Shown here one piece after another: positions 1 to 64,000 of a DNA stretch of 64,000 nt. Position numbers and translations under genes: made by a program. The stretch lies in NCBI GenBank assembly GCA_028691615.1, contig JAQUYX010000001.1, positions 491 through 64,490 on the forward strand, in the 5' to 3' direction. This DNA comes from Victivallaceae bacterium. Lineage in GTDB: Bacteria; Verrucomicrobiota; Lentisphaeria; Victivallales; Victivallaceae. How positions within the stretch are numbered: position 1 is the stretch's first letter; every line of letters begins with the position of its first letter. Below the pieces are notes generated by a model that saw only the letters and a list, made by a program, of their open reading frames with translations, was not told the origin of the DNA and did not search any database.

Positions 1-1
1 A

Positions 2-391
2 GTGCTCTACCACCTCTCCGAAAACCTCTCCGCACAGAAAAACGCCCCCGCCTCCGCCGACAACAGCGCCGAACCGTCTCCCCCGGTCGTCTGCCCGTCC
101 TGTCACTGGTCGCTGGAAAAACTGCGCGAGAGCAACGGCAGACTCGGCTGCCCCCAATGCTATCAGACCTTTGCTCCGATGATCGCCGACGCGCTCAAAA
201 ACGTCCAACGCGGCCCGCGTCACCGCGGCAAACACCCTGGCTCGGAGGGCAATTCGGCCAACTCCGACGCCTATCTGGAGCTTGCGCACCTGCAGCACCA
301 GCTCGACGAAAAAGTCAAACTCGAAGAGTTCGAGGAAGCCGCGAAACTGCGGGATCGGATCAACGAACTCAAGTCCTCCTCCGCGCGATAG
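2..391 (+). CDS. mcsA: McsA-like UVR-domain/zinc-finger protein (activator of protein arginine kinase); probably 5'-truncated by the window edge
   Basis: CPSC...CPQC zinc-finger pair, then a C-terminal UVR-type helix (LEEFEEAAKLRDRINELK). Lies 29 nt upstream of mcsB. Confidence 0.7.
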   Translation: MLYHLSENLSAQKNAPASADNSAEPSPPVVCPSCHWSLEKLRESNGRLGCPQCYQTFAPMIADALKNVQRGPRHRGKHPGSEGNSANSDAYLELAHLQHQLDEKVKLEEFEEAAKLRDRINELKSSSAR

Positions 392-419
392 CCATTACAG
401 GTCAAGGAGATTGCCCATC

Positions 420-1487
420 ATGCACGATTCCATTGATTCTCTTCTGCAAAACCAGTTCGGCTTTCTGGGGCTCAGCGTCGACAGCGCGGGGCCGGTGGCG
501 GTCTCCAGCAGAATCCGGCTGGCGAGAAACCTGCGGGACTTCAACTTCCCGGTCGCGGCTGGCGAAAGCGAACGGGTGAATCTCCGCGATCTGGTCGCCC
601 GCGCCGTCGGACGCTCCGGGATTCTGGGTTCCGACTACCGAAGGTTTGACATGGAGGAACTTTCCGATGTCGAAAAATCATTTTTGCTGGAACGGCACCT
701 GGCCAGCTGCGATCTCTTCGACCGTCCCGAAGGCGCGGCACTGCTGGTAGACGCAAACGAAGGCATTGCCGTGATGATCAACGAGGAGGATCACCTGCGC
801 CTTCAGGTGCTCGCACCGGGATTTCATCTGGAAAATCTGTGGGCCAAAATCGACCATCTGGATTCGCTTCTCAATCGCGAACTGGATTTCGCTTTCGACG
901 AAAAACTCGGATTCCTCACCAGCTGCCCGACTAACGTCGGCACCGGAATGCGCGCCTCGGTCATGCTGCATCTGGCGGGACTCTCCCTCGCCGGAGAGAT
1001 CCCCGCGCTGGAACGGGCGATGGCGCGGCTGGACTTCACCGTCCGGGGACGCCACGGCGAAGGCACCGAAGACGACGGCGGAATTTTTCAGCTCTCCAAT
1101 CAGAGCACGCTCGGGGAGAGCGAGGCGGAAATCATCGACCGGCTGTCCGGCGTGGTCGCACAGGTGATCGCGCAGGAGCAGCGCACCCGGCAGCTGCTTC
1201 TGGAAAAGCGCCAGTATGACATTCTCGATCACGTTGGCCGCGCCTACGGATTGCTCCGTCACAGCTACAAGCTGACGCAGGCCGAAGCGCTCCGCCACCT
1301 CTCCGCGGTTCGCATGGGCGTGGATTTCGGGCTTTTCTCCAACCTCACGCTGGGGCTGGTGGACGAATTGATGTTCACCGTCGGCGACGGACACCTTCAA
1401 AAGCAGATCGGCCGCCGTCTGGAAGAGCAGGAGCGCAACATCATGCGCGCGACGATGATCCGCGACCGGCTCCGGCAGCGCGTCTGA
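420..1487 (+). CDS. mcsB: Protein arginine kinase McsB (ATP:guanido phosphotransferase family)
   Basis: Phosphagen-kinase signatures NEEDHLR and CPTNVGTGMRAS. ATG at 420 preceded by aaggaga. The longer ORF from 282 overlaps mcsA and is rejected. Confidence 0.85.
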   Translation: MHDSIDSLLQNQFGFLGLSVDSAGPVAVSSRIRLARNLRDFNFPVAAGESERVNLRDLVARAVGRSGILGSDYRRFDMEELSDVEKSFLLERHLASCDLFDRPEGAALLVDANEGIAVMINEEDHLRLQVLAPGFHLENLWAKIDHLDSLLNRELDFAFDEKLGFLTSCPTNVGTGMRASVMLHLAGLSLAGEIPALERAMARLDFTVRGRHGEGTEDDGGIFQLSNQSTLGESEAEIIDRLSGVVAQVIAQEQRTRQLLLEKRQYDILDHVGRAYGLLRHSYKLTQAEALRHLSAVRMGVDFGLFSNLTLGLVDELMFTVGDGHLQKQIGRRLEEQERNIMRATMIRDRLRQRV

Positions 1488-1658
1488 CCGGATTTTTTGC
1501 CGGAAAAAGTCCGATTCCCGGCTTGACGCGGAGGCGTTTCGGGCGTATTGTGTCTGGCGATCAAACACAAAATCAATTCCAGACACGACGTGACTTTAGG
1601 CAGGCGGCGTTTGTACTCTGCCCGAAATCCGTTTGGACACACGAGGAGAGTTATTTCC

Positions 1659-1931
1659 ATGACCAAAGCAGTCATTGCCGTCGTCGGCCGCGACGCGGTC
1701 GGCATCATCGCGAAAGTCAGCAATATCTGTGCGGAGTGCAAGGTCAATATCCTTGATATTTCCCAGACGGTGCTGCACGACTATTTTTCCATGATTATGA
1801 TTGTGGACATCACGGCGATCAATCTGCCGTTCCCGGACTTCGTCGACCGCATGAACGCGCTCGGACAGGAGAACGGACTGCAAATCCACACCATGCACGA
1901 AAATATCTTCAACTCCATGCACCGGATCTAG
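1659..1931 (+). CDS. ACT-domain protein (UPF0237 family)
   Basis: ~90 aa; [21 protein letters not shown]... is a typical ACT fold start. RBS gaggagag. Paired with the UPF0210 gene 9 nt downstream. Confidence 0.75.
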
Positions 1932-1939
1932 GCGGGAAA

Positions 1940-3298
1940 ATGTTTGACACCAGCGATATCCTTGAAACCATCAGCATGATCCGCGACGAAAAGCTGGACA
2001 TCCGCACCATCACCATGGGGATTTCCCTCTTCGACTGCCGGGACGAAAACGACGCGAGATTGGCCGAAAAAATCTACGAAAAGATCGTGCGCCACGCCGA
2101 AAAACTGGTTGAAACCGGATCGGAGATCGAGAAGATTTACGGCATTCCGATCATTCACCGCCGGGTGGCGGTCACCCCGATTTCCCTGGTCGCCGGAGGC
2201 GCGACAAAAGACGGCATGGTCAACATCGCCAGAGCCCTCGACCGGGCGGCGAAAAATATCGGCATCAATTTCATCGGCGGCTACGGCGCGCTCGTGCAGA
2301 AGGGCTTCACCGCCGGCTCCAGAACCCTGATCGAATCGATCCCGGAGGCGCTCTCCTCGACCGAACGGGTCTGTTCGTCGGTGAACGTCGCCTCGACCAA
2401 GACGGGAATCAATATGGACGCGGTGGTCCGCATGGGCCAGATCGTCAAGGAGACTGCGGCGGCGACCGCAAACTCCGGTTCGATCGGCTGCGCCAAGCTG
2501 GTGATCTTCGCCAACGTGCCGGACGACAATCCGTTCATGGCCGGGGCGTTTCACGGCTGCGGAGAACCCGAAACAGTCATCAATGTCGGCGTTTCCGGCC
2601 CCGGAGTGGTCTCCTCGGCAATCCGCCGGGCGGGGGAATGCGACCTGACGGCGCTGGCGGAAGTCATCAAAAAAACCGCGTTTAAGATCACCCGGGTCGG
2701 CCAGCTGGTGGCGCGGGAGGCCTCCGAACGGCTCAACGTGCCCTTCGGGATTGTCGATCTCTCGCTGGCGCCGACGCCGGAGATCGGCGATTCGGTCGCG
2801 GGCATCCTCGAAGAGATGGGGTTGGAAAAATGCGGCGGCGCCGGTTCCACTGCGGCGCTGGCCATGCTCAATGACGCCGTTAAAAAAGGCGGCGTGATGG
2901 CCTCCTCGCATGTCGGAGGCCTGTCGGGCGCCTTCATCCCGGTATCGGAGGACGCGCTGATGATCGAGCGGGCGCAGGAAGGCGTGCTGTCGATTGAGAA
3001 GCTCGAAGCGATGACGGCGGTCTGCTCGGTGGGGTTGGACATGATCGCCGTTCCCGGCGACACGACCGCGGAGGTGATTTCGGGGGTGATCGCCGATGAA
3101 ATTTCCATCGGCGTCATCAACAACAAGACTACGGCGGTGCGGCTGATTCCGGCGGTAGGATATCACGAAGGGGAGATGGTGGATTTCGGGGGACTGCTCG
3201 GCAGGGCCCCGGTGATGTCGCTGCGGACAAGTTCTCCGGCCAAATTTCTCCGGCGCGGCGGACGCATTCCGGCGCCGATTCACAGTTTGAGAAACTGA
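1940..3298 (+). CDS. UPF0210/DUF711 family protein
   Basis: 452 aa. The N-terminus ([20 protein letters not shown]) and the length match the conserved UPF0210 family that always follows the small ACT protein. Confidence 0.8.
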
Positions 3299-3346
3299 TC
3301 CGGCAGAGATGCGGCAGGCGCAGGCGTCCGCGAACGGTGGGGTTTT

Positions 3347-3958
3347 TTATTCCTTGTCGGAGAGCCGGTCGCGCCGTTCGAGCGCGTGGGCAATGGTCGC
3401 GCCGTCGGCATAGGAAAAACTTGCGCCCGCGGGCATTCCGAGCGCGGGCGTCGACACGGTGACTTCACACGCCTTGAGTTCTCCGGCCAGATAAATGGCG
3501 GTGCCCCGCCCCTCGACGTCGGAACTCAATGCAAGGATCACCTCCTGCACCTCCGGAGCGGAGGCGCGGCGGATGAGTTCGGCCACCCGAAGGTGTTCTC
3601 CAAACTCGCCCGAAGCGGGCGAAAGTTTGCCGCCGAGGATGTGATAAAGTCCGTGGTATGCGCCGGATTTTTCGATGGAACGCAGCTGGGCAAAGTCCTC
3701 CACCACGCAGAGACAGGAGGCGTCCCGGCGAACGTCGGAACAAATGTCGCATAGTTTTCCCTTGTCGGCCAGTGCGCCGCAGCGCGGACACGCGTCCACC
3801 TTGTCATGAAGTTCGGAGAGCATCCTTCCGAATTCGGCCAGCTCCTCGGGTTTCCACTTCCAGACGGCGGCGAGCATGCGCGCGGCTCCGTGGCGGCCGA
3901 TGCCGGGGAGTTTACGGAAACGGTCGATCAGTTCGAGCATGGGTTCCGGGTATTCCAT
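3347..3958 (-). CDS. recR: Recombination protein RecR
   Basis: 203 aa. HhH region (LPGIGRHGAARM), C4 zinc finger (CPRCG...CDIC) and Toprim region. Start moved to MEYPEP. Confidence 0.9.
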   Translation of the reverse strand: MEYPEPMLELIDRFRKLPGIGRHGAARMLAAVWKWKPEELAEFGRMLSELHDKVDACPRCGALADKGKLCDICSDVRRDASCLCVVEDFAQLRSIEKSGAYHGLYHILGGKLSPASGEFGEHLRVAELIRRASAPEVQEVILALSSDVEGRGTAIYLAGELKACEVTVSTPALGMPAGASFSYADGATIAHALERRDRLSDKE

Positions 3959-4233
3959 TGTGAAAAAAGCTCCTCCTGAATGGTCTTTTTTGCTCCGTCC
4001 GTCCGGCGGGACTTTTTGCAGTACCATCTTTGCTGAAGCAATATACCCGGAACAATCCTCTTTTACAAATCCAAACCCCGGAATTTTTCCGAACGCGGCG
4101 TGACAATCCGGCATTTCGAATGCCGGATTTTACATGAAAAAAATCTTTCGTCCATTGACTTCCCCTCCCCCCTCGTGCTATTGTATTTCCCGTGGCAAGA
4201 AATCACCATCCGAAAACGGGGAGACTCCGCTTC

Positions 4234-6303
4234 ATGAAATTCATCCGCATCCAAAAAGAAAATCTTCATCTTCTCTTCGCACAAGACCCCGCCGGCCCCA
4301 TCCGGCTCCTGCACTGCGCGGCGTTTCCCTGCGCCGAAGACGCGCTCCCCACCGATGAAGAAAAACTTCGCCGCTTCGAATTGAGCATGATTCACCTCGC
4401 CGGCAAAGATCGCTGGGAACCGCACGGCAACAAACACTCCGCATGCGATCCGGGCGGAACCTTATGCTGCACGTCGCTGGAGGAACAGGAGGATTCTCTG
4501 GTCATCGTCGAACGCAACGAATGGATCGAAGTGGTGACCCGGTGGCAGTTTTTTCACGGCATCCGGGCGTTTCGCGCGACCAAGAAGATCCGCAATCTCT
4601 CCGAACAGGCCATCCCGCTGGAATACGCCGCCACCTTCGCCCTCACCGGCGCGGCCAAGGAATCCCCCGCATGGGATGCTCCGGACGTGCGAATCTCCTT
4701 CGCCCGCTCCGGATGGAAAACCGAGCATCGCTGGGAATCTCACACGCTCCCGGAGCTGGGACTCTCCCACTTTCACGCCGGAGAATTCTGCATCAACTCC
4801 ATCGCGCTGAACAACACCGGAACTTTCGCCTGCAAAGAATATCTTCCAATGGGCGTACTCGAAACCGCGTCGGGAACCACCGCATGGGAAATTCAAACCA
4901 CCGGGTCCTGGCACTGGGAACTCGGGGATGTGGCGTCGCTGCTCTATATGCAGCTTTCCGGGCCGACCTTTCTCGACAACTTCTGGTGCAAACATCTCGC
5001 CCCCGGAGAAACCTTTGAAACCGTCCCGGTTCTGCTGGCCTTTGCCACCGGGCGGCGCGACGACGCCCTCCGCGAACTCACGCGGCTGCGGCGCGCAATC
5101 CGCCGTCCGAATGAGGACAATCTCCAAAACCCGATCCTCTTCAATGATTATATGAACTGTCTCTTCGCCAAGGCGACTGAGGAGAAACTTCTCCCCCTGA
5201 TCGACCGGGCCGCATCGCTCGGCGCGGAGATCTTCGTCACCGACGCCGGCTGGTACGCCTCCCGCGACGAAGACTGGTGGCCGACCGTCGGGTTGTGGCA
5301 GGAGTCGCCCGACCGTTTCCCGCACGGACTGCGGTTCATCACCGATTACATCCGTTCCAAAGGAATGCGCGCGGGGCTGTGGCTGGAAATCGAACGCATG
5401 GGCACGCTCTGTCCGCTGGTTCATCAATGGCCGGAGGAGTGCTTCTTCCGGCGCAACGGCGCGCCGATTATTGAAAACCGTTCGCTTCAGCTCGACTTCC
5501 GCCACCCCCTGGTGCGCGAATACGCCACCGAAACGGTCGAACGGCTGATTCGCGATTACCAGATCGGGTTCTTCAAATTCGACTACAATATCGATCCGGG
5601 GCCGGGCACCGAAGTCGGCTGCGCGACCCTCGGCGACGGACTTTTGGAACACAAACGCTGTTACAAAGCCTGGCTCGCCAAAGTCTTCGAGCGCCATCCC
5701 GATCTGGTGATTGAAAACTGCTCCTCGGGCGGCAACCGGGCGACCAGCGGACTGCTGGATTTGCACAGCCTCTGCTCGACCACCGACAATGAATGTTATC
5801 GGTCCAACGCGAAAATCTCCATAGCCTCCGCCGCGGCCTACCCCATGGAACAGGCCGGCGTCTGGATGTATCCTCTGGCCTCCGCCGACGACGAAGAGGT
5901 CATCATGAATATGGTTTCCGCAATGAGTTGGAGAATTTTCCTCTCCGGCGAAGTGATGGCTCTCTCAGAGGAGAAGCTCGAACTGATCCGGGAAGGCTGC
6001 CGCTTCTACCGGGAACACATTGCCCCGAAACTCTCCGAAGCTCTGCCCCGCTGGCCGCTCGGACTGGGGCGGCCCGAATCAGAGGAGGGAGCCTTTCTTC
6101 TGGATTTCGGTCCCGACTGCGCGGGGGTGCTCTCCGTATGGAACTTCACCGATCAACCACGCGTCGTGACCGTCCCGGTCGCCGCAAAATCCTGTACGCA
6201 AGTGTATCCGGAAAAACGCCCGGTTCCGGTGGAACTCGGGCAAAACTCCGTCGCCGTGACCCTGCCGGGACGCAGCGCGCGGATCTTCCAGCTGGAAAAC
6301 TGA
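4234..6303 (+). CDS. Alpha-galactosidase, GH36 family
   Basis: Motifs FVTDAGWY, KFDYN and CSSGGNR are typical of GH36. ATG at 4234 with RBS ggggag. Confidence 0.75.
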   Translation: MKFIRIQKENLHLLFAQDPAGPIRLLHCAAFPCAEDALPTDEEKLRRFELSMIHLAGKDRWEPHGNKHSACDPGGTLCCTSLEEQEDSLVIVERNEWIEVVTRWQFFHGIRAFRATKKIRNLSEQAIPLEYAATFALTGAAKESPAWDAPDVRISFARSGWKTEHRWESHTLPELGLSHFHAGEFCINSIALNNTGTFACKEYLPMGVLETASGTTAWEIQTTGSWHWELGDVASLLYMQLSGPTFLDNFWCKHLAPGETFETVPVLLAFATGRRDDALRELTRLRRAIRRPNEDNLQNPILFNDYMNCLFAKATEEKLLPLIDRAASLGAEIFVTDAGWYASRDEDWWPTVGLWQESPDRFPHGLRFITDYIRSKGMRAGLWLEIERMGTLCPLVHQWPEECFFRRNGAPIIENRSLQLDFRHPLVREYATETVERLIRDYQIGFFKFDYNIDPGPGTEVGCATLGDGLLEHKRCYKAWLAKVFERHPDLVIENCSSGGNRATSGLLDLHSLCSTTDNECYRSNAKISIASAAAYPMEQAGVWMYPLASADDEEVIMNMVSAMSWRIFLSGEVMALSEEKLELIREGCRFYREHIAPKLSEALPRWPLGLGRPESEEGAFLLDFGPDCAGVLSVWNFTDQPRVVTVPVAAKSCTQVYPEKRPVPVELGQNSVAVTLPGRSARIFQLEN

Positions 6304-6323
6304 TCTCCGGCAGAGAAAGAAAC

Positions 6324-7208
6324 TCAGCGGCCGCTTCCGCGCGATAGAATGATCGCGTCGTTGACCCGGCGCGACCCTTTGGTGTCGAAGCTCTTGTTAT
6401 CACAGGGATGGCTGACCACGCCGAGGGGGTCGACCCACATGGCGGAACTGCCGCCGCCATCCAGATTGATCGCGTCGACGCAGCCGAACTGACGCATAAG
6501 ATTGGCCAAATCCTTGGCCGAGAGGCCGCGCGCCTCGGGCATGCGACCGTCGACGACGACCCAGAAAGTCACGCCTTCATCGGTCACGCCCACTGCGGTG
6601 CGGGGATTGCGCAACCGCAAATATTTATCTTTGCTGTAATCGCGGCTTTCCCCCTGATGCAGCAGCAGCGGCCAGGATTCCACCGCCTCCGGCGCAGGAT
6701 CGCGTTCCGGAAGGTAATCCCCGGCCTTCTCCATCGGGTGGATCGACACGGCGCGACCGCTGCCGTCAAAGGAGAGCACCACGCGCGCGGGGCTTGGCGA
6801 ACGGAACGCATTGACGACCTTGCCGCCAATGCGACGCCCCCACGCCGAACGCGGCGGTTTGGAAAAAGCGAAAAATCCGGCGTTGATCACCGCCAGCGCG
6901 CCGGGCGTTTCCCGGGCAAATTCCGCGACGGTCTTGCGGCGGTCGCCGCAAAGTTTGAAGTCGAGCTTGAGATCCGGATTCTTGCGCCAGTCGATCTTGA
7001 GCACCGCCAGATGCTGCGGCGCGCCGAAAAGCTCCTTGTACTGCTGCAAACTGAGCGTCACACCATCCGCGAGTTTTTCCTCCCGGTGGGAAAGGACAGC
7101 GTCCGGCTTTGCCTCGGCAAGCGGAATCTCATAGCTTGCGCACCCAAATAGAACAAGAAGAAGAAACGTCGCGGCAACCGCCTTCCCGGTACAAAAAAAG
7201 TGTTTCAT
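6324..7208 (-). CDS. Phosphodiester glycosidase family lipoprotein (DUF2233/NAGPA-like)
   Basis: Lipobox LLVLFGC, INAGFF and NLDGGGSS motifs. Start overlaps the upstream gene stop (ATGA). Confidence 0.7.
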   Translation of the reverse strand: MKHFFCTGKAVAATFLLLVLFGCASYEIPLAEAKPDAVLSHREEKLADGVTLSLQQYKELFGAPQHLAVLKIDWRKNPDLKLDFKLCGDRRKTVAEFARETPGALAVINAGFFAFSKPPRSAWGRRIGGKVVNAFRSPSPARVVLSFDGSGRAVSIHPMEKAGDYLPERDPAPEAVESWPLLLHQGESRDYSKDKYLRLRNPRTAVGVTDEGVTFWVVVDGRMPEARGLSAKDLANLMRQFGCVDAINLDGGGSSAMWVDPLGVVSHPCDNKSFDTKGSRRVNDAIILSRGSGR

Positions 7209-8203
7209 CTGGAACAGGCCTCCTCTTTATGATTTATTTTCGCATGCCCGGAACGGATCTTGTCGATCAGCAGAAAGAGCCCCGCCAGAAGCGTTCCCGA
7301 AATGGAATGCCAGACGCAGCTTACCGCGGCGGCGACGGCCGCCTCCGGCAGATTGGTGAAGTGCTTCATGGCCAGATTGGTGGCCAGCCCCGCGTTCTGC
7401 ATTCCCACCTCGATTGCGATGGTTCTGCGCTTGGCCGTCCCCATGCGGGTGCAGCTGCCGACAAAATATCCGAGGAGATACCCCAGTCCGTTATGCAGGA
7501 AAATCGCGCCGAAAATCGTCAGTCCCGAAGTAAAGAAATGTTTCCCGTTGTAGCTTATGACGCTTCCGACGATACAGGCGAACGCGATCACCGAAATCCC
7601 CGGCATGACCTTGCAAAGTTCATGATAGCTTTCGCTCTTGCCGAAGCGGAAGTTGGCCGCCGCGCCGATTGCCACAGGAAGAATCGTCACAATCAGGATC
7701 GACCGGAACATTCCCCACGCGTCAACCGCAATCGATTCCCCGGAAAGGTGAAGCACCAGAAGCGGCGTCATCACCGGCGCAAGCAGCGTCGACGCGGTGG
7801 TCATTCCGACGGAAAATGCCAAATCCCCTTTGCAGAGGAAACTGATGATGTTCGAAGAAACCCCGCCGGGACAGCATCCGACGAGAATCAGTCCGGTGGC
7901 AATCCCCGGCGGGAGGTGGCAGATTTTGACCAAAGCCCACGCCAGAAACGGCATAATCGTATATTGGGCACATGCGCCGATGAAAATATCCAGCGGCCGC
8001 GCTGCGAGCACCTTAAAGTCCTCGGTGGAGAGCGTCATTCCCATCGTCAGCATAATCACGCCGAGCACAACGGTTTGCATATCCCCCTTGACCCACCGGA
8101 AGAGTTCCGGGAAAAAGAAGGTGAGCACCGCCACGCTGATGATGAACACGGAAGTCTGGCGTGCGAGAAAACCGCTGATCGCCTGCAATTTTTTCATATC
8201 CAA
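7205..8203 (-). CDS. Bile acid:sodium symporter (BASS) family transporter
   Basis: 332 aa polytopic membrane protein with typical BASS N-terminus and length. Confidence 0.8.
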   Translation of the reverse strand: MDMKKLQAISGFLARQTSVFIISVAVLTFFFPELFRWVKGDMQTVVLGVIMLTMGMTLSTEDFKVLAARPLDIFIGACAQYTIMPFLAWALVKICHLPPGIATGLILVGCCPGGVSSNIISFLCKGDLAFSVGMTTASTLLAPVMTPLLVLHLSGESIAVDAWGMFRSILIVTILPVAIGAAANFRFGKSESYHELCKVMPGISVIAFACIVGSVISYNGKHFFTSGLTIFGAIFLHNGLGYLLGYFVGSCTRMGTAKRRTIAIEVGMQNAGLATNLAMKHFTNLPEAAVAAAVSCVWHSISGTLLAGLFLLIDKIRSGHAKINHKEEACSR

Positions 8204-8338
8204 TGCCTTTGAATTCGATTAAAAACGCTTCCCGCCCTCGGTTCTCCCCGACGGAATAAGCAATTAATATATCGTGAAAGACACTTTTTTTCAACTCCGT
8301 GGCAAAACAATCCTCAGCACCCCGCCGAAAAAAAGGCA

Positions 8339-8369
8339 AAAAAAAGTCCGCCATCTTCCGATGACGGAC
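8339..8369 (-). terminator. Rho-independent terminator after htpG
   Basis: On the minus strand: GTCCGTCATCggaaGATGGCGGAC followed by a T-run. Confidence 0.6.
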
Positions 8370-8388
8370 ACTTTAGACGACGCAGGGT

Positions 8389-10278
8389 TTATTTCCCGGC
8401 AAGCGCCTCGGTCATCAGATCGGTGACCCGCGCGGTGAACGCCGACGGATCGTCGATGGCGCTGCCCTCGGAGAGCAATGCCTGATCCATCAGCAGATCG
8501 GCGAACTTGTCAAGACGTCCGGCGGATTCCTCCTTGCCGACCAGCTGCGCCATCGCGGCAATCAAAGGATGATCGCAGTTGAGTTCCAGAACCCGCTTGG
8601 TCTGCGGGAAACTCTGGTTCATCGCCTTGAAAAGCTTTTCCATATAAGGACTGATCGAACTGTCCGTGCCGACCAGACAGGCCGGGCTCTTGGTCAGACG
8701 CGCGGTGAACCGCACTTCGGAGAGTTTCGCATCGAAGTGCTTGACCAGATAATCGGTCAACGCCTGATATTTGCCCTTGGCCTCCTCGATTTTCTTTTCG
8801 GCGGCCTCCTTGTCAGCGCCGTCCAGCTCCAATTCCCCCTTGGCAACCGATTTGAACAGCTTCTTGTCGAACTGGAAATTCGAATTCATGACCCACTCTT
8901 CGATCGGATCGATCATCAGCAGCACATCATAACCTTTGCTGCGGCAAAGTTCGAGCGCCGGATTGCTTTCCACATTCTTGCGGCTGTCGCCGGTGATAAA
9001 GTAGATATCCTTCTGATCGGGCTTCATCGCCTTGACATAATCGTCCAGAGAGATCAACTTGCCCGGCTCGTTGTTCAACGTCTCGTACATCGCCAGATGC
9101 TGAAGTTTCTCCTGATTGCCCACGTCGGTGTGCATGCCCTCCTTGAGAATCTTGCCGAATTCCTTAAAGAATTTCGCGTAAGCCTCCGGCTCGTTCTCCT
9201 GCATCTTCTTGAGTTCCGCGAGAATCTTGGTGACGATGGCCTTCTGAATTTTCCCGAGCAGCGGATTCTGCTGGAGAATCTCACGCGAGACATTCAGCGG
9301 CAGGTCGCTGGAATCCACCACGCCGCGCAAAAACCGCAGGTAATCCGGCACCAGTTCGGCGCACTCGTCGGTGATGAACACACGCTTGACATAAAGCGCC
9401 AGCCCCTTTTTCTGCAGCTCCGGCATGAAAATGTTGAACGGCACCGATTCCGGCAGAAACAGCAGCGCCTTGAATTCCGTCACGCCCTCGGCCGACAGAT
9501 GAATCGCCTTCAGATATTTCCCGGCATTCATCTTCGAGAGATGCGAATAAAAACTCTGATACTCCTCCTCGGTGATCTCCGAGGATTTCCGCAGCCAGAT
9601 CGCCTTCTGGGAGTTGACCACAGTGTCAGTCACCGTCTCGGTCTTGTCGTCATTGACCTTGACCGACGGCAGAATGATCGGATACTCGATGAAGTCCGAA
9701 TACTTGCGGATGATGTCCGAAAGTTTCCAGTTTTCCAGATAAGTTTCCGCGTCCCCCTTGAGGAACAGCCGCACGGACGTACCGATCTCCGCACGGTCGC
9801 ACTTGCCGATCTCGTAAGAATCCTTGCCGTCGCTGATCCAGCGGACGCCGGACTCCTCGCCAGCCTTGCGGGTCTCCAGCTCGACCTTGTCGGCAACCAT
9901 GAAGGCGGAATAGAAACCGACGCCGAACTGTCCGATCATCTCCGGCGCGGCGCTCTCCTTCTTCTCCTCAAGCGCGGCCAGAAACGCTTTTGTGCCGCTC
10001 TTGGCGATCGTGCCGATGTTTTCAATCACCTCAGCCTCGCTCATCCCGATCCCGTTGTCGCTGATCACAAGCGTTTTTCCGGTCTTGTCCGGGATGACGC
10101 GGATCTCCCACTTGCGCACCTGCGCGGGATCGGTCAGGCTGCCGAATCTGGCCTTGTCGATCGCGTCGGCGGCGTTGGCCACCAATTCCCGCAGGAAAAT
10201 GTCCTTATTCGAATAAAGACTATTGATCATGAGGTCCAAAAGCTGTTTGACTTCTGTCTTGAATTTCCGTTCGCCCAT
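8389..10278 (-). CDS. htpG: Molecular chaperone HtpG (Hsp90)
   Basis: 629 aa; N-terminal GHKL ATPase motifs (LRELVANAADA, DNGIGM). Full-length Hsp90 architecture. Confidence 0.95.
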   Translation of the reverse strand: MGERKFKTEVKQLLDLMINSLYSNKDIFLRELVANAADAIDKARFGSLTDPAQVRKWEIRVIPDKTGKTLVISDNGIGMSEAEVIENIGTIAKSGTKAFLAALEEKKESAAPEMIGQFGVGFYSAFMVADKVELETRKAGEESGVRWISDGKDSYEIGKCDRAEIGTSVRLFLKGDAETYLENWKLSDIIRKYSDFIEYPIILPSVKVNDDKTETVTDTVVNSQKAIWLRKSSEITEEEYQSFYSHLSKMNAGKYLKAIHLSAEGVTEFKALLFLPESVPFNIFMPELQKKGLALYVKRVFITDECAELVPDYLRFLRGVVDSSDLPLNVSREILQQNPLLGKIQKAIVTKILAELKKMQENEPEAYAKFFKEFGKILKEGMHTDVGNQEKLQHLAMYETLNNEPGKLISLDDYVKAMKPDQKDIYFITGDSRKNVESNPALELCRSKGYDVLLMIDPIEEWVMNSNFQFDKKLFKSVAKGELELDGADKEAAEKKIEEAKGKYQALTDYLVKHFDAKLSEVRFTARLTKSPACLVGTDSSISPYMEKLFKAMNQSFPQTKRVLELNCDHPLIAAMAQLVGKEESAGRLDKFADLLMDQALLSEGSAIDDPSAFTARVTDLMTEALAGK

Positions 10279-10346
10279 AATTGCTTGGAATCTCCTATTC
10301 TTGATTTTTCATGACTTCGGGTAATGTAGCGTGGTTTTGTGTTTTT

Positions 10347-12962
10347 TCAAATCACTTCCGGCTCGATCACTTCCGGCTCGACGACCGTGTCGAAGACCAG
10401 TTCCCCGTCCCGGAGCGAAACTTTGAGCATCGCGTGCGGCGGAATTTTTCCGCCGATGATCAGACGCGACACCGGAGTTTCCAGCAGCCGGATGACCGCC
10501 CGCTTGAGCGGACGCGCGCCAAACGCCGGATCGTAACCCTCGTCGGCGATGAACGACTTGGCCTCGTCGGTGATTTCGAATCCGATCTCCTGCGCCTTGA
10601 GCCGCGCGGCGAAACGTTTGAGCTGAATATCGACAATGGACTTGAGTTCCGCGGCAGTCAGACTGCGGAAAATCAGAATCTCGTCGATCCGGTTCAAAAA
10701 TTCCGGTTTGAAACTTCTGCGCAAATCCTCCATCAGCACGTCTTTGAGCTCGTCCGCCGCGCCTTTGTGCTCCAAAATCGTGCTGCTGCCCAGATTGCTG
10801 GTCATAATGATGATCGTATTCTTGAACGATACCGTGCGCCCCTGCGAATCGGTGATGCGCCCGTCCTCCAAAATCTGCAGCAGAATATTGAACACATCCG
10901 GGTGCGCCTTCTCAATTTCGTCAAACAGCACCACCGAATAGGGTTTGCGGCGCACCTGCTCGGTCAACTGTCCGCCTTCGTCATATCCGACATATCCGGG
11001 AGGCGCGCCGACCAGACGCGACACGCTGAATTTCTCCATGTATTCGGACATGTCGATGCGCACCATCGCGCGTTCGTCATCAAATAGCTCCTCGGCCAGC
11101 GCGCGCGCCAGTTCCGTCTTGCCCACGCCGGTAGGCCCGAGGAAGATGAACGAAGCGATCGGCCGGTTCGGGTCCTGCAGCCCGGCCCGGGCGCGGAGCA
11201 CCGCGTCCGAAACCGCGCGCACGGCCTCGTCCTGACCAACGACCCGTTCATGCAGACGGTCGTTGAGCGCCAGAAGTTTGGTTTTTTCGCTCTGCATAAG
11301 TTTGGAGACCGGAATATGCGTCCAGCGGCCGACGATCGAAGCGATGTCCTCCTCGTCGACCTCCTCCTTGAGCATCTTGTTTTCTCCGAGATCGCGTGCG
11401 GTTTTCTCCGCTGCGGCGATCTGCTGTTCCAAGCCGGGAATGATCCCGTGACGCAGCTCAGCGGCCTTTTCCAGATTGTAATCGCGTTCGGCCTTGTCCA
11501 GCTGGGTCTTGGCCAGATCCAGCGATTCGCGCAGCGTGCGGATCTTGCCGATGGCGGTCTTTTCGTTGTCCCAATGCGCCTTGAGGCCGCGCCCTTCCTC
11601 GCGCAGCTCGGCAACCTCTTTTTCCAACGCTTCAAGCCGTTTCTGCGACGCGGGGTCCTTCTCTTTCTTTAAGCCGGCAATTTCGATGTCCAGCTGCATA
11701 GTCCGGCGGTTGTTCTCGTCGATCTCCACCGGGCAGCTCTCGATTTCGGTGCGCAGCGTGGCGGCCGCCTCGTCCACCAGGTCGATGGCCTTGTCGGGCA
11801 GAAAACGGTCGGAAATGTATTTGTCGGAGAGCACCGCCGCGGCCACCAGCGCGCCGTCGCGGATCTTGATCCCGTGAAAAAGTTCAAAGCGTTCCTTGAG
11901 TCCGCGCAGAATGGAGATGGTGTCCTCCACCGAAGGCGGATTGACCAAGACCGACTGGAACCGCCGTTCCAGCGCGGCGTCCTTCTCGATGTACTTGCGG
12001 TATTCGTCCAGCGTGGTCGCGCCGATGCAGTGCAGTTCGCCGCGCGCCAGCATGGGTTTGAGCAGATTTCCTGCGTCCATGCTCCCTTCGCTTGCGCCCG
12101 CGCCGACGACCGTATGCAGTTCGTCGATGAAAAGAATGATGTTGCCTTCGGCCCGCGTCACCTCTTTGAGAACCGCCTTCAAACGCTCCTCAAATTCGCC
12201 GCGGTATTTGGCTCCGGCGATCAAAGCGCCCATGTCGAGGGCCACGAGTTTGCGGTTTTTGAGGCTTTCGGGGACGTCGCCGCGAACGATCCGGCGCGCG
12301 AGTCCCTCGACGATGGCGGTTTTTCCGACGCCGGGTTCGCCGATCAGCACGGGATTGTTTTTGGTACGGCGCGACAGAATCTGGATCACGCGGCGAATTT
12401 CATCCTCCCGCCCGATCACGGGGTCGATCTTGTCCTGCGAAGCGAGCAAAGTGAGGTCTTTGGAATATTTTTCCAGCGCCTCGAAGGTGCCTTCCGGGTC
12501 GGGGGTGGTCACGCGCTGACCGCCGCGGATGGAAGCAAGAGCAGTCATCACCTTGTCGAGCGTGACACCGGCGTCCTTGAGGATTCGCTGCGCGGGGGAT
12601 TCGACCTCGAGCAGCGCCAGAAAAAGGTGTTCGACGCTGACATAGTCATCCTTCATTTCGTTGGCTTTGCCGACGGCGGTGTTGAGCATGCGGCTGAATT
12701 CTCCGGCCTGATAAAGCTCTCCGGAGGCGTTGCCGCTGACCTTGGGAAGCCGGTCGAGTTCGGCGGTGACGTCGGTCAGGATCAACTGTTTATTGATATT
12801 GATCTTCTCGAGAATGCTTGAGGCGATGCCCTGATTTTGCGTCAACAGCGCATAGAGCAGGTGAACACAGCAGAGCTGCTGATTGCCGCGCGATTGGGCA
12901 TCCTCCTGCGCGGTGATGAGAGCGGCTTTACTTTGATTGGTGAATTTTTCAAGATTTGCCAT
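10347..12962 (-). CDS. clpB: ATP-dependent chaperone/disaggregase ClpB
   Basis: 871 aa; two AAA+ modules ([16 protein letters not shown]) separated by a long coiled-coil middle domain. Confidence 0.95.
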
Positions 12963-12997
12963 AATAAGCTGTCCTTCTTTTAGAAGTTGATTTTTTT

Positions 12998-13048
12998 CAC
13001 GATTCGGGAGAGAAGAATAACAGAAATTCTCTTCTCTCCCGAGTCGTG
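12998..13048 (-). promoter_or_regulatory. 19-bp-stem inverted repeat in the hsp20-clpB intercistronic gap
   Basis: CACGAtTCGGGAGAGAAGA-N13-TCTTCTCTCCCGAgTCGTG (one mismatch), 36 nt upstream of the clpB ATG. Confidence 0.4.
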
Positions 13049-13054
13049 AAAATC

Positions 13055-13078
13055 TCCGGCCGCATGACAGCGGCCGGA
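13055..13078 (-). terminator. GC-rich hairpin downstream of hsp20 (possible partial or bidirectional terminator)
   Basis: TCCGGCCGC-atgaca-GCGGCCGGA. There is a T-run on the plus side and only a weak one on the minus side. Confidence 0.35.
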
Positions 13079-13095
13079 GGATTTTTTGCCTTGAT

Positions 13096-13497
13096 TCACT
13101 TGACTTCGACTTTGATCTTCCGGGGCTGCGTGGATTTCAACCTCGGGATCGAGAGTGTCAGCAAACCGTGGCGGCACGCGGCGCTGATGCGCTCGGTGTC
13201 AAAGACGTCGGAAAGCTGGAAACTTCTCTGATAGCGCACCTTGCGTCCGCCGCGCTCAAACGGGGAATCGGCGACGATCTTGAGAAGATTCTCTTCGACG
13301 TCGATCTTGATCTGTTCGGCGGCGACGCCGGGGACTTCCATGACCAGCTTGACCTGATCGGGCTGTTCAATAATGTCGGTGACAGGACTGGTAATCAGCA
13401 TATCCTCGACGGCGGATGCGGTTTGCGTTTCCGGTTCGGCCGGGAGCTTGGTGGGCTCGGCGGCGTTGTCTTTTTTCGTGTTTGTATTCTCCATCAT
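13096..13497 (-). CDS. Hsp20/alpha-crystallin small heat-shock protein
   Basis: 133 aa. Alpha-crystallin domain (DIIEQPDQVKLVMEVPGV..., GLLTLSIPR). Confidence 0.9.
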   Translation of the reverse strand: MMENTNTKKDNAAEPTKLPAEPETQTASAVEDMLITSPVTDIIEQPDQVKLVMEVPGVAAEQIKIDVEENLLKIVADSPFERGGRKVRYQRSFQLSDVFDTERISAACRHGLLTLSIPRLKSTQPRKIKVEVK

Positions 13498-13512
13498 GAT
13501 GAAAATCCTCCT

Positions 13513-13971
13513 CTATTTATCGATGGCATTGACTTTGACGGAGCGCTTCCGGGCTTCCGGCGAGCGCGGCACGGTGATTTCCAGCACGCCATTCTGGTAC
13601 GAGGCCACGGCCTTGTCGCCATCGACCTTGCCGGGCAGTTTAATCATCTCCTCGACCGATTCAAAGGAGCGTTCCCGGTGCAGATAGCGTTCGTTTTCGG
13701 CCAGCGGCCAATCGCGGCGGCCGGCGCGGATGGTCAGAATATCTCCGGCGATCTCGCTTTCGATTTCATCGTGTTGAAACCCGGGCAGCGCGACTTTAAT
13801 TTTGATCTCGTCGGCGTTCTGGGCAATGGACATATCGGCCCGACCGGTTTTGGACAGCGGGGAAAGCACCCCTTCGGCGATCGCATCGACCCAATTTGCC
13901 AGTTCGCTGGTGATGTCATTGACGCCCCACCAGGATTGTGCGGGAAGCCAACGGTTTTCAAACTTTCTCAT
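13513..13971 (-). CDS. Hsp20/alpha-crystallin small heat-shock protein
   Basis: Alpha-crystallin domain (ADEIKIKVALPGF..., NGVLEITVPR). Start moved to MRKFEN, which has RBS aaggagg. Confidence 0.85.
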   Translation of the reverse strand: MRKFENRWLPAQSWWGVNDITSELANWVDAIAEGVLSPLSKTGRADMSIAQNADEIKIKVALPGFQHDEIESEIAGDILTIRAGRRDWPLAENERYLHRERSFESVEEMIKLPGKVDGDKAVASYQNGVLEITVPRSPEARKRSVKVNAIDK

Positions 13972-14026
13972 ATTTGCCTCCTTTTGCCGGTTCATCCGGC
14001 CATTTTTGTGTGACACCTCATGGAAT

Positions 14027-14042
14027 AGCATAAGGCGTGCCA
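14027..14042 (-). promoter_or_regulatory. Candidate sigma-54 (-24/-12) promoter for the hsp20-hsp20-clpB-htpG block
   Basis: Minus strand reads TGGCACG-CCTT-ATGCT, against the consensus TGGCACG-N4-TTGCW. GG/GC spacing is exact. It lies ~57 nt upstream of the hsp20 ATG. Confidence 0.5.
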
Positions 14043-14201
14043 AAAATTTGACGGCGCTCCGCCCCGGAAAGGCCGCCCTCCACAACGACAACAATTTAAT
14101 GCAGAGTCGCCGCAGCGCAACCGTCGGAACCTCTCGGGGAAGGAAAATAAGAGTGATTCCTGTTTTGCGACAGAATGACGCAGCACCCCGGACACACCGC
14201 G

Positions 14202-15107
14202 TCAGATTGTCCCGTTCCGCGCGTGCCGGCAGTACCGGATGAACTCCTCGGCGAAGGCGAATTTCTCCTCTCCCGGCAGATAGAGAAACTCCAGTTTCCG
14301 CAGAATCCGCCCCTCGGTAAACCGCGCAGTCATCAATGTCCCGGCGGCCACCTCGTCCGCCACGGCCAAGGGAGAAATCACCGTCATTCCGTAGCCGCCG
14401 CGCACCAGAAGTTTCACGGCGTCGAAGTTGTTGACCTCGATGACCGCCTCCGCCGCCGGATCGGGAAGCTGGTTGCGCCGCAGGAAGAGGTCAAAATAAA
14501 ACCGGGTGCCGGAGCCCTTCTCCCGCAAGACAAATTTCCCTCCGCCCTTCAGATACTCCGCCAGCGAAATCGCGTCTCCGCCGTCCGGGAGAAATCCCGG
14601 CGTCCACGCCGGAATTAATTCATCTTCGCAAAGGGTTTCACAGCTGAACAATTCCCGGTCGAACGGTCCTTCGACCAGCGCCAAATCCAGCTGCCGTCGT
14701 TTCAAAAGCGCGACGATTTCATCGGTGTCGCCCACCTGAATGCAGAGCCGCTGGCGAGCGTGTTCACGCATGTACGCGGCAACGAACGACGGCAGAACAA
14801 ATCCGCCCGCGGTCATCGTCCCGCCGATCCAGTAGTGGCGAACCCCCTCGGCGGCATTGCGCACCATCCGTTTGAGATGGCGCTCCTCGTCGAAGAGCTT
14901 CTGACATTCGCAGAGCAGCGTCTCCCCGGCCGGGAGCAGCGTCACCCGGCGGCTGTCCCGCGCAAAAAGCTTCGTTCCCAATTCCTCCTCCAGCCGGGCG
15001 ATCTGGCTGGTCACATTGGGCTGGGTCATTCCGAGCGCGTCGGCGGCCTCCGAGAAATGGCACAGCGTGGCGGCCATCCGAAAAATTTCCAATTTGCGGT
15101 CGATCAT
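14202..15107 (-). CDS. LysR-family transcriptional regulator (YeiE-like)
   Basis: N-terminal wHTH (FRMAATLCHFSEAADALGMTQPNVTSQIARLEEELG) plus a LysR substrate-binding domain. Divergent from the yeiH-like gene. Confidence 0.85.
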   Translation of the reverse strand: MIDRKLEIFRMAATLCHFSEAADALGMTQPNVTSQIARLEEELGTKLFARDSRRVTLLPAGETLLCECQKLFDEERHLKRMVRNAAEGVRHYWIGGTMTAGGFVLPSFVAAYMREHARQRLCIQVGDTDEIVALLKRRQLDLALVEGPFDRELFSCETLCEDELIPAWTPGFLPDGGDAISLAEYLKGGGKFVLREKGSGTRFYFDLFLRRNQLPDPAAEAVIEVNNFDAVKLLVRGGYGMTVISPLAVADEVAAGTLMTARFTEGRILRKLEFLYLPGEEKFAFAEEFIRYCRHARNGTI

Positions 15108-15344
15108 ACAGAAATATCCTCCTTCCCCTGCGGCGACACAGGAACAAGTTCGATCGTTGGTCAAAGGGCGCAATCATACCTTACATCAATAATATTTAAT
15201 TATCAAATGATAGTTATTAATAATTTTTATTTAAAAAAATCGGCAATATATTAATCAAATGCAAAACACAAGACGGCAATTCCGTCATCTGAAACGGGAC
15301 TGCCATGTACACAAAAAATATTCAGGAAAGGCGTAGCTGTTTTC
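15108..15344. promoter_or_regulatory. AT-rich divergent promoter/operator region between the LysR gene and the yeiH-like gene
   Basis: 15180-15260 is almost pure A/T and contains short palindromes (ATCAaaTGAT, ATTAAT x2). This is the classic LysR divergent arrangement. Confidence 0.4.
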
Positions 15345-16322
15345 ATGAACAATCTGATTCGAAAAACAACGTTTCTATTGTTGGCCGCGGGATTTTTTCT
15401 GGTTCCGTGGATCGTCCCGGCGGCGCGCGACTGGGCGCCCGGCATTGCCGTGATCGCCGGAATCCTCTTTGCGGTGATCTGGGGCAACCCCTTCGCCGGA
15501 TTCACCTCCAAAATCACCTCGCCGCTGCTGGGCGCGACGATTGTCGGCATGGGCGCGGGAATGAATCTCATCAAGGTGTTGCGCGCCGGCGCGGACGGAA
15601 TGGTCTATACCGTAATCGGAATTGCCGCGGGAATCGGGCTGGGGCTTTTTCTCGGGAAGAAGCTCAAACTTGCACGCGATACGATGTATCTAATCAGCAT
15701 CGGCACTTCGATCTGCGGCGGCAGCGCCATTGCGGCGGCAGCGCCGGTGCTCCGGGCGAAAGCGCATGATGTGGCAATCGCGTCGGCGACAGTTTTTGCC
15801 CTCAACGCGGTGGCGCTGCTGCTCTTTCCGGCCATCGGACACGCGCTGAATTTTTCGGAAACGCAGTTTGGTTATTGGGCAGCGCTGGCGATTCACGACA
15901 CCAGTTCGGTGGTCGGGGCCAGTTTTCAGTATGGGCCGACCGCGCTGGAAGTGGGCACGACCGTCAAATTGGCGCGTGCGCTCTGGATTGTGCCGGTAAC
16001 GTTGTGGCTGTCCTGGTTTGTCGCGCCGGTGCCGGAGGGGGAGAAGCGCAAGATCCGTCTGAAGATTCCGTGGTTCATTCCGGGGTTTCTGGCGGCGGCG
16101 GCGCTGGTGACCTTTCTGCCGGTCACGGCACCGGCGGGCGGCTTTGTCAAAGAACTGTCGAAATATCTGATGATCGCCACGCTCTTTCTGATTGGTTCGA
16201 ATCTCAGTCGGGAGAAGCTTATGGAACTGGGATTGAAACCGGTTCTGCACGGGATTCTGCTTTGGATCGTGCTGGCCAGTGCCTGGTGTCTGGCCATTTC
16301 TTTTGGAATTGTCAATGTTTGA
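15345..16322 (+). CDS. yeiH: YeiH/UPF0324 family putative sulfate exporter-type membrane protein
   Basis: 325 aa polytopic protein. Synteny with a divergent LysR (yeiE-yeiH type pair). Confidence 0.75.
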   Translation: MNNLIRKTTFLLLAAGFFLVPWIVPAARDWAPGIAVIAGILFAVIWGNPFAGFTSKITSPLLGATIVGMGAGMNLIKVLRAGADGMVYTVIGIAAGIGLGLFLGKKLKLARDTMYLISIGTSICGGSAIAAAAPVLRAKAHDVAIASATVFALNAVALLLFPAIGHALNFSETQFGYWAALAIHDTSSVVGASFQYGPTALEVGTTVKLARALWIVPVTLWLSWFVAPVPEGEKRKIRLKIPWFIPGFLAAAALVTFLPVTAPAGGFVKELSKYLMIATLFLIGSNLSREKLMELGLKPVLHGILLWIVLASAWCLAISFGIVNV

Positions 16323-16375
16323 AAAAGGTCTGGCGTGAAGATGTCCGACGGATTGCGAAACCCCGGAAAACACGG

Positions 16376-16406
16376 CGGGAGCAATCGCTGAATTTCCCGT
16401 TTTTTT
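16376..16406 (+). terminator. Weak hairpin plus T7 downstream of yeiH
   Basis: CGGGA-N14-TCCCG followed by TTTTTTT. Confidence 0.4.
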
Positions 16407-16475
16407 GCACCAAAAAATTATGGATGCGATGACGCTGCAAATTAAGAGATCTCTTCACAAATCCCAATTAAAATG

Positions 16476-16505
16476 CCTTCTTTCCTGCGAAAGAAGGTTT
16501 TTTTT
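16476..16505 (+). terminator. Rho-independent terminator
   Basis: CCTTCTTTC-ctgc-GAAAGAAGG followed by T8. Confidence 0.65.
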
Positions 16506-16814
16506 GTAAAAAATGTTCTTTTTTTAGTTCAAATGATTTGTTTTTTTAAAAATATCGATTATCATACCACCAGACAAAAAAATAAACTAAAAAAAACAAT
16601 ATTAAAACAAAACTGTTACTTTGTATCCATTTTAGCGATATTTTTCTCGGAGAATCACGCCTGACAGAAGAGAAAGGTTAAATAGCCTCATGCAGCAGCG
16701 AACATAAGAGAATGCGGGGAGGCATTTTGCAGGAGGAGGGATTTTCATGGTCCCAAAATGGATCCAGACGGTCAGAGAAAAAAAGAACGGTGGCCTTTTC
16801 ATAAGGAGCAAAGC

Positions 16815-17273
16815 ATGAATAAAACAGCACAACGGGAGGCAATCATTCAGGAGTTGCGCAAGATGCGCAATCATCCGACCGCAGATGAGCTCTATGATGT
16901 GCTGCGAACCAAGCTTCCACAGATCAGTCTCGGCACAATCTATCGCAATCTGGAACAGATGGTTCAGATGGGCATGATCCGCAAGCTGGAACTGACCGGA
17001 CGCCAAAAGCGGTTCGACGGCGACCTGAGCGAACACTATCACATGCGCTGCCGGTATTGCGACCGGATTTTGAACATCCCCCAGGAGGAGTTGTCCGGTT
17101 TGGACAAAGAGCTGGTGCTGCTGCGGAACCGGTTGCAGCTGGAAGGATTCATTCTGGAACTGGTCGGACGCTGTCCTTATTGCGCAGAAGCGATGTCCAA
17201 GATGCAGGAAGAGTCCGTGCCGGACGAAGAGCAGGAGGAATGCACCGCCGGAACAACGGCGCAAGCCCTCTGA
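16815..17273 (+). CDS. Fur-family transcriptional regulator (PerR-like by context)
   Basis: Fur-type wHTH (HPTADELYDVLRTKLPQISLGTIYRNL) and CxxC pairs (CRYC, CPYC). RBS aaggag. Immediately upstream of desulfoferrodoxin. Confidence 0.8.
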   Translation: MNKTAQREAIIQELRKMRNHPTADELYDVLRTKLPQISLGTIYRNLEQMVQMGMIRKLELTGRQKRFDGDLSEHYHMRCRYCDRILNIPQEELSGLDKELVLLRNRLQLEGFILELVGRCPYCAEAMSKMQEESVPDEEQEECTAGTTAQAL

Positions 17274-17334
17274 TCGTACGGCCGGAAACGGTATAATGCA
17301 ATCCCAAAAAGAAAAACACAGGGGAGGTGTCGTC

Positions 17335-17721
17335 ATGGAAGAGAACCGCAGGAAAGAGATTTTTCGTTGCAGCCATTGCGGACTGGTCGTGGAAATCATG
17401 CACCCGGGCGCACATCCGGTTTGCTGCGGCGAACCGATGACGCCGATGAAGGAAAATACCGTCGACGCCGCCAAGGAGAAACACGTTCCCGTCGGAGAAC
17501 TTTACGAAGGCAAGACGACCCTGGTCAAAGTCGGCGCCGTGCCGCACCCCATGACCGGGGAGCACTTCATCGAATGGATCGAAGTGAACAACGGCGATTA
17601 CGTCAACCGCAAGTATCTCAAGCCCGGCGACAAGCCGGAGGCTCATTTCTATGTGCCTTACTCCGAGAAGCTGGAGATCCGCGCTTACTGCAATCTCCAC
17701 GGACTCTGGAAGAAGAACTGA
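17335..17721 (+). CDS. dfx: Desulfoferrodoxin (2Fe superoxide reductase)
   Basis: N-terminal desulforedoxin-like CxxC...CC (CSHCG...VCCG). C-terminal SOR centre residues (EKHVPV, HPM..EH, CNLHGLW). Confidence 0.85.
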   Translation: MEENRRKEIFRCSHCGLVVEIMHPGAHPVCCGEPMTPMKENTVDAAKEKHVPVGELYEGKTTLVKVGAVPHPMTGEHFIEWIEVNNGDYVNRKYLKPGDKPEAHFYVPYSEKLEIRAYCNLHGLWKKN

Positions 17722-17737
17722 TTCCTCTTTCTCCGGC

Positions 17738-19636
17738 TTATTTCGTGTGCCGGAGCCGGACGACCAGTTCGCCGGGAATCGCATTGCCGTCGGAAAGCGT
17801 CCGGCGGTAATCCCGACGCGCGTCACTGACCCAATGGAATTTGCCCTGATCGGAAATGACAGGGATCTCAAGGAGCTCACCATCCCGAAGAACAATCGGC
17901 ATGGTGAGTTTTTTCATTCCCGGAGAGTCAAACGTCTGCGTCAGAAGTTTCCCGTTGAAGAGCAGCGACAATGTGCCGGGAGTTTCCGCATAGATGGTCA
18001 GCTCCGCCGTCGCGGTATGCTTTTGGGGGGCGACCGGCACGAAACGTTTGACCGCTTTCCGGCACTCCTTCATCGGCGTCAGGCGCCAGTCGCCGAAGGA
18101 GAGCGGGCCGTGGTCAAGCTGGACGACGTCCCCGTTGTACAAATCGTAAATGATTCCGCGGGGACGCACAAACCTCATCAGAAAGCGTTCGCACTGCTCC
18201 CGGTAGAGGTCGTTGGCGGAGAAGGTCACAAACGCCCCCGCCGCCAGCGCAGGAAGCGCCGCCAGCACAATCCGCCGCCGCGCGCGTTCGCGCAGCATCC
18301 GCCAGACCCAGTCGCAATAAAGTCCCGCGAACACTGCCACCGCAGGCAGCAGCGGCGCCCGGAACCGCCCGAGAATGTAAAAGACCGCCGTCGCCATCCA
18401 GTAGGTCAGCGCCGTATGATAGAGCATGCCCAGCGCAAAACTGTGACGGCGGTACATCGCCGCGACGAAGGCGAGCATCCCGGCCAATCCGAGCATCAGG
18501 ATCGTTCCCGACCGGCCGATCCGGGTCGACCGGATGACAAGGGACTGTTCACCTTCGCCATACAAAGAGATGTTGTTGGGAATCTCTCCGCACTCCCAGA
18601 ACAGCAGCGCCTTGCGGAACATCAACTCAATCACGGCCGCCGGTTCCTTTTGGAACCATGAAAAGAGCAACTCCAGGGAACTATGTCCCTGTTTCACCCG
18701 GGTCATGAAATCGGCGTAGCTCTCGGGATATTCCATCGGCCCCGCCGGCAATCCGTAGTCGCGGCCTCCGGGCGGCGCCTCGGGGGTATTGCCCAGCGCA
18801 AGCACTGCGGCGCCGGCGGTGCTCGGCCCGGAAAGCTTGCCTTCGACGCGCGTGTTATGGACAACGAAGGGCAACTGCACCAGAAGCATCAGCGCGACCG
18901 CCGTGGCGGGCACATAAAGGAAGGCATATTTCTTGCGGTTGCGATCGAGTGCATAACACCCGAACGCGGCAAGGAAGAGAAAGCCCGGCACCAGAAGCCA
19001 AATGTTTCCGCGCGTCAAAATTCCGATTCCCATCATTGCCCCGAAGAGCGGCGGCCAGAAATAATTTCTTCGCCGGAGCAGCATCAGCGACGCATAAACC
19101 AGAAATGTGAGATTCCATCCCTGAAGCGTATCAATCTCCCGGAACGGAGTCGCCAGAATCAGCGCCGACGAAATTGCGGTAATTCCCGCGCCGATCAGTC
19201 CGGCCCTGCGACTTCGCAGCATCGCGCCGATCAATCCAACCAGCCAGATGGTGGCGCCGCCTGCGAGGATCTGCAAAAATATCACGCCCCACGCGCCTTT
19301 GCCGAAGATCAGAGCCGCCGCGGGCAAAAAGACCGCATAGTAGAACGGCTGATAGTAAAACGGACCGGAAAAGGTTCCGGCAAGGATCTCCTCGGCCAAT
19401 GCTCCGTAAGTACATAAATCGGTGGAGACCGGCGGCGACATCACGCTGTTGCGACCGTGGTTCCATGCCGCCAGTTCGATGCCGCAGCCGAGGCGCAAGC
19501 CCATGCCGATCAGCACGATTGCGGCAAGAATCAGCAGGAATTTTCGATTCTTCGATAAATTTTTCCGGGAATGTTGCCGCATAAAGAAAGAAAGCTCCCT
19601 TTGCTGATTTTTTACTGCGTTTTTTTGTTTTGTCAT
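17738..19636 (-). CDS. GT-C-fold membrane glycosyltransferase-like protein (PMT_2/ArnT-like) with a soluble C-terminal domain
   Basis: 632 aa; ~11 predicted TM segments and a YYQPFYY loop. Shares an E(I/L)PNN motif with the 46531..48201 paralog. Family assignment is by architecture only. Confidence 0.6.
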   Translation of the reverse strand: MTKQKNAVKNQQRELSFFMRQHSRKNLSKNRKFLLILAAIVLIGMGLRLGCGIELAAWNHGRNSVMSPPVSTDLCTYGALAEEILAGTFSGPFYYQPFYYAVFLPAAALIFGKGAWGVIFLQILAGGATIWLVGLIGAMLRSRRAGLIGAGITAISSALILATPFREIDTLQGWNLTFLVYASLMLLRRRNYFWPPLFGAMMGIGILTRGNIWLLVPGFLFLAAFGCYALDRNRKKYAFLYVPATAVALMLLVQLPFVVHNTRVEGKLSGPSTAGAAVLALGNTPEAPPGGRDYGLPAGPMEYPESYADFMTRVKQGHSSLELLFSWFQKEPAAVIELMFRKALLFWECGEIPNNISLYGEGEQSLVIRSTRIGRSGTILMLGLAGMLAFVAAMYRRHSFALGMLYHTALTYWMATAVFYILGRFRAPLLPAVAVFAGLYCDWVWRMLRERARRRIVLAALPALAAGAFVTFSANDLYREQCERFLMRFVRPRGIIYDLYNGDVVQLDHGPLSFGDWRLTPMKECRKAVKRFVPVAPQKHTATAELTIYAETPGTLSLLFNGKLLTQTFDSPGMKKLTMPIVLRDGELLEIPVISDQGKFHWVSDARRDYRRTLSDGNAIPGELVVRLRHTK

Positions 19637-19640
19637 AAGC

Positions 19641-19677
19641 GCCGGAAGACTCGACGCGAATTATGTCCAGTGCCGTC
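19641..19677 (+). repeat. 3'-terminal fragment (G) of the 165-nt repeat family
   Basis: GCCGGAAGACtCGACGCGAatTaTGtCcAGTGCCGTC matches the last ~37 nt of copy A (24938-24974). Confidence 0.6.
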
Positions 19678-19742
19678 TAACAATAGCACCGATATTTTTG
19701 TTTTTCAAGAAAGACGCTTCGATTTTCATGTGCCGGAAGGAC

Positions 19743-19771
19743 TTGAAAAATATCGTTTGACAATGTATAAT
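19743..19771 (+). promoter_or_regulatory. Sigma-70-type promoter TTGAAA-N17-TATAAT
   Basis: Near-consensus hexamers with 17-nt spacing. The -10 ends 11 nt before the ATG at 19783 and no SD is present, so the transcript would be (near-)leaderless. Confidence 0.5.
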
Positions 19772-19782
19772 ATACCTCTATT

Positions 19783-21066
19783 ATGAACATACTCGAAAAA
19801 ATCGATACTCGTACGGCGAAAATCGCCGTCATCGGACTCGGCTATGTCGGGCTGCCGCTGGCGGCGGAATTCGGGAAGTTTTTTCATGTCATCGGATTCG
19901 ACGTCAAAGAGGAGCGGCTGAAAGAGCTGTCCGCCGGGGCAGACCGCACCGGGGAGCTTTCGCCGGAGGAGCTGGCGCAAGCAACTAAACTCACATTCTC
20001 CTCCGACCCGGATCAGCTCAAAGACCGGGACATCTTCATTGTCACAGTGCCGACGCCGGTGAATCTGCACAAGGAGCCGGATCTCACGCCGCTGGTCAAG
20101 GCCAGCGCCACCGTCGGCAAGGCGCTCAAGCGCGGGGCCATCGTCATCTACGAAAGCACCGTTTATCCCGGATGCACCGAGGAAGAGTGCGTGCCGGTTC
20201 TTGAGCAGCACAGCCATTTGACCTTCAATCAGGATTTCTTCTGCGGATACAGCCCCGAACGAATCAACCCCGGCGACAAAGTGCACCGGGTCGGCAGCAT
20301 CCGCAAAATCACTTCCGGGTCAACCCCGGAAATCGCCGAAGCGGTGGACAGACTGTATCGCACCATCATCACCGCCGGGACGTACCGGGCCGAATCGCTG
20401 AAGGTGGCGGAAGCGGCCAAAGTCATCGAAAACTCCCAGCGCGATTTGAACATCGCCTTCGTCAACGAACTGGCCAAAATTTTCCACCTGATCGGCATCG
20501 ACACCAACGCGGTGCTCGAAGCGGCCGGCACCAAATGGAATTTTCTGCCCTTCCGTCCGGGTCTTGTCGGCGGCCACTGCATCGGCGTGGACCCCTACTA
20601 CCTCACCTACAAGGCGCAGTCGCTGGGGTATCTGCCCGAAGTGATTCTCTCAGGGCGGCGGATCAATGACGGCATGGGAGCCTACATCGCCACCGAAGTA
20701 GTCAAGCTGCTGATCCGCAACGATGAGAGAATTAACCATGCGCCGGTGCTGGTGCTGGGGATCACCTTCAAGGAAAACTGCAACGACGTCAGAAATTCGA
20801 AAGCCGCCGATGTGGTTCACTCGTTACAGGAGTTCGGCTGCGAAGTCACGGTTTGCGATCCGCTGGCGGACCCCGTTGAAGTGCGCAGGGAATACCAGAT
20901 TGAAAGCAGGAACGATCCGCAGAATCTCGTGCTGGAGGATTTTTCCGCCGTGGTGCTCACCGTGGCGCATGACGCCTTCCGCACGCTGGATTTCTCGAAT
21001 TTTTCCGGTGTGCTGTACGACGTGAAAGGCTTCTTTCCACGGGAAAAAGTTTCCGGGCGGCTCTGA
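19783..21066 (+). CDS. Nucleotide-sugar dehydrogenase (UDP-N-acetyl-hexosamine 6-dehydrogenase, TviB/WbpO-like)
   Basis: 427 aa. N-terminal Rossmann motif (IAVIGLGYVGLPLA) and catalytic region GGHCIGVDP. Confidence 0.85.
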   Translation: MNILEKIDTRTAKIAVIGLGYVGLPLAAEFGKFFHVIGFDVKEERLKELSAGADRTGELSPEELAQATKLTFSSDPDQLKDRDIFIVTVPTPVNLHKEPDLTPLVKASATVGKALKRGAIVIYESTVYPGCTEEECVPVLEQHSHLTFNQDFFCGYSPERINPGDKVHRVGSIRKITSGSTPEIAEAVDRLYRTIITAGTYRAESLKVAEAAKVIENSQRDLNIAFVNELAKIFHLIGIDTNAVLEAAGTKWNFLPFRPGLVGGHCIGVDPYYLTYKAQSLGYLPEVILSGRRINDGMGAYIATEVVKLLIRNDERINHAPVLVLGITFKENCNDVRNSKAADVVHSLQEFGCEVTVCDPLADPVEVRREYQIESRNDPQNLVLEDFSAVVLTVAHDAFRTLDFSNFSGVLYDVKGFFPREKVSGRL

Positions 21067-21181
21067 CCAAAAAATTCCAGCGACAGATTCCGGCTGCCCG
21101 CAAACAAGCGGAAAATATTTCCCGTTTGCAAAAGCGCGACAGCGAAGTTATATTACCAAGAAAAAAGGGAAATGGTTTTTC

Positions 21182-21400
21182 ATGCCCAAACGCTATAAAA
21201 TTCACAGATTTGTCGATCGTTACGGCGAGAGCGAAGGAGCCTGCCCGCGCTGCGGGGAGATTTTGTCGTTCGCCGATTTGGAAAGCTATGCGGTCTGTCC
21301 GTTCTGCGGATGTCTGCTGGAACAGGACGCCGCGCTGGAGGATTTCATTCTGACTCCGGTCATCCGCCAGTGGATCGGCTCGACCGGGATCACCCGATAA
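21182..21400 (+). CDS. Small zinc-ribbon protein, hypothetical
   Basis: 72 aa with CPRC...CPFC. No recognisable family. Confidence 0.4.
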   Translation: MPKRYKIHRFVDRYGESEGACPRCGEILSFADLESYAVCPFCGCLLEQDAALEDFILTPVIRQWIGSTGITR

Positions 21401-22433
21401 TCTGCGACGGGCGCGTAAAACAGAATTCGCAGGGAAGTCTTTCAGAGGCAATCGCTTCCCCGTCCATTGCGCACAGAAGTTTTTCCGCCAGACGCACCCC
21501 CGCGAGACGGCGGGGAGCCGCCACGGTGTGCCGCGCCGCCGGAATCCCCGGCAGACTCAACCCGTCGCATCCCACCACAGGAATAGTCAACTGCCGTTCC
21601 GCAAGCAGCGTCAAAAGCTCCGGCAACTGATGATCGTAAGCGGCGATCAGCGCGTCCGGCGTCGCATGTTCGAGCATTTCACGCAATGCCGCGCGGCCAT
21701 GTCCGACCAACGGACGGGCGTGCCCGATGATCGACGGAGTAAGCTGATAAAAATTCTGAATGGCGTCGCAATAGGCTTTATATTTGTGGAGAAGTCCGTT
21801 GTCCAGATAGCTGCGGGTCTCGCCGATGAAGGCGATCCGGCGGCACTGTTTCTGGCAAACAAGCCATCCGACAGCGTCGGCGATCCCCTTGCGGAAATCA
21901 AACGACACCTGCGGCACCACGCCGTCCTCAAGCGGATCACAGCCGGAAACCACCTTCTGCCCGGTCGCGACGACCTGATCGATCAAACGTTTTTCCCCGA
22001 TGCCGAGAATGATTTTGCCGACGGAGGGCGCCATGGCGAAGCGGTCGAGTTTCAGCAATCCGGTGGCCCCGTCGCTGCGCAGCATATTGAGCACCACCAG
22101 ACAATCGTGACGGCGCAGCGTCTCCACCAGTCCCGACCAGATTTCCCCCCAGTAATGATGCAGAAAAATCACCGGTTCCCCTTCGAAAATCACCTCGATC
22201 TGCCGGGGCGCCGGAAGCGTCGGAGGCGCCAGAACCACAGTTCCCGCCCGGCGTTTGCGTAAAACCTTTTTTTCCGCGGCGAGTTTACGCATGGCCTTGC
22301 CGACGGTTTTGACGTTGACGGAAAATTCCGCGGCCAGATCAAGATCGCGGGGCAGCCGGACGCCGGGGGCGATTTTTCCCGAAGCAATCCTTTGCCGCAA
22401 CACGCGGAGAATTTCGCTCTGCCGGTCGATCAT
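21390..22433 (-). CDS. Transcriptional regulator: GntR-type wHTH fused to a LacI/PBP1-type sugar-binding domain
   Basis: N-terminal GntR-like HTH (LPRDLDLAAEFSVNVKTVGKAMRKL), then a periplasmic-binding-protein-like fold. Start moved to MIDRQ. Confidence 0.75.
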   Translation of the reverse strand: MIDRQSEILRVLRQRIASGKIAPGVRLPRDLDLAAEFSVNVKTVGKAMRKLAAEKKVLRKRRAGTVVLAPPTLPAPRQIEVIFEGEPVIFLHHYWGEIWSGLVETLRRHDCLVVLNMLRSDGATGLLKLDRFAMAPSVGKIILGIGEKRLIDQVVATGQKVVSGCDPLEDGVVPQVSFDFRKGIADAVGWLVCQKQCRRIAFIGETRSYLDNGLLHKYKAYCDAIQNFYQLTPSIIGHARPLVGHGRAALREMLEHATPDALIAAYDHQLPELLTLLAERQLTIPVVGCDGLSLPGIPAARHTVAAPRRLAGVRLAEKLLCAMDGEAIASERLPCEFCFTRPSQIIG

Positions 22434-23257
22434 GGCGCAAAGGGGAGCTTGTCCAGATGAAACTCCCACGGTTGTTCCGGCTCGTAAAATACTTTCATCA
22501 GGAAAAGCCCCCGTCCCGGCGCGGTGTCCGGCGCGGCCAGACGGTTTTTCGCCTGCAGAATTTCCGTCACCGCGTCGGCGGAAAGACGACCGGCTCCGGC
22601 GAAGGCGAGCGTGCCGGTCAGACAGCGGATCATCTTGTAAAGGAAACCGTTGCCGATATACGTCAACGCCAGATGATCGCCGAACTCCTGCACGTCAATG
22701 CGGTAGATGGTGCGAATCGGGTCTTCGTCGAGTTTGCTGCGCTCGACCACAAAACTCGAATAGTCGTGCGTCCCCTCCAGACGTCCGGCCGCCTCCCGCA
22801 CGCGGTCGGGGTCCAACGGGAACGGCGTCCGCCAGCTGTAACGGTTGGCAAACGGCGTCTCGTCGCCGCGGTTGATCACGTAGGTGTAGGCTTTGCCCAG
22901 CGCGTCGTAGCGACTGTGAAAAGTCAGCGGAACCGGCTCGATGCGAACCACCCGGATATCCACCGGCAGCAAACGGTTCAACGCGGACCGGAGCTTCTCC
23001 GGTTCGATTTCCGGCCGTTCCGGGATGAGAAAACTGGCCACAAACCCCAACGCGTGCACTCCGGCGTCGGTCCGGCTGCAGCCGATCAGATGGATCAACT
23101 GCGCGCCGCCGTAAAGACGGGTGAGCACCCGCTGCAATTCGCCCTGCACGGTGACGCTGTTGGGCTGGATCTGCCAGCCGCCGTAATTGCTGCCGTCGTA
23201 AGAAATAATCAAACGGTAACGGCCCGCGGGTGTATAATTGGTCTCTTCCAGCCCCAT
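22430..23257 (-). CDS. truA: tRNA pseudouridine(38-40) synthase TruA
   Basis: YDGSNYGGWQ and RTDAGVHA motifs; 275 aa. Confidence 0.9.
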   Translation of the reverse strand: MGLEETNYTPAGRYRLIISYDGSNYGGWQIQPNSVTVQGELQRVLTRLYGGAQLIHLIGCSRTDAGVHALGFVASFLIPERPEIEPEKLRSALNRLLPVDIRVVRIEPVPLTFHSRYDALGKAYTYVINRGDETPFANRYSWRTPFPLDPDRVREAAGRLEGTHDYSSFVVERSKLDEDPIRTIYRIDVQEFGDHLALTYIGNGFLYKMIRCLTGTLAFAGAGRLSADAVTEILQAKNRLAAPDTAPGRGLFLMKVFYEPEQPWEFHLDKLPFAP

Positions 23258-23260
23258 GTG

Positions 23261-24400
23261 CTAAATCAGTCCTTCGGCTACGGTGTTCCAGAACAGCATC
23301 CCCTCTTCGGTCAGACGGTAGTCGCGACCGAACCACGACAGCTGCTGCCGCGCAAGAGAACGATAATCGTGTAATATAGCACATTCGCGTTCATTCGTCC
23401 AGAGGGCGGGAAAACGTTGCCGCCAAAAAGGATCGTCGCCCCAGCCGTCGGAAGTTCTCAACTCCATCGCGGCGATTTCGCGAAGCCGGGCTTCGGGGGA
23501 GATTTGATCCACCTCCGGCGCGGCGCCGGCGAGAAATTTTTCGATCGATTCAACCTGCCGGAAACGGTTCCCCCCGTCGAAGGAAGCGGCTCCCGCGCCG
23601 AGTCCGAAATAGGTGTCGCCTTTCCAGATATTGGCATTGTGACGGCAACGATGGCCTTCACGGGCATAGTTGGAAATTTCATAACGCTCGAAGCCGTGCG
23701 CGGCGGCCGTTTTTCCGGCCTGTCGCCACATGTCGCAGTCAAGGTCATCGTCGCCTTGGAAGGTTTTTCCGAGCCGGGCGGCCAAACGGGTGTTCTCCTC
23801 GACGGTCAGCGAATACGAGGAGAGATGCGTCAATCCGGGCAAATTCAAAGCGCGTTCCAGTTCGTCCTGCCAATCTTCCAGGGACTCGCCCTGAGCATGG
23901 TAGATGAGATCGCAGCTGAATTCGGGAAAGTTATTGCCGAGGGCCAGAGCGCGGTCGATCGCCGCGTCGGAGCATTCGCGTCCGAGAAAACGGCGTTTGG
24001 CTTCCCGGAAAGATTGCACGCCGACGCTGAGGCGGTTGGCGAAGGAGGCGAGCGCGGCGGCTTTTGTTTCGTCAAGCGTTTCGGGGTTTGCTTCGACAGA
24101 GATCTCCGCGCCGGGCACAAGCGGCAGGGCGGCGATCACGCTCCCGAGTTCGATCAATTCCTCGGTCTCGAGCAGCGTCGGGGTGCCGCCGCCAAGATAG
24201 ACGCTCTCAAGCCGCGCCGTGCCGGTGCGCGGGAAACGGCGCAGTTCCTCCAGCATGAAATGAAAGTAGCGGGTGCGCAGTTTTTGGGAAACGCCCGCTT
24301 CGGAGTAAAAAGCGCAGTAGTCGCATTTTCTGCGGCAAAACGGCCAATGTAAATAAAGATTGCGCCAGCAGGTCGTCGACGCCCCGGCCACGGAGTCCAT
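23261..24400 (-). CDS. hemW: Radical SAM heme chaperone HemW (coproporphyrinogen III oxidase-like)
   Basis: CRRKCDYC radical-SAM cluster motif, HemN_C-like C-terminus. Start moved to MDSVAG. Confidence 0.85.
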   Translation of the reverse strand: MDSVAGASTTCWRNLYLHWPFCRRKCDYCAFYSEAGVSQKLRTRYFHFMLEELRRFPRTGTARLESVYLGGGTPTLLETEELIELGSVIAALPLVPGAEISVEANPETLDETKAAALASFANRLSVGVQSFREAKRRFLGRECSDAAIDRALALGNNFPEFSCDLIYHAQGESLEDWQDELERALNLPGLTHLSSYSLTVEENTRLAARLGKTFQGDDDLDCDMWRQAGKTAAAHGFERYEISNYAREGHRCRHNANIWKGDTYFGLGAGAASFDGGNRFRQVESIEKFLAGAAPEVDQISPEARLREIAAMELRTSDGWGDDPFWRQRFPALWTNERECAILHDYRSLARQQLSWFGRDYRLTEEGMLFWNTVAEGLI

Positions 24401-24436
24401 ATGATTCCCCCTCCCGGCGGAAAAAAGGCAAAAAAA

Positions 24437-24513
24437 TGGCGAGAGAGACGGGACTCGAACCCGCAACATCCACCGTGACAGGGTGGTACTCTAACCAATT
24501 GAGCTACTCCCCC
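24437..24513 (-). tRNA. tRNA-Asp (GTC)
   Basis: Cloverleaf folded by hand. Acceptor GGGGGAG/CTCTCTC, anticodon loop CTGTCAC, TPsiC GGTTCGAGTCC, encoded CCA. Confidence 0.95.
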
Positions 24514-24583
24514 GCTTTTCAGCAGGCATGTCTTCGAAAATCTCCGGCGCGGCCATACTCTTGGCTTAAAAAGCTTAAGAAGA

Positions 24584-24660
24584 TGGCGAGAGAGACGGGA
24601 CTCGAACCCGCAACATCCACCGTGACAGGGTGGTACTCTAACCAATTGAGCTACTCCCCC
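24584..24660 (-). tRNA. tRNA-Asp (GTC), identical second copy
   Basis: 77/77 identical to 24437..24513. The two are separated by a 70-nt spacer. Confidence 0.95.
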
Positions 24661-24809
24661 GCGCGATTCGACTTTCTCGACAAGTCCTAAAGATACCTCC
24701 GATTTCCTTTTTTTCAAATCCAAAACCGGAAAAAAGCATTTTTTTTCTGATTTTTCATCAAAATCATATCGTAAAAGGTGGCGGACCGGATATATTATCG
24801 CAGCGAAGA

Positions 24810-24974
24810 GACGGCACTGACAAAAGTCCCGTCGATGGAATCCGGGTGGATCGGAACAGGAGTGGAATGGTGGATTTGAGCGTCGCTACTCGGAGAGTAA
24901 CGACCGAAAAGCCACCGTTTCAGGCCTTTTTCGAGGCACCGGAAGACACGACGCGAGTTTTGCCGAGTGCCGTC
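24810..24974 (+). repeat. 165-nt imperfect-palindrome repeat, copy A (reference copy)
   Basis: Termini GACGGCACT...AGTGCCGTC. Central hairpin GTCGCTACTC-GGA-GAGTAACGAC. The two arms are largely reverse-complementary. Confidence 0.85.
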
Positions 24975-25054
24975 CAGAGAGACAAGTTTTGAATCTTTTC
25001 CGATCCCGCATGATTATCCCAATGGGTTCGCCCGGAAAAAAAGGATTAGCCGAC

Positions 25055-25642
25055 ATGAAAATTTTCCCGTTCATTCCACTGTTCACGGCGCAGAATATGC
25101 GCAATCTCCAAATGCAGGCCGGCTGGATGGTTCTTTTCGGGGTGCTTCTGGCGCTGTTTCCAACGCAGACGGCGATGTTTCTGACGATGGCGTTCGGCTT
25201 TTTTCTTCTGGTCAACGGGATTGTGACGCTTTTTGCCGGGTTCCGCGGATCGATTGCGGTCGGGGTGGTGGTGCTGCTGATCGGCGGATTCTTCCTCTTC
25301 CGTCCGGGATTTGCCGATGTTGCGGCGATGGTGCTTCTCGGAGGGTTTCTGGCGGGGACGGGAGTTCTTCAGTTTCTCGCCGCGACCCGGATCAAGCAAG
25401 CGGGCGTGCCGGTGGCGGAGGTGGTGCTTTCCGCGCTGTTCTCGTTTGTGCTGGGAATCTTGTTTGTGGTGGCGCCCTTTGCGGGACTTCAGGCGTTGAT
25501 GATTGTCATTGGGGTGCTTCTGGCGATCTTCGGGATTGCGGAGCTGGCGCTCTTCCGACAGATTGCCAAAGGTCTTGCCGCGACGCAGACGGCGGACGCG
25601 ACGACGCTGAAAAACGTCACGCCCGATTCAGAGTCTCGCTAA
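25055..25642 (+). CDS. HdeD-family (DUF308) membrane protein
   Basis: Six hydrophobic segments with DUF308-type repeats (GVLLALFP..., LLIGGFFLF...). Start moved to MKIFPF. Confidence 0.75.
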   Translation: MKIFPFIPLFTAQNMRNLQMQAGWMVLFGVLLALFPTQTAMFLTMAFGFFLLVNGIVTLFAGFRGSIAVGVVVLLIGGFFLFRPGFADVAAMVLLGGFLAGTGVLQFLAATRIKQAGVPVAEVVLSALFSFVLGILFVVAPFAGLQALMIVIGVLLAIFGIAELALFRQIAKGLAATQTADATTLKNVTPDSESR

Positions 25643-25666
25643 TCGGTCACGCTCATCGCGTCCAAA

Positions 25667-25832
25667 GACGGCGCTGGCAAAAGTCCCGTCGATGGCTTCC
25701 GGATGAATCGGGAAAGGCGGTGGAATGGCGGATTTGAGTGTCGCTACTCGGAGAGTAACGACCGAAAAGCCGCCGTTTTCAGGCCGTTTCCGAGACGCCG
25801 GAAGACGCGGCGCGAGTTTGGTCAGGGCCGTC
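25667..25832 (+). repeat. Repeat copy B (166 nt)
   Basis: Full-length homolog of copy A. It overlaps the last 54 nt of gmhB on the opposite strand. Confidence 0.85.
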
Positions 25833-26372
25833 CATTTGAAAAATCAGATCCGTCGCCGCCGCAAGATTGTCAACGACATATTTCGGCGGTTCGGCAAGCT
25901 TGGAGAGCGTCTTTTCGCCGTAACCGGTCCGAACCAGAATGGAGGCGCGGCAATGCGCGCGCTCGCCCGCGGTCAAATCACTGACACGGTCGCCGACCAT
26001 ATAGCTCCGGGAAAGATCGATTCCGTATTTTGCGGCGGCGGCCAGGAGCATACCGGGATTGGGTTTGCGGCATTCGCACGGTCCAGAGAAATCCGGGTGG
26101 TGCGGGCAATAGAAAAAATCGTCAATCCGCGCCCCGGAAGGCGCCAGAAGCTCCCGGATTTTCGCATGAACCAGGGCGATGGCGCTCTCCGGATAAAGCC
26201 CGCGCGCGACCCCGGACTGGTTGGTCACCACAATGACATAAAATCCCATTTCGTTCATCCGCCGGATGGCGGAGCCGACGCCGGCCTCCAGAACAGCTTT
26301 GTCGGGATCGGAGAGATAATCCACTTCACGATTGACCACGCCGTCGCGATCGAGAAAACAGCACTTTTTCAT
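25779..26372 (-). CDS. gmhB: D-glycero-beta-D-manno-heptose-1,7-bisphosphate 7-phosphatase (HAD-IIIA)
   Basis: FLDRDGVVN motif and zinc-binding CPHHP...CECRKP motif. Start moved to MKKCCF. Confidence 0.8.
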   Translation of the reverse strand: MKKCCFLDRDGVVNREVDYLSDPDKAVLEAGVGSAIRRMNEMGFYVIVVTNQSGVARGLYPESAIALVHAKIRELLAPSGARIDDFFYCPHHPDFSGPCECRKPNPGMLLAAAAKYGIDLSRSYMVGDRVSDLTAGERAHCRASILVRTGYGEKTLSKLAEPPKYVVDNLAAATDLIFQMDGPDQTRAASSGVSETA

Positions 26373-26678
26373 CGGGAAAGTTTTGTTCCTTCCTTTTTTT
26401 CCATAATATACTTGATATTTTCCCCTTTGCAATGTATCTTAAAAAACCGATGAATTTTTAATGTATGGATCAGGAAAATGAGTTTCACGTTTTCTCATAT
26501 GTTTCAAGCGGGATTTCTTCCGATGATGTCCGGGGCGGCTCGACTTAGCCGTTCCGGCACTCTGCTGTCCGACTAAACAAGTTCGGACGGTCCCTGCCGG
26601 CGGCTTCCGGACCGTGATTGCCGGACTGATTTCTCCCGTTCCCGATTCCAAATTCAAGAGGAAAGCATTTGTGAAAAA

Positions 26679-28388
26679 ATGGAAAAATATCCAAAATATA
26701 TCGCATCGAAACCCATTCCGATTCAACACCGCCAATGGCCGAATCGCATTCTGACCGAAGCGCCGACGTGGACCAGCGTGGATCTGCGCGACGGCAATCA
26801 GGCGTTGCCCATTCCAATGTCCCCCGAGCAGAAACTCCAATATTTCAAGATGCTCGTCGGAATCGGATTCAAGGAAATTGAAGTGGGGTTTCCGTCCGCT
26901 TCTCAGGATGATTTCAACTTCGTGCGCGAACTCATCGAGCAGGGGCACATTCCTTCCGATGTGCGCATTTCCGTGCTGACCCAGGCGCGCAAGCACCTGA
27001 TCGACCGCACCGTGGAGTCGCTCGCGGGCGTCAAGCAGGCGATTTTGCACTGCTATGTGGCGACCAGCGATCTTCACGGCAGATTTGTCTTCGACCGCAA
27101 TCGCGAAGAGGTCGAAGAGATGGCCGTCGAAGGCACCCGCATGGTCGTGGACGCGCTCGAACACGCCAATATGCGCGATCGCGTCGCCTACGAATTTTCC
27201 CCCGAGGAGTTCACCGACAGCGATCTGGATTTTGTCCTCGAATTGTGCACGAAAGTCAAGGACGTCTGGGGACCGGCGAAGAAAAAAGATTTCATCCTCA
27301 ATCTGCCTGCGACCGTCGAACGGCGGCCGCCGAACCAGTATGCCGATATGATTGAATCGTTCATCTCCCGGTATCCTTACATGGACGAGGCAACCGTCAG
27401 CATCCATGCGCACAACGATCAGGGATGCGCGGTGGCGGCAAGTGAATTGGCATTGCTGGCGGGCGCGACCCGGGCGGAGGGCACGCTCTTCGGCCACGGC
27501 GAACGCACCGGCAATCTGGACATTATGGTGCTGGCGCTCAATTTGAAGTCGCGCGGAATCGATCCGAAGCTGGACTTCTCGCACATGAACGACATCGTGC
27601 GCGTGGTCGAGGAAAATTCGAACATCGAAGTGCATGTCCGCCATCCGTATGCGGGACAACTGGTGTTCACCGCCTTCTCGGGGTCGCATCAGGATGCCAT
27701 CCGCAAGGGATTCACCCGCCGCGAGGAGATTCAGGATTACTTCCATCAGGGCTGGAAAATGCCGTATCTGCACATCGACCCGGCGGACGTCGGGCGCGCG
27801 TATGAAAATCTGATCCGAATCAACAGCCAGTCCGGCAAGGGCGGCGTGGTTTACGTGTTGGAAAAGGAGTTCGGCATCCGCCCGCCCAAGCAAATGCATC
27901 AGGCGATCGGCAAGGCCGTGCAGGACGAGCTGGACAAGAACGGCGGCGAATTCGATTCCAAAGATCTGTTGAAGCTCTTCAACCGGGTTTTTGTCAATCT
28001 GCAGGGACCGTACTCGATGAACAACTACACCCGGGAAGTGCTCTCGCAGGAAGTCGGGGATTATGTCGGGGTGATTTTCAACTGGCGCTGCGAAGATCGG
28101 GAATACCGGCTCAGTTCGACCGGGAACGGACCGATCTCGGCAATGGCAAACGCGTTGCTGAACTCCGGCAAGACTCCGAAATTCAAGCTGGAAGATTTTT
28201 CCGAGCAGACGTTGGGCAGTCATGCCGACGCCAAGGCGCTGGCTTTCGTGGGACTGCGCATCGAAGGATGCCCCGATCTGATTTACGGAGCCGGCGAGCA
28301 CTCTAATATCGACCGCGCGGCTTTCGCCGCACTGATTACGGCACTGAATCTGGCGGTGCGCCACCACAACGTCCCGCTGGTCGGGTAG
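26679..28388 (+). CDS. leuA: 2-isopropylmalate synthase (long, LeuA type 2)
   Basis: 569 aa; DLRDGNQ catalytic motif, HAHNDQGCAVA, C-terminal LeuA dimerisation/regulatory domain. Confidence 0.95.
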   Translation: MEKYPKYIASKPIPIQHRQWPNRILTEAPTWTSVDLRDGNQALPIPMSPEQKLQYFKMLVGIGFKEIEVGFPSASQDDFNFVRELIEQGHIPSDVRISVLTQARKHLIDRTVESLAGVKQAILHCYVATSDLHGRFVFDRNREEVEEMAVEGTRMVVDALEHANMRDRVAYEFSPEEFTDSDLDFVLELCTKVKDVWGPAKKKDFILNLPATVERRPPNQYADMIESFISRYPYMDEATVSIHAHNDQGCAVAASELALLAGATRAEGTLFGHGERTGNLDIMVLALNLKSRGIDPKLDFSHMNDIVRVVEENSNIEVHVRHPYAGQLVFTAFSGSHQDAIRKGFTRREEIQDYFHQGWKMPYLHIDPADVGRAYENLIRINSQSGKGGVVYVLEKEFGIRPPKQMHQAIGKAVQDELDKNGGEFDSKDLLKLFNRVFVNLQGPYSMNNYTREVLSQEVGDYVGVIFNWRCEDREYRLSSTGNGPISAMANALLNSGKTPKFKLEDFSEQTLGSHADAKALAFVGLRIEGCPDLIYGAGEHSNIDRAAFAALITALNLAVRHHNVPLVG

Positions 28389-28413
28389 GCGTACGGAAAA
28401 GGGAGACATCGGC

Positions 28414-28608
28414 ATGGCTGGTGCGGAAAAAAATAAGATGCTGATCCTGCCGCTGATCATTTTGGTCATCGTCATCGTACACATGATCATTATTGTCGTG
28501 GTGATGGGACGCCGCAGCTCGGAGACGGACGGCTCAGGAGATTCGTTTCCGCCGCCGGCAGCATACGGGGAGAAGGTTTCTTTCCCCGAACCTGTGATGC
28601 TTCCATAG
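28414..28608 (+). CDS. Small single-pass membrane protein, hypothetical
   Basis: 64 aa with one strongly hydrophobic segment. No other support. Confidence 0.3.
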   Translation: MAGAEKNKMLILPLIILVIVIVHMIIIVVVMGRRSSETDGSGDSFPPPAAYGEKVSFPEPVMLP

Positions 28609-28638
28609 CGCCGACAGGGGAAACATCAGGGAAAGAAT

Positions 28639-29628
28639 ATGAACGAATTCACCAAAACCCGTCTCTCCATCCTTACCGTGCTTGCCGCAGGGATTCTGTT
28701 CGCGCTTCTGGCGCTGCTGTTTCTTCCCGGCGGCGCTGCGTCCGGGAGGGGCAAAAGCGGCAGAAGCGCCGATGGGGTTCCGGAGCGGGAAGCGCTTCCG
28801 GAGCCGGTGCTTGCGCCGGGGCGGGGCGAATTGGATTGGTCCCGCGCGGTGCGCGGGGATCTGAGCACGCTGACCATCGGAGCGGGCGCCGGGATTCTGG
28901 TGGATCTGAGCAGCGGCAAGGTGCTTTGGGCGAAAAATCCCCATCAGCCAAGGCCGTTGGCGTCGATGACCAAGATGATGACGATGCTGGTGGCGCTTGA
29001 GGAACTGGAGCGCAAGCCGAATATCGGATTTGAAACGCCGGTTCCGATTTCGCAGCGGGCGGAAAAGATCAATGAAGGGGAAATTTGGCTTTCGACCCGG
29101 GAAGTTTTCCCGCTGGGCGACCTGATGAAAGCCATGATGATCCGCAGCGCCAACGACGCGGCCTGGCAGGTGGCGGAATTTGTTTCCGGCGGCGACATGG
29201 ATCATTTCATCGCGTTGATGAACAGCAAAGCCCGGTATCTCGGAATGCGAAACACAAAGTTCGTCAATCCGAACGGGTTGCCCGACCACAAAAAAGGGGA
29301 TTCCCTCAGTTCCCCCGCGGATCTGGTGCTGCTGGTCGAACAGCTTCTGAACTATCCGGCGGTCATGAAATGGTGCGGAACTCAGCAGGACTTCGTGCGT
29401 GGCGGCAAAACCGAGCTGACCAATACCAACCGGCTGATCCTTCCCCATTATCCGGGCGTGGACGGGATGAAGACCGGATTTACACGAAACGCCGGATTCT
29501 GTCTGGCTGCCACCTGTATCCGGGAGAACCGGCGGCTGGTGGCGGTGGTGATGGGATTCTCGCAGCGGCGGGAGCGGGATTACTGCGTGCGCCGGCTTCT
29601 GGACTGGGGTTACCGGCAGACGCCCTGA
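28639..29628 (+). CDS. D-alanyl-D-alanine carboxypeptidase (peptidase S11, low-MW PBP)
   Basis: Signal/anchor sequence, SxxK (ASMTKMM), SxN (SANDAA) and KTG (MKTGFT) motifs. Confidence 0.85.
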   Translation: MNEFTKTRLSILTVLAAGILFALLALLFLPGGAASGRGKSGRSADGVPEREALPEPVLAPGRGELDWSRAVRGDLSTLTIGAGAGILVDLSSGKVLWAKNPHQPRPLASMTKMMTMLVALEELERKPNIGFETPVPISQRAEKINEGEIWLSTREVFPLGDLMKAMMIRSANDAAWQVAEFVSGGDMDHFIALMNSKARYLGMRNTKFVNPNGLPDHKKGDSLSSPADLVLLVEQLLNYPAVMKWCGTQQDFVRGGKTELTNTNRLILPHYPGVDGMKTGFTRNAGFCLAATCIRENRRLVAVVMGFSQRRERDYCVRRLLDWGYRQTP

Positions 29629-29796
29629 ACGGACGCTGTTTTTTCCTCCCGAAAAAAAAGCACTCTTTTGCCGTTGACATCGGAGCAAAACCATGTATTT
29701 TGTCTCTGCAATCCACGGGGAAGAAAGAATGCGCCGATTCCAAAGTTTTTTTTCGTCTCCCGTGTGACCTTCCAATTTATGTCAAGAGGAGATGTC

Positions 29797-31395
29797 ATGA
29801 AGCATTCCAAGCTGCTGTGGTGGGCGATTACCTCCGCTCTCGCCGGATTCCTGTTCGGATTCGACACTGTGGTGATCTCCGGGGCGGAAAAACAGATTCA
29901 GGATCTCTGGTCGTTGAGCGGCGCGGTACACGGGCTTGCGCTCAGTTCCGCCCTGTGGGGAACGGTCTTGGGCGCGTGTTTCGGCGGCATTCCCTCAACC
30001 CGGTGGGGACGCAAAAAAACGTTGATCTTCAACGGCATACTCTATGTGGTCTCCGCAATCGGTTCCGGGATCGCATGGGATGCGACCTCGTTTTCGATTT
30101 TCCGGCTGATCGGCGGAGTGGGAATCGGCATTTCAACGATCGCCGCGCCGCTGTACATCTCCGAAATTTCCCCCGCGCGCGACCGGGGCAAACTGACCGG
30201 CCTCTTCCAATTCAACATTGTATTCGGAATTTTGATCGCCTATCTCTCCAACTTCGTCATTGGACGACTCTGCGTGCCGGAGGAGGCCTGGCGCTGGATG
30301 CTGGCGGTGGAAGCACTTCCGGCGGTGATCTACACAATGATGTGTCTGAGTCTCCCGCAAAGTCCCCGCTGGCTGATCGTTCATGCGGGAAAACGAGAGG
30401 AAGGCGCACGCATTTTCCGGCAGATCAACCCGGAAATGAGCGACGAAGAGATCGAAACGATGGTGCGGGAGGTGGAGGCGACGCGCGTCGATCACTCCGC
30501 ACGCAGTTCGTTCTGGACAAGGAAGCTCTGGAAACCGATCTCGTTTGCGTTTCTGATCGCGTTTTTCAATCAGCTCTCGGGCATTAATATCATTCTCTAT
30601 TTTGCGCCGCGCCTGCTGGGTCTGGCCGGGATGCAAAACGCCCTCGGCGCGGCGATCTGTCTGGGAATTACCAATCTGATCTTCACGTTTGTCGGGCTCT
30701 GGCTGATCGACAAGCTGGGAAGGAGGCGTCTGCTCTATCTCGGGTCGGTCGGGTATCTGGTCAGTCTGGGGGTCTGCGCGTGGGCATTCTTCTCGTTTGC
30801 GGATTTCAAAACCCTCTCCGCCGCTTTGGATCTCTCGGCCAGCGCCGACCGGATGACGCGAATCGAAGAGCAAAGCAAAGGCGCGTACCATCCCGACCGT
30901 GCCCGCATCGGCAAAGAATACGAGGCGGCGAAGATTCAATTCCGTCAAACCGCCCCGCAATCCGAATTGCTGACGCTGCCGGAACTCACACCGGAAGCGG
31001 CGCCGGAGGTCTGGAAGAGCGCGGCCGGGAAAATCCATGACGCCGCCGCCGCCCGTCTCGGAGGAGTCAGTTGGGTCATTTTGATCTGCATGATTCTATT
31101 CATCGCGGCACACGCGGTCGGGTCGGGGACGATCATCTGGGTGTTCATCTCGGAAATTTTCCCGTACGAACAACGGGCATCGGGGCAGGCGCTGGGGAGT
31201 TTTACCCATTGGATTTTCGCGGCGCTGCTGACCTTGTTTTTTCCGGTGGCGATCAAGGAGTTCAACGCCGGAACGATCTTTGCGTTCTTCGGCTTCATGA
31301 TGCTGCTCCAGCTGATCTGGGCCAAAACGATGATGCCGGAAACCAAAGGAAAATCGTTGGAAGAGATCGAACGGGAGATGAAATGGGAAGCCTGA
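29797..31395 (+). CDS. MFS sugar porter family transporter
   Basis: 12 TM segments; GRKKT and PESPRW-like (PQSPRW) sugar-porter motifs. Start moved to MKHSKL. Confidence 0.85.
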   Translation: MKHSKLLWWAITSALAGFLFGFDTVVISGAEKQIQDLWSLSGAVHGLALSSALWGTVLGACFGGIPSTRWGRKKTLIFNGILYVVSAIGSGIAWDATSFSIFRLIGGVGIGISTIAAPLYISEISPARDRGKLTGLFQFNIVFGILIAYLSNFVIGRLCVPEEAWRWMLAVEALPAVIYTMMCLSLPQSPRWLIVHAGKREEGARIFRQINPEMSDEEIETMVREVEATRVDHSARSSFWTRKLWKPISFAFLIAFFNQLSGINIILYFAPRLLGLAGMQNALGAAICLGITNLIFTFVGLWLIDKLGRRRLLYLGSVGYLVSLGVCAWAFFSFADFKTLSAALDLSASADRMTRIEEQSKGAYHPDRARIGKEYEAAKIQFRQTAPQSELLTLPELTPEAAPEVWKSAAGKIHDAAAARLGGVSWVILICMILFIAAHAVGSGTIIWVFISEIFPYEQRASGQALGSFTHWIFAALLTLFFPVAIKEFNAGTIFAFFGFMMLLQLIWAKTMMPETKGKSLEEIEREMKWEA

Positions 31396-31414
31396 TTCCC
31401 GGAGCAAAGCGCCC

Positions 31415-32542
31415 ATGAAAAAAGTCATTCTCGCGTTTGATTCCTACAAAAATTGCCGCCGCGCCAATGCAATTTGCCAAATGGCCGCGGAAATTCTCCG
31501 AACCGAGTGCCGCATGGAAGGAATTTTGTGCCCGCTCTCCGACGGCGGCGAGGGCTTTGTCGACGCGCTTTTGAGTAGATCGGGCAGCAGGATCGACTGC
31601 CCCGTGCACGATCCGCTGGGGCGTCCGGGTATCGCTCGCGCCGGAATCATACCCGATGGCGGGACGGTTGTGGAAATGGCCTCCGCCTCGGGGTTGGAGC
31701 TGCTGAAAAAATCCGAACGCAATGCGCTTGTCACTTCCACGTTCGGCTTCGGAGAGCTGCTGAAAACCTTGATTCAAACGTATCACCGCCGGAATTTCCT
31801 CGTCGGAATCGGCGGAAGCGCCACGGTCGACGGCGGAATGGGAATGCTGCAAGCGCTCGGCTGGCGCTTTTTTGACGGGGAGGAGCGGGAGATTCCGATT
31901 TTTGCCGGAGGCCAGGCGCTGCGGGAAATCCGGCGGATCGACGGAACCGGCGCGTTGCCGGAATTGAAGGATTGCCGTTTTCAAATCGCCAGCGACGTCA
32001 CCAACAGGCTGTACGGCCCGGACGGAGCGGCCCGGGTTTTCGGCCCCCAGAAAGGGGCGACTAGGGAAGCGGTGGAAATTCTGGAGTGCGGATTGCAAAA
32101 TTTTGCCGCAGTGACCGCCGTCGGGGAGCGGCCCGGCGACGGCGCCGCCGGAGGGGTGGGGTATGCGCTGCGCGTGTATTGCAATGGCGAAATTTACAGC
32201 GGCGCGAATCTCGTATTGGATGCCATCGGATTTGATGCGCTGCTGGATTCGGCGGATTTGGTGCTGACCGGCGAAGGCCGGAGCGACGCGCAGACGCTGC
32301 ATGGAAAACTTTGTTCCGTCGTCGCCGCGCGCGCCGCCGGGAAGAACGTGCCGTGCATTCTGATCTCCGGAGCGATTGAAGAGCCGGAAAAACTCGTTCA
32401 ATTCTTTGACCAGCTGGAAGAAGTGACGCCGTACGGAACCCCGCCGGAGGTCGCGATCCGGGAGTTTCCACGATTTTTCGAAACCGCATTGAAGCGAGTC
32501 GCAAGAGATTTAACAACGGAAAGAAAAGTTCCGTCGATTTGA
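31415..32542 (+). CDS. Glycerate kinase
   Basis: 375 aa; typical GlxK/GarK family N-terminus and GGSATVDGG motif. Confidence 0.9.
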   Translation: MKKVILAFDSYKNCRRANAICQMAAEILRTECRMEGILCPLSDGGEGFVDALLSRSGSRIDCPVHDPLGRPGIARAGIIPDGGTVVEMASASGLELLKKSERNALVTSTFGFGELLKTLIQTYHRRNFLVGIGGSATVDGGMGMLQALGWRFFDGEEREIPIFAGGQALREIRRIDGTGALPELKDCRFQIASDVTNRLYGPDGAARVFGPQKGATREAVEILECGLQNFAAVTAVGERPGDGAAGGVGYALRVYCNGEIYSGANLVLDAIGFDALLDSADLVLTGEGRSDAQTLHGKLCSVVAARAAGKNVPCILISGAIEEPEKLVQFFDQLEEVTPYGTPPEVAIREFPRFFETALKRVARDLTTERKVPSI

Positions 32543-32627
32543 AAAAAGCAAAAAGAAGAGTATACTGTAAGGAATATCCCGGACGGAACAAACCAAAGTC
32601 CCGCCGGTTCAACAGGAGCATCATGTC

Positions 32628-33731
32628 ATGAAGTCATCGGAACTATTGTTTGGTTCATTCGCGCCGAAAACACTCGATCCAGCCGCATCGTTCGGCAATA
32701 AATTCAGCCGCATTCTCGACGCCCTCGATCTGGCGGCGACCGTACGGGACAAAAAAGTCTGCATCAAAATGCACCTCGGCGGCGGAGGGGGATTTTCGAC
32801 GATTCACCCGTTCTTCGTACGCAAACTGGTCGCCGCGGTGCGCAAGGCCGGCGCGGCTTCGGTTTTCGTGACCGATCTATACCGCGACACCATCGGCGCG
32901 ATCGACCGCGGCTACACCGAAGAGGTTTTCGGTTGCCCGATCATCCCGGTCTGCAACGAAAAAGACGACAACTACCGGTCGTTTCCGGTCACTCCGGCAT
33001 TCCAATCGATGGATCGGATTGAGCTGTCAGCACCGATTCTCGCTTCCGACGTGCTGCTGGACTTCTCGCATATCAAGGGACACGGCGTCTGCGGCTTCGG
33101 CGGAGCCTCCAAAAATCTTTCCATGGGCGCAGTGACCGACCGGATGCGTCAGATTCTCCACTCGCTCGAAGGCGGACTGGAATGGGACGAAGCCAAGTGC
33201 ATTCATTGCAACAAATGCGTGGACAACTGCCCGAACCATGCGATGAGTTTCAAAGAGAACAAACTCGATGTCTTTTACCACAACTGCAAATTCTGCCAGC
33301 ACTGCGCATTGATCTGTCCGACCAAAGCGGTCAAGATGACCGCCGGTGGCTATCTCGATTTCCAGAAGGGCATGGCCATGACCTCGGCCAAACTGCTGGA
33401 AGCGTTTCTGCCGGATCGGGCGCTCTTCATCAACATGCTGATGGATGTGACCATCTTCTGCGACTGCTGGGGCATGACCACGCCCCGGCTGATCCGGGAC
33501 ATCGGCGTTCTGGCCGGACGCGACATTGTGGCGATCGAAGAAGCCACGCTGGATCTGATCGGCAAAGAGAAACTCATCGAAGGAAGTCTCCCGCCGGGAC
33601 GGGAGCTGGACATGGACGAGTCCAAACACCTCTTCGAACGCATCCATCATAAAGATCCCTATGCGGTGGTGCGCTATCTGGAGGAACTCGGCTGCGGCAC
33701 GCGTCGCTATCATCTGACCGAAATCGATTGA
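32628..33731 (+). CDS. DUF362-domain protein with 2x[4Fe-4S] ferredoxin insert
   Basis: CIHCNKCVDNCP and CKFCQHCALICP motifs embedded in a DUF362-like scaffold. Confidence 0.7.
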   Translation: MKSSELLFGSFAPKTLDPAASFGNKFSRILDALDLAATVRDKKVCIKMHLGGGGGFSTIHPFFVRKLVAAVRKAGAASVFVTDLYRDTIGAIDRGYTEEVFGCPIIPVCNEKDDNYRSFPVTPAFQSMDRIELSAPILASDVLLDFSHIKGHGVCGFGGASKNLSMGAVTDRMRQILHSLEGGLEWDEAKCIHCNKCVDNCPNHAMSFKENKLDVFYHNCKFCQHCALICPTKAVKMTAGGYLDFQKGMAMTSAKLLEAFLPDRALFINMLMDVTIFCDCWGMTTPRLIRDIGVLAGRDIVAIEEATLDLIGKEKLIEGSLPPGRELDMDESKHLFERIHHKDPYAVVRYLEELGCGTRRYHLTEID

Positions 33732-33763
33732 CCGGACACACATCCCCTTCGCTCGAAGTTGTT

Positions 33764-35167
33764 TTATCGCACTTCGGGCGAAGGAATTTTGCCATCCTCC
33801 GCGACCAGGGAAATTTGCACACAAGGCGCCCCGTCCGAGGCGACGGCAAAATCACTTTGCCGGACCAGCGGAATCCAAAGGAGTTTCCCGTCTCCGGTGC
33901 GAAGGAAGGGTAGTCCACGGCGGATCGCAGACGGAAGTTTGGAGTCGGCAAGGAGTTTTTTGACTCTCCTCCTGCTGCTGCCGCCGCCGCCGGAGAAGAT
34001 CGACATCATTTCCCCCTCCCTGCGCGGCCCCCAGACCAATTCGTCCGGGAGATCATTTGCATTGAAAATCGCCTCTCGTTTGCCGACCTTGCCGGGAAAC
34101 GAGTCGAAAAAATCGCGGCGGAACACAAAGTTGTTCACCGTAATATACGCGTTCTCGCGCCAGCGCCAGAGACAAAAGGGCGCCGCCGCGATCTCCTCCT
34201 CTTCTTTGTCCGGGAGATCAAATCCCCCCTCGGTCATCCGCAGACACCTTCCGCCGCCCAAGTCCAGAAAACGCGTCTCCCCCTCCGGCAATGCCAGCAT
34301 CGCCTCAAAATCACGCAGCAGCCGCCCGGAGGGAACTTGTTCGCAGCCGGGAAATTCGCGCAGGAGTCTACGCAACAAGCGCGCGCGCAGCGCCGGAGGA
34401 ATCGGCCGCCACCACGCGGAGCGCAGCCGCTCCTCTGCGGACGCGCGCTCCCAGAGCGTCGCCGCGCTGGCGGACAAATACGCCTCGTCCTCGGCAAGCA
34501 CCCGAAGCGAAGCGCGGACGCCTTTTGCCGCGTAAGGAAGCCTCTCATAGATTCGGGGCAGAATTTCGTTGCGCAAAAAGTTTCTGGAATAATCATTATC
34601 CCGATTGGTCCGGTCGATCCGCCAGGAGGATACCCCGCATCCGCACAGCTCCTGCTCAATCTCCGCGCGGGAAAATTCGAGCAGCGGCCGCAGGTAAACC
34701 ACGCCGTCGAGCACCGTCACCGGACGCGGGGAAAGCAACCCGGACAGATTGCTGCCGCGCGCGAAGCGGAGAAGAAAATTTTCCAGCATATCATCGCCGT
34801 GATGGCCGAGAACCACCGCGCATCCGGCTTGGGACGCGATGGATTTCCACGCCTCCAGGCGCAGCCGGCGGGCGGCGGATTCGTCGCTTTCGCCCTTTTC
34901 GCGGCGCGCGGGAACCTCCAGCGGAATCACGCGACAGGGTACGGAACGCGTTCGACAGAAGGCGCGGACGAATTGCGCGTCCGCCAGACTTGCATCGCCG
35001 CGCAACCCGTGTTCAAAATGCACCGCCTCGACGGTCAGTTCCAACTCGTCGCGCACGTCGAGCACGGCCAGCAGCGCGGCAAGGGAATCAGCGCCGCCGC
35101 TGACCCCGACGAAAAGGTGTTTTTTTCGCCAGGAAGTAAGGATTTTCGCGGTTTTTCCGGCAAACAT
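33764..35167 (-). CDS. tilS: tRNA(Ile)-lysidine synthase TilS
   Basis: PP-loop SGGADS. 467 aa after trimming the long ORF, whose 5' part is the antisense shadow of rdgB. Confidence 0.85.
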   Translation of the reverse strand: MFAGKTAKILTSWRKKHLFVGVSGGADSLAALLAVLDVRDELELTVEAVHFEHGLRGDASLADAQFVRAFCRTRSVPCRVIPLEVPARREKGESDESAARRLRLEAWKSIASQAGCAVVLGHHGDDMLENFLLRFARGSNLSGLLSPRPVTVLDGVVYLRPLLEFSRAEIEQELCGCGVSSWRIDRTNRDNDYSRNFLRNEILPRIYERLPYAAKGVRASLRVLAEDEAYLSASAATLWERASAEERLRSAWWRPIPPALRARLLRRLLREFPGCEQVPSGRLLRDFEAMLALPEGETRFLDLGGGRCLRMTEGGFDLPDKEEEEIAAAPFCLWRWRENAYITVNNFVFRRDFFDSFPGKVGKREAIFNANDLPDELVWGPRREGEMMSIFSGGGGSSRRRVKKLLADSKLPSAIRRGLPFLRTGDGKLLWIPLVRQSDFAVASDGAPCVQISLVAEDGKIPSPEVR

Positions 35168-35248
35168 CACGGTTGTTCCATTGTAATTGAGCGTTTTCCA
35201 CACTATAATACCGGGAAACGACAAAAACAAGAAGGAAAAACAATTCTT

Positions 35249-35851
35249 ATGTCTTACATTGTCATCGCCACATCCAATGCGCATAAAGTTCAGGAATACG
35301 CAAAACTCATCGGCGACGAGAAGGTCGAACTCAAGAGCCTGCTGGATTATCCGGGATTTCCCGGCGTGGAGGAGAACGGCGCAACCTTTGCGGAAAACGC
35401 GGCGATCAAGGCGCTTGCGGCATGCAAATACTGCGATGTTCCGGCGTTCGCCGACGATTCCGGTCTGGAAATCGCCGCGCTCGACAACCGGCCGGGAATT
35501 TATTCGGCCCGTTACGCCGCGACCGATGCCGAGCGCATTGCCCGCGTCCTCGGGGAAATGGAAGGCGTAACCGACCGCCGGGCGCGCTTCGTCTGCGCAA
35601 TCGCCATTGCGATCAACGGCGAAATCATCGAGTCGTTCGAGGGCGAGATCAAAGGAACGATCGGCTTTACGCCCAAAGGAACGAACGGATTCGGATACGA
35701 TCCGATTTTCATTCCCGACGGCATGACCCGCAGCTTTGCGGAACTCACCGACGCGGAGAAAAACGCAATCAGCCATCGGCACAACGCATTTGTCAAGGCG
35801 CAGGAGTTCGTCGAGGATCAAATGTCCGTGCTGGACGAGGATTTCAACTGA
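35249..35851 (+). CDS. rdgB: dITP/XTP pyrophosphatase (RdgB/HAM1)
   Basis: 200 aa; IVIATSNAHKVQE and FGYDPIF motifs. Confidence 0.9.
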   Translation: MSYIVIATSNAHKVQEYAKLIGDEKVELKSLLDYPGFPGVEENGATFAENAAIKALAACKYCDVPAFADDSGLEIAALDNRPGIYSARYAATDAERIARVLGEMEGVTDRRARFVCAIAIAINGEIIESFEGEIKGTIGFTPKGTNGFGYDPIFIPDGMTRSFAELTDAEKNAISHRHNAFVKAQEFVEDQMSVLDEDFN

Positions 35852-35870
35852 CCCCGGACGGAAACACTCC

Positions 35871-37718
35871 ATGAAAAGCAAGATCACAGAATCCTTTCGC
35901 CGCATTTTCGAACCGACGGAAACCGCCGTGGCCGCACGCTTTGCCGACCGCTCCATGATGATGACCCCCGACGGAGAGATCCGCCTCTACGGAGTGCGGA
36001 TTTTGGAGCATGAGGACGGACGCAAACAATTTCATTACGTCGTCCAGAAATCCTTCGACTTCGGAATCAGTTTTGCCGAAGAGTCGGTTCCCCCGGACGA
36101 CCCGGGCGCACGCGTGCAAAGCCCCTACTCCGGAGATTATCTCACGCTTCTGACCGGTTCGTCCCGCCCGCCTCTTCCGGCACACATTCGCTGCGAAGGG
36201 AGCGAATACTCCGCGGCGGTGCAGCATTCTCTCAGGGAGGACAAAGTTTTCCTCTTCCGCAGCACCAACGGTCCCGACGGCCCCTTCACCAGAACCAAAG
36301 TACTGGACACTCCACTGCAAATCCAGAGACTGCCGCTTCCCCTCAAACACCGGCAGCGGTGGATCGCCTGCGCCCAGCGGTGGGAGGGCGACAGATTCCG
36401 CCCGGCACTGCTGATCTCCGACGACGACGGCCGTTCGTGGCGCGAAAATTTGCTGCCTGCGCCCCCCTTCCAGCCGGAAATTTGTCCCCCGCACAAGGGA
36501 TTGCGCTGGCTTCAGACCGGCCCGGAACCTTGTGTGGCGGAGATGCCTTCCGGCCGGCTGATGATGATGATGCGCACCTCGGTGGATGTGCATTATCAAT
36601 GTTTTTCGGACGACGGCGGCGACACGTGGAGCGCAATGACCGCGTCAATTTTTTACAGCGTGGCGACAATGCCGGGAATCTACGCGCTCTCCGGCGGACG
36701 AATGCTGGCGGTGTGGAACAACACCACCCCGCTGCCGGAGCTGGATCACGCGACGCAGCCGGAACTCTCGGAGGAGGAACGCAACGGCAGATGGGAGGAT
36801 GTCTTCACCAATCGCGACGCGCTCCATGCGGCGATTTCCGACGACGAGGGCCGCTCCTGGCGCGGATTCCGTGAAATCGCGCTCAACAGCCACCGCAACG
36901 ACGGCGATTTGCGCACCGTCGGCGGCGCATGGGCGCTCTTCGACAAAAGCGTCCACCAGAATCAAGTGCTGGAACTGCCGGAAAATAAGGTGCTGGTGCA
37001 TTACGGACAGCATCCGGCCTGCACACGAACGATGATCTTCGATCTGGGGTTTCTCGATGCGACTGATCGCAAGGGGGATTTTTTCTCCGGCTTGCGCGAC
37101 TGGTCCACACAGCTGTATTACCGCAGCCACTCCGGCGGATTTCGCGGGGCGGGACATTGTTCGTGGAACCGCCGCAGCGGCGCCCAGCTCATGCCGTCGC
37201 CGGAGGGCGACTGGAAAGAGGCGCTGCTGATCGGACGACACCCGGACACACGGCTCTTCTCCGACCGGGAGGGGGCGGTGTGGAATTTTCCGGGAGCGCG
37301 CCGGGGCGAAGTGAATATGGATCTGACGTTGGGCGAAGGCGGCGGCGGGGCGCGCATCTCGCTGGCGGACCGCTGGATCAATCCCTGCGACGAAACGGTC
37401 GGAGAACTTTCGCCCTTCAGCTTTGTGCTTGATGGCGAGGGCAGGATCGGCGCGGTGAAACTTGCCGCACCGGGCAGGCGGTTTCGATTGCAACTGAAAT
37501 TCGACCTTGACAAGCGCATTTTGGAGATTGCCACGGAGCTGGGACGAATGGAAATGGCACTGAGCCAAACGCTGGTGTCGCCATTCGGAGAGACCAGAGA
37601 AATCAGTTATCTGCATGTGCAATCCGCAGCGAAGGGCGCGGATGATGTCGGGGTATGGCTTCACGAATCAAGCATGGAAAAGACCGACTCCCGCGATTTT
37701 CCATGCATTCGAGGTTGA
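35871..37718 (+). CDS. BNR/Asp-box repeat sialidase-like glycosyl hydrolase with C-terminal extra domain
   Basis: Three Asp-boxes (SDDDGRSW, SDDGGDTW, SDDEGRSW). No obvious signal peptide. Confidence 0.7.
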   Translation: MKSKITESFRRIFEPTETAVAARFADRSMMMTPDGEIRLYGVRILEHEDGRKQFHYVVQKSFDFGISFAEESVPPDDPGARVQSPYSGDYLTLLTGSSRPPLPAHIRCEGSEYSAAVQHSLREDKVFLFRSTNGPDGPFTRTKVLDTPLQIQRLPLPLKHRQRWIACAQRWEGDRFRPALLISDDDGRSWRENLLPAPPFQPEICPPHKGLRWLQTGPEPCVAEMPSGRLMMMMRTSVDVHYQCFSDDGGDTWSAMTASIFYSVATMPGIYALSGGRMLAVWNNTTPLPELDHATQPELSEEERNGRWEDVFTNRDALHAAISDDEGRSWRGFREIALNSHRNDGDLRTVGGAWALFDKSVHQNQVLELPENKVLVHYGQHPACTRTMIFDLGFLDATDRKGDFFSGLRDWSTQLYYRSHSGGFRGAGHCSWNRRSGAQLMPSPEGDWKEALLIGRHPDTRLFSDREGAVWNFPGARRGEVNMDLTLGEGGGGARISLADRWINPCDETVGELSPFSFVLDGEGRIGAVKLAAPGRRFRLQLKFDLDKRILEIATELGRMEMALSQTLVSPFGETREISYLHVQSAAKGADDVGVWLHESSMEKTDSRDFPCIRG

Positions 37719-37782
37719 AAAGTCGCCGTTGGCGGAGTATGTTATTTTGATCTTATATACTGGGAAAGGAAGGCCGTTAGTC

Positions 37783-38757
37783 ATGCAGGACGTCATCCAG
37801 ATTGCACACGAAGTCATCAATACCGAGATCCACGGAATCACCCAAGTGCGCGACAGCCTCGGCAAAGAGTTCACCGCCATGGTCGAAAAATGTATCGCCA
37901 CGCTCGACGCGGGCGGCAAACTGGTTCTGACCGGAATCGGCAAGAGCGGTTATATCGGCAAAAAGATGGCGGCCACGCTGGCCTCCACGGGATCTCCCTC
38001 GATTTTCATGCACCCGGTGGAAGCGCTGCACGGCGACCTCGGAATGCTTCAGAAACACGACTTGCTGATCGCCTTGAGTTATTCCGGCGAGACGGACGAA
38101 CTGCTGACCACGATGAAGCCGGCCAAGCGCCTCGGCGTCGAGATCGTCTCCATCACCGGCAACGCCAATTCCACGCTGGGCAAACTCTCGGAACTGGTCG
38201 TCCCCATGACTGTGGAACGCGAGGCATGCCCCTTCAATCTGGCGCCGACCACCACGACCACGGCGCTTCTGGCGCTCGGGGACGCGCTGGCCATCGTGCT
38301 GCTCAAAGTCCGCGGCTTCACCAAGAGCGATTACGGCCGGCTGCATCCGGGCGGCGCGATCGGACGGGCGGTGACGATGCGGGCGATGGACATCATGCGT
38401 TCGAAAGAGCGGTTTGCCTCGGCCACGGTGGACGTGCCGGTGCGCGAAGTGCTCTGCCGGATGGGACAGGCCCGTTGCGGAGCGACGGTGATCGTCGACG
38501 ACGGCAACAAGGTGCTTGGAATCTTCACCGACGGGGATTTCCGCCGCGCCGCGGAACGGGACATCACCGTGTTAAGCAAGCCGATCGGGGATTTCATGAC
38601 GCCCAATCCGGTCACTGTGCGGGACGAAGAGCTGGCGGTTTCCGTGCTGAAACTGGTGGAAGAGCGCAAGGTCAACTCGGTGATCGTCGCTGACAGTCAG
38701 GGGCGCGCGGTAGGCTTGATCGACGTGCAGGATCTTCCGGGCCTCAAATTAATGTAA
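37783..38757 (+). CDS. kdsD: Arabinose-5-phosphate isomerase (KdsD/KpsF; SIS + 2xCBS)
   Basis: SIS motif GIGKSGYIGKKMAATLASTG, tandem CBS domains; 324 aa. Confidence 0.9.
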   Translation: MQDVIQIAHEVINTEIHGITQVRDSLGKEFTAMVEKCIATLDAGGKLVLTGIGKSGYIGKKMAATLASTGSPSIFMHPVEALHGDLGMLQKHDLLIALSYSGETDELLTTMKPAKRLGVEIVSITGNANSTLGKLSELVVPMTVEREACPFNLAPTTTTTALLALGDALAIVLLKVRGFTKSDYGRLHPGGAIGRAVTMRAMDIMRSKERFASATVDVPVREVLCRMGQARCGATVIVDDGNKVLGIFTDGDFRRAAERDITVLSKPIGDFMTPNPVTVRDEELAVSVLKLVEERKVNSVIVADSQGRAVGLIDVQDLPGLKLM

Positions 38758-38802
38758 TCGAGTTGTTTTCCGCCACGGAAAACCGGAAGGGAAAACCGTC
38801 GA

Positions 38803-40275
38803 TTGATGCAATTTCATAAAAAACTCCTGCTGCTGGCCGGGGCTTTGCTGTTGCTTCGCGCGGTCTTTCTGGTCCTGCTTCCGCTTTCGGACCCTTCCGA
38901 AGCACGTTACAGCTTGATCATCAAACTGATGGCGGAGAGTAAGAACTATCTGGAACCCCAGTTGATCATGGGGGGGGAGCAAGTACCGTTTGCGGGAAAG
39001 CCGCCGCTCTATTTTCAGGCGGGGGGCGTCGCGTCGGAACTCTTCGGCGTGACGCTGTTCGCAGCGCGGCTGCCGGCATTTCTGGCGGCGGTGCTGCTGT
39101 TGGCAATGGTCTACTTGGGATTGCGGAAAATCAGCGATCCGGTCAGTGCGGCGGCGGCGGTGCTGCTGACCATTTCCGGCGGTTTTTTCTTTCTGCTGGC
39201 GGGAGTGGTCATGACCGATATGCTTCTGGCGCTGGCAGTGACGGCGGGAATTTTCTTTTACATGCTCTTTTCCGCCGAGACGGAGAAGCTGTGGAAAAAA
39301 GCGTACAGCATCGGCTTTTTTGCTTCGTTGGGAGTCGGGATGCTGGTCAAGGGACCGGTGGCGTTGGTGATGGCGGGGCTGCCGGTCTTTTTCTTTGTGG
39401 CGCTGAACAAACGCTGGGGAGAATTGCGAAACCATGCATGGATCGTCGGAAGCGCGGTTTTTTTGCTGATCGCGGCGCCGTGGTTTGTGCTCATGGCACA
39501 AAAAGATCCGGGATTTCTGGAGTATTTCTTCCTCAACGAAAATTTCAAACGGTTTCTCTTCAAAGAGTATGGCGACCGCTACGGGGCCGGCCGGGAAACC
39601 TTCCGGGGCATGGCGCTGGTCTGGTTTGTGGTGGCAAACCTCCCCGCATTGGTTCTGTTGATGCCCGCGTTGCGCAACCGCTGGCGAACGGCGTTCGGCC
39701 GCGATACCTGGCGGAATCCGGCGACAGCGCTGCCGCTGCTCGGGTGTCTTTGCATCACCGGGTTCTGGTGTCTGACCAGCCGGGTGCTGGTGACCTATCT
39801 TCTGCCGACGGCGCCGCTGGCGGCAAGCTGGATTGCCTTGCAGCTGAAAAATCGCGGATTCTGGGAGGAAAAGCAGTTTCAGACGCTGCTGGTGCGAGCC
39901 GGAGCAATGATCACAGTGCTGCTTGGAATTTCGCTCACCACGGTCATGCTGCTCGGACCGCAGATCAGCGACAAAATGCCGGAAAAATTTTACCGGGAGC
40001 TGCTCTTGCGTGCCGACGCGACGGCTGAGCTGCGGGAAAAATCGTTTTATTTTGCGGAGGACGTGCCGTTTTCCGCACGAGTGTACCTTCCGGCGCAGAA
40101 AATCCGCAAACATCCGGATGAATATTATGCCCTCAGCTGCCAGGAGAGCAAGAAGGACATTCTCTGCGTGCGGGATAAGGTGATCCGCAAAAACGGAGCG
40201 CCGCCGAAACGCCGGTTGCTCTTCCGAAGGGGCCGCTGGCAGGCATATGCGCCGGAGGAATCCAAGCAGCGCTGA
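38803..40275 (+). CDS. ArnT-like GT-C glycosyltransferase (GT83/PMT_2)
   Basis: ArnT-type motifs SEARYSLI (DExRYAE-like), GKPPLYF and GMLVKGP. ~12 TM segments. Confidence 0.8.
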   Translation: MMQFHKKLLLLAGALLLLRAVFLVLLPLSDPSEARYSLIIKLMAESKNYLEPQLIMGGEQVPFAGKPPLYFQAGGVASELFGVTLFAARLPAFLAAVLLLAMVYLGLRKISDPVSAAAAVLLTISGGFFFLLAGVVMTDMLLALAVTAGIFFYMLFSAETEKLWKKAYSIGFFASLGVGMLVKGPVALVMAGLPVFFFVALNKRWGELRNHAWIVGSAVFLLIAAPWFVLMAQKDPGFLEYFFLNENFKRFLFKEYGDRYGAGRETFRGMALVWFVVANLPALVLLMPALRNRWRTAFGRDTWRNPATALPLLGCLCITGFWCLTSRVLVTYLLPTAPLAASWIALQLKNRGFWEEKQFQTLLVRAGAMITVLLGISLTTVMLLGPQISDKMPEKFYRELLLRADATAELREKSFYFAEDVPFSARVYLPAQKIRKHPDEYYALSCQESKKDILCVRDKVIRKNGAPPKRRLLFRRGRWQAYAPEESKQR

Positions 40276-40332
40276 CCGAAATCTGGAAAAAGTCGCCGGA
40301 AAACACACGAAGAAGTGCCATCCGAAGCAAGA

Positions 40333-40417
40333 TGGTGCGCGAGAAGGGGGTCGAACCCTCACTCCGTAAGGAACCGGAACCTAAATCCGGCGCGTCTGCC
40401 AATTCCGCCACCCGCGC
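40333..40417 (-). tRNA. tRNA-Leu (TAG)
   Basis: 85 nt; long variable arm, anticodon loop TTTAGGT, encoded CCA. Folded by hand. Confidence 0.95.
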
Positions 40418-40534
40418 AAAAAGAAACTGTTTTCATAAAATACCGCATTCCGAATACTTTTTCAAGCGGGAAACACCACCGCATCTTGAAAAATCACCTC
40501 CGGCGGTGTAACTTGACCGGTGACATTGAAAAAA

Positions 40535-40586
40535 GACGGTGCGGACAAAAGTCCCGTCATCAGCAGTCGGAATGATCGAAACAATG
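40535..40586 (+). repeat. 5'-half fragment (E) of the 165-nt repeat family
   Basis: GACGGTGCGGACAAAAGTCCCGTC... matches the first ~50 nt of copies A and D2. The remainder has diverged. Confidence 0.5.
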
Positions 40587-40628
40587 CGACGTTCCGCCGA
40601 AGCGTTTTTACGATAGAGGAGCCTTCCG

Positions 40629-41924
40629 GTGATTGACAACGAGCGAGAGAACAGTAAAAAATTAGAACGGGCGTATCTAATCGGATTCCGCAGCCAATTG
40701 GAGTCGGAAACCACCGTTGAAGAGCACCTGGACGAATTGAGCGAACTGGTTCGTTCGCTCGAGTTGGACGTCTGCGGCCGCAGCACAGCGACCGTTCGAT
40801 TGCCCAGCCCCGCGCTCTACATCGGCAGCGGCAAGGCCGACCAGATCATCGCGGCGGCCAAAGAGGCACAGGCCAGTTGTCTGGTCTTCGACAGCCCGCT
40901 CTCGCCCTCACAGCAACGCAATTGGGAGCACCGCAGCAAACTCACGGTAATCGACCGCGAGGAAATCATCCTCGATATTTTCGGGGAACGGGCCTCCACG
41001 CGGGAGGCAGTTCTCCAAGTCGAAGTGGCGCGCCTCCAATATTATCTGCCGCGCCTCACCCGCGCATGGAGCCACCTCTCCCGGCAGCACGGCGGCGTCA
41101 CCGGGGCGCGCGGACAGGGCGAAACCCAGATTGAAACCGACCGGCGAATTGTCAAACGGGAATTAACCGTGCTGCGCAAGGAATTGGCGGAAGTGCGTTC
41201 CCGTCGAAGTGTTCAGCGGCGGGAGCGGGAGCGCTCGGGGATTGTCTGCGGCGCGATTGTAGGATACACCAACGTCGGGAAATCCTCTCTGCTCAACGCG
41301 CTGGCGGAATCGAAAGAGGTTTACGTGGCCGACAAACTTTTTGCGACGCTGGACCCGACGACCCGGCGGATTACGCTGGGGGGACAGCAGGAGCTGTTGC
41401 TGACCGACACGGTTGGATTTGTGCGCAAACTGCCGCATTCGCTGGTGGAAGCGTTCAAATCGACGCTGGAAGAGGCGATCGAAAGCGATTTTCTCATGCT
41501 GGTGATCAATCTGGCCGAGCCCAATTTCGAGCAGCAGTGGGAGACCACGCTTTCGGTGCTGCGCGAACTGGGCGCGGAGGAGAAAAACATTCTGATGGTG
41601 TTCAACCAGATCGACCGAGTGCCGCCGGACGAGTTGCCGATGCGCATGATTCGAGCGCGCAGTCTCTTCCCGGACGCGGTTTATGTGTCTGCGAAAACCG
41701 CCGAAGGGCTTGATGCGCTGCGGTTGAAGCTCGCGCTTTACGCCGGGCGCAACCGGCAGGTGATAGAGATCAAGCTTCCGCCCGCGCGCGCCGATCTGGC
41801 CGCGTTCGCGCATGCCCGGACAACCGTGCTGGAAGAAAGTTGTGACGAGGAAGGCAATTTCAAAATGCGGCTTTCGGCGGACGAAGCAATTGTGCATAAA
41901 TTCAATCCTTTTCTCTGCAAATAA
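40629..41924 (+). CDS. hflX: GTPase HflX
   Basis: GYTNVGKSSLLNAL P-loop, DTVGF, N-terminal HflX domain. GTG start. Confidence 0.9.
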   Translation: MIDNERENSKKLERAYLIGFRSQLESETTVEEHLDELSELVRSLELDVCGRSTATVRLPSPALYIGSGKADQIIAAAKEAQASCLVFDSPLSPSQQRNWEHRSKLTVIDREEIILDIFGERASTREAVLQVEVARLQYYLPRLTRAWSHLSRQHGGVTGARGQGETQIETDRRIVKRELTVLRKELAEVRSRRSVQRRERERSGIVCGAIVGYTNVGKSSLLNALAESKEVYVADKLFATLDPTTRRITLGGQQELLLTDTVGFVRKLPHSLVEAFKSTLEEAIESDFLMLVINLAEPNFEQQWETTLSVLRELGAEEKNILMVFNQIDRVPPDELPMRMIRARSLFPDAVYVSAKTAEGLDALRLKLALYAGRNRQVIEIKLPPARADLAAFAHARTTVLEESCDEEGNFKMRLSADEAIVHKFNPFLCK

Positions 41925-41929
41925 TCAGG

Positions 41930-42445
41930 AACGGAACGACGAAAATGAAACATAGTCCCGACGATGGATTTCAGATGGATTCGGAAGTGGAACGGAGAAA
42001 CGATTGTGAGGGTGGCTACTCGGAGAGGAACCACCGAAAAAGCAGGCCTTCAAGCCTTTTCCGAGCCGCCGGAAGACGCGCCGCGAGTTTGGGCAATGCC
42101 GTCACTTCAGACGGCACTGTCAAAAGTCCCGACGATGGATTCCGGATGGATCGGGAATGGGATGAAGTTCCTGATTGTGAGGGTGGCTACTCGGAGAGTA
42201 ACCACCGAAAAAGCAGGTCTTCAGGCCTTTTCCGAGCCGCCGGAAGACGCGCCGCGAGTTTGGGCAATGCCGTCACTTCAGACGGCACTGTCAAAAGTCC
42301 CGACGATGGATTCCGGATGGATCGGGAATGGGATGAAGTTCCTGATTGTGAGGGTGGCTACTCGGAGAGTAACCACCGAAAAAGCAGGTCTTCAGGCCTT
42401 TTCCGAGCCGCCGGAAGACGCGCCGCGAGTTTGGGCAATGCCGTC
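41930..42445 (+). repeat. Tandem array of three copies (C1 degenerate at its 5' end; C2=42110..42274; C3=42281..42445) of the 165-nt repeat, period 171 nt
   Basis: C2 and C3 are identical. A 6-nt ACTTCA spacer between copies creates CAATGCCGTC-ACTTCA-GACGGCACTG junction hairpins. Confidence 0.9.
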
Positions 42446-42454
42446 ACTTCACTT

Positions 42455-45400
42455 TTGATCCTTCTACTGCTCCTCGGAGGGCCATCGCTAACCTCCGCCG
42501 AAAATTTTTCGCCTTGGGACGCATGGCGGCAGGGGTATGTCCTGACCGAAAAAGGGCGTACTGCATTCGACAAAGGAGATTACAAAACCGCCCGGGAAAA
42601 TTTCCGGCAGGCGCGGGAGTGCTACACCCAGATCAAGACCGAACGCCCCGATTGGAACCACAAGATCATCGATACGCGAATCTCGATCTGCGATCAGGAA
42701 TTGGCCAAAGTCTCCGGGAAAATCGGGACGGGGGAACCCTCGCCCAAACCAGCCGGAGTCGCCGCGCCAACCAAGCCGTCCGGCAGCGAAGATTTTGATT
42801 CCGACGCATCCGGCGACCTCTATCGACTGCGCAACGAACTGGCCGCGACACGCCGCAAACTGGTCGCCGATTCGGTCGAAATCGAGGAGCTGCGCAAACA
42901 GCTGCGCAACACCAAGGCGACTTCGGCGGAGATGGAAAATCTGCTGCGCGAAAAACTCCTTCTTCAGGAAAAATACGAGCTGCTCGACCGCCGTTTCCGC
43001 GAATTGGAGAAACAGTCCGCCAGTCCCAAGGGAGAATTGCAGCAGGCGCAACGCCAGCTCGACGAGGAGAAGTTGCACTCTTCCGCCGCACGCCGCCAAG
43101 TGCAGGAAGTCCAGCAGCGCCTCGATAAACTCACCGAGGAAAACGCCTCGCTCTACCGGATGCGCAATCAATTGCGCAGCGAGCTGGAAAAAAGCGAAAA
43201 AGAACGCAACGATTTGAAGACTTTGCGCACCAGCGCGGAAAATCTGCGCCGTTCCTTCGACATCGAACTGGCGCGGCTGCGCGACGAAGTGTCCAGTTTG
43301 AAGCGGCTGCAGGATTCTGCGGAAAAAACCGCCTCGACCTTGCGCGAAGAGAACACCAAACTTTACCGTTGGCTCGAAGAGGCCCGCAAGGGCGGCGAAT
43401 CCAGCAGCAAACTCAACACCGAGGCCACCGCGGAAAATAAGCGCCTCCTCGGGGAGCTCGCGCGGCTCACCGCCGAAGTGGAAAAATCCGCCAACGCCAA
43501 AGCCGACGCCATCGCAGAACTCAAACGCCTGCGCGATGAAAACGAATCCTTTCGCTCTTCCACCGCCAGACTTGACGCACGAAACCGCGAATTGGGATCG
43601 GCCGTCCAGCGCCAGACGGAGTTGTTCGACCGGCTGCGTCAGGACGCGCTCAACACCGAGGCCGAACGCAAGAAATTGAGCAATCAACTTGCCGAACGCG
43701 AACGCGAACTCAAGGATTGGATCGACCGCTGCGAGACGCTTAAGAAGCGTCAGCAGACCAGCAGTGAAGCCGAACTTGCCGGAATTTCCGCGGCAAACGA
43801 GGCGCGCCGCCGCCTCGAGCAGGAAGTCTCCGAACTGAAAATCTCGCTCCGGGAAGCACAGATTCGCCACAATCTCTCCACCGACCGGGTGGCCGTGCTG
43901 GAGGCGCAGGAGAAGGAAACCGCAAGTCGGCTGCGAGCGCTTCAGACCACGCAAAAAACGCAGGAGGAAGAGCTCAAACGCCTTCGCCCCGTCCGCAACC
44001 GCGTCCTCGCATTGGAGACAGAAAAGTCCGCGCTGGAACGCAACATCGCCGCATTGAAGAAGGACGCGGCAACAGCCGCCGTAACCGAAAGCGAGCGCAA
44101 TCACCTGCGCGCCGAAAATATCAAGCTTACCGAAGCGAACGCACAGTTGCAGCCCTTGCAGCAAAAAATAGTTGCGGCAGACCGCCTCAACCAGCAGTTG
44201 AGCAACCGGGTCGTTGCACTGGAAAACAAGCACCACCTTGCCACGCAGGAAGCCGTCCGCTTGACGAAAACACTTGCAGAGACCACCAAAGAACTGAATC
44301 TGCAATCCTCCCGTTACAGCGCCGCGATCGCCGACGCCAGAGTGCTGTCGGACAAAGCCCTTGCCAACAGTAAGGCCATGTTGACCGAAGCCACCGAAAA
44401 TTACAACGCACTCCTTCCCAAATACACCGCCGCGACGCAGGAACTTCGCGCCCAATCCGCAGAACTGAAAACCCTCCGGGAGAACGCGGCTCGCGAGAAG
44501 GAGACCATCGCACAAAACACCCGTCTGCGCGAGGAACTTGCCACCCTCTCTCGCCTCCGCGCCGCCGAAAAAGCAGCAGCAGCAGCCGCATCGGAGGCGT
44601 TGAGCAAACAACTTGCCGGGGAGAAGACACTGGCAAACGCCATCGCCGCCCGTCTCAAAGAGGCGGAAAAAGCGCAGAGTTTATTCCGACAGGACTCCCG
44701 CGCACGCCTGGAGAGCGCAACTCAGGCGCGCGCCGCCGCCGAAGCAGCCACTCGCAAGGCGGAGGAACGCATTGCCCTGCTTGAACAGGAGGCGCAGGCC
44801 AATCTCCGGCGCGAGCAGGAATTGACCCGGCAGCTTTCGGAGGAACGCATTCTTCTGGCCAAGGCGCAATCCGCCGCCGCAGCCGAGGATTCCGGCAAGC
44901 GCAATGCCACCGAACGCGAAAAAGCATTCACCGATCGCATCGCACAACTTCAAAAAACCGTCAGCGAAGGAGAACTGCGCGCAAAGGAGCTTTCCACCCG
45001 CCTCGCTCAGGAGAAAGAACTCCGCCAAAAAGCGCAGGCCGCCGCCGCGCAGCACGCCGCGCAGATCGCCCAAAGCAATGCGCAAGCCGCGCAAATCCAG
45101 CGCAACCGCAACGCTTCTCTCGAAGAAGAACTCGCCGCCACCAAAAAAGCGCTCGCCGATGCGAATGCTGCGACCGCAAAGGCGCAAAGCCTCATCGATT
45201 CCGGCAATCACACCGCCAAGGCGAACCGCGATCAACTCGCTTCTCTGACGGGAGCGCTCACCGCAAAAAAACAATCCATCGACGCGCTGCAAAAAGAGAT
45301 CGCTTCGCTGCGCAATAAACTCGCACTCGTCTCGGCTCCGGTGAAAACCGCTCCCGCCCCTGCGCCCGTGGTCGTTCCGGTGCCGAAAAATACCCCCTCC

Positions 45401-46534
45401 GCCGCAGAAATCACCGCGCTCCGGCAGGAGTTGGCCGCCTCCATCGAGCGCGAAAAAGCATTGACGGCAAAACTTTCCGCCGCCGCCATCGTCCGTCCCG
45501 TCGTCCCGAAGAGCGCTCCCCTTCCGGCGCCTTCCATTTTGCCTGCCCCGTCGATTCCTCCGGCAGCGCAGGATGTCGATTTTTCCAGCTATCTGGCCGG
45601 CGGCAGGAAAGCACTTGCGGAAGGCAACGAGGATCTCGCCGTCTGGAATTTCCGGAAAACACTCGAAATCGATCCGGGCAATTTCGAGGCAAATTGTCTT
45701 TTGGGCAAACTCTACCTCGCACGCGACCAGTTTCCCGAAAGCGCGGCGGCATTGCAAAAAGCCTGCGTCGCCGCACCGGACAATCCGGAGAGCGCCGCGC
45801 TCTACGCCGAAGCACTGCTCGCACAAAACAAGCCGGGCAACGCCCTTGAAATTGTGGAAAAATTCGCCAAGACAAAAAATCCCGCCCCCGCGATTCTTTT
45901 GACTTACGGACGGGCGCTGACCGGCGCCGACCGCGGCGCCGACGCCGTGACGGTTCTGGAACAATTCACCGCAGCACAACAAAAATCCGCCCCCGGGGCC
46001 CTCGCGCTTGCGTCGGCGCTGGCCAAAGCCGGTCGCGACAAGGATGCCGCCGCCGCCTACCACCGGGCCAGAAAACTCGGCGCCGCCCCGGACGCCCGTC
46101 TGGAAGAGCTGACGAAAAAGTCCGGTCAGACGACCGCGGACGAACAAATGCTGCAATTCCTTCGGGAAACCGCCGCCGAAGCGGAAAAATCCGGCGATTA
46201 CGCCTCCGCTCTCTGGTATCAGCTGGAGATCGGCAAATATCGCGGCAGTCCGGAGAATAAACGCAGCATCGGCGCATTGATGGCGCTCTCCGGCGACGGT
46301 GACGGCGCCTTCGCATTGGCCAAGACGCTTCCCGCAGGTACAGATCGGGAGGTGATCTCCGGCATGGGCGCATTTGCCAAGGGCGATTTCGAGGCGGCGC
46401 AAAACCATATGCGCAAGGCCGCCTCCGGGCGCATTGATCCGGCCGTGCTCGCCCGGCTCGCAAAACAGATCTCCGGCAAACAGGACGATCGTGCCGCACA
46501 AGCAATCGCCGCCGCTCGAAAGCTGCTGAAATGA
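42455..46534 (+). CDS. Giant coiled-coil protein with an N-terminal hydrophobic signal/anchor, an N-terminal TPR-like module and a C-terminal TPR domain. Start uncertain; alternatives are the ATG at 41945 or ATGs inside the repeats.
   Basis: ~1000 aa of uninterrupted A/E/L/K/R/Q-rich heptad-like sequence. LLILLLLLGGPSLTSA hydrophobic segment, Pro-rich linkers, and TPR-like C-terminus (EIDPGNFEANCLLGKLYL...). The first in-frame ATG downstream of the repeats is ~330 codons in, so I propose the TTG at 42455. Confidence 0.7.
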   Translation: MILLLLLGGPSLTSAENFSPWDAWRQGYVLTEKGRTAFDKGDYKTARENFRQARECYTQIKTERPDWNHKIIDTRISICDQELAKVSGKIGTGEPSPKPAGVAAPTKPSGSEDFDSDASGDLYRLRNELAATRRKLVADSVEIEELRKQLRNTKATSAEMENLLREKLLLQEKYELLDRRFRELEKQSASPKGELQQAQRQLDEEKLHSSAARRQVQEVQQRLDKLTEENASLYRMRNQLRSELEKSEKERNDLKTLRTSAENLRRSFDIELARLRDEVSSLKRLQDSAEKTASTLREENTKLYRWLEEARKGGESSSKLNTEATAENKRLLGELARLTAEVEKSANAKADAIAELKRLRDENESFRSSTARLDARNRELGSAVQRQTELFDRLRQDALNTEAERKKLSNQLAERERELKDWIDRCETLKKRQQTSSEAELAGISAANEARRRLEQEVSELKISLREAQIRHNLSTDRVAVLEAQEKETASRLRALQTTQKTQEEELKRLRPVRNRVLALETEKSALERNIAALKKDAATAAVTESERNHLRAENIKLTEANAQLQPLQQKIVAADRLNQQLSNRVVALENKHHLATQEAVRLTKTLAETTKELNLQSSRYSAAIADARVLSDKALANSKAMLTEATENYNALLPKYTAATQELRAQSAELKTLRENAAREKETIAQNTRLREELATLSRLRAAEKAAAAAASEALSKQLAGEKTLANAIAARLKEAEKAQSLFRQDSRARLESATQARAAAEAATRKAEERIALLEQEAQANLRREQELTRQLSEERILLAKAQSAAAAEDSGKRNATEREKAFTDRIAQLQKTVSEGELRAKELSTRLAQEKELRQKAQAAAAQHAAQIAQSNAQAAQIQRNRNASLEEELAATKKALADANAATAKAQSLIDSGNHTAKANRDQLASLTGALTAKKQSIDALQKEIASLRNKLALVSAPVKTAPAPAPVVVPVPKNTPSAAEITALRQELAASIEREKALTAKLSAAAIVRPVVPKSAPLPAPSILPAPSIPPAAQDVDFSSYLAGGRKALAEGNEDLAVWNFRKTLEIDPGNFEANCLLGKLYLARDQFPESAAALQKACVAAPDNPESAALYAEALLAQNKPGNALEIVEKFAKTKNPAPAILLTYGRALTGADRGADAVTVLEQFTAAQQKSAPGALALASALAKAGRDKDAAAAYHRARKLGAAPDARLEELTKKSGQTTADEQMLQFLRETAAEAEKSGDYASALWYQLEIGKYRGSPENKRSIGALMALSGDGDGAFALAKTLPAGTDREVISGMGAFAKGDFEAAQNHMRKAASGRIDPAVLARLAKQISGKQDDRAAQAIAAARKLLK

Positions 46535-48201
46535 CCGGTCCGAAACGCCGGAAAATTCTGCTCTTTGCCGCGATCGGGGTCGTCGCCGCGGGGATTCGCC
46601 TGTACGTGCTGGCGGCGCTGAAAAAGTCGAGCTTCTTCCAGTGGAACACGCTTGACGGACTGGATATGTCCACATTTCTGGCACGAGCAAAGGCGTTGCG
46701 GGAGGGAACGTATTCGATTCTTCCCTATGAGACAATTCTCGCGCTGGCCGGAAGTGTGGAGAATATGATTTTGTTCCAGATGTTTCTCGGCTGCATGACA
46801 GCGCTGCTGATCGCGTGGATCGCGCTGCATTTGACCGGGAAACGGCTCTACGCACTGATCGCGGGATTGGCGGCGGCGGCCTACGCGCCGGAAGTGATGT
46901 ACGAAGGATTTCTCCTGCGCGAAAGCGGGATTGTTTTTCTCCTGACCGCAAGTTGCGCGGCAACCATTCTCGCCCACGGCCGACGCACGGAGAGAATCGG
47001 ATTCCCCCTGCTGGGCGCACTCACCGCCGTCGCCGCCTTGATGCGCTTCTCCAATTTCATCTGGGCAGCAACCCTCTGGGCAATGGCGGCCGCCTCCCGC
47101 CCCGCCCCCGCAAAACGAAAATACTCGATTGCCGCAATGCTGCTCATGATGCTCCTCCTTTACAGCGCGCCGCACCTCTGGAACCGGGCAAAAAAAATAT
47201 CCACCGGCGCGCCGATCCAATTATCCTACCTCGCCTCGGCCTCCGCGTCGGGAACGATCGGCACCCCCGCAACCGCCCCGGACAGCACGGCGTCCACCGT
47301 GGGCGCAATTGTGCGCAAGCTCCCCCAAAAGATATTCTTCCTGCTCGGCCCGGAGGAACTGCCGAACAACCTGAATTATCGCTTTGTCCGGGAAATGCTT
47401 CCGCTGCCGCTGCCCGGAGATCCGGTATGGCTCTTTCCGCTGGGCCTGATGGGATTGGCGCTCTGGGGCATCCGCCGCAAGACGAGGAAGCGGGCGCTGG
47501 CATTGGCGGCAGTGTTCGCGGCGACCGCGTTGCCGATTGTGCTGTTCCTCCCGCTGGGACGGTATCGGCTCAGTCTGACGCCGATCCTCTTGATCTGTTT
47601 TCCGGCTGTCTTTCTTGGAGGAGGAAAACGCGCGCACAAAATTGCGCTGGCGGCCACGGGAATCGCACTGGTGCTCGGCTATTGGCACCTTCGCCCGGAA
47701 AGCGCACAGACGTTCCGCAGCGCGGATTTCCTCAATCATGGACATGCGCTCAAACGAATGCCAAACACTCCGCCGGATGCGGTCATCGACGCATATCTCA
47801 TGGCATTGACGTTGGATCCCGGCAACCGTGCCGCGCTGGTCAATGCGTTCAACACGGCAATGGCCGACGGATCCCGCGACAAAGCGCTGACGGCGGCGCT
47901 GACCGTACGCAAAGTCTTCCCGGAGGACACGGTCGCACAATACTACCACGGGTTGCTGCTGGCTTTTGCCGCGCAACCCCAAGAGGCGGAAAAGATCTTT
48001 GCAGCGATCCGGTTCGACCAGCTCGACGGGATGCAAGCGCCGTATTGCTATTATTACGGAAAACTCCTGCTCCGGCGCAATGCCAGAGAGGAAGCCGCAA
48101 AGCTCTTTGCCAAAGGCATTTCAGCTGCCCGGAACGCTCAATTGCGCATGCTCCTCACACGCGAGCTTGACAAGCTCGAAAACGCCCGCAAGAAATATTG
48201 A
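46531..48201 (+). CDS. Polytopic membrane protein with C-terminal TPR domain (TMTC-like GT-C + TPR architecture)
   Basis: ATG overlaps the upstream stop (ATGA). Many TM segments. ELPNN motif shared with the 17738..19636 protein. C-terminal TPR-like repeats (LTLDPGNRAAL...). Confidence 0.6.
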   Translation: MTGPKRRKILLFAAIGVVAAGIRLYVLAALKKSSFFQWNTLDGLDMSTFLARAKALREGTYSILPYETILALAGSVENMILFQMFLGCMTALLIAWIALHLTGKRLYALIAGLAAAAYAPEVMYEGFLLRESGIVFLLTASCAATILAHGRRTERIGFPLLGALTAVAALMRFSNFIWAATLWAMAAASRPAPAKRKYSIAAMLLMMLLLYSAPHLWNRAKKISTGAPIQLSYLASASASGTIGTPATAPDSTASTVGAIVRKLPQKIFFLLGPEELPNNLNYRFVREMLPLPLPGDPVWLFPLGLMGLALWGIRRKTRKRALALAAVFAATALPIVLFLPLGRYRLSLTPILLICFPAVFLGGGKRAHKIALAATGIALVLGYWHLRPESAQTFRSADFLNHGHALKRMPNTPPDAVIDAYLMALTLDPGNRAALVNAFNTAMADGSRDKALTAALTVRKVFPEDTVAQYYHGLLLAFAAQPQEAEKIFAAIRFDQLDGMQAPYCYYYGKLLLRRNAREEAAKLFAKGISAARNAQLRMLLTRELDKLENARKKY

Positions 48202-48376
48202 AGAAAAAAGCGGCCTTCCGCTTGAAAAGTATTTTGTGCGGTGTTATCTTGAACCATACGCTTTCGAAGCCCCTTGCGCCGGCTTCCGGCACGAAAACTC
48301 ACCGGTTTTCCCGGAAGCGCTCTCGCGGCGGATTCAAAAGCATGATCGAAAAAAACAAAAGAAAGGTTTTTGAAAA

Positions 48377-48625
48377 ATGAGCGACAAGAGAGAAATTTTT
48401 GCAGACGGCATCGGCCAGATTCACTTTGCGGGCAACATGGTTCGTTTTGACTTCGTGACGCTTCAGCCGACCTCCGAAGGCCAGGCTCCCACGCCGGAAG
48501 CCAACGTCCGGATCATCATGCCTCCCCAGGGCTTCCTCGGTGCTTTCAACTCGATGCAGCAGCTGATCGACAAGCTTCTGGAAGCCGGTGTGCTCCAGAA
48601 GAACGAGAACGCCCCCAAGAAGTAA
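48377..48625 (+). CDS. Small DUF3467-like protein
   Basis: 82 aa. The pattern ...IHFAGNMVRFDF...VRIIMPPQGFLGAFNSMQQLIDKL resembles the DUF3467 family as I recall it. Confidence 0.45.
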   Translation: MSDKREIFADGIGQIHFAGNMVRFDFVTLQPTSEGQAPTPEANVRIIMPPQGFLGAFNSMQQLIDKLLEAGVLQKNENAPKK

Positions 48626-48736
48626 TCCGTCGCTGACGGACCCATTGCGAACCCCTGCCGGAATTGCTTCGTTCCAACGACGCGTCCCGGCGGGAGTTCC
48701 GAAAAAAACCGGAATCCCGCAATCAGGCAAACGCAA

Positions 48737-49279
48737 ATGAATCTCTTCTGGAAAAACGGCAATCCATCCACGACGGTCAACTCCGTCGGAGAATGCCTTG
48801 TATTTCCGTGGGGAGGAGGCCAGCCGGATTGCAGAACGATGGTGGTTTCAAGCGCGAAAGTCCCTGTTGCCCTCAACGGAGACGTGACGATCACATGGAT
48901 CGCCGCTCTTACCGGTGACGTTGTCGGGTGTCTTGCGGATTTGCCGCGTTATATCGAAACCAGTAGGAAGTGTCATCTGTCGGTCGGTGAAAGTGGACTC
49001 CGGAAGGAGTTTTTCACATGGAAAGCGCCGATCTTTCGGATTGATGCGCACATTCTCAGATTCGGAGCAGGCAAAATTCCGATTCGGATCGATGTTCCCG
49101 ATTATGCTGCAGTTTCCTGGACGGTCAACGGGTTATGGAACCAAAGGCCATACGGTCTCTGGCATGCCGCTGCCCTCACGGAAGGACGAAGCATCGGGGG
49201 AATCCGCCGCACAGAGCCATACCGGATTTTTTCCGGAGAGCGCAAAGTGTGTGATCTGGTCGGCTGCCGACGCTGTTGA
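48737..49279 (+). CDS. Hypothetical protein
   Basis: 180-aa ORF in a lower-GC stretch. No recognisable motif or clear RBS. Confidence 0.3.
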   Translation: MNLFWKNGNPSTTVNSVGECLVFPWGGGQPDCRTMVVSSAKVPVALNGDVTITWIAALTGDVVGCLADLPRYIETSRKCHLSVGESGLRKEFFTWKAPIFRIDAHILRFGAGKIPIRIDVPDYAAVSWTVNGLWNQRPYGLWHAAALTEGRSIGGIRRTEPYRIFSGERKVCDLVGCRRC

Positions 49280-49440
49280 GGTTGTGCGCCTCGAACTCCG
49301 CGCGATTTGATTTGTCGCCCGTGTGCAATCGGGATCTCCCCGATTATCGTATGGTAGAAACAGTTCGTCATGCGATAATCCGGTCGATCCAGACGGTCCG
49401 ATCGGGAAACAAGGAACACAATCCGGGAGCGCGAGTTTTT

Positions 49441-51459
49441 ATGGAAAATGTTGCCAGCTGCAGAAATTTTGTAGTCGCCGGGCACTCCGGCAGCGGAAAA
49501 ACCTCGTTATGCGATCTCTTGCTTTACAAGAGCAAAGCAGTCGACCGGCTTGGCAGCGTTGACAACCGCACCAGTGTTTCCGATTACGCCCCCGATGAAC
49601 AGGAAAAACACTCCAGCATCTATGCCAGTTGTCTGAACTGCCGCTGGAATGACCATCATTTCTTCTTCATCGACACCCCCGGATATGGAGAATTCGTCGG
49701 AGAGATGCTTTCGAGCATGCGTGCGGCGGATTCGGTGCTGGTGGTGCTCGACGGTGTCGAAGGCCCGCAGGTGGGAACCGCGCGGGCATGGAAATTCACC
49801 CGGCTGCGCGGCGTTCCGCGATTCGGACTGATCAACCGGCTTGACCATGAACGCGCGAATTTCTCCTTCGTGCTCGGCAAGATGCGCGAAAACCACGGCA
49901 AGAACGTCGTGCTTCCCCTGACCTATCCCGACGGCAACGGGGACAAATTCACCCGCGTCTACGACGTGCTGACCGCCACCGACGTGCCGGATTCCATCGC
50001 CGCAGAGGTCGCGGAATGCAAAGAGTTGCTCATGGATGCAATCGTCGAGACCGACGAAACGCTTATGGAGCGTTATCTGGAAGGCGAGCAGCTCAAACCC
50101 GAGGAACTGGCTCAGGGATTGTTGAATGCGGTGCTCTCGTGCAAAATCATCCCGGTATTTGCCGGCAGTTCGACCAAGGACATCGGCATTACCGAGCTGA
50201 TGGATTACATTGTGCGGATCTTCCCGAATTCGCTGGACAAGAAATTCGCGCCGCTTTCCGACGGAGGAAAATTCCCGGTGGCCGGCGACGGCACGCAGGT
50301 CGGATTGATCTTCAAGGCGGTCAACGATCCTTTCATCGGGCATCTGGCATTCATGAAGGTGGTCTCCGGGGTCTTCCGGGCGGATACGGAACTCTTCAAT
50401 GTGTCGCGCGGCTGCAAGGAAAAAATCGGACAGATGTTTCTGGTGAACGGCAAAACACAGACGCCGGTCGCCGAGGCCGTCCCCGGGATGCTGGTGACCC
50501 TTCCGAAGCTCAAGGACACGCATATCGGCGACACCCTTTCGTCCGCGGCGGATACTCCGACGCTCAAGGGAATCGATTATCCGGTCGGCGTCATGCGTTT
50601 TGCGGTCACGGCGGTCAAATCCGGGGATGACGACAAAATCGCCGCGGCGCTGGCAAAGTTCGCGGAGTGCGACCCGACCATCCGCCTGACCCGGGACGAA
50701 GAAACCAAGGATTTCATCATCTCCGGCATGGGCGAACAGCATATCGCGCAGGTGGCCAAGCGCCTCAAGGAGCAGTACCGCACGGAGATCAATTTGAACG
50801 TGCCGAAGATTCCCTACCGCGAGACGATCACCGCTCCGGGCGAAGGGCATTACCGGCACAAGAAGCAAAGCGGCGGCGCAGGGCAGTTTGCGGAAGTATA
50901 TCTGCGTGTGGCGCCGATTGAAGTCGGATTTGAGTTCTCCAACGACGTCGTCGGCGGAAGCATTCCCAAGAACTTCATTCCGGCGGTGGAAAAGGGCATT
51001 CACGACATGCTGGTCAAAGGTCCGTTGGTCGGCTGCACGGTCGAACGGGTGAAAGTGTCGGTCTACGATGGAAAATATCACCCGGTGGATTCCAATGAAA
51101 TGGCGTTTCGCATTGCCGGACGGATGGCGTTCAAGGACGCGATGAGCAAGGCGAAACCGGTTCTGCTCGAGCCGGTGATGCGTGTGACCATCACCATCCC
51201 GGACTCCTACATGGGCGACATCACCGGGGATCTCAATCACAAACGCGGACGGATTCTCGGTATGGGCGTGGAGGAAGGAATGCAGCAGGTCATTGCGGAA
51301 GTGCCGCTGGCGGAAATGGGAAAATACGCCACCGAACTGCGCAGTATGACGCAGGGACGCGGTTCCTTCGAGTTGGAGTTCGCCCGTTATGAGCAGATTC
51401 CGGCGAATATCGCAGCGATCATCACGGCAAAATACCAGCCGCAGACGACCGAAGAATAA
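49441..51459 (+). CDS. fusA2: Elongation factor G paralog (FusA2/EF-G-like)
   Basis: 672 aa; five-domain EF-G layout. G1 GHSGSGKT, G3 DTPGYGEF (Tyr instead of the catalytic His), G4 NRLD. Confidence 0.85.
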   Translation: MENVASCRNFVVAGHSGSGKTSLCDLLLYKSKAVDRLGSVDNRTSVSDYAPDEQEKHSSIYASCLNCRWNDHHFFFIDTPGYGEFVGEMLSSMRAADSVLVVLDGVEGPQVGTARAWKFTRLRGVPRFGLINRLDHERANFSFVLGKMRENHGKNVVLPLTYPDGNGDKFTRVYDVLTATDVPDSIAAEVAECKELLMDAIVETDETLMERYLEGEQLKPEELAQGLLNAVLSCKIIPVFAGSSTKDIGITELMDYIVRIFPNSLDKKFAPLSDGGKFPVAGDGTQVGLIFKAVNDPFIGHLAFMKVVSGVFRADTELFNVSRGCKEKIGQMFLVNGKTQTPVAEAVPGMLVTLPKLKDTHIGDTLSSAADTPTLKGIDYPVGVMRFAVTAVKSGDDDKIAAALAKFAECDPTIRLTRDEETKDFIISGMGEQHIAQVAKRLKEQYRTEINLNVPKIPYRETITAPGEGHYRHKKQSGGAGQFAEVYLRVAPIEVGFEFSNDVVGGSIPKNFIPAVEKGIHDMLVKGPLVGCTVERVKVSVYDGKYHPVDSNEMAFRIAGRMAFKDAMSKAKPVLLEPVMRVTITIPDSYMGDITGDLNHKRGRILGMGVEEGMQQVIAEVPLAEMGKYATELRSMTQGRGSFELEFARYEQIPANIAAIITAKYQPQTTEE

Positions 51460-51482
51460 AAATTTCATCGGAGTTCTTTTCA

Positions 51483-51521
51483 GGGGAAATCTGCGCCAAC
51501 GCGGATTTCCCCGTTTTTTTT
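51483..51521 (+). terminator. Rho-independent terminator after fusA2
   Basis: GGGGAAATCtGCG-ccaa-CGCgGATTTCCCC followed by T8. Confidence 0.8.
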
Positions 51522-51735
51522 GAGACGGAAGAGATGACGCAAGTTTTGTCGCGGCCATCTTCTACAAATATTTTACATTTAGATCGTTCCAAATTCAAGA
51601 CAGAGGATTTCAAGGCTTGATTTTTTTCTCTGCGGTGATAATTTTATCATCAAAACATCCTCCGCGGCAAAAGGCGGGGATTCGCAGGTCTTTTCCGGGA
51701 TGCCCACCACCCGAGTCGCAACACAGGAGAAAAAA

Positions 51736-52500
51736 ATGATACTCGATCAATTCCGTTTGGATGGAAAAACCGCTTTGGTGACCGGCTGCCGCCGGGGAAT
51801 CGGCAAAGGCTTTGCCGAAGCACTCGCCGCCGCTGGCGCCGATATTATCGGCGTCAGCGCAAATCTCGCACCGGGAAGCGACGTGCAGCGCGCCGTCGAA
51901 AAGACCGGGCGAACGTTTTATCCGTACAGCTGCGATTTTTCCGACCGGAAAGCACTCTATGACTTCATCGGCAAAGTCCGGGAGGAATGCCCCCACGTCG
52001 ACATTCTGTTCAACAACGCAGGCATGGTTATGCGCGCAGACGCCGAAGCCTATCCCGATGACTACTGGGACAAGGTCGTCGAAACCGACCTCTCCGCACA
52101 ATTCATTCTCGCCAGAGAGTTCGGCGCCCGGATGCTGCAAAAAGGGGGCGGCAAAATCGTATTCACCTGTTCGCTGCTCTCCTACCAGGGCGGCATCCGC
52201 AATCCTGCTTACGCGGCAAGCAAAGCCGGCGTGAAGGAACTGGTCATGGCGCTTTCCAACGAATGGGCGTCCCGACACGTCAACGTCAACGGAATCGCAC
52301 CGGGATACATCGCCACCGACAATACCCAGACGCTGCGGGACGACCCCGCGCGCAGCGCTGCGCTTCTCGAACGCATCCCCGCCGGACGCTACGGCACGCC
52401 CGAAGATCTTCAGGGGGCGGCGGTATTTCTGGCCTCGCAAGCATCGGATTACATCCACGGCAGCGTGATTCTGGTCGACGGCGGCTGGATGGGACGCTGA
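51736..52500 (+). CDS. kduD: 2-dehydro-3-deoxy-D-gluconate 5-dehydrogenase (SDR)
   Basis: MILDQFRLDGKTALVTGCRRGIGKG N-terminus typical of KduD. SDR YxxxK (YAASKAG). Confidence 0.8.
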   Translation: MILDQFRLDGKTALVTGCRRGIGKGFAEALAAAGADIIGVSANLAPGSDVQRAVEKTGRTFYPYSCDFSDRKALYDFIGKVREECPHVDILFNNAGMVMRADAEAYPDDYWDKVVETDLSAQFILAREFGARMLQKGGGKIVFTCSLLSYQGGIRNPAYAASKAGVKELVMALSNEWASRHVNVNGIAPGYIATDNTQTLRDDPARSAALLERIPAGRYGTPEDLQGAAVFLASQASDYIHGSVILVDGGWMGR

Positions 52501-52504
52501 AGAA

Positions 52505-53659
52505 TCAGAAGACCTTGCGAATGATTTTTTCCACTCCGGAAACCAATCGCATGCCGCGCGATTCCCGGGGCCGGATCGCCCCCTGCGGACAATGCTCCTG
52601 ACAGCAATAACAGCGAATGCAATCGTCCAGATGGAACACAGGCCGATGATCCGGCCCCATGCGCAAACTCGACGGCGGACACATTTTCACACAGAGCGCG
52701 CACCCGACACACTTGGCCGCATCCAGTTCCGGCCGGGAGAGCAGCTCCCGGCGCAACAGCGACCGGCAGAAGGGCGGGAGAAAAACGCCCCAGTCCAAAC
52801 ATACGCCCGGCGGATCAGGAAGAATGAGCGGCGACTCCAATTTGGGAGGCATCCCGCAAACTTCGATCCCCTCCGGCAGCAAATTTCGCTTTCTCGCGCG
52901 TTCCAGCAGCAGAAGATCGGGCACGCCAAGCAAACCGGAGGTTGCAGCGTCCAACGCCAGCGCGTCGGAGGCGCCCGCGATGAAATTCAACGCGCGCGCA
53001 CTTCCGCTGCCGGGCCCGTTGCCCTCCATCGCCACAATCCCGTCAAGGAAATTAAACTGCGGACGCACCGCCAGATAGAGGTCGAGCAGCATGTCCGCGA
53101 AGCGACCGAAATCGCGTCCCACGGCAAGATGCCAGCCCAAGCGGGAGCTCCCGCGCACCATCCCGAAAAGATTCTTGACGCAAAGGGTAAGGGTCATCAT
53201 GCCGTGCGTCTTGACCTTCGCCAGGTCGACCACGCAGTCAAAACGGCGAAACTCCGCGTCCAGCTCGAGATTCCGAAACCGCATTCCTTCGACCGCCTCG
53301 AACGCCTGATAATCGCCAAAGCCCGCCGCGTCGACATTCATGTGCCGCAATGTCTCGTCGATTCCCATACCTTTGAGGACGGATTCAACGCTCTGGCAAC
53401 CGGGAGTTTCCCGCAATGACACGCGCCGTGCGCCGGCGTCGAGGAAGAGCCGGGCGACCTCCAAAAGAAAAGCCGGATGCACGCAGGCGATGTCGCCTTC
53501 TCTGCGCCATGCCAGAAGATTCGGCTTGAGCAATACGCTCTTGCCATGGAGAGAACCGCCGAAATCGGCCAGCTGGGGGGCGAAGACTTTTTCCAGACCG
53601 TCGCGCAGTTCGCGGGGGGAATAAGAGCTTACGGAAGCATAGGTTGCACGAATGGACAT
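52505..53659 (-). CDS. DUF362-domain protein with C-terminal 2x[4Fe-4S] ferredoxin domain
   Basis: CVGCALCVKMCP and CIRCYCCQEHCP. DUF362-like N-terminal part (VLLKPNLL). Start moved to MSIRATY. Confidence 0.7.
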   Translation of the reverse strand: MSIRATYASVSSYSPRELRDGLEKVFAPQLADFGGSLHGKSVLLKPNLLAWRREGDIACVHPAFLLEVARLFLDAGARRVSLRETPGCQSVESVLKGMGIDETLRHMNVDAAGFGDYQAFEAVEGMRFRNLELDAEFRRFDCVVDLAKVKTHGMMTLTLCVKNLFGMVRGSSRLGWHLAVGRDFGRFADMLLDLYLAVRPQFNFLDGIVAMEGNGPGSGSARALNFIAGASDALALDAATSGLLGVPDLLLLERARKRNLLPEGIEVCGMPPKLESPLILPDPPGVCLDWGVFLPPFCRSLLRRELLSRPELDAAKCVGCALCVKMCPPSSLRMGPDHRPVFHLDDCIRCYCCQEHCPQGAIRPRESRGMRLVSGVEKIIRKVF

Positions 53660-53682
53660 CTTAAAATTTTTCTCCGGTTGCG

Positions 53683-53792
53683 ATGGAGGATTTGAGCAAA
53701 AGCGACTGGGCAAGTTCCGCCCCGAAAAGCCACCGTTTCAGGCCTTTTTCGAGCCGCCGGAAAACACAACGCGAACTTTTCCGAGTGCCGTC
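53683..53792 (+). repeat. Repeat copy D1 (5'-truncated, central hairpin diverged)
   Basis: The 3' ~75 nt align with other copies and end in GAGTGCCGTC. Confidence 0.7.
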
Positions 53793-53798
53793 CACAGA

Positions 53799-53962
53799 GA
53801 CGGTGCTGACAAAGATCCCGTCGATGGATTCCGGATGGATCGAGAAAGGAATGGAATGGTGGGTTTGAGCGTCGCTACTCGGAGAGTAACGACCGAAAAG
53901 CCACCGTTTCAAGCCTTTTTCGAGCCGCCGGAAAACACAACGCGAACTTTGTCAGCACCGTC
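53799..53962 (+). repeat. Repeat copy D2 (164 nt, perfect 12-bp terminal inverted repeat)
   Basis: GACGGTGCTGAC...GTCAGCACCGTC. Central hairpin identical to copy A. Confidence 0.85.
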
Positions 53963-54012
53963 TCCATACTACTATAACCGCCCCACGCGATTTTTCAACC
54001 GCCGAAGCCGAT

Positions 54013-54041
54013 TTGCAAAACACCCGAAGAACGGATATATT
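54013..54041 (+). promoter_or_regulatory. Sigma-70-type promoter TTGCAA-N17-TATATT upstream of apgM
   Basis: Hexamers and 17-nt spacing read directly. ~40 nt upstream of the GTG at 54080. Confidence 0.45.
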
Positions 54042-54079
54042 ATCGATAAAAAAAACATCCATCAAGATTGGGGAAAACC

Positions 54080-55297
54080 GTGAAAAGCATTATCTTTCTG
54101 GCCGACGGCATGGCGGATGATCCGCTGGCCGAACTGGGCAATCTTACTCCTGTGGAAAAAGCCAACACGCCGGGAATGGACGAAATCGCACGCAGGGGCG
54201 CATCGGGCACGTTTCTGACGCTCCCCGAAGGACTTCCCACAAGCTCCGATGTCGCCAATATGTCCGTGCTCGGATTCCTGCCGGAACAGTTCTATCCCGG
54301 CCGCGGCCCGATCGAAGCGGCCAGTCAGGGAATCCATCTGGCGCCGGACGATGTGGCCATGCGCTGCAATCTGGTGACCGTGACGCCCGATGGGATTCTC
54401 GAAGACTATTCGGCCGGACACATCGACAACGCCGTTTCCAAGAGCTTGATCGAATATCTTCAGAAAAATCTCGGCAGCGACAAAGTCACGTTTTATCCCG
54501 GCGTGAGCTATCGAAATCTGCTCGTGCTCCACGGAAACGAGTTTTCGCCGAACTTCGACTATCAGAAACCGGATTCCTCGCAGGGAATCGCGGTTTCCGA
54601 ATTGCGATTGAAACCGCATTCCGGCGACGAGAAAGCCGCAAACACGGTCGCCTTTCTGGAGGAGCTGGGGCGCAAGGCGCACGAACTACTCGCCCACGCG
54701 CCGGTTTCGTCCGGTGCAACCGACATCTGGCCGTGGAGCCCCGGACGCAAACCGGAAATCCCGAGTTTTTCCGCGCGCTACGCCGGAAAAAAAGGCGCGA
54801 TCATCAGCGCCGTGGACGTCATCAAGGGAATCGGCCGCTGCACCGCAATGACGGTCATCGACGTGCCCGGCGCAACCGGCTTTGTCGACACCAATTATGA
54901 AGGCAAAGCCGCCGCCGCGCTCCGGGCGATCGAGGATCACGATCTGGTCTATGTCCACGTCGAGGCAATCGACGAGTGTTCGCACATGGGAGATCTCGCG
55001 CTCAAACTCAAGGCGATCGAGGACTTCGACGCGCGCGTGATCCGTCCGGTGCTCCGCGCTTTGGACGGACGCAAGGAGATCAACTTCGCCATCCTCCCGG
55101 ATCATCCGGTGCCGACCCATCTGCGCAAACACACGACCACGCCGGTTCCCTTCGCCGTCTGCGGTCCGGCAATTCCCGTTCCCGATGCGGTGACCACCTA
55201 CGGGGAACGCGCCGCGCAAAAGGGCGCGCTCGGACACTTGGACAAAGACCGTCTGGTACGGCTGCTGCTGGGATTGGACGCCCCGAAAAAAATCTGA
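54080..55297 (+). CDS. apgM: Cofactor-independent phosphoglycerate mutase, archaeal type (ApgM; the family is also annotated as a proposed homoserine kinase)
   Basis: IIFLADGMADDP metalloenzyme N-terminus; ~405 aa. Start could be GTG 54080 or TTG 54068. Confidence 0.8.
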   Translation: MKSIIFLADGMADDPLAELGNLTPVEKANTPGMDEIARRGASGTFLTLPEGLPTSSDVANMSVLGFLPEQFYPGRGPIEAASQGIHLAPDDVAMRCNLVTVTPDGILEDYSAGHIDNAVSKSLIEYLQKNLGSDKVTFYPGVSYRNLLVLHGNEFSPNFDYQKPDSSQGIAVSELRLKPHSGDEKAANTVAFLEELGRKAHELLAHAPVSSGATDIWPWSPGRKPEIPSFSARYAGKKGAIISAVDVIKGIGRCTAMTVIDVPGATGFVDTNYEGKAAAALRAIEDHDLVYVHVEAIDECSHMGDLALKLKAIEDFDARVIRPVLRALDGRKEINFAILPDHPVPTHLRKHTTTPVPFAVCGPAIPVPDAVTTYGERAAQKGALGHLDKDRLVRLLLGLDAPKKI

Positions 55298-55303
55298 TCC
55301 GTC

Positions 55304-56260
55304 TTACAGGACGGTCCCCTCGAGCAGCGGAAAGCGGCACGGGGATTCAAAGGTGAGGAGCGTCCCGGAATTGGGATGCGGAAATTGAATCTTCGCCGAA
55401 TGCAGCGCCTGATGATCCATGCGCAGCAAAGCATGGTCCGCCTCGGTCAGCGAACAGCTTCGAATTTTCAGGTACAACCGCTCGTCCGGCCCGTAAAGTT
55501 TGTCCCCCACAATCGGAAATCCCAGCGAAAACAAGGTCGCCCGGATCTGATGCTGCCGGCCGGTGTGAAGAATCGCCCGCACAAGTGTCATGTCCGGCGG
55601 CACAGAGCGCTCCGGCACCAACTGTGTATCGACAAACTCCCCGCCCGCCGGGGCGACATCCTCGGGGAAAAACCGCCGCTTTTTTCCAATCCGGCTCTTC
55701 CGGTCGTCGGTCAACACCCCGCGCGCACGCACGATTTGGCGGAAATCGCCGTAAACCAGCGCCAGGTATTCTTTATACATGGCCCCGGAATTCCGAAGCA
55801 TTTTGGCGGCAACCCGGGCGTTTCTGGCGGCGACAAGCAATCCTGAGGTTTCACGGTCCAGCCGGTTGATGAAGTGCACTTCTGCGTATGCGCTGCCGAC
55901 CAGATGCCAGAGCGTATGCCGGAAAAACGGCCCCGTCGGATGCACACAAAGATTCCCCGGTTTGTCGATCACCAGCAAATCGGCGTCCTCATAGACGATC
56001 CGAAAGGAGAGATCCGCTTCGGGTTCGACGGTTTCCGGGGGATAATACGCCACGCAGTCATGCCGGGCAAGCCGCGTTTCCGGATCGGACAAAGGAATGT
56101 CATTGACCCGAAGCCGCCCCTCGGCAATCTGACGGAACCAGCCGTCGGCATCCCAGCGGGAATAATGTCCAGTCAGATAATCCAGCAGAGTCACGCCTTC
56201 TTCGGAGGGCAGCACATGGCTGTAGAGAATGCGATGCGCGAGTTTATCCGCAAAATTCAT
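55304..56260 (-). CDS. RluA-family pseudouridine synthase
   Basis: HRLDRETSGLL catalytic motif, S4-like N-terminus. Start moved to MNFADK. Confidence 0.85.
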   Translation of the reverse strand: MNFADKLAHRILYSHVLPSEEGVTLLDYLTGHYSRWDADGWFRQIAEGRLRVNDIPLSDPETRLARHDCVAYYPPETVEPEADLSFRIVYEDADLLVIDKPGNLCVHPTGPFFRHTLWHLVGSAYAEVHFINRLDRETSGLLVAARNARVAAKMLRNSGAMYKEYLALVYGDFRQIVRARGVLTDDRKSRIGKKRRFFPEDVAPAGGEFVDTQLVPERSVPPDMTLVRAILHTGRQHQIRATLFSLGFPIVGDKLYGPDERLYLKIRSCSLTEADHALLRMDHQALHSAKIQFPHPNSGTLLTFESPCRFPLLEGTVL

Positions 56261-56349
56261 GATTGCGTTTTGCCCCTCTCTCTCGCACGTGGAATCTCTT
56301 CCGGAGGGGCCCGGCGGACGCATTCTCCCCCGAAAAAAGACAAAAAAAA

Positions 56350-56423
56350 TGGCAGCCCCGTAAGGATTCGAACCTCAACAAAATGAACCAGAATCACTTG
56401 TGCTACCATTACACCACGGGGCT
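56350..56423 (-). tRNA. tRNA-Gln (CTG)
   Basis: 74 nt; acceptor AGCCCCG/CGGGGCT, anticodon loop TTCTGGT, encoded CCA. Folded by hand. Confidence 0.95.
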
Positions 56424-56526
56424 GCAATGCCACATAATATAGAACGCGTTTCTAAAAATGCAAGGTGGATTCGCTGCTTTTTTTCTAAAAAACAAGGCTG
56501 TGTTTTGATTTTTTCCCTCGATGCGT

Positions 56527-56555
56527 TTGCTTTTTCTGCAAAATGCTTCTATATT
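56527..56555 (+). promoter_or_regulatory. Sigma-70-type promoter TTGCTT-N17-TATATT upstream of frr
   Basis: Read directly. It would place repeat fragment F inside the frr 5' leader. Confidence 0.4.
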
Positions 56556-56562
56556 GTTCTAT

Positions 56563-56627
56563 CCGACCTGAAAATCGGAGGGAAACGGACAACGGAAGAC
56601 TTGAAGCGAGTTTTGCCGAGTGCCGTC
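56563..56627 (+). repeat. 3'-half fragment (F) of the 165-nt repeat family
   Basis: ...CGGAAGACttGAaGCGAGTTTTGCCGAGTGCCGTC is almost identical to the 3' end of copy A. Confidence 0.6.
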
Positions 56628-56742
56628 GCAAAAAACTTGGATCAAGCCGCTCGGAAGGGAATGACCGCAATTCAAGTTTTTTTCAAACACCGAATCATGC
56701 AATACAAATTTTAACAGTGTCGTCCAAACAAGGAGGTTCGCT

Positions 56743-57309
56743 ATGGCTGTTGAAGTGGCAAATCTGCTCGATTATCTCGAAGAAAACATGATGAAGGCCG
56801 CCGAGTCCATGGAGCAGGACTTCGTGGCACTCCGCACGGGCAAAGCGTCTCCGGCGCTGGTGGAAAATATTACCGTGGAATACTACGGAACCCAGACCCG
56901 GCTGCGCGATATCGCGGGCATCAACGCCCCCGAGCCGCGCCTGCTGGTCATTCAGCCGTGGGACGCCTCCGCACTCAAGAGCATTGAGAAGGCAATCCTC
57001 ACCTCCAACGTCGGCATCACCCCGGTCAACGACGGAAGAACCCTCAAGCTGCCGATCCCGGAACTCAGTCAGGAGCGCCGCGCCACCTTGGCAAAACAGG
57101 CCAAGACCCGCAGCGAAGAGATGAAAGTAACCATCCGCAACTGGCGGCGCGACGGCAACGAAATCGCCAAAAAAGGCGAGAAAGCCGGAGAACTGACCGA
57201 GGACGAGCTGAAAAACATGCTCGACAAGATTCAAAAACTCACCGACGAATATATCGCATCCGCAGACAAACTTCTCGCCGCAAAGGAGAAGGAGCTGATG
57301 ACCGTCTGA
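56743..57309 (+). CDS. frr: Ribosome recycling factor
   Basis: 188 aa; canonical RRF sequence throughout. RBS aaggagg. Confidence 0.95.
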   Translation: MAVEVANLLDYLEENMMKAAESMEQDFVALRTGKASPALVENITVEYYGTQTRLRDIAGINAPEPRLLVIQPWDASALKSIEKAILTSNVGITPVNDGRTLKLPIPELSQERRATLAKQAKTRSEEMKVTIRNWRRDGNEIAKKGEKAGELTEDELKNMLDKIQKLTDEYIASADKLLAAKEKELMTV

Positions 57310-57634
57310 TCCGGCCGGAGAATGGAGGAATTCTGTCACAACGTCCGACGGTCTTGAAAAACAGCCGTCGGACAAGTCGGGCCGGTCGGACCGGTTCGAC
57401 TTCCGTGCCGTTTTCAAGAGTTGCGGCAGTGCTGTCAAATATAAGGGAACGTCTGTTCCTTGGGTTGCGTAGAAAATCAATGAATTGTGCTGCAGAATCA
57501 TGTTTTGGTAAGGGACTGGCTGGCAACGCCAACCAGTCCCTTGGCAAGGCGTGATTATGGAGTGCAAGACATGATTTTATGGCAAAATTCCAAGGAATAG
57601 AGGGTCCCATAAGGTCTGAAGAGGTTTTTTTATC

Positions 57635-60600
57635 ATGACATCCCGACTTTTTTTTCTGCTGCTGCTTGCAATCCTTCCGGCGCTCAACGCGCTGGAAATC
57701 AGAAAAAATCTCAATCAAACCGTCTTCCCTTATGATCCGCGCAATGTCACAATCAAAAGCGACCGCAAGCTGGTCGAAAACCGGACGCTCGAATACCACA
57801 GCAACCGCAGCGGACGGCTGCTCAAGCTGGTTCCCGGCGTCAGCAATTTCACCCAGACTTTGACCGCCGCCGCCGATGTGCCGATCCCTCCGGGCACGCT
57901 GCGCCTCAAATTCGACGTCAAGGTCGAAGGCGTCGGACCGGCCGATCTCTCGGCAATCTTCTCCGGAACCAACGAAAAGCAGGAGATCATCGTCCCGGTG
58001 ATCCGGTTGACCGCGTCCCCCTGGCGAACCTATTACTGCGAAGTGCCTGCGAACGCCCGGAAATTCCGGGGCATTGGCCTCAAACTTCCCGGCAGAACCA
58101 ACGCGGAATACAGTTTCGGGCTGGTCGAATTCGACTCCGCCGTCCGCGACGGCAAAAATTTCTGGACGCTGCGCGATCTGGACGAGTCCGCGGATCACCT
58201 TCAACAGTTCAGCGGACACAGAGTGGATGTTCAAGGTTCCGACAAGGACAACGCATTGCCGCTGCGTTACTTCTTCGACCGCCCGAACGTGGCGAAAATC
58301 GTCGGAATCCTTTACGACGGGAAGCGCAAAACGCTGGCCAATTTCACGTTGGACGCGCGCGAAATCGGCGATATCCGCCAATATGACCTGTTGCTGCCGC
58401 AACTGCCCGCGGGACATTATTGGATCGAACTGAATCGTTTTGACGGCAATCGGCATTTCGTCGACAACCGCCTGCACTCCTACTGGATCGCATTCTCGCC
58501 GGTTCCCAAAGCGCCGCTGCCGCTGCTGACGACATTTTCCCGGATCGCGCCGCACTCGGCACGACCGTCAACCACGGTTTCCGAAGGCAGCAAATATTTC
58601 ATTGTATCGGCCGACAAGCTGGCCGAGGGAGAGCGTCTGGAAGGGTTTTGGCGCTCCCCGGAAGGCAAAATTTTCCCCGCCGAAATCACGCAATACAATC
58701 TGGTGAAAAACCCGCCCGTTGTCATCCGCCCCGCCGTGTGGAAACTGACCTTGCGTTTGCTGCGCGGAACAGAAATTCTCGACGGACGCACCCTCGAAAT
58801 CTATTTTTCCGGCATAACCAACCGGATCGAAGACAAAAAAGAAAATGCACCGCCGCGACCCGTCGGCGCCTTCCCGCTCGTGTTCCACGAAAAAATCAGT
58901 GTACAGCAGCCGGGGCAGAAGACCGCCGCCGGGAAATGGATCGCCGGTTCCGGCAACGCAGTCTGGAGCAGCGCCTTCCGCTGGGGAGAGCTGGAACCGC
59001 TCGAAGGAAGAATTCAATATCCGCTGATCGACTCCCGGCTTGCAGAGGCGCGGGAAACGGGAACCCCGTTCGAATTGAGCTGGTATTTCAACGGCGATCA
59101 GCTCCCGAAATTTCTCTGGTATGACGCGCTGCTCGACAATCAACAGAAGTTCACCACACGCCGCTTCAGCCCCGGCAGCGAGAGAATCAGCTCCGCCGTC
59201 GCCCGGACCGTGCGCGCCCTCGTGCTGAAATACCGTTCCAATCCCAGCATCCGCAGCTGGAATTTCTCCAGCGGCGTCCGCGACGCTTGGAACGATGACG
59301 CCCCGCGCGGACGCATTGGCGGATTCGATCCATCCAGCATCGCCGCATTTCGGAGCTATCTGGAAAAGAATCCGGACGCCGCAAAAGAGTACGCCGCACC
59401 GTCAGCCACAGCGATGCCGCCAGTCATTGATTTCCAATCCGGGAACGCGCCGGGCAAGGAAATTCTCATTTGGAGCCGATTCCGAAAGCAGCTGCTTTTG
59501 GGGTATTACGAAACACTGTTCGAAGCGGTTCGCTCCACAGACAAATTCCGCCCGATCGTCCAACGGCTGGACAATGGCGGCGGAAGCCCGGCGGAACTCT
59601 TGGAACTTTTCCGCAAATACAATGTGACAGTGGAACTGACTGGCGGCGAAAACCAGTTATCCATCCCGATGCAGTCGCTGGCATGGCAGTACGCAGTGCC
59701 CGTGCGCCTGACCGCGACGCCGGGCATTCTGCCGCACAGAGCCTTGCTGGAACTGCTCTTCTTCAAACAGCTGGCCATCGGCGGAACACGCGGCGGAATC
59801 AGCATCGATCTCGGATTCGACCACCCGGTTCCGCCGGACGGCAAAGCCGAACATGGCAGAGATCTGGAAAGGCAAAAGCAGTTGGAGGTTTTCCGCCATG
59901 CCGCACAGTTGGCCGGACACCTCTCCTCGCTTGATCTGGGCGCGCCGGTGGCTTCGCCGGTGGCGGCCGGACTTGGTTCGCTCAGTCTGCGGCTGGCGGG
60001 ACGCTCGACCAATTGGGAAAATTTTGCCGAGCGCAACGTCAACGGGTTCCACGATTTGATCGCACTGGCCTCCGAACGGGGCAATGCACTGCCGTTCGTG
60101 ACCGAATCGGCGGCGCCGGAGATTCTCGACCGTTATCGGACAATCGTATTCCATCCGTCGCCGGATATCGCCAATGCCGATGCGCTGAAACTCGCAGGCT
60201 ATGTCAAGCGCGGCGGGAAACTGATTCTCTTCGGCGATTTCGCCATCCGCGACGAAAAAGGAATGCCGTCGAACACCTTCCACGCGCTGACCGCCGCTCC
60301 GCGCAAAGAAGGGGAAACCGCCTATGGCAAGGGCAAAATTGTCGTGCTTCCGGCGACCGCCGATTTCCGCCGGGAGGCGGGAAAGCAGCTGGAACTGGCG
60401 GGATTGCGTCCGCCCGCGGTCTCCGAAGATGAGCGCGTGCTCACCGGATTCCGGCGCAACCACGCGGGCAAAGGATATCTGATTTTGTACGGGAAAAACT
60501 GGGTGGGCGTCAATCCAACGCAGGAAGAGGTCGGCGCCGGGAAACTGCGCGCCCGAATCAAAGTGCAATCTCAATTCGCCCCGAAAACCCGCTGCAAGCT

Positions 60601-60760
60601 CCGCGACGTGACCGACCCGAAACGGACTCGGGAACTTCCGGACGCGACCGCCGAAGAGCTGGCCGCCGGAATCTTGCTGGACGTCGACTGCGGAGCGCTG
60701 CGAATTCTCGAGATCACGCCGGAAGAGCCGGCGCAAGTTTTGGCAGCGCCGTCAAAATAA
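57635..60760 (+). CDS. Large secreted putative glycoside hydrolase (GH42-like TIM barrel plus a trimerisation/GATase-like domain, with a long N-terminal extension)
   Basis: Signal peptide (LFFLLLLAILPALNA). Central WGELEPLEGRIQYPLIDSRL resembles the GH42/GH35-type barrel start. C-terminal IVFHPSPD...GGKLILFGDF resembles the GH42 middle domain. Confidence 0.45.
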   Translation: MTSRLFFLLLLAILPALNALEIRKNLNQTVFPYDPRNVTIKSDRKLVENRTLEYHSNRSGRLLKLVPGVSNFTQTLTAAADVPIPPGTLRLKFDVKVEGVGPADLSAIFSGTNEKQEIIVPVIRLTASPWRTYYCEVPANARKFRGIGLKLPGRTNAEYSFGLVEFDSAVRDGKNFWTLRDLDESADHLQQFSGHRVDVQGSDKDNALPLRYFFDRPNVAKIVGILYDGKRKTLANFTLDAREIGDIRQYDLLLPQLPAGHYWIELNRFDGNRHFVDNRLHSYWIAFSPVPKAPLPLLTTFSRIAPHSARPSTTVSEGSKYFIVSADKLAEGERLEGFWRSPEGKIFPAEITQYNLVKNPPVVIRPAVWKLTLRLLRGTEILDGRTLEIYFSGITNRIEDKKENAPPRPVGAFPLVFHEKISVQQPGQKTAAGKWIAGSGNAVWSSAFRWGELEPLEGRIQYPLIDSRLAEARETGTPFELSWYFNGDQLPKFLWYDALLDNQQKFTTRRFSPGSERISSAVARTVRALVLKYRSNPSIRSWNFSSGVRDAWNDDAPRGRIGGFDPSSIAAFRSYLEKNPDAAKEYAAPSATAMPPVIDFQSGNAPGKEILIWSRFRKQLLLGYYETLFEAVRSTDKFRPIVQRLDNGGGSPAELLELFRKYNVTVELTGGENQLSIPMQSLAWQYAVPVRLTATPGILPHRALLELLFFKQLAIGGTRGGISIDLGFDHPVPPDGKAEHGRDLERQKQLEVFRHAAQLAGHLSSLDLGAPVASPVAAGLGSLSLRLAGRSTNWENFAERNVNGFHDLIALASERGNALPFVTESAAPEILDRYRTIVFHPSPDIANADALKLAGYVKRGGKLILFGDFAIRDEKGMPSNTFHALTAAPRKEGETAYGKGKIVVLPATADFRREAGKQLELAGLRPPAVSEDERVLTGFRRNHAGKGYLILYGKNWVGVNPTQEEVGAGKLRARIKVQSQFAPKTRCKLRDVTDPKRTRELPDATAEELAAGILLDVDCGALRILEITPEEPAQVLAAPSK

Positions 60761-60860
60761 AAAAGATCCCGCGCTTGACAAATGATATTCCCGATGTATA
60801 TTACCGATATACTCCCTCTCGAAAACAGCTTTTCCAAGGATTGTTCTTTCCCTTCGGATT

Positions 60861-61427
60861 ATGATTTTCGGCATCACAGGATCATTCGGAAGCGGCAAAA
60901 GCGAATTGACGCGCTTCTTCCGGGAAAAAGGGTTTCCGGTATTCAGCAGCGACAGTTTCTGTTCGTGTCTGCTGGATTCCCGGGAAATTGCCGCAAAGGC
61001 GGCAGAACGCTGGGGTTCTGGGATCTTCGCTTCGGAAAATATTCTGGATCGAAAAAAGATTGCCGCAATTATTTTTTCCGATGAAAAAGAACGGAAATTC
61101 TGGGAGGAGCTTTTTCACCGGCCGTTGCGCGAAAAACTCGTTCAACTCGCCGGCGAGTATCGTGACTCAATTCTTTTCGCGGAGATTCCGCTCCTCTATG
61201 AAGCTGGTATGGAGAAGTACTGCGATCGTGTGATCGTCGTTTCGGTCTCCGACGATGTTCGGACCGCCCGACTCGCCGCAAGGGGATTCGCCCCCGCGGA
61301 AGTCGCCGCCCGTCTGCAAAGTCAGATGCCGGACGAAGAAAAATGCAAAAAAGCGGATTTCGTGATTTTCAACAATGGAACCATAGCCCTCCTGAAACAA
61401 CAGGCGGAGCTGATTTTGAAACAGTAA
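60861..61427 (+). CDS. coaE: Dephospho-CoA kinase
   Basis: [12 protein letters not shown]-loop; 188 aa. Confidence 0.9.
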
Positions 61428-61432
61428 GCAGG

Positions 61433-63505
61433 ATGACACACATGGACGAAGAAAAAAATTTCGGAGCCCCCGCCAACGGCGAGGGCAATCCGCAGCAGCA
61501 GGACGGAAAACCACAGGAAAAAAGGCAGAGCTTCTTCTTCCGCCGCCCCCGTGGACGCAACCGCAACAGCGAACCAGAAGCCATTCCCGCCGATCTGCCG
61601 AAGTCCGATCCCAGAGATGATTTCTATCCCGGCAAACTGCCTTTGCCGCCGCAGGAGAATCCCCCTGCCGCACGCAACCCGCGTGACGAATCCGCCCCCC
61701 AGAGCTCAAGGGGAAACGACAACAACGCTTCCGCCACACAAAATCCCCCGCGCCGCCGGGGTCGTCCGCGCAAGGACAACAGCAATTCCCCCAACGGCAA
61801 CGTCGCCGCCACTCCCGGTACGGGCAATTCCTCCAACAACAACAATCCCCGCTTCTCCCGCGACCGCGCCGAAAACGACGACCGCCGGAAATTCAATTAC
61901 AACAACCGCCGCCGCGACCGTCGCGACGACCGGACCGAAGAGGAGCTGCCCCTTTATCCCGATTACGAGGCCGTGCGCAATGCCTCCGCGGAATCCGCAG
62001 CACAAGCCGGAGATCCCGCAGATTCCATCATGAAGGAGCTGGTTTCCGAAGAGATGCGCGACAGCAACCTCGCTCCCGCCTCGCAGGACATTCCTGTGAT
62101 GGTCGGCTCGGTAAACCTCGATGACGACGAGGAAGTCGCAGCTCCCGCACCCAAACCGCGCCGGATCGAAGGACTCCCCTCCGACGAGGATATCGACCGG
62201 GAACTCAAGCCGCGGCGTCGCGATGTCGCCCGCGACCCGATCGCCCCGAACCTCAATATCTCCGAACTTCAGGCGAAATCCATGCAGGAACTCTCCCAGA
62301 TCGCGGAGAGTTTCGGAATCGAAGGAATCGGCGCGCTGGAGAAATCCAAGCTGCTCTTTGAAATCCTCCGCGCCAACGCCGAACGCTTCGGTCAGATGTA
62401 CGGCAGCGGATATCTTGAAGTGATGCCGGACGGGTTCGGATTTCTGCGTTCCGCGGCATACAGCTATCTGCCTTCGCCCGAAGACGTTTATTTAAGCCCC
62501 TCGCAGATCAAGCGCTTCGCACTCAAAACCGGAGACTACGTCACCGGCCAGATCCGCAATCCCCGGGAGAAGGAACGCTTCTTCGCCATGCTCAAGGTGG
62601 AGACGATCAACAACGAATCCCCCGAACGCAAGAAAGAGATCATTCCCTTTCAGAATCTCACCCCGTATTTCCCGACCCAGCGCCTCGTGCTGGAGCGCGC
62701 GCCCAACGAAATGTCAAGCCGCGTGGTCGATCTGGTCACCCCCATCGGCAAGGGACAGCGCGGCCTCATCGTGGCTCCGCCGCGAACAGGCAAAACCGTG
62801 CTCCTTCAGGAGATGGCCAATCATATCCGCACCAACAATCCGGAAGTCAAGCTGATCATCCTCCTGATCGACGAACGTCCCGAGGAAGTCACCGACATGC
62901 AGCGTTCCGTCGACGCCGAAGTGGTCAGTTCCACCTTCGACGAGCCACCGGAGCGCCACGTCCAAGTGGCCGAGATGGTCATTGAGAAGGCCAAGCGTCT
63001 GGTCGAATACAAGCACGATGTGGTTATCCTGCTCGACAGTATCACACGGCTGGCGCGCGCCTACAACACCTTGCAGCCGCACTCCGGCAAAGTCCTCACC
63101 GGCGGTGTGGACGCCAACGCCCTTCACAAGCCCAAACGCTTCTTCGGCGCCGCGCGCAATATCGAAAATCACGGCAGTCTGACGATCATCGCCACCGCCC
63201 TGATCGATACCGGCAGCCGCATGGACGACGTGATCTTTGAAGAGTTCAAGGGAACCGGCAATATGGAACTGCATTTGGACCGCACCCTCGCGGACAAGCG
63301 GATCTATCCGGCCATCAATATCGAGCGCTCCGGCACCCGCAAGGAGGAGCTGCTGCTCCATCCCGAGGAACTGCAACGCGTCTGGACGCTGCGCAAAGCC
63401 ATGTCCGGGGTGCAGCCGACCGAAGCGATGGAACTGCTCATCGGGCGGTTGAAAAAGGTCAAGACCAACATTGAGTTCCTGCTCACGCTTCAGCAGAACG
63501 CATAG
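61433..63505 (+). CDS. rho: Transcription termination factor Rho with a ~270-aa low-complexity N-terminal extension
   Basis: Rho_N ([23 protein letters not shown]), CSD-like RNA-binding domain, Walker A (PPRTGKT), RecA-like ATPase. Start ATG 61433 or 61442. Confidence 0.9.
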
Positions 63506-63548
63506 GAAATTTTCCCAAACTCCGGCTTGCTTGTGCGGAGTAAAAAAA

Positions 63549-63601
63549 ATGCCGTCCAGAGAATCCCCGCAATGAGGGTCTTTGGACGGCATCTTTTTTT
63601 T
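63549..63601. terminator. Bidirectional rho-independent terminator between rho and the convergent pseudopilin-like gene
   Basis: A8-ATGCCGTCCA...TGGACGGCAT-T8. Confidence 0.75.
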
Positions 63602-63622
63602 GCGATCATGCCGGATCAGGAA

Positions 63623-64000
63623 TCAATCGACCATCGCCTTGCCGTCGTTGATTTTGGTGAATCCGAGCGCCTTGAGTTCGCCTTTGTCCAGCGCAGCGCT
63701 GTGACCATCAAGATGCGCGATGCTGGAGCGTCCGGCATGGGCCAGCGAGACACAGCTTGACGTGTCGTTGACCACCGTCGGATGAAAAACACAATGCCCC
63801 AGCCGGACTTTGGCGCCGGAGTAATGACGGGTGTCGGCCAGAAACACCACGCTGCCCGGCGTCTTGCAGCGGTTGAGCTTATAATAGATCTCCGGAGCAG
63901 TCCCGTAGGTATAACCGAAGCTCCCCGTCACCGGCTTGCGCTCATTATAATAAGCGTTGGTCCCGTCGCTCCGATAGTTGTACGCACCGTAGGTGCAATA
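63623..64000 (-). CDS. H-X9-DG family (DUF1559-like) prepilin-type protein, C-terminal part; the ORF runs off the window
   Basis: C-terminal HAGRSSIAHLDGH matches the H-X9-DG signature. The reading frame stays open to position 64000. Confidence 0.7.
   Translation of the reverse strand, partial: YCTYGAYNYRSDGTNAYYNERKPVTGSFGYTYGTAPEIYYKLNRCKTPGSVVFLADTRHYSGAKVRLGHCVFHPTVVNDTSSCVSLAHAGRSSIAHLDGHSAALDKGELKALGFTKINDGKAMVD

Follow-up and report, generated by a model that had tools for sequence, protein, structure and literature searches.

Repeat copies within the window

The window analysed here, a 64 kb stretch of a Victivallaceae metagenome-assembled genome (MAG), holds ordinary housekeeping genes (47 predicted proteins) and copies of a hairpin repeat of approximately 165 nt. 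An nhmmer search with a profile built from the copies resulted in a census of five full-length and two degenerate copies plus five end fragments, distributed over nine loci (Table 1). Full copies A, B, C2, C3 and D2 were matched at E-values from 1e-49 to 7e-54, and a separate repeat search of the window also recovered the family. The body of the full copies is 164-166 bp long, non-coding and without a transposase gene of its own, and divergence among the window copies is 13-25%. All ten copies and fragments listed in the original prediction were recovered by nhmmer, with boundaries identical or shifted by a few bases, but two end fragments (60705-60753 and 51497-51558) had been missed. Rfam annotation of the window returned only four tRNAs at the gathering threshold, and copy A in E-value mode gave only noise (E >= 1.5), upholding the earlier view of a genuine repeat family with no Rfam match in either mode.

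The single orientation that had been reported was true of every independent nhmmer match, with 9/9 loci in the 64 kb window on the + strand (approximately p = 0.004 under random orientation); minus-strand matches merely mirrored the + copies. The central hairpin motif TACTCGGAGAGTA, scanned across the window with up to two mismatches, was likewise matched six times, all on the + strand, against 0.32 matches expected. The GC skew of the window is flat, such that the direction of replication cannot be inferred from it. The 3' end is kept and the 5' end is absent in five of the six solo fragments and in D1, and no partner TIR lies within 300 nt of any solo fragment, as would be expected of a short form with an internal deletion.

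Table 1. Repeat copies, fragments, spacers and associated open frame in the 64 kb window.
Feature	Position	Strand	Evidence and context
Fragment G, 3' end only	19637..19677	+	nhmmer model 126-165, E 6e-6
Copy A, full length (165 nt)	24810..24974	+	nhmmer E 3e-50; fold -84.6 kcal/mol, z -7.8; tRNA-Asp pair (-) on one side, DUF308 gene (+) on the other; flanks CGAAGA / CAGAGA, 4/6 match, decayed TSD
Copy B, full length (166 nt)	25667..25832	+	nhmmer E 9e-50; 3' of DUF308 gene; fold -91.3 (+ strand) vs -66.7 (- strand) kcal/mol
Fragment E, 5' end only	40535..40583	+	nhmmer 40535-40581, model 1-47, E 0.016; 72% over 53 nt; 118 nt upstream of tRNA-Leu
Copy C1, first array unit, degenerate 5' end	41930..42103	+	nhmmer 41950-42103, model 13-165, E 1e-46; 7 A·C mismatches; holds ATG (41945) of long ORF
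Open frame of 170 codons across C1-C3	41945..42454	+	in frame with TPR protein ORF 41945-46534
Spacer ACTTCA, 6 nt, TSD copy	42104..42109	+	recurs at 42275-42280 and 42446-42451
Copy C2, full length (165 nt)	42110..42274	+	nhmmer E 7e-54
Copy C3, full length	42281..42445	+	nhmmer score and fold equal to C2; 171-nt units 98% identical; followed by ACTTCA, then signal-peptide hydrophobic core
3'-end fragment, weak, borderline	51497..51558	+	nhmmer E 8e-3 (window profile), 0.5 (family profile); directly 3' of terminator-like hairpin behind EF-G gene
Copy D1, 5'-truncated, unit 1 of two-unit array	53679..53792	+	nhmmer model 55-165, E 1e-17
Spacer CACAGA, 6 nt, D1/D2 junction	53793..53798	+	period 171
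Copy D2, full length (164 nt)	53799..53962	+	best-paired copy, -98.0 kcal/mol
Fragment F, 3' end only	56590..56627	+	nhmmer model 129-165, E 1e-3; 89% over 38 nt; 167 nt upstream of tRNA-Gln
3'-end fragment	60705..60753	+	nhmmer E 5e-5; encodes last ~17 codons of ORF 57635-60760

Copies in the source genome and in related lineages

At least two more contigs of the source MAG, those encoding the proteins P0001 and P0122, were found to carry copies by an exhaustive HMMER search and a word-seeded search, both using element translations. P0001, P0122 and the HflX protein of the window share the locus-tag prefix PHS41 (MAG protein accessions MDD3153257, MDD3154955 and MDD3155409). P0122 is a tandem array with a 57-aa period at a contig end, and P0001, a recC protein, was the sole match of a six-frame concatenated peptide query. 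A profile of the element peptides then matched 14 small ORFs, 12 of them new and from other metagenomes; these 12 represent a sister subfamily, most of them with distinct flanking sequence. Sister DNA was obtained for seven copies at six loci (L004-L010, with L006 and L007 being one locus sampled twice), in gene neighbourhoods typical of PVC bacteria. The sister copies are likewise 165 nt long and are approximately 64% identical to those of the window.

The HflX of the window is 100% identical to a protein encoded on a 74.9-kb contig of a Victivallaceae MAG, whereas the next HflX in rank is only 61% identical, indicating that the lineage is barely sampled. An exact pattern for the central hairpin had no match in a genome collection of 185,579 species, the lineage falling outside the species representatives, and a 3'-arm pattern gave one chance match in JGI metagenomes, within a response-regulator gene. 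The TIR pattern was absent from viral contigs, and blastn against plasmids and phages returned no matches. Short Logan contigs of run SRR22315505 that carry window-protein sequences end at or near repeats. A full-text literature search on MITEs in Lentisphaerota yielded nothing relevant. The family, one of a well-known kind of element, is undescribed and is found in Victivallaceae and related PVC bacteria.

Termini, target-site duplications and mobility

The ends GACGG...CCGTC and the invariant central hairpin described in the original prediction are present in the sequences, and the window copies have imperfect TIRs of about 9-26 bp (GACGGCACT... / ...AGTGCCGTC). In the sister copies L004b, L006 and L009 the TIR GGCGGCAGTGCCAAAA / TTTTGGCACTGCCGCC is perfect at 16/16 positions. 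Copy L006 has the arrangement AAGAAA-GGCGGCAGTGCCAAAA...TTTTGGCACTGCCGCC-AAGAAA, i.e. a perfect 6-bp target-site duplication (TSD) that is also seen in L007 at the same locus, and TCTCAA stands on both sides of L009, a further perfect 6-bp TSD. The bodies of L006 and L009 are identical (165/165) and their flanking genes are unrelated, which is indicative of recent transposition of the sister subfamily. At L004 the order is AGGATG-copy-ATGATG-copy-ATGATG, with a flank match of 5/6, and in the C array ACTTCA lies behind each of the three units. The flanks of the single window copies match at 4/6 (A), 0/6 (B) and 3/6 (D2) positions, which is consistent with, but not proof of, the age implied by their 13-25% divergence. 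No conserved motif is apparent among the left flanks CGAAGA, TCCAAA, ACTTCA, CACAGA, AAGAAA and TCTCAA.

TIRs together with a fixed TSD are the hallmark of a classical MITE, which is cut and pasted by a transposase making staggered cuts. Since the TIRs and 6-bp TSDs are perfect in young copies and identical copies occur at different loci, the family is best classed as a MITE and not as an IS200/IS605- or REP-type element; we put the probability that the repeat is a small non-autonomous transposon of this kind, duplicating six bases at its landing site, at roughly 0.8. The defining traits of bacterial MITEs are small size, TIRs, TSDs, many dispersed copies and a stable stem-loop (PMC10969869, PMC2229807), and the present family has a size below 500 bp, TIRs, a TSD, dispersed mobile copies and a stable stem-loop. 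The element would be moved in trans by a transposase encoded elsewhere, possibly of the DDE type, whose cuts with a 6-bp stagger would leave each insertion flanked by a 6-bp TSD. TSDs of about 6 bp are given by IS481, IS1634 and some IS21 members, and the element termini have no obvious match to these.

As originally stated, the window lacks a transposase: a Pfam scan of its 47 predicted proteins found no such domain. Neither the window nor loci L004-L010 contained a full-length IS with the same TIRs, and the resolvase island adjoining the L005 copy had no obvious transposase ORF. Some observations count against the MITE reading. A transposon with TIRs and TSDs is expected to occur in either orientation, yet all nine window loci lie on the + strand. 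No autonomous partner with matching ends (GRCGGCASTGNCAAAAGTCCCG) was found in the DNA searched, and the transposase is one that we infer only.

The original prediction had pointed towards IS200/IS605-derived PATE, REP/RAYT and TnpB elements, a lead that the TIRs and 6-bp TSDs do not support. A single-strand DNA element like IS200/IS605-PATE or REPIN/RAYT, whose top-strand hairpin would be excised and inserted at the replication fork by a Y1 (HUH) enzyme, would account for the placement of all nine loci on one strand as well as for strand-specific folding; it would also fit the better fold of the top strand, the tolerance of G·U/G·T in it (see below) and the maintenance of pairing along the whole rod, as in REPINs (PMC3116915). 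However, Y1 transposition leaves no TSD, whereas young copies are bounded by perfect 6-bp TSDs of differing sequence, and the ends are true TIRs and not subterminal hairpins. Further, there is no conserved tetra- or pentanucleotide 5' of the element, neither a GTAG nor a CGTC tag is kept (GCCGCC forms the end of the sister subfamily), and the window contains no Y1 or RAYT gene, making this type of mobility improbable.

Still less probable is retro-mobilization in the manner of a SINE, in which the hairpin RNA would be copied at staggered nicks to give both TSDs and 5'-truncated copies. TSDs are present, the strand-specific fold would support an RNA stage, and the solo fragments and D1 mostly retain the 3' end without the 5' end (5/6 fragments, and D1). 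However, the 5:1 ratio among fragments is not significant, the window encodes no reverse transcriptase, and perfect 16-bp TIRs are the kind of end to which a transposase binds. In addition, the TSD has the same length, 6 bp, wherever it is informative; a fixed length is typical of transposases, but not of target-primed reverse transcription.

The 171-nt unit and its residence within genes

Under the MITE reading, the main point of note is that the element and its duplication (165 + 6 = 171 nt) together amount to 57 codons, which makes it possible for the element to reside in frame inside genes that it would leave unbroken. All three DNA-level tandem arrays, i.e. C, D and L004, have a period of 171; this constant period and the TSDs were absent from the original prediction. 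The units of one array share subfamily-specific substitutions, and this, together with a period of element plus TSD, suggests local duplication between TSD copies rather than repeated insertion. Unequal recombination or slippage between two TSD copies would produce such arrays and their 171-bp period. In all three arrays the decayed unit is the 5'-most one.

The top strand has one open frame in every full copy, and this frame combined with a length of 57 codons explains the in-frame insertion seen in recC and, probably, that of the C array in the TPR ORF (see below). In P0001, a partial RecC, 55 element-encoded residues (DDTDKSP...ASFGSVV) stand in frame between ...AIVQL and QLEDLERIL.... The insert sits at the start of the RecC C-terminal domain; directly behind it the Pfam RecC_C match resumes, as does the alignment to residues 830-1013 of E. 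coli RecC. The dipeptide QL occurs on both sides of the insert, indicating a 6-nt duplication in recC at the protein level.

Contrary to the claim that all copies are intergenic or at the edges of intergenic DNA, ORF 41945-46534 contains the C array in frame, and copy B and fragment 60705-60753 form the 3' ends of ORFs. ORF 41945-46534 has 1529 codons and TPR matches in Pfam; in translation, its N-terminus is MKH followed by 167 element-encoded residues and then LLILLLLLGGPSLTSA and ENF, such that the MKH start and the hydrophobic core of the signal peptide are split by three in-frame units. From this arrangement, the C array is probably the result of an insertion, and then a local duplication, inside the signal-peptide coding region of the TPR protein. 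Alternatively, the 5' end of C1 may just have diverged, with a 9-nt insertion in the nhmmer alignment, and translation of the TPR ORF could start at either ATG 41945 or a downstream TTG. There are only two intragenic cases so far, recC and, probably, the TPR signal peptide; in both, an in-frame insertion within a conserved protein gene resembles those of RPE, in behaviour and not by homology.

At the 3' ends of genes, the HAD hydrolase ORF 25779-26432(-) takes its last ~18 codons and stop from copy B, with the Pfam HAD match ending at residue 193 of 217. Fragment 60705-60753 contains the end of ORF 57635-60760, and the first unit of the L004 array contains the end of a gene. The element can donate C-terminal codons to genes in this way.

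A protein-coding repeat module of 57 residues, with the nucleotide palindrome incidental, would account for the open frame in every full copy, for the 171-nt period of 57 codons and for the in-frame reading in recC and at the N-terminus of the TPR ORF. However, indels place the 3' half of the element in three different frames (A/D2, B and C), copies of the L004b type carry a stop codon in the loop (TACTCGTAGAGTA), most copies are intergenic, and substitutions track base-pairing rather than codons. The frame-shifting indels between A, B and C that had been described earlier are real and, with substitutions that follow pairing, they bear out the proposal that conservation is at the nucleotide or structure level and not at the protein level. 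As a general explanation the protein module is refuted by the frame shifts, and we consider it extremely improbable overall.

Structure, covariation and strand preference

The intact copies fold as one long imperfect hairpin of -79 to -98 kcal/mol (-81 to -98 kcal/mol for those of the window), in agreement with the original prediction; for copy A (-84.6 kcal/mol) z = -7.84 and 0/200 shuffles were as good. The three compensatory changes reported among the window copies, in the terminal stem, at the base of the central hairpin and in the outer stem, were all found, and the case for compensatory pairing is strengthened by the sister copies from other genomes. To measure covariation, nine copies from both subfamilies were aligned with MAFFT, the alignment not being fitted to any structure, and RNAalifold gave a single rod of 60 pairs. 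Standard pairs occupy 92.6% of cells, compared with 81.4 +/- 1.0% for shuffled partners and 36-48% when the partners are slid by 1-3 columns. Double changes occur in 26/60 pairs, compared with 15.4 +/- 2.1 in shuffles and 2-8 in the slid controls, a count of pairs and not of independent substitutions, as many double changes are single between-clade events. Twenty of the 26 double-changed pairs are in three internal helices, outside the terminal helix, and the central hairpin also covaries, from TACTC/GAGTA in the window to TACTT/AAGTA in L006. As judged from this alignment, about a third of each arm has changed without loss of complementarity between the arms.

In every intact copy of both subfamilies, folding of the + strand is 7-25 kcal/mol more favourable than that of its complement. 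Cells with G·U outnumber those with A·C by 30 to 5 in the intact copies, compared with 10 to 14 in the decayed copies C1 and L004a (Fisher p = 6e-4), which have the same orientation and locus as their intact neighbours; when each distinct position is counted once, G·U exceeds A·C by just 11 to 5 (p = 0.21). A strand preference of pairing, with G·U tolerated in the top strand only, is thus likely from the comparison of copies, but not proven. In 8/9 copies two G·U pairs have been retained, which argues against arm-to-arm mismatch correction as the source of the apparent compensation. A rod maintained over its full length, beyond the TIRs, by compensation and by top-strand G·U suggests a single-stranded stage in the life of the element, most simply a co-transcribed RNA.

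Transcription context and possible RNA-level role

Where the gene context is co-directional, 6/6 copies are in the sense direction (C, 51497, 60705, L004, L006 and L009); divergent sites are uninformative. A sense RNA co-transcribed with its neighbours would form a hairpin of ~80 bp, and such a long duplex may be cut by RNase III-type enzymes, block exonucleases or stabilize upstream mRNA, effects of a kind documented for Correia and ERIC elements (PMC2229807). However, D2 and D1 would be transcribed in antisense from a promoter-like site lying to the right of D2, such that sense RNA cannot hold for every copy. Promoter-like sites were also seen at other copies: A lies downstream of one, and D2, L005, L006 and L009 lie upstream, with the complement of the 5' TIR of copy A supplying the -35 TTGTCA of a 10/12 promoter-like site. 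No intrinsic terminator was found in the element, as there is no U-tract behind the hairpin. A general function as outward promoter or terminator was considered and rejected, the promoter-like sites being isolated.

Strong covariation, conserved G·U pairs and the sense direction of 6/6 copies in co-directional contexts are also what would be expected of structured non-coding RNA genes, or of cis-regulatory RNA modules, that had spread by duplication rather than transposition. However, the flanks have no conserved promoter or terminator, the positions of the promoter-like sites differ, and there is no Rfam match. Copies in recC and at the ends of ORFs are implausible as RNA genes, and the TSDs and identical copies at unrelated loci show transposition, leaving this origin with little likelihood. 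The main explanation leaves room for a MITE that acts at the RNA level, which would be no separate entity.

A more speculative reading, which we regard as unlikely, is that the element departs from ordinary double-strand cut-and-paste MITEs and that its top strand acts as an 80-bp rod, either as the transposition substrate or as an RNA cofactor, in an insertion process coupled to replication or transcription that leaves a fixed 6-bp TSD. In a milder form, the sense hairpin would be a module for mRNA processing or stability that has been co-opted by the host. If true, coupled insertion of the top-strand rod would explain the uniform orientation, and host use of the sense-strand hairpin would keep the rod under selection. 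We know of no described prokaryotic transposition pathway that joins a strand-specific rod substrate, uniform orientation and a fixed 6-bp TSD.

Comparison with known elements and significance

In behaviour the family is closest to RPE, YPAL/ERIC and Correia elements, with no relationship to them in sequence, none being expected for RPE; the original prediction was right to liken it to ERIC and Correia elements. As a class, rod-shaped MITEs that have open frames and fuse in frame with genes have already been described (PMC2229807, PMC10969869). Like the Victivallaceae family, RPE (105-150 bp) is palindromic, with TIRs, a long stem-loop, an open frame and repeated in-frame insertion in conserved genes (PMC2229807, PMC10969869). 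However, RPE belongs to the Alphaproteobacteria and its TSD is entered as '?' in Table 1 of PMC2229807, whereas the present family belongs to the Lentisphaerota and has a demonstrable 6-bp TSD.

YPAL/RU-2 (168 bp) has a contiguous 56-aa frame and contributes to signal peptides, and ERIC/IRU (127 bp) is co-transcribed with its flanking genes and influences mRNA stability according to its orientation (PMC2229807). Both are similar to the Victivallaceae family in these respects and in having long hairpins and TSDs (PMC2229807), but YPAL and ERIC have short 7-bp TIRs, many of them with TA termini, whereas the Victivallaceae family, known from sequence alone, has a perfect 16-bp TIR and a variable 6-bp TSD. 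Correia/NEMIS elements of Neisseria (~107-155 bp) are comparable in their 24-26 bp TIRs and TSDs; RNase III cuts their hairpin transcripts, and promoters can be created by their ends (PMC2229807). They differ in duplicating TA, in having an IHF site, in occurring in both orientations and in their unrelated sequence. REPINs are similar in being hairpin-forming, ~100 nt long and non-autonomous, with pairing kept within genomes (PMC3116915), but they have no TSD and are mobilized by a Y1 enzyme (RAYT), whereas the present family has TIRs and a 6-bp TSD.

These results have practical consequences for genomes of this lineage, in which the repeats explain the breakage of MAGs into contigs, and for annotation, as copies create spurious small ORFs and false N- or C-terminal extensions. 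A rod with strand-specific wobble, kept between subfamilies that are only ~64% identical, provides a clean data set with which to ask why the interiors of MITEs remain palindromic. The family is also a second clear case, this one from outside Rickettsia, of a palindromic element whose length permits in-frame persistence in conserved genes, and it adds a well-defined MITE family, with TIRs, a 6-bp TSD and a 171-nt insertion unit, to the Lentisphaerota and the Victivallaceae.

Element copies at tRNA loci and a candidate promoter

The window's three tRNA loci are all on the minus strand. Upstream of each, at a distance of 118-167 nt from the 5' end of the tRNA, lies an element copy or remnant oriented away from the tRNA. 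With ~9 occupied sites among the roughly 50 intergenic regions of the window, such an association is unlikely to have arisen by chance (~0.006); one possible explanation is that the element preferentially targets DNA upstream of highly expressed genes. The tRNA-Asp(GTC) gene is itself a tandem duplicate (24411-24662), with a 105-nt repeat unit at 90% identity and a spacing of 147 nt.

A sigma-70-like promoter (10/12 match) is predicted at the 5' end of element copy A, directed towards the tRNA-Asp genes. Its -35 box, TTGTCA, lies within the complement of the 5' inverted repeat of copy A, and its TG-GATAAT lies in the flank, outside the element; a possible reading is that insertion of copy A created a hybrid promoter. 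A promoter-like motif, in the forms GGATATATTATCG and GTATATTATC, also recurs upstream of genes in the window genome and in related metagenome contigs, often 17 nt downstream of TTGAAT or TTGACA, and is probably the extended -10 element of this lineage.

Features of the window and of related contigs carrying sister-subfamily copies
Feature	Location	Strand	Detail
Tandem tRNA-Asp pair	window 24437-24660	-	element copy at 24810
tRNA-Leu	window 40333-40417	-	element remnant at 40535
tRNA-Gln	window 56350-56423	-	element remnant at 56590
Sigma-70-like site	window 24794-24823	-	predicted
Promoter-like motif	window 24788-24800, 54033-54045, ~60810-60822
Promoter-like motif	L005 ~10158, L006 ~10210, L009 ~1600
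Internal repeats, DUF308 membrane protein gene	window 25126-25530		gene between copies A and B
Rho termination factor gene	window 61343-63505		720 aa
Region adjoining sister-subfamily copy	L005 5300-9200		serine recombinase (Resolvase) gene, small ORFs

Neighbouring genes

The DUF308 gene contains three internal 33-nt repeats, at spacings of 201 and 171 nt, which correspond to the repeats of the DUF308 domain and not to the element. The Rho factor carries an N-terminal extension of ~300 residues ahead of its Rho_N domain. The L005 region, which holds several small ORFs with no Pfam hit on record and ~1.5 kb free of called genes, may represent a small mobile island that has no connection with the MITE.

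Assembly breaks at the element

In assemblies of the window organism, breaks fall at the element or close to it, as seen in Logan contigs L002 and L003 (both of run SRR22315505) and at P0001 and P0122, partial proteins at the ends of two MAG contigs that terminate within element copies; L003 terminates within the tandem C array. Because of these breaks, the copy number counted in the MAG is probably an underestimate, and the MITE is probably a partial cause of the fragmentation of this MAG.

Follow-up and report, generated by a model that had tools for sequence, protein, structure and literature searches.

A tandem array of a MITE-like element in the signal-peptide region of an hflX-linked TPR gene

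The window, by which we mean the whole 64,000-nt stretch of Victivallaceae DNA analysed here, is ordinary chromosome, with genes for ClpB, HtpG, EF-G, Rho, Frr, CoaE, TilS and HflX. Directly after hflX lies a tandem array of a long repeat, and the gene that follows, for a TPR/coiled-coil protein, belongs to an ORF of 1529 aa (41945-46534) that stays open through all of the repeat units. This arrangement poses two questions, namely, what the repeat is and where translation of the protein starts. The best explanation overall, which we consider probable, is that an array of MITE copies lies within the signal peptide and is read through from ATG 41945.

The array and its surroundings

Tandem Repeats Finder delimits one array at 41954-42451, with a period of 171 nt, 2.9 copies and 95% matches, in accord with the threefold tandem repeat of 171-nt period described in an earlier note on this DNA. 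The array is made up of three head-to-tail units, D1-D2-D3, and the features of the locus are as follows.

40629-41924, +: hflX (GTPase HflX), from Pfam domains and homologs; stop TAA at 41922-41924
41925-41953, +: native leader (purine-rich AGGAACGGAA) with the reconstructed ancestral start ATG AAA CAT (41945-41953, Met-Lys-His); no alignment to the element
41954-42103, +: unit D1, a 5'-truncated, decayed MITE copy in which the left TSD and the initial 15 nt are missing (nhmmer model positions 16-170)
42104-42109, +: ACTTCA spacer, read as the TSD; the same hexamer follows each unit, and a 6-bp TSD was set from 5/5 related copies
42110-42274, +: unit D2, an intact 165-nt MITE, GACGGCACTG...CAATGCCGTC; covariance-model score 168.9 bits; fold -82.6 kcal/mol
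42275-42280, +: ACTTCA spacer, read from the sequence as a TSD copy
42281-42445, +: unit D3, identical to D2; probably a recent duplication or re-insertion
42446-42451, +: ACTTCA, read from the sequence as the right-hand TSD copy
42452-42499, +: reconstructed ancestral signal peptide h- and c-regions LLILLLLLGGPSLTSA, from six ortholog N-termini; predicted cleavage after Ala (42497-42499)
42500-46534, +: mature TPR/coiled-coil protein ENFSPWDAWRQGY..., from synteny with L001, L003 and L006-L009 and from TPR Pfam hits

The insert at 41954-42451 measures 498 nt, or 166 codons, and is thus a multiple of 3. D2 and D3 match at 165/165 positions in pairwise comparison, and blastn extends the identity across their junction (181/181), both of which bear out what the earlier note had said of the second and third units. 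The ACTTCA spacers and the inter-unit hairpin that it described are also present in the sequence, the 3' end of one unit pairing with the 5' end of the next (CAATGCCGTC-ACTTCA-GACGGCACTG). D1 differs from D2 at 19 positions, of which 16 fall in the 5' arm, with a 10-nt block among them, has G42028 in an apical loop that is otherwise invariant, and folds with just -48.6 kcal/mol, compared with -82.6 kcal/mol for D2 and D3. In an independent assembly, a Logan contig (L005, SRR22315505) carries an identical hflX and an identical junction between hflX and the first unit, and ends inside the repeat.

Other details of the earlier description need to be revised. The array was said to start at 41930, but repeat-derived DNA starts at 41954, the nucleotides 41925-41953 being native leader and ATG AAA CAT. 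All ATGs upstream in the gene had been placed in the array; however, ATG 41945 lies outside the repeat, the alignment to the element starting at model position 16. Finally, the stretch past the array was thought to run for ~330 codons without an in-frame ATG, but ATG 42932 is found ~160 codons past the array and is codon 330 of the whole ORF.

A dispersed, hairpin-forming element

The repeat of the earlier note is no local satellite, as blastn, covariance-model and nhmmer searches find copies elsewhere in the window. In the 64 kb, this 165-nt element is scattered over four full loci, and at least five fragments of it occur as well. Its core motif occurs six times in the window, compared with none expected from 100 shuffles. 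The copies outside the array are these.

19637-19680, +: solo 3' arm fragment (nhmmer E = 6e-7)
24810-24974, +: copy A, between tRNA-Asp (-) and a DUF308 gene (+); blastn, covariance model
25667-25832, +: copy B, after the DUF308 gene; blastn, covariance model
40534-40582, +: solo 5' arm fragment upstream of hflX (nhmmer); a relative, L008, has a full copy at the same position
53678-53790, +: copy truncated at its 5' end, covering model positions 54-169; the 6-nt spacer CACAGA comes next
53799-53962, +: copy C, in tandem with the partial copy before it; -99.7 kcal/mol, z = -12.3
56590-56629, +: solo 3' arm fragment upstream of frr (nhmmer)
60705-60759, +: solo 3' arm fragment, which makes up the final ~18 codons of ORF 57635-60760 (nhmmer)

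Another hairpin, at 57444-57610 (E), scored with our first covariance model and not with the broader one, and was set apart as a separate family. Three ORFs within the 64 kb are touched by the element: the TPR protein at its N-terminus, and a HAD hydrolase and ORF 57635-60760 at their C-termini. For the hydrolase, whose ORF is convergent, the antisense strand of copy B provides the last 17 codons and the stop. All of the window copies (9-11) lie on one DNA strand, and this uniform orientation is odd, as is the excess of 5'-truncated fragments among them. The GC skew of the window gave no replichore placement.

A single long, imperfect hairpin is the fold of every unit, with -83 to -100 kcal/mol for the intact copies, and none of 200 shuffles of copy C was equally stable. 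In an alignment of 16 family sequences, compensatory double changes are found at 35 of the 51 predicted pairs, and none of 500 shuffles reaches the observed values; in the same 16 copies, 91.8% of cells are paired, compared with 38-47% in slid controls. The given strand is more stable than its complement in each window copy, and for 14 of the 16 aligned copies the sense strand folds more stably than the antisense strand. The apical 37 nt (UGAG.GUSGCUACUCGNAGAGUAACSACCGAAAA) are essentially invariant across 16 copies, which is a further oddity of the family. Together with the single strand and the excess of 5'-truncation, the invariant apical module keeps a more unusual mechanism open, at small probability.

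The kind of element is indicated by its ends. Copies of the SIG94 type carry GGCGGCAGTGCCAAAAGTC at both termini as a perfect TIR of 19 bp (19/19), and the termini of the window copies are GACGGCACTG and CAGTGCCGTC. Perfect 6-bp TSDs (GCAGTA, CATTGA, CGAACA, AGGCAG and TTGCCG) flank the element in 5/5 SIG94-type loci, at unrelated sites. The base just outside GGCGG is A or G and co-varies with its right-hand partner, which fixes the TSD length at 6 bp. In the window, ACTTCA flanks D2 and D3, the match is 4/6 at copy A, and copies B and C have none. Since the 165-nt core and a 6-bp TSD add up to 171, both the array period and the ACTTCA spacers are explained. No frame is open across the family: other subfamilies have stops in all or most frames, and in SIG94-type copies the apical loop contains a TAG. 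The element, as judged from its sequence, is thus a MITE, being small and multicopy, bounded by TIR and TSD, and devoid of coding capacity. The mobile element that the earlier note had proposed is thus substantiated by the TIR, the 6-bp TSD and the many copies. Protein-domain searches of the window detected no transposase, reverse transcriptase or Y1_Tnp domain, and no transposase of an autonomous parent IS is encoded in the window or beside the solo TIRs of the loci examined. A retroelement-like origin, considered on account of the excess of 5'-truncated fragments, was left unsupported once clean TSDs and TIRs had been found.

Beyond the window, the covariance model finds the full copy of L008, a relative, in which it sits between tRNA-Leu and hflX. 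When the apical pattern was relaxed where that copy differs (GCTACTCGNAGAGNAACNACCGA), it retrieved 7 loci from 5 Lentisphaerota/Victivallales MAGs and 7 metagenome contigs. The complete copies in MAGs and metagenome contigs span 166-169 nt, with an element core of 164-166 nt, and one MAG, SIG94, has copies on 3 contigs. Four contigs start or end inside the element or at most 20 nt from it. Short-read assemblies evidently break at the element, as the Logan contig and several JGI contigs stop inside. The strict 26-nt apical pattern had no matches in GTDB genomes and JGI metagenomes, and a 17-nt pattern with 16 specified bases gave 12 single matches in viral contigs, none of which fits the covariance model, indicating chance. 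No match was obtained with blastn of one unit against phage and plasmid collections, or with six-frame peptides of the element against 5.8 G proteins. In Rfam 15, gathering mode reports only tRNAs in the window and E-value mode only chance-level hits (E >= 0.12); ribozyme cores (hammerhead and similar) were seen in the apical module neither by eye nor with Rfam. In the literature searched, no paper joins Victivallis or Lentisphaerae to MITEs or REPs. The family, as far as its sequences tell, is therefore new, without an Rfam entry or mention in the literature searched, and its host is Lentisphaerota; it adds a family to a kind of bacterial element that is already familiar, and is not a new kind of system. 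A repeat family is now defined, with a covariance model, TIR and TSD, for an under-studied gut phylum, and may be of use in strain typing and in finding the partner transposase.

Some copies outside the window bear on what else the element might be. Those at L028, where the flanking genes encode a PL8 lyase and LacI, and at L026 are antisense to both neighbours, and a rule by which orientation follows transcription, as in an RNA-level function, was rejected on these grounds. Family-wide selection for a translatable frame, as in an RPE-like design, was rejected because other subfamilies contain stops, including the TAG in the apical loop. We consider it highly improbable that the element is not a cut-and-paste MITE but a REPIN-like or IS200/IS605-type ssDNA element (RAYT/Y1), or a repeated structured RNA gene. 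Such a nature would suit a unit that is all one hairpin, with G.U (G.T) pairs and compensatory changes, the more stable sense strand (14/16), the common strand of the window copies, the invariant apical module, and solo arms that resemble the REP singlets described for REPINs (PMC3116915). However, the perfect 6-bp TSDs (5/5) and the 19-bp TIRs are hallmarks of staggered-cut transposition, and an RNA gene or dedicated leader is opposed by copies in unrelated contexts, antisense to both neighbours at L028 and L026, the RNA gene also by the lack of an Rfam match. TSD and TIR signatures are not expected of IS200/IS605 or RAYT-type insertion. Improbable as well is that the strictly conserved 165-nt rod, with its invariant 37-nt apex and strand-specific G.U pairing, is the RNA or ssDNA ligand of a dedicated protein, that the copies on one strand reflect replication-coupled or RNA-mediated insertion, and that the stop-free 57-codon unit is a reusable protein-extension module. 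If true, the insertion mechanism would be one not described for TSD-generating elements, and the module would have extended the TPR protein at its N-terminus and the HAD hydrolase and ORF 57635-60760 at their C-termini.

Array-free relatives and the start of the protein

The best homologs of HflX are all from Lentisphaerota (Victivallales) and share at most 61% identity, so the databases hold no close relative. The comparison of orthologous loci that the earlier note had proposed was made with six relatives (L001, L003 and L006-L009), in which a 944-955-aa TPR protein follows hflX at -4 to +17 nt. All six loci are without the array, also by covariance-model searches (6/6). The protein starts straight after hflX, and its short signal peptide leads into (D/N)FSPWDAWR or, in the most divergent ortholog, L009, into NAWDIWR. 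In the window, ATG 41945 lies 20 nt past the hflX stop, compared with -4 to +17 nt in the relatives, and LLILLLLLGGPSLTSA abuts the last ACTTCA. Excising 41954-42451 gives MKHLLILLLLLGGPSLTSAENFSPWDAWR, i.e., MKHLLILLLLLGGPSLTSA and then ENFSPWDAWR; the empty site in silico reads ATGAAACAT[ACTTCA]CTTTTG. The reconstructed start, MKH, matches that of the Victivallis ortholog (MKHLFIAALLAAVLPLLSGAAKNAWDIWR), which starts MKHLF..., and the WDxWR motif occupies residues 25-29 both in the reconstructed protein and in ortholog L009. As a query, the mature N-terminal domain had no match at E <= 1e-3.

Because the orthologs are array-free and excision rebuilds the signal peptide, ATG 41945 is, by this reconstruction, the ancestral start and not a product of the repeat, and the array, inserted in frame, separates the n-region of the signal peptide from its h-region. 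The presence of an element in the 5' end of the gene, as the earlier note had supposed, is thus confirmed, and the first ~166 residues after Met-Lys-His would be transposon-derived and not a protein domain. An annotation that starts at ATG 41945 is the most defensible. The advice that this start needs checking was sound, and the comparison with orthologs favors it, but no pipeline call supports the ATG starts tested: by exact look-up, none of the versions starting at 41945, 41975, 42146, 42317 or 42932 is in the protein database, and a second-frame ORF (ORF2, 41964-42455) is absent too. The idea of a dedicated regulatory 5' leader was not supported. Nothing like the array is conserved at the locus, and copies occur in unrelated contexts and in both orientations relative to genes; for the same reasons (absence from the six orthologous loci, and copies beside unrelated genes and antisense), a cis-regulatory leader RNA or riboswitch of the TPR gene was rejected.

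Whether the array is translated is a separate matter. Both frames that had been reported as open across the array are so, that of the gene, in which the repeat-encoded sequence includes SPDDGFRMDREWDEVPDCEGGYSESNHRK, and that of ORF 41964-42458, whose stop TGA 42456-42458 overlaps TTG 42455. The earlier caution that an open frame is weak evidence for coding was well placed, the same gene frame being open in every element copy of this genome. Whole units never shift the frame and the frame is intrinsic, so that openness in frame would be met in about 1 in 4-5 cases without selection; by our own estimate, the stop-free in-frame path is just ~4-5 times likelier under read-through than by chance. 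Similar ORFs occur elsewhere. P0121, from a Victivallaceae MAG, and P0124 are ORFs called across other tandem arrays with a 57-aa period, and P0122, also from a Victivallaceae MAG, contains a single in-frame copy with VQL/VQL on its two sides; look-ups matched neither P0121 nor P0122 to a contig. The array peptide has no protein homologs besides ORFs called across other element copies.

In a partition-function fold, no candidate start is more accessible than ATG 41945, with a mean P(unpaired) of 0.50. The value for the start codon TTG 42455 is 0.01, and no Shine-Dalgarno sequence precedes TTG 42455 or TTG 42431. ATG 41945 itself is preceded by a weak Shine-Dalgarno sequence, GGAA, compared with AGGAGG or AAGGAG in the orthologs. 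Downstream, the 1359-codon ORF is intact, with a GC3 of 0.67 as in the neighbor genes, and the 19 diverged sites of unit 1 created no in-frame stop. On balance, we favor read-through translation from ATG 41945 to a moderate degree. The retention of the ancestral start and of its spacing from hflX, the in-frame stop-free path, and the precedents in P0122, P0121 and P0124 argue for it. Against it, the hydrophobic signal would come ~170 residues from the N-terminus, which is atypical for Sec export, and the ribosome would have to unwind two intact hairpins of -83 kcal/mol. The RAAGRRAAS ahead of the hydrophobic segment would fit an N-in orientation. The earlier note had left the choice between a downstream non-ATG start and an upstream or internal one; the orthologs tip it toward ATG 41945. 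It had also named a conserved ~170-aa N-terminal region in orthologs as a finding that would contradict an untranslated array, and the orthologs have no such region.

It is unlikely that the array is an untranslated structured 5' leader resulting from the insertion, with the protein starting at a non-ATG codon at the array end. The candidates for such a start, TTG 42431 (giving MGNAVTSLLILLLLLGGPSLTSA) and TTG 42455 (giving MILLLLLGGPSLTSA), are both in frame and would yield N-terminal signal-like peptides, and an N-terminal signal peptide is normal in 6/6 orthologs; the second might be used via termination-reinitiation from ORF 41964-42458, whose stop overlaps it (TTGA). However, apart from having no Shine-Dalgarno sequence, TTG 42455 is paired with a probability of 0.99 and TTG 42431 is within the 3' arm of unit 3. 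The resulting signal peptides would be without a charged n-region, that of the 42455 version having ~7 hydrophobic residues, and the retained ancestral ATG, the hflX spacing and the stop-free path of 498 nt would be left unexplained. We find it quite unlikely that the insertion crippled the gene, so that the protein is poorly produced or not exported and the locus is a recent MITE casualty that has not yet decayed. Part of the array must be very young, as D2 equals D3, the insertion splits the signal peptide, and the element has overwritten the 3' ends of two other ORFs. But the intact downstream ORF with its neighbor-like GC3 and the divergence of unit 1 without a stop both speak against this, and the gene's being kept beside hflX in 6/6 relatives suggests that it is important.

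For read-through from ATG 41945, the reading we prefer, we infer the order of events, together with translation and export, as follows. The element would be non-autonomous, a near-perfect palindrome of 165 nt moved in trans by a transposase that makes 6-bp staggered cuts, each insertion adding 165 + 6 = 171 nt, or 57 codons. It would have entered the gene immediately behind the third codon, where it parts the charged n-region (Met-Lys-His) from the hydrophobic core of the signal peptide. The extra units could have come from re-insertion into the flanking ACTTCA, or from polymerase slippage between ACTTCA repeats brought close by the hairpin. Elsewhere in the family, too, units stand in tandem with a 6-nt spacer between them (the half copy and copy C in the window, P0121 and P0124), which argues for re-insertion into the target copy or slippage. 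D2 and D3 would have arisen very recently. A later in-frame loss may have removed the left target copy and the first 15 nt of unit 1, as the missing ACTTCA and 15 nt make 21 nt, consistent with a secondary in-frame deletion. Further changes in the 5' arm of unit 1 would have melted the hairpin beside the start codon. Translation from ATG 41945 would then read through the stop-free 498 nt, and the pre-protein would have a charged, probably disordered cytoplasmic extension of ~166 residues. With the Arg-rich RAAGRRAAS before it, the hydrophobic segment may serve as a signal or anchor inside the protein, cleavage then following TSA. The locus would thus be a natural experiment on the N-terminal cargo that a signal peptide tolerates and on the remodelling of ORF ends by a MITE.

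Relation to known elements

Like bacterial MITEs, including the Correia element (CREE) of Neisseria, the element is small, non-coding, multicopy, mostly intergenic, and bounded by TIR and TSD; like them, it can become joined to the ends of ORFs and may contain promoter-like hexamers (PMC10969869). Unlike the described MITE families, it has no sequence similarity to them, no parent IS was found, and it occurs only in Lentisphaerota. The TSD is 6 bp here, compared with TA in Correia, and the covarying hairpin extends over the whole element, not just the termini, and has an invariant apex of 37 nt.

Rickettsia palindromic elements (RPEs) are palindromes of ~150 nt that are inserted in frame in protein genes, with the ORF kept (PMC10969869). 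The insertion described here resembles them in adding a peptide in frame, of 57 codons in an open frame. However, the element belongs to another phylum, is unrelated in sequence, is mostly intergenic and has an open frame only in some copies, and the insertion at the TPR gene is a tandem triple in a signal peptide. Membership in the RPEs was rejected on the basis of the Lentisphaerota host and the absence of Rfam or other similarity, in-frame insertion alone being shared with them.

REPINs consist of a long hairpin of two inverted arms and are accompanied by solo-arm singlets and ordered tandem clusters (PMC3116915). Inverted arms in a hairpin, compensatory conservation of that hairpin in ssDNA or RNA, solo arms as products of decay, and near-identical tandem units are all shared with REPINs and REPs (PMC3116915). 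Unlike REPINs, which are of the IS200/IS605 type and have no TIR or TSD, the present element has clean 6-bp TSDs, and the window encodes no RAYT. Those TSDs contradict a place among the REPIN/RAYT elements, and no Y1_Tnp domain occurs among the window proteins.

The enterobacterial ERIC and YPAL repeats, ~127-170 bp long, are imperfect palindromes that lie in intergenic regions that are transcribed, and they are predicted to form long RNA hairpins. The present element is likewise an imperfect palindrome that folds as a long hairpin, but it has no sequence relation to them, comes from another taxon, and has a defined TSD and TIR. The MIRUs of mycobacteria are tandem intergenic operon units, co-oriented with genes, with unit lengths that let small ORFs overlap the stop and start codons of their neighbors, much as the stop of ORF2 (TGA) overlaps TTG 42455. 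Unlike the element here, they are minisatellites of 46-101 bp without hairpin, TIR or TSD. The closest parallels to the element are the RPEs as regards behavior, and REPINs and ERIC-type repeats as regards architecture, while its defining traits are those of a MITE.

Protein ends and the element

In the window, the MITE, a dispersed 165-nt hairpin element with a 6-bp TSD, contributes sequence to the following two ORF ends.

25779-25832, - strand: last 17 codons and stop of the HAD-like hydrolase ORF
60705-60760, + strand: last ~18 codons of ORF 57635-60760 (1041 aa)

The hydrolase C-terminus reads …IFQM up to the junction and DGPDQTRAASSGVSETA from there to the stop, and the 1041-aa ORF ends in …PEEPAQVLAAPSK. 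Together with the N-terminus of the TPR/coiled-coil gene, which carries the tandem array of MITE units, three ORF ends have therefore been remodelled by the element in 64 kb. The 5' arm of unit 1, the decayed first copy of the array, has a 10-nt block of its own, TGGAACGGAGAAACGA (41989-42003). It resembles AGGAACGGAACGA (41928-41939) of the native leader just upstream, a hint that a small templated patch, and not a series of independent point mutations, gave rise to it. At ~1345 aa (codons 42500-46531 of the gene part 42500-46534), the mature TPR/coiled-coil protein is longer than the entire pre-protein of each of the six relatives (L001, L003, L006-L009), which measures 944-955 aa, and its central coiled-coil region appears to have been greatly expanded in this lineage.

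Position and orientation of the copies

All full MITE copies and all significant fragments lie on the + strand (19637, 24810, 25667, 40534, 41954-42445, 53678, 53799, 56590, and 60705), although the genes beside them run in both directions. The sole - strand match is a weak one of 26 nt (4004-4029). GC skew of the window gave no replichore signal; the one-strand bias may reflect a replication-linked bias of insertion.

The fragment at 40534-40582 is a 49-nt 5' remnant, and it occupies exactly the position of a full copy in the relative L008 (3806-3971), which has tRNA-Leu (-) on one side and hflX (+) on the other. Either the two genomes share an old insertion upstream of hflX, or this site is a hot spot that the element has hit more than once.

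Sequences near or shared with copy A

Copy A (24810-24974) has a tRNA pair as its neighbor, and its 3' end recurs in a hairpin near rho.

24437-24513 and 24584-24660, - strand: a tRNA-Asp(GTC) gene pair, identical in sequence, 147 nt start to start, immediately upstream of copy A
63542-63599: terminator-like hairpin 3' of rho, AAAAAAAATGCCGTCCAGAGA...TCTTTGGACGGCATCTTTTTT

Within one arm of the latter, TGCCGTCCAGAGA is identical to the copy A 3' end plus flank. At copy A, a promoter-like site (10/12) directed toward the tRNA-Asp pair combines TTGTCA of the MITE itself (minus strand, 24823-24818) with GATAAT. The 14-mer CGGATATATTATCG has two exact occurrences in the window (24787-24800 and 54032-54045), against an expectation of 0.14 even with two mismatches allowed; both sites lie in divergent intergenic regions near a MITE copy and overlap -10-like hexamers.

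A second hairpin near frr

57441-57614: second long hairpin, unrelated to the MITE, between frr and the next + gene

The 162-nt core (57447-57608) folds at -93.7 kcal/mol (z = -12.8), the antisense strand being 27 kcal/mol less stable than the sense. The hairpin has no match to R2, the broader covariance model of the MITE family. Flanked on both sides by the direct repeat ATAAGG/ATAAGG, it probably represents a second family of MITEs, likewise with a 6-bp TSD.

Follow-up and report, generated by a model that had tools for sequence, protein, structure and literature searches.

The window analysed here, a stretch of 64,000 nucleotides from a contig of a Victivallaceae bacterium, carries on its forward strand a long reading frame that lies between a gene for the GTPase HflX and a gene for a predicted polytopic membrane protein with C-terminal TPRs (Table 1). 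The product of the long reading frame is referred to as the rod protein. The earlier note on this DNA had placed the start of the rod gene at 42455, in front of a hydrophobic segment, and had described the gene as the first of its unit. Neither statement can be kept: the reading frame begins at the ATG at 41945, and an hflX ortholog (50–61% identity) is found directly upstream in 20/20 related loci, often with overlapping stop and start codons. Orthologs of the rod gene are present in 37 of 41 related genomes, and the ortholog proteins begin with MK or MR followed by a hydrophobic core, directly 3' of hflX. The linkage with hflX disappears outside part of the order. At the other end, the ATGA overlap that had been noted with the next gene is present (ATG 46531-46533, TGA 46532-46534). 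Opposite the rod gene run long antisense reading frames (42488-44611 and 44681-47020), which are taken as its shadows.

Table 1. Features of the rod gene and of its two neighbours in the window.
Feature	Coordinates	Strand	Basis or remark
hflX (GTPase)	40629..41924	+	Pfam GTP-bdg_N, GTP-bdg_M, MMR_HSR1
Whole reading frame, P0001	41945..46534	+	1529 codons plus stop
Native start ATG and signal-peptide n-region (MKH)	41945..41953	+	20 nt 3' of hflX stop
In-frame array, 2.9 copies of a 171-bp (57-codon) dispersed repeat	41954..42451	+	TRF
Predicted signal-peptide h- and c-regions (LLILLLLLGGPSLTSA)	42452..42499	+	Aligns with ortholog signal peptides
Head domain, aa 186-262, ~75 aa	42500..42730	+	Alignments, AF2, Foldseek
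Ser/Pro/Asp/Gly-rich disordered linker	42731..42805	+	AF2 pLDDT <50, model residues 77-106
Coiled-coil rod, aa 288-1129	42806..45331	+	Heptad test, AF2 secondary structure, conservation, composition
Two Pro-rich linkers around a 27-residue helix (aa 1153-1179)	45332..45574	+	Translation, Pro positions, AF2
C-terminal TPR domain, aa 1211-1529	45575..46531	+	Pfam, alignment, profile matches
556-aa membrane protein with C-terminal TPRs, predicted polytopic, GT-C/PMT-like (weakly supported)	46531..48201	+	

The general picture, a giant coiled coil with a helical-repeat module at either end, agrees with the present analysis, which gives the protein, in its predicted exported form, about 1,340 residues. 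The parts that had been listed are all found in the forward-strand translation: the hydrophobic segment LLILLLLLGGPSLTSA (aa 170-185), the TPR-like module DKGDYKTARENFRQARECYTQIK (aa 209-231), a Ser/Pro/Asp linker followed by a long stretch rich in A/E/L/K/R/Q, the Pro-rich linkers APVKTAPAPAPVVVPVP and PLPAPSILPAPSIPP, and a C-terminal TPR domain of about 320 aa, in which the Pfam models TPR_17 and TPR_19 score above their cut-offs. Orthologs of the rod protein carry S/T/P-rich linkers at the equivalent place.

A type I signal peptide was defined by a positive n-region, a hydrophobic core of 8–15 residues, small residues at -3 and -1, and the absence of a lipobox Cys. By eye, 20/20 orthologs show an M-K/R start, a hydrophobic core and small residues before a (D/E)FSPW motif, immediately in front of which the signal peptides end; a canonical lipobox was found in none of these 20 proteins. 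When the repeat array is left out, the window allele reads MKH-LLILLLLLGGPSLTSA|ENFSPW, which is the same pattern, and cleavage is predicted after TSA from the AxA-type pattern. We infer from this that the rod protein is exported and cleaved, and its most likely location is the periplasm. Of the two possibilities named before, an exported or an anchored protein, the first is retained, but the second does not suit the orthologs, whose signal peptides look ordinary and cleavable and are without a lipobox; anchoring would apply, if at all, to the repeat-bearing allele only.

The head domain consists of one TPR motif, as recognised by sequence, and a third, capping helix, which together form an asymmetric, MIT-like three-helix bundle in the model. 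The residues W, A, P and W are invariant in its alignments, and the Cys at C249 is nearly so. The AF2 model of the head (pLDDT 97.2, pTM 0.86) has three helices, and its best Foldseek matches are the MIT domains 2v6y and 2w2u, with TM scores of 0.85-0.87 and rmsd values of 1.4-2.0 Å. Matches of the head to the TPR_2 and MIT sequence models lie below threshold; PF04212 is matched at E ≤ 1 by 10 of 21 heads (best 7.9e-4), all under the gathering score, and the head from the window itself gives no significant PF04212 match. The MIT domains of Vps4, spastin and archaeal CdvC are likewise three-helix TPR-like bundles, and the TM and rmsd values above refer to the MIT domain of Sulfolobus Vps4. However, MIT domains act in the cytoplasm, where ESCRT-III tails are their ligands, whereas the head described here sits after a predicted signal peptide, and the two share 12-15% sequence identity, with a Foldseek E-value of only ~1e-2. 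On present evidence the likeness of the modelled head to MIT domains is a resemblance in fold, which does not establish homology.

For the rod, heptad periodicity was assessed in 28-residue windows, in which the contrast between a/d and other positions was compared with the 95th percentile of composition-matched shuffles. The shuffles were beaten in 41% of the windows over aa 306-1135, against 4% in the TPR domain, and AF2 places six long helices in the rod (aa 288-358, 365-482, 487-673, 684-766, 791-980 and 985-1129). The coiled-coil character therefore exceeds what mere composition would give. Of the coiled coil of some 1000 Cys-free residues that had been proposed, the extended coiled coil itself is upheld, but it is shorter, at ~840 residues, and contains one cysteine (C596); Gly and Pro are indeed scarce, each making up 1% of the rod. 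If fully extended, 842 helical residues at 0.1485 nm per residue would span ~125 nm, in line with the earlier estimate of at least 100 nm and far above the width of a periplasm. Leu prevails at both a and d, Val/Ile occur 15 times at a and twice at d, and Asn occurs four times at a. Under Harbury-type coiled-coil rules such an a/d pattern favours parallel dimers, and judging by its heptads the rod is probably a parallel two-stranded coiled coil.

Conservation is unevenly distributed over the protein. Identity reaches 0.24-0.43 in the head, the first ~120 residues of the rod and the tail, whereas the middle is not conserved and its alignment occupancy falls to 0.25-0.7. The conserved beginning of the rod is marked by an NLLREKR.L..KY motif and a nearly invariant proline, P361. 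From about aa 700-760 onward the rod differs in length among orthologs, and the residues in excess of orthologs of 935 aa lie together as a single block at the rod's tail end and not in its middle, which disfavours a single fold-back hairpin. Global confidence in the AF2 monomer model of the rod is low (pTM 0.28), and structural comparison places the model nearest to antiparallel helical hairpins such as those of Tsr, colicin and SMC arm fragments, with no match at E ≤ 0.001; on this model the rod might instead be folded back.

In the tail, TPR_17 (PF13431) reaches 30.1 bits (cut-off 24.4) and TPR_19 (PF14559) 30.3 bits (cut-off 25), both within aa 1223-1289. Conserved motifs of the tail are VA.WNYRK.L...P.N.EAN, Y..ARKLGA.PD..LEK and FL..AA.EAEK..D..SA.WYY.QL. 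and the profile of the ortholog tails aligns over ~150 positions with OGT, CTR9 and consensus TPR structures, MamA also being matched. A TPR protein was taken to need at least one model above its gathering score and several 34-residue helix-turn-helix repeats in succession; by these sequence and profile matches, the tail is made up of bona fide TPRs.

The head domain occurs in one copy per genome in 31 of the 32 genomes of the family, in 24/24 of the order and in nine of the ten of the class; weaker matches come from 50 of 134 further genomes in the phylum. The reading frames that contain it range from about 370 to 2,675 aa (the longest one read out has 2,654 aa), and in ~100 of the best 150 matches among cluster representatives the head is likewise N-terminal. 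The rod gene is a core gene of the Lentisphaeria, and its family is without an established role. No Pfam or NCBIfam model spans this family, and among the public records of ten members one bears a name, 'chromosome segregation ATPase' (TIGR02168). The SMC models TIGR02168 and TIGR02169 reach 35.3 bits against a cut-off of 567 and 21.6 against 729, in the coiled-coil arm only (model positions 289-477), and neither Pfam nor NCBIfam finds an ATPase domain in the rod protein, where an SMC protein would have two ATPase head halves, one at each terminus, and a hinge. SMC proteins and the rod protein have a long heptad-rich helical region in common, but only the latter has a predicted signal peptide. 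By sequence criteria the public name is a coiled-coil artefact, and the family needs a correct one. An SMC-like identity, which would have overturned the earlier assignment, is not found, the similarity being below threshold and limited to the coiled coil.

On balance we favour the view that the rod protein is a Sec-exported, soluble and most likely periplasmic tether or scaffold of the envelope, with a coiled coil between two putative docking ends; a structural role in the cell envelope is probable. Both the head and the TPR tail have folds known for binding partner proteins by their peptides or helices. The tail is joined through flexible Pro-rich linkers. The rod would act as a spacer, whose sequence drifts and whose length differs several-fold between lineages. 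The protein would lie along the envelope rather than across it and link partners over tens of nanometres to ~125 nm; alternatively, it might join to itself and form a periplasmic mesh. The filament- or lattice-forming protein suggested in the earlier note is a conjecture. Polymers in the periplasm do have a precedent in CrvAB (bioRxiv 10.1101/2020.02.20.954503), described below. The neighbouring genes offer no functional clue. The only constant partner is hflX, which would be co-transcribed with the rod gene in Victivallaceae and whose product is presumably a cytoplasmic ribosome-associated GTPase.

The same features could also suit a fibril at the cell surface or outside the cell, comparable to the dimeric coiled-coil surface fibrils of other bacteria, with the rod secreted across the outer membrane and projecting from the cell or forming part of slime or matrix, and with the TPRs or the head seated on an outer-membrane partner. 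A rod of ~125 nm, and of >300 nm in relatives of 2,600 aa, is too long to cross the periplasm, the signal peptide is accompanied by neither a lipobox nor a membrane anchor, and rod length varies strongly between lineages, as is known for surface fibrils. However, Pfam and NCBIfam scans detect TPR models only, and no wall, outer-membrane-anchor or secretion domains; secretion-system genes do not recur among the neighbours; and the strict single copy throughout the class better fits a housekeeping part of the envelope. Taken together, these points make a surface location unlikely.

In the window, the signal-peptide coding region is interrupted by the repeat array, which occupies codons 4-169 (166 codons, 498 bp; TRF period 171, 95% match). 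One repeat unit gives 131 blastn matches genome-wide, on both strands, with 71-90% identity outside the array, and the repeat is a putative mobile one. The array segment was found in no ortholog of the rod gene. Between copies 2 and 3 there is no difference (100% identity), which marks the insertion or amplification as recent. The pre-protein would carry a cytoplasmic extension of 166 residues, or translation would start at an ATG inside the repeat. This genome's copy may accordingly be mis-targeted or non-functional, and the gene might even be crippled here, the array having separated the start codon and positive n-region from the hydrophobic core and the open frame merely mirroring the recency of the insertion. 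The position of the array between codon 3 and the h-region, the two identical copies and the lack of the array in orthologs are all compatible with such a loss of export. Against it, the array measures exactly 166 codons and contains no in-frame stop, the other 1,360 codons are intact, and the last repeat copy has an ATG in frame (42317) and, directly before the hydrophobic core, a run rich in Arg, which could serve as a long n-region. We consider a crippled gene improbable. The allele offers a natural test of the size of insertion that a signal peptide can absorb.

CpoB (YbgF), a protein of ~260 aa encoded in the tol-pal operon, has a coiled coil of ~60 residues and no head domain. As an adaptor between proteins it is soluble and periplasmic, and it has a signal peptide, a coiled-coil oligomerisation region and C-terminal TPRs, features that the rod protein is predicted to share; the rod protein is unlike it in its ~840-residue rod, its MIT-like head and the location of its gene after hflX. 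Membership of the CpoB/YbgF family was considered and rejected: TIGR02795 (cut-off 90.1 bits) gives no match, and orthologs yield weak TPR-type matches only (E 2e-8 and 1e-4). It is very improbable that the rod protein is an oversized functional counterpart of CpoB, coordinating wall synthesis with outer-membrane constriction via Tol-Pal-like partners. In favour stand the identical order of parts (signal peptide, coiled coil, TPR), the lack of any CpoB match over the curated cut-off among 21 relatives (a weak argument, as only 2 of 14 control genomes pass), the single TolB-like propeller protein in each relative (E about 1e-59) and a TolA_bind_tri match below threshold in a distant member of the family (E 3e-4). 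Against it, the rod protein matches neither TIGR02795 nor PF16331, no tol or pal genes lie nearby, and the TolB-like gene sits on a different contig without tol or pal neighbours.

Returning to the periplasmic scaffold, a more far-reaching version of it, which is speculative and improbable as a whole, would be a periplasmic skeleton restricted to the Lentisphaeria and to Verrucomicrobiota related to them. Its rods, parallel dimers with a length typical of each lineage, would either form head-to-tail chains, in which each TPR tail receives the MIT-like head of the neighbouring dimer, or bridge partners in the envelope. Beneath the outer membrane this would yield a mesh that determines how the envelope is built, and in those members of the clade where the GT-C-like/TPR enzyme is the neighbour, it would anchor the rods or O-glycosylate their linkers. 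Periplasmic structural polymers are, to our knowledge, almost unheard of, CrvAB being the only well-studied precedent for such a 'skeleton'. CrvA and CrvB of Vibrio cholerae are exported periplasmic proteins that form a structural polymer without energy from nucleotides (bioRxiv 10.1101/2020.02.20.954503). The likeness is one of description, sequences aside: CrvAB is limited to curved Vibrio-type cells and determines their curvature, whereas the rod family is a core family of the Lentisphaeria with TPR and MIT-like ends. The cell biology of the Lentisphaeria and their PVC relatives is largely unexplored, and a class-wide single-copy protein with conserved docking ends and a rod of a few hundred to >2,000 residues is a testable candidate for an envelope scaffold or ruler. 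If the protein were merely a passive linker, the finding would amount to the routine annotation of an unnamed family.

The tight unit that had been described for the rod gene and the GT-C/TPR gene exists in the window, but it is not a conserved pairing, as the two are adjacent in about one third of relatives. The GT-C/TPR gene adjoins the rod gene in 8-9 of 20 loci and in ~13 of 41 genomes, is located elsewhere in ~18 genomes and is missing from 10 that still have the rod gene. Where it follows the rod gene, its product might bind to the rod protein or add sugars to the linkers of Ser/Thr/Pro type. Three features were asked of a GT-C (PMT/ArnT) enzyme: a polytopic membrane topology, an acidic residue conserved in the first loop on the outside, and similarity to a PMT, PMT_2 or ArnT model. 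The GT-C identity proposed for the downstream protein is weak by these measures: three of nine orthologs match PF02366 (PMT; best E 3.5e-5), and Pfam gives no PMT match for the window's own 556-aa protein, which weakly resembles the LA_3751/LA_3752 putative glycosyltransferase family (E 0.027). After its first hydrophobic segment, the putative loop 1 contains an invariant GLDM sequence (G43-L44-D45-M46).

The rod gene occupies a single plus-strand frame running from an ATG at 41945 to a TGA at 46534 (1529 codons; residue numbers below refer to this full ORF). The giant coiled-coil ORF described in the earlier note is confirmed and its interpretation partly upheld; its start and operon structure had to be corrected. 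At 42455, where the ORF had been taken to begin, there is a TTG codon within the hydrophobic segment, which is not the start. In all 20 orthologous loci the N-terminus opens with M-K/R and runs through a hydrophobic core into small residues, followed directly by the conserved stretch (D/E)FSPWDAWRQGY. The window protein has the same layout, MKH-LLILLLLLGGPSLTSA|ENFSPWDAWRQGY, once an array of 171-bp repeats is excised; the array lies in frame and separates codon 3 from the h-region of what would be a Sec-type signal peptide. The hflX stop and the rod-gene ATG are 20 nt apart, and in the relatives both genes usually overlap or almost touch. Sec-type export and cleavage after TSA are predicted from the N-terminal pattern; a canonical lipobox is present in none of the 20 orthologs' N-termini. 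The mature protein comprises aa 186-1529, about 1,343 residues.

Domains of the rod protein (aa, full ORF) and nearby or related features (window nucleotides unless a contig is given)
Feature	Location	Strand	Description	Basis
Repeat array	41954-42451	+	Encodes residues 4-169; 2.9 copies of a 171-bp unit, 95% match	Tandem Repeats Finder
Other copies of the ~150-171-bp repeat in the window	24825-24974, 25682-25832, 53737-53774, 53816-53945			blastn
Head	aa 186-262		Most conserved part; invariant W, A, P, W; nearly invariant I, R, I, C; 54% mean column identity	
Linker	aa 263-287		Ser/Pro/Asp/Gly-rich; pLDDT <50; S/T/P-rich linkers at the same position in orthologs	AF2
Rod	aa 288-1129		Six helices: 288-358, 365-482, 487-673, 684-766, 791-980, 985-1129	AF2
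Pro-rich linkers			Two, on either side of a 27-residue helix	Translation and AF2
Tail	aa 1211-1529		Bona fide multi-repeat TPR domain; family-specific motifs, e.g. Y..ARKLGA.PD..LEK	
Antisense ORFs over the rod gene	42488-44611 and 44681-47020	-	707 and 779 aa	
SIS+CBS sugar-phosphate isomerase, KdsD/KpsF-like	37615-38757		Just upstream of hflX	Pfam/NCBIfam
ArnT/PMT-type GT-C membrane enzyme	38803-40275		Just upstream of hflX	PF02366, E 2e-17; NF009784, E 8e-26, below cut-off
180-aa ORF	48737-49279		Between membrane/TPR gene and EF-G paralog; without Pfam or NCBIfam match	
TolB-like beta-propeller	G000:C213:3684-4844 (this genome)		Only one in the genome	E 5e-59, below TIGR02800 cut-off

By sequence, the head contains a single TPR motif followed by one further helix, and positions 10-39 of its profile match consensus TPR proteins. 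The AF2 model of the head, built from 21 sequences, shows three helices (pLDDT 97.2, pTM 0.86). A Foldseek comparison with the PDB places MIT domains first (2v6y and 2w2u), with TM scores of 0.85-0.87 and rmsd values of 1.4-2.0 Å at E values of only about 1e-2, a resemblance of fold that does not amount to demonstrated homology. Sequence matches of the head to MIT are sub-threshold and occur in 10 of the 21 members. At the opposite end, three more distant, order-level orthologs carry a second Y..A(R/K)KLGA.P...LEK.L copy at the extreme C-terminus of the tail, pointing to repetition of a docking or capping element.

The region between the domains has the composition of a coiled coil, with A 17, E 13, L 13, R 10, K 8 and Q 7% and only 1% each of Gly and Pro (aa 306-1135). 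In 41% of rod windows, as compared to 4% in the TPR domain, the heptad a/d contrast lies above the 95th percentile of shuffles with matched composition, and the register is steady across runs of 60-140 residues. Internal sequence repeats at E < 0.01 were not found in the rod. Leu is dominant in the assigned core positions of the rod; Val/Ile are found at a in 15 cases and at d in two, and Asn occupies a in four, a pattern that under the established rules for coiled-coil cores is weakly suggestive of parallel two-stranded packing. For the rod as a whole, the AF2 monomer model reaches a pTM of 0.28 and is given zero weight for the quaternary arrangement, but a folded-back rod is conceivable in view of it. 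Foldseek with a 1,030-residue model retrieves no match at E ≤ 0.001, only generic antiparallel helical hairpins and the MIT matches of the head.

Whole-genome searches detect the rod protein in 37 of 41 relatives. The head profile is found in exactly one copy per genome in 31 of 32 genomes of the same family, all 24 of the same order and 9 of 10 of the same class, and among 134 further genomes from the phylum 50 show weaker matches, at profile positions of about 10-74. These counts derive from genome and profile searches, the word-indexed search with the whole rod protein being swamped by coiled-coil words and yielding one true relative. The distant hits sampled keep the head near the N-terminus, with a hydrophobic segment before it in the 12 N-termini examined; they retain the P.W...R(I/L)..C motif, continue with A/E/L/K/R/Q-rich sequence and range from 371 to 2,654 aa, and five of the nine scanned end in TPRs. 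An exhaustive search of 1.84 billion cluster representatives with the head profile gives 598 matches at E ≤ 1e-10; among the best 150 of these, about 100 have a single full-length head, placed at residues ~20-100, in proteins that are roughly 900-1,850 aa long, and the remainder is multi-TPR noise. Pfam and NCBIfam hold no model for the head or the overall architecture, and nothing about the family was found in the literature on coiled coils, TPRs or the periplasm of Lentisphaerae or Victivallis. The sole public name among the records of ten members, 'chromosome segregation ATPase', is a coiled-coil artefact. The family is undescribed, although its general kind, the exported coiled-coil/TPR adaptor, is known; it stands out in size, in having an MIT-like head, in being strictly conserved within one class and in the plasticity of its length.

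Constraint was expressed as identity to the window protein in 19 orthologs. It amounts to 0.36-0.43 in the head, 0.24-0.38 in the tail and 0.24-0.33 in the first ~120 rod residues, which are marked by an NLLREKR.L..KY motif and, at aa 361, by a Pro that is almost invariant. Over the remaining rod the identity is 0.04-0.24, and from about aa 700 to 1200 the occupancy falls to 0.25-0.7. An ortholog of 935 aa follows aa 188-762 colinearly and resumes at the tail, so that the additional length of the window protein is confined to a single block at the end of the rod next to the tail. Were the rod a single fold-back hairpin, growth would be expected at the tip, halfway along the rod; with the block where it is, a linear spacer would fit better. 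One further ortholog is split into 237 and 691 aa (9447-10160 of contig G012:C3 in a relative, and the next ORF); a frameshift, a stop codon or faulty assembly could be the cause.

The protein may thus be pictured as an exported rod bearing one protein-docking module at each end. The conserved ends, the freely varying spacer and a single-copy gene that is near-universal in the class make an envelope tether or scaffold the most economical reading, and a two-ended scaffold within the periplasm is, by a modest preference, the probable role on these sequence data. With 842 residues at 0.1485 nm per residue, the rod would be about 125 nm long. A rod of this length, exceeding 300 nm in the longest relatives, cannot span the periplasm upright, and would therefore lie along the periplasm, fold or sit outside the cell. 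The last of these placements would correspond to a surface or extracellular fibril, which we consider unlikely. Polymers within the periplasm do exist, as in CrvAB (bioRxiv 10.1101/2020.02.20.954503), a precedent for a periplasmic polymer in general.

The repeat array bears on a second alternative. One 171-bp unit has 131 blastn matches in the whole assembly, on many contigs and both strands, and because of this spread it is regarded as a dispersed mobile repeat foreign to the ancestral protein. The matches outside the rod-gene array are 71-90% identical, often form ~150-nt units and sometimes stand in tandem pairs or triplets. The pre-protein of the array-bearing allele would carry either a 166-residue Arg/Ser/Asp/Gly-rich extension or start at an in-frame ATG at 42317 in the last repeat copy. 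It is conceivable, if improbable, that the repeat functionally cripples this allele; such damage would concern this genome only and would be compatible with any other role of the family. At 42400-42452 the last copy encodes ...AAGRRAASLGNAVTS directly before the hydrophobic core, a stretch that resembles a twin-arginine-like n-region, seemingly by accident of insertion. Open frames of 370-552 aa contain several tblastn matches to the repeat, and other genes may therefore also carry in-frame copies. The coding strand of the rod gene is purine-rich (AT skew 0.25-0.30). The antisense ORFs are taken as shadow frames, because conservation tracks the plus-strand protein.

A giant analogue of CpoB is very improbable: the order of signal peptide, coiled coil and TPR is common to both, but the rod protein matches CpoB neither by sequence nor by Tol-Pal gene context. 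The TolB-like gene of this genome lies outside any tol-pal cluster, flanked by an 805-aa gene and, past a 98-aa ORF, by a gene that looks LacI-type, as judged by eye from its N-terminus. An SMC identity of the rod protein was rejected by the NCBIfam scan.

The rod gene had been considered the first gene of a tight unit with the downstream 556-aa polytopic GT-C/TPR gene. The ATGA overlap of this membrane/TPR gene with the rod-gene stop is real, but the rod gene is not the first, as hflX lies immediately upstream in 20 of 20 loci (17 of the same family and 3 of other families of the order). The linkage to hflX does not extend to 18 more distant loci, among them some from two other families of the order, and conserved neighbours were not found in the loci of distant family members. 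The membrane/TPR gene adjoins the rod gene in only 8-9 of the 20 loci. Across 41 genomes it is a neighbour in about 13, is located elsewhere in about 18 and escapes detection in 10, all of which have the rod gene; besides it and hflX no recurrent neighbour was found near the rod gene. Three of nine orthologs of its product match PMT (best E 3.5e-5). The protein has an invariant G-L-D-M after the first hydrophobic segment and matches a putative glycosyltransferase family weakly, pointing faintly to a GT-C identity. Given the known activity of PMT-type enzymes, one may speculate that in part of the clade this GT-C-like enzyme docks the rod protein or O-glycosylates its S/T/P-rich linkers. Of the two genes preceding hflX in the window, the SIS+CBS isomerase has a counterpart in none of the 20 related loci, and a PMT-like ORF upstream of hflX recurs weakly in one (E 1e-6).
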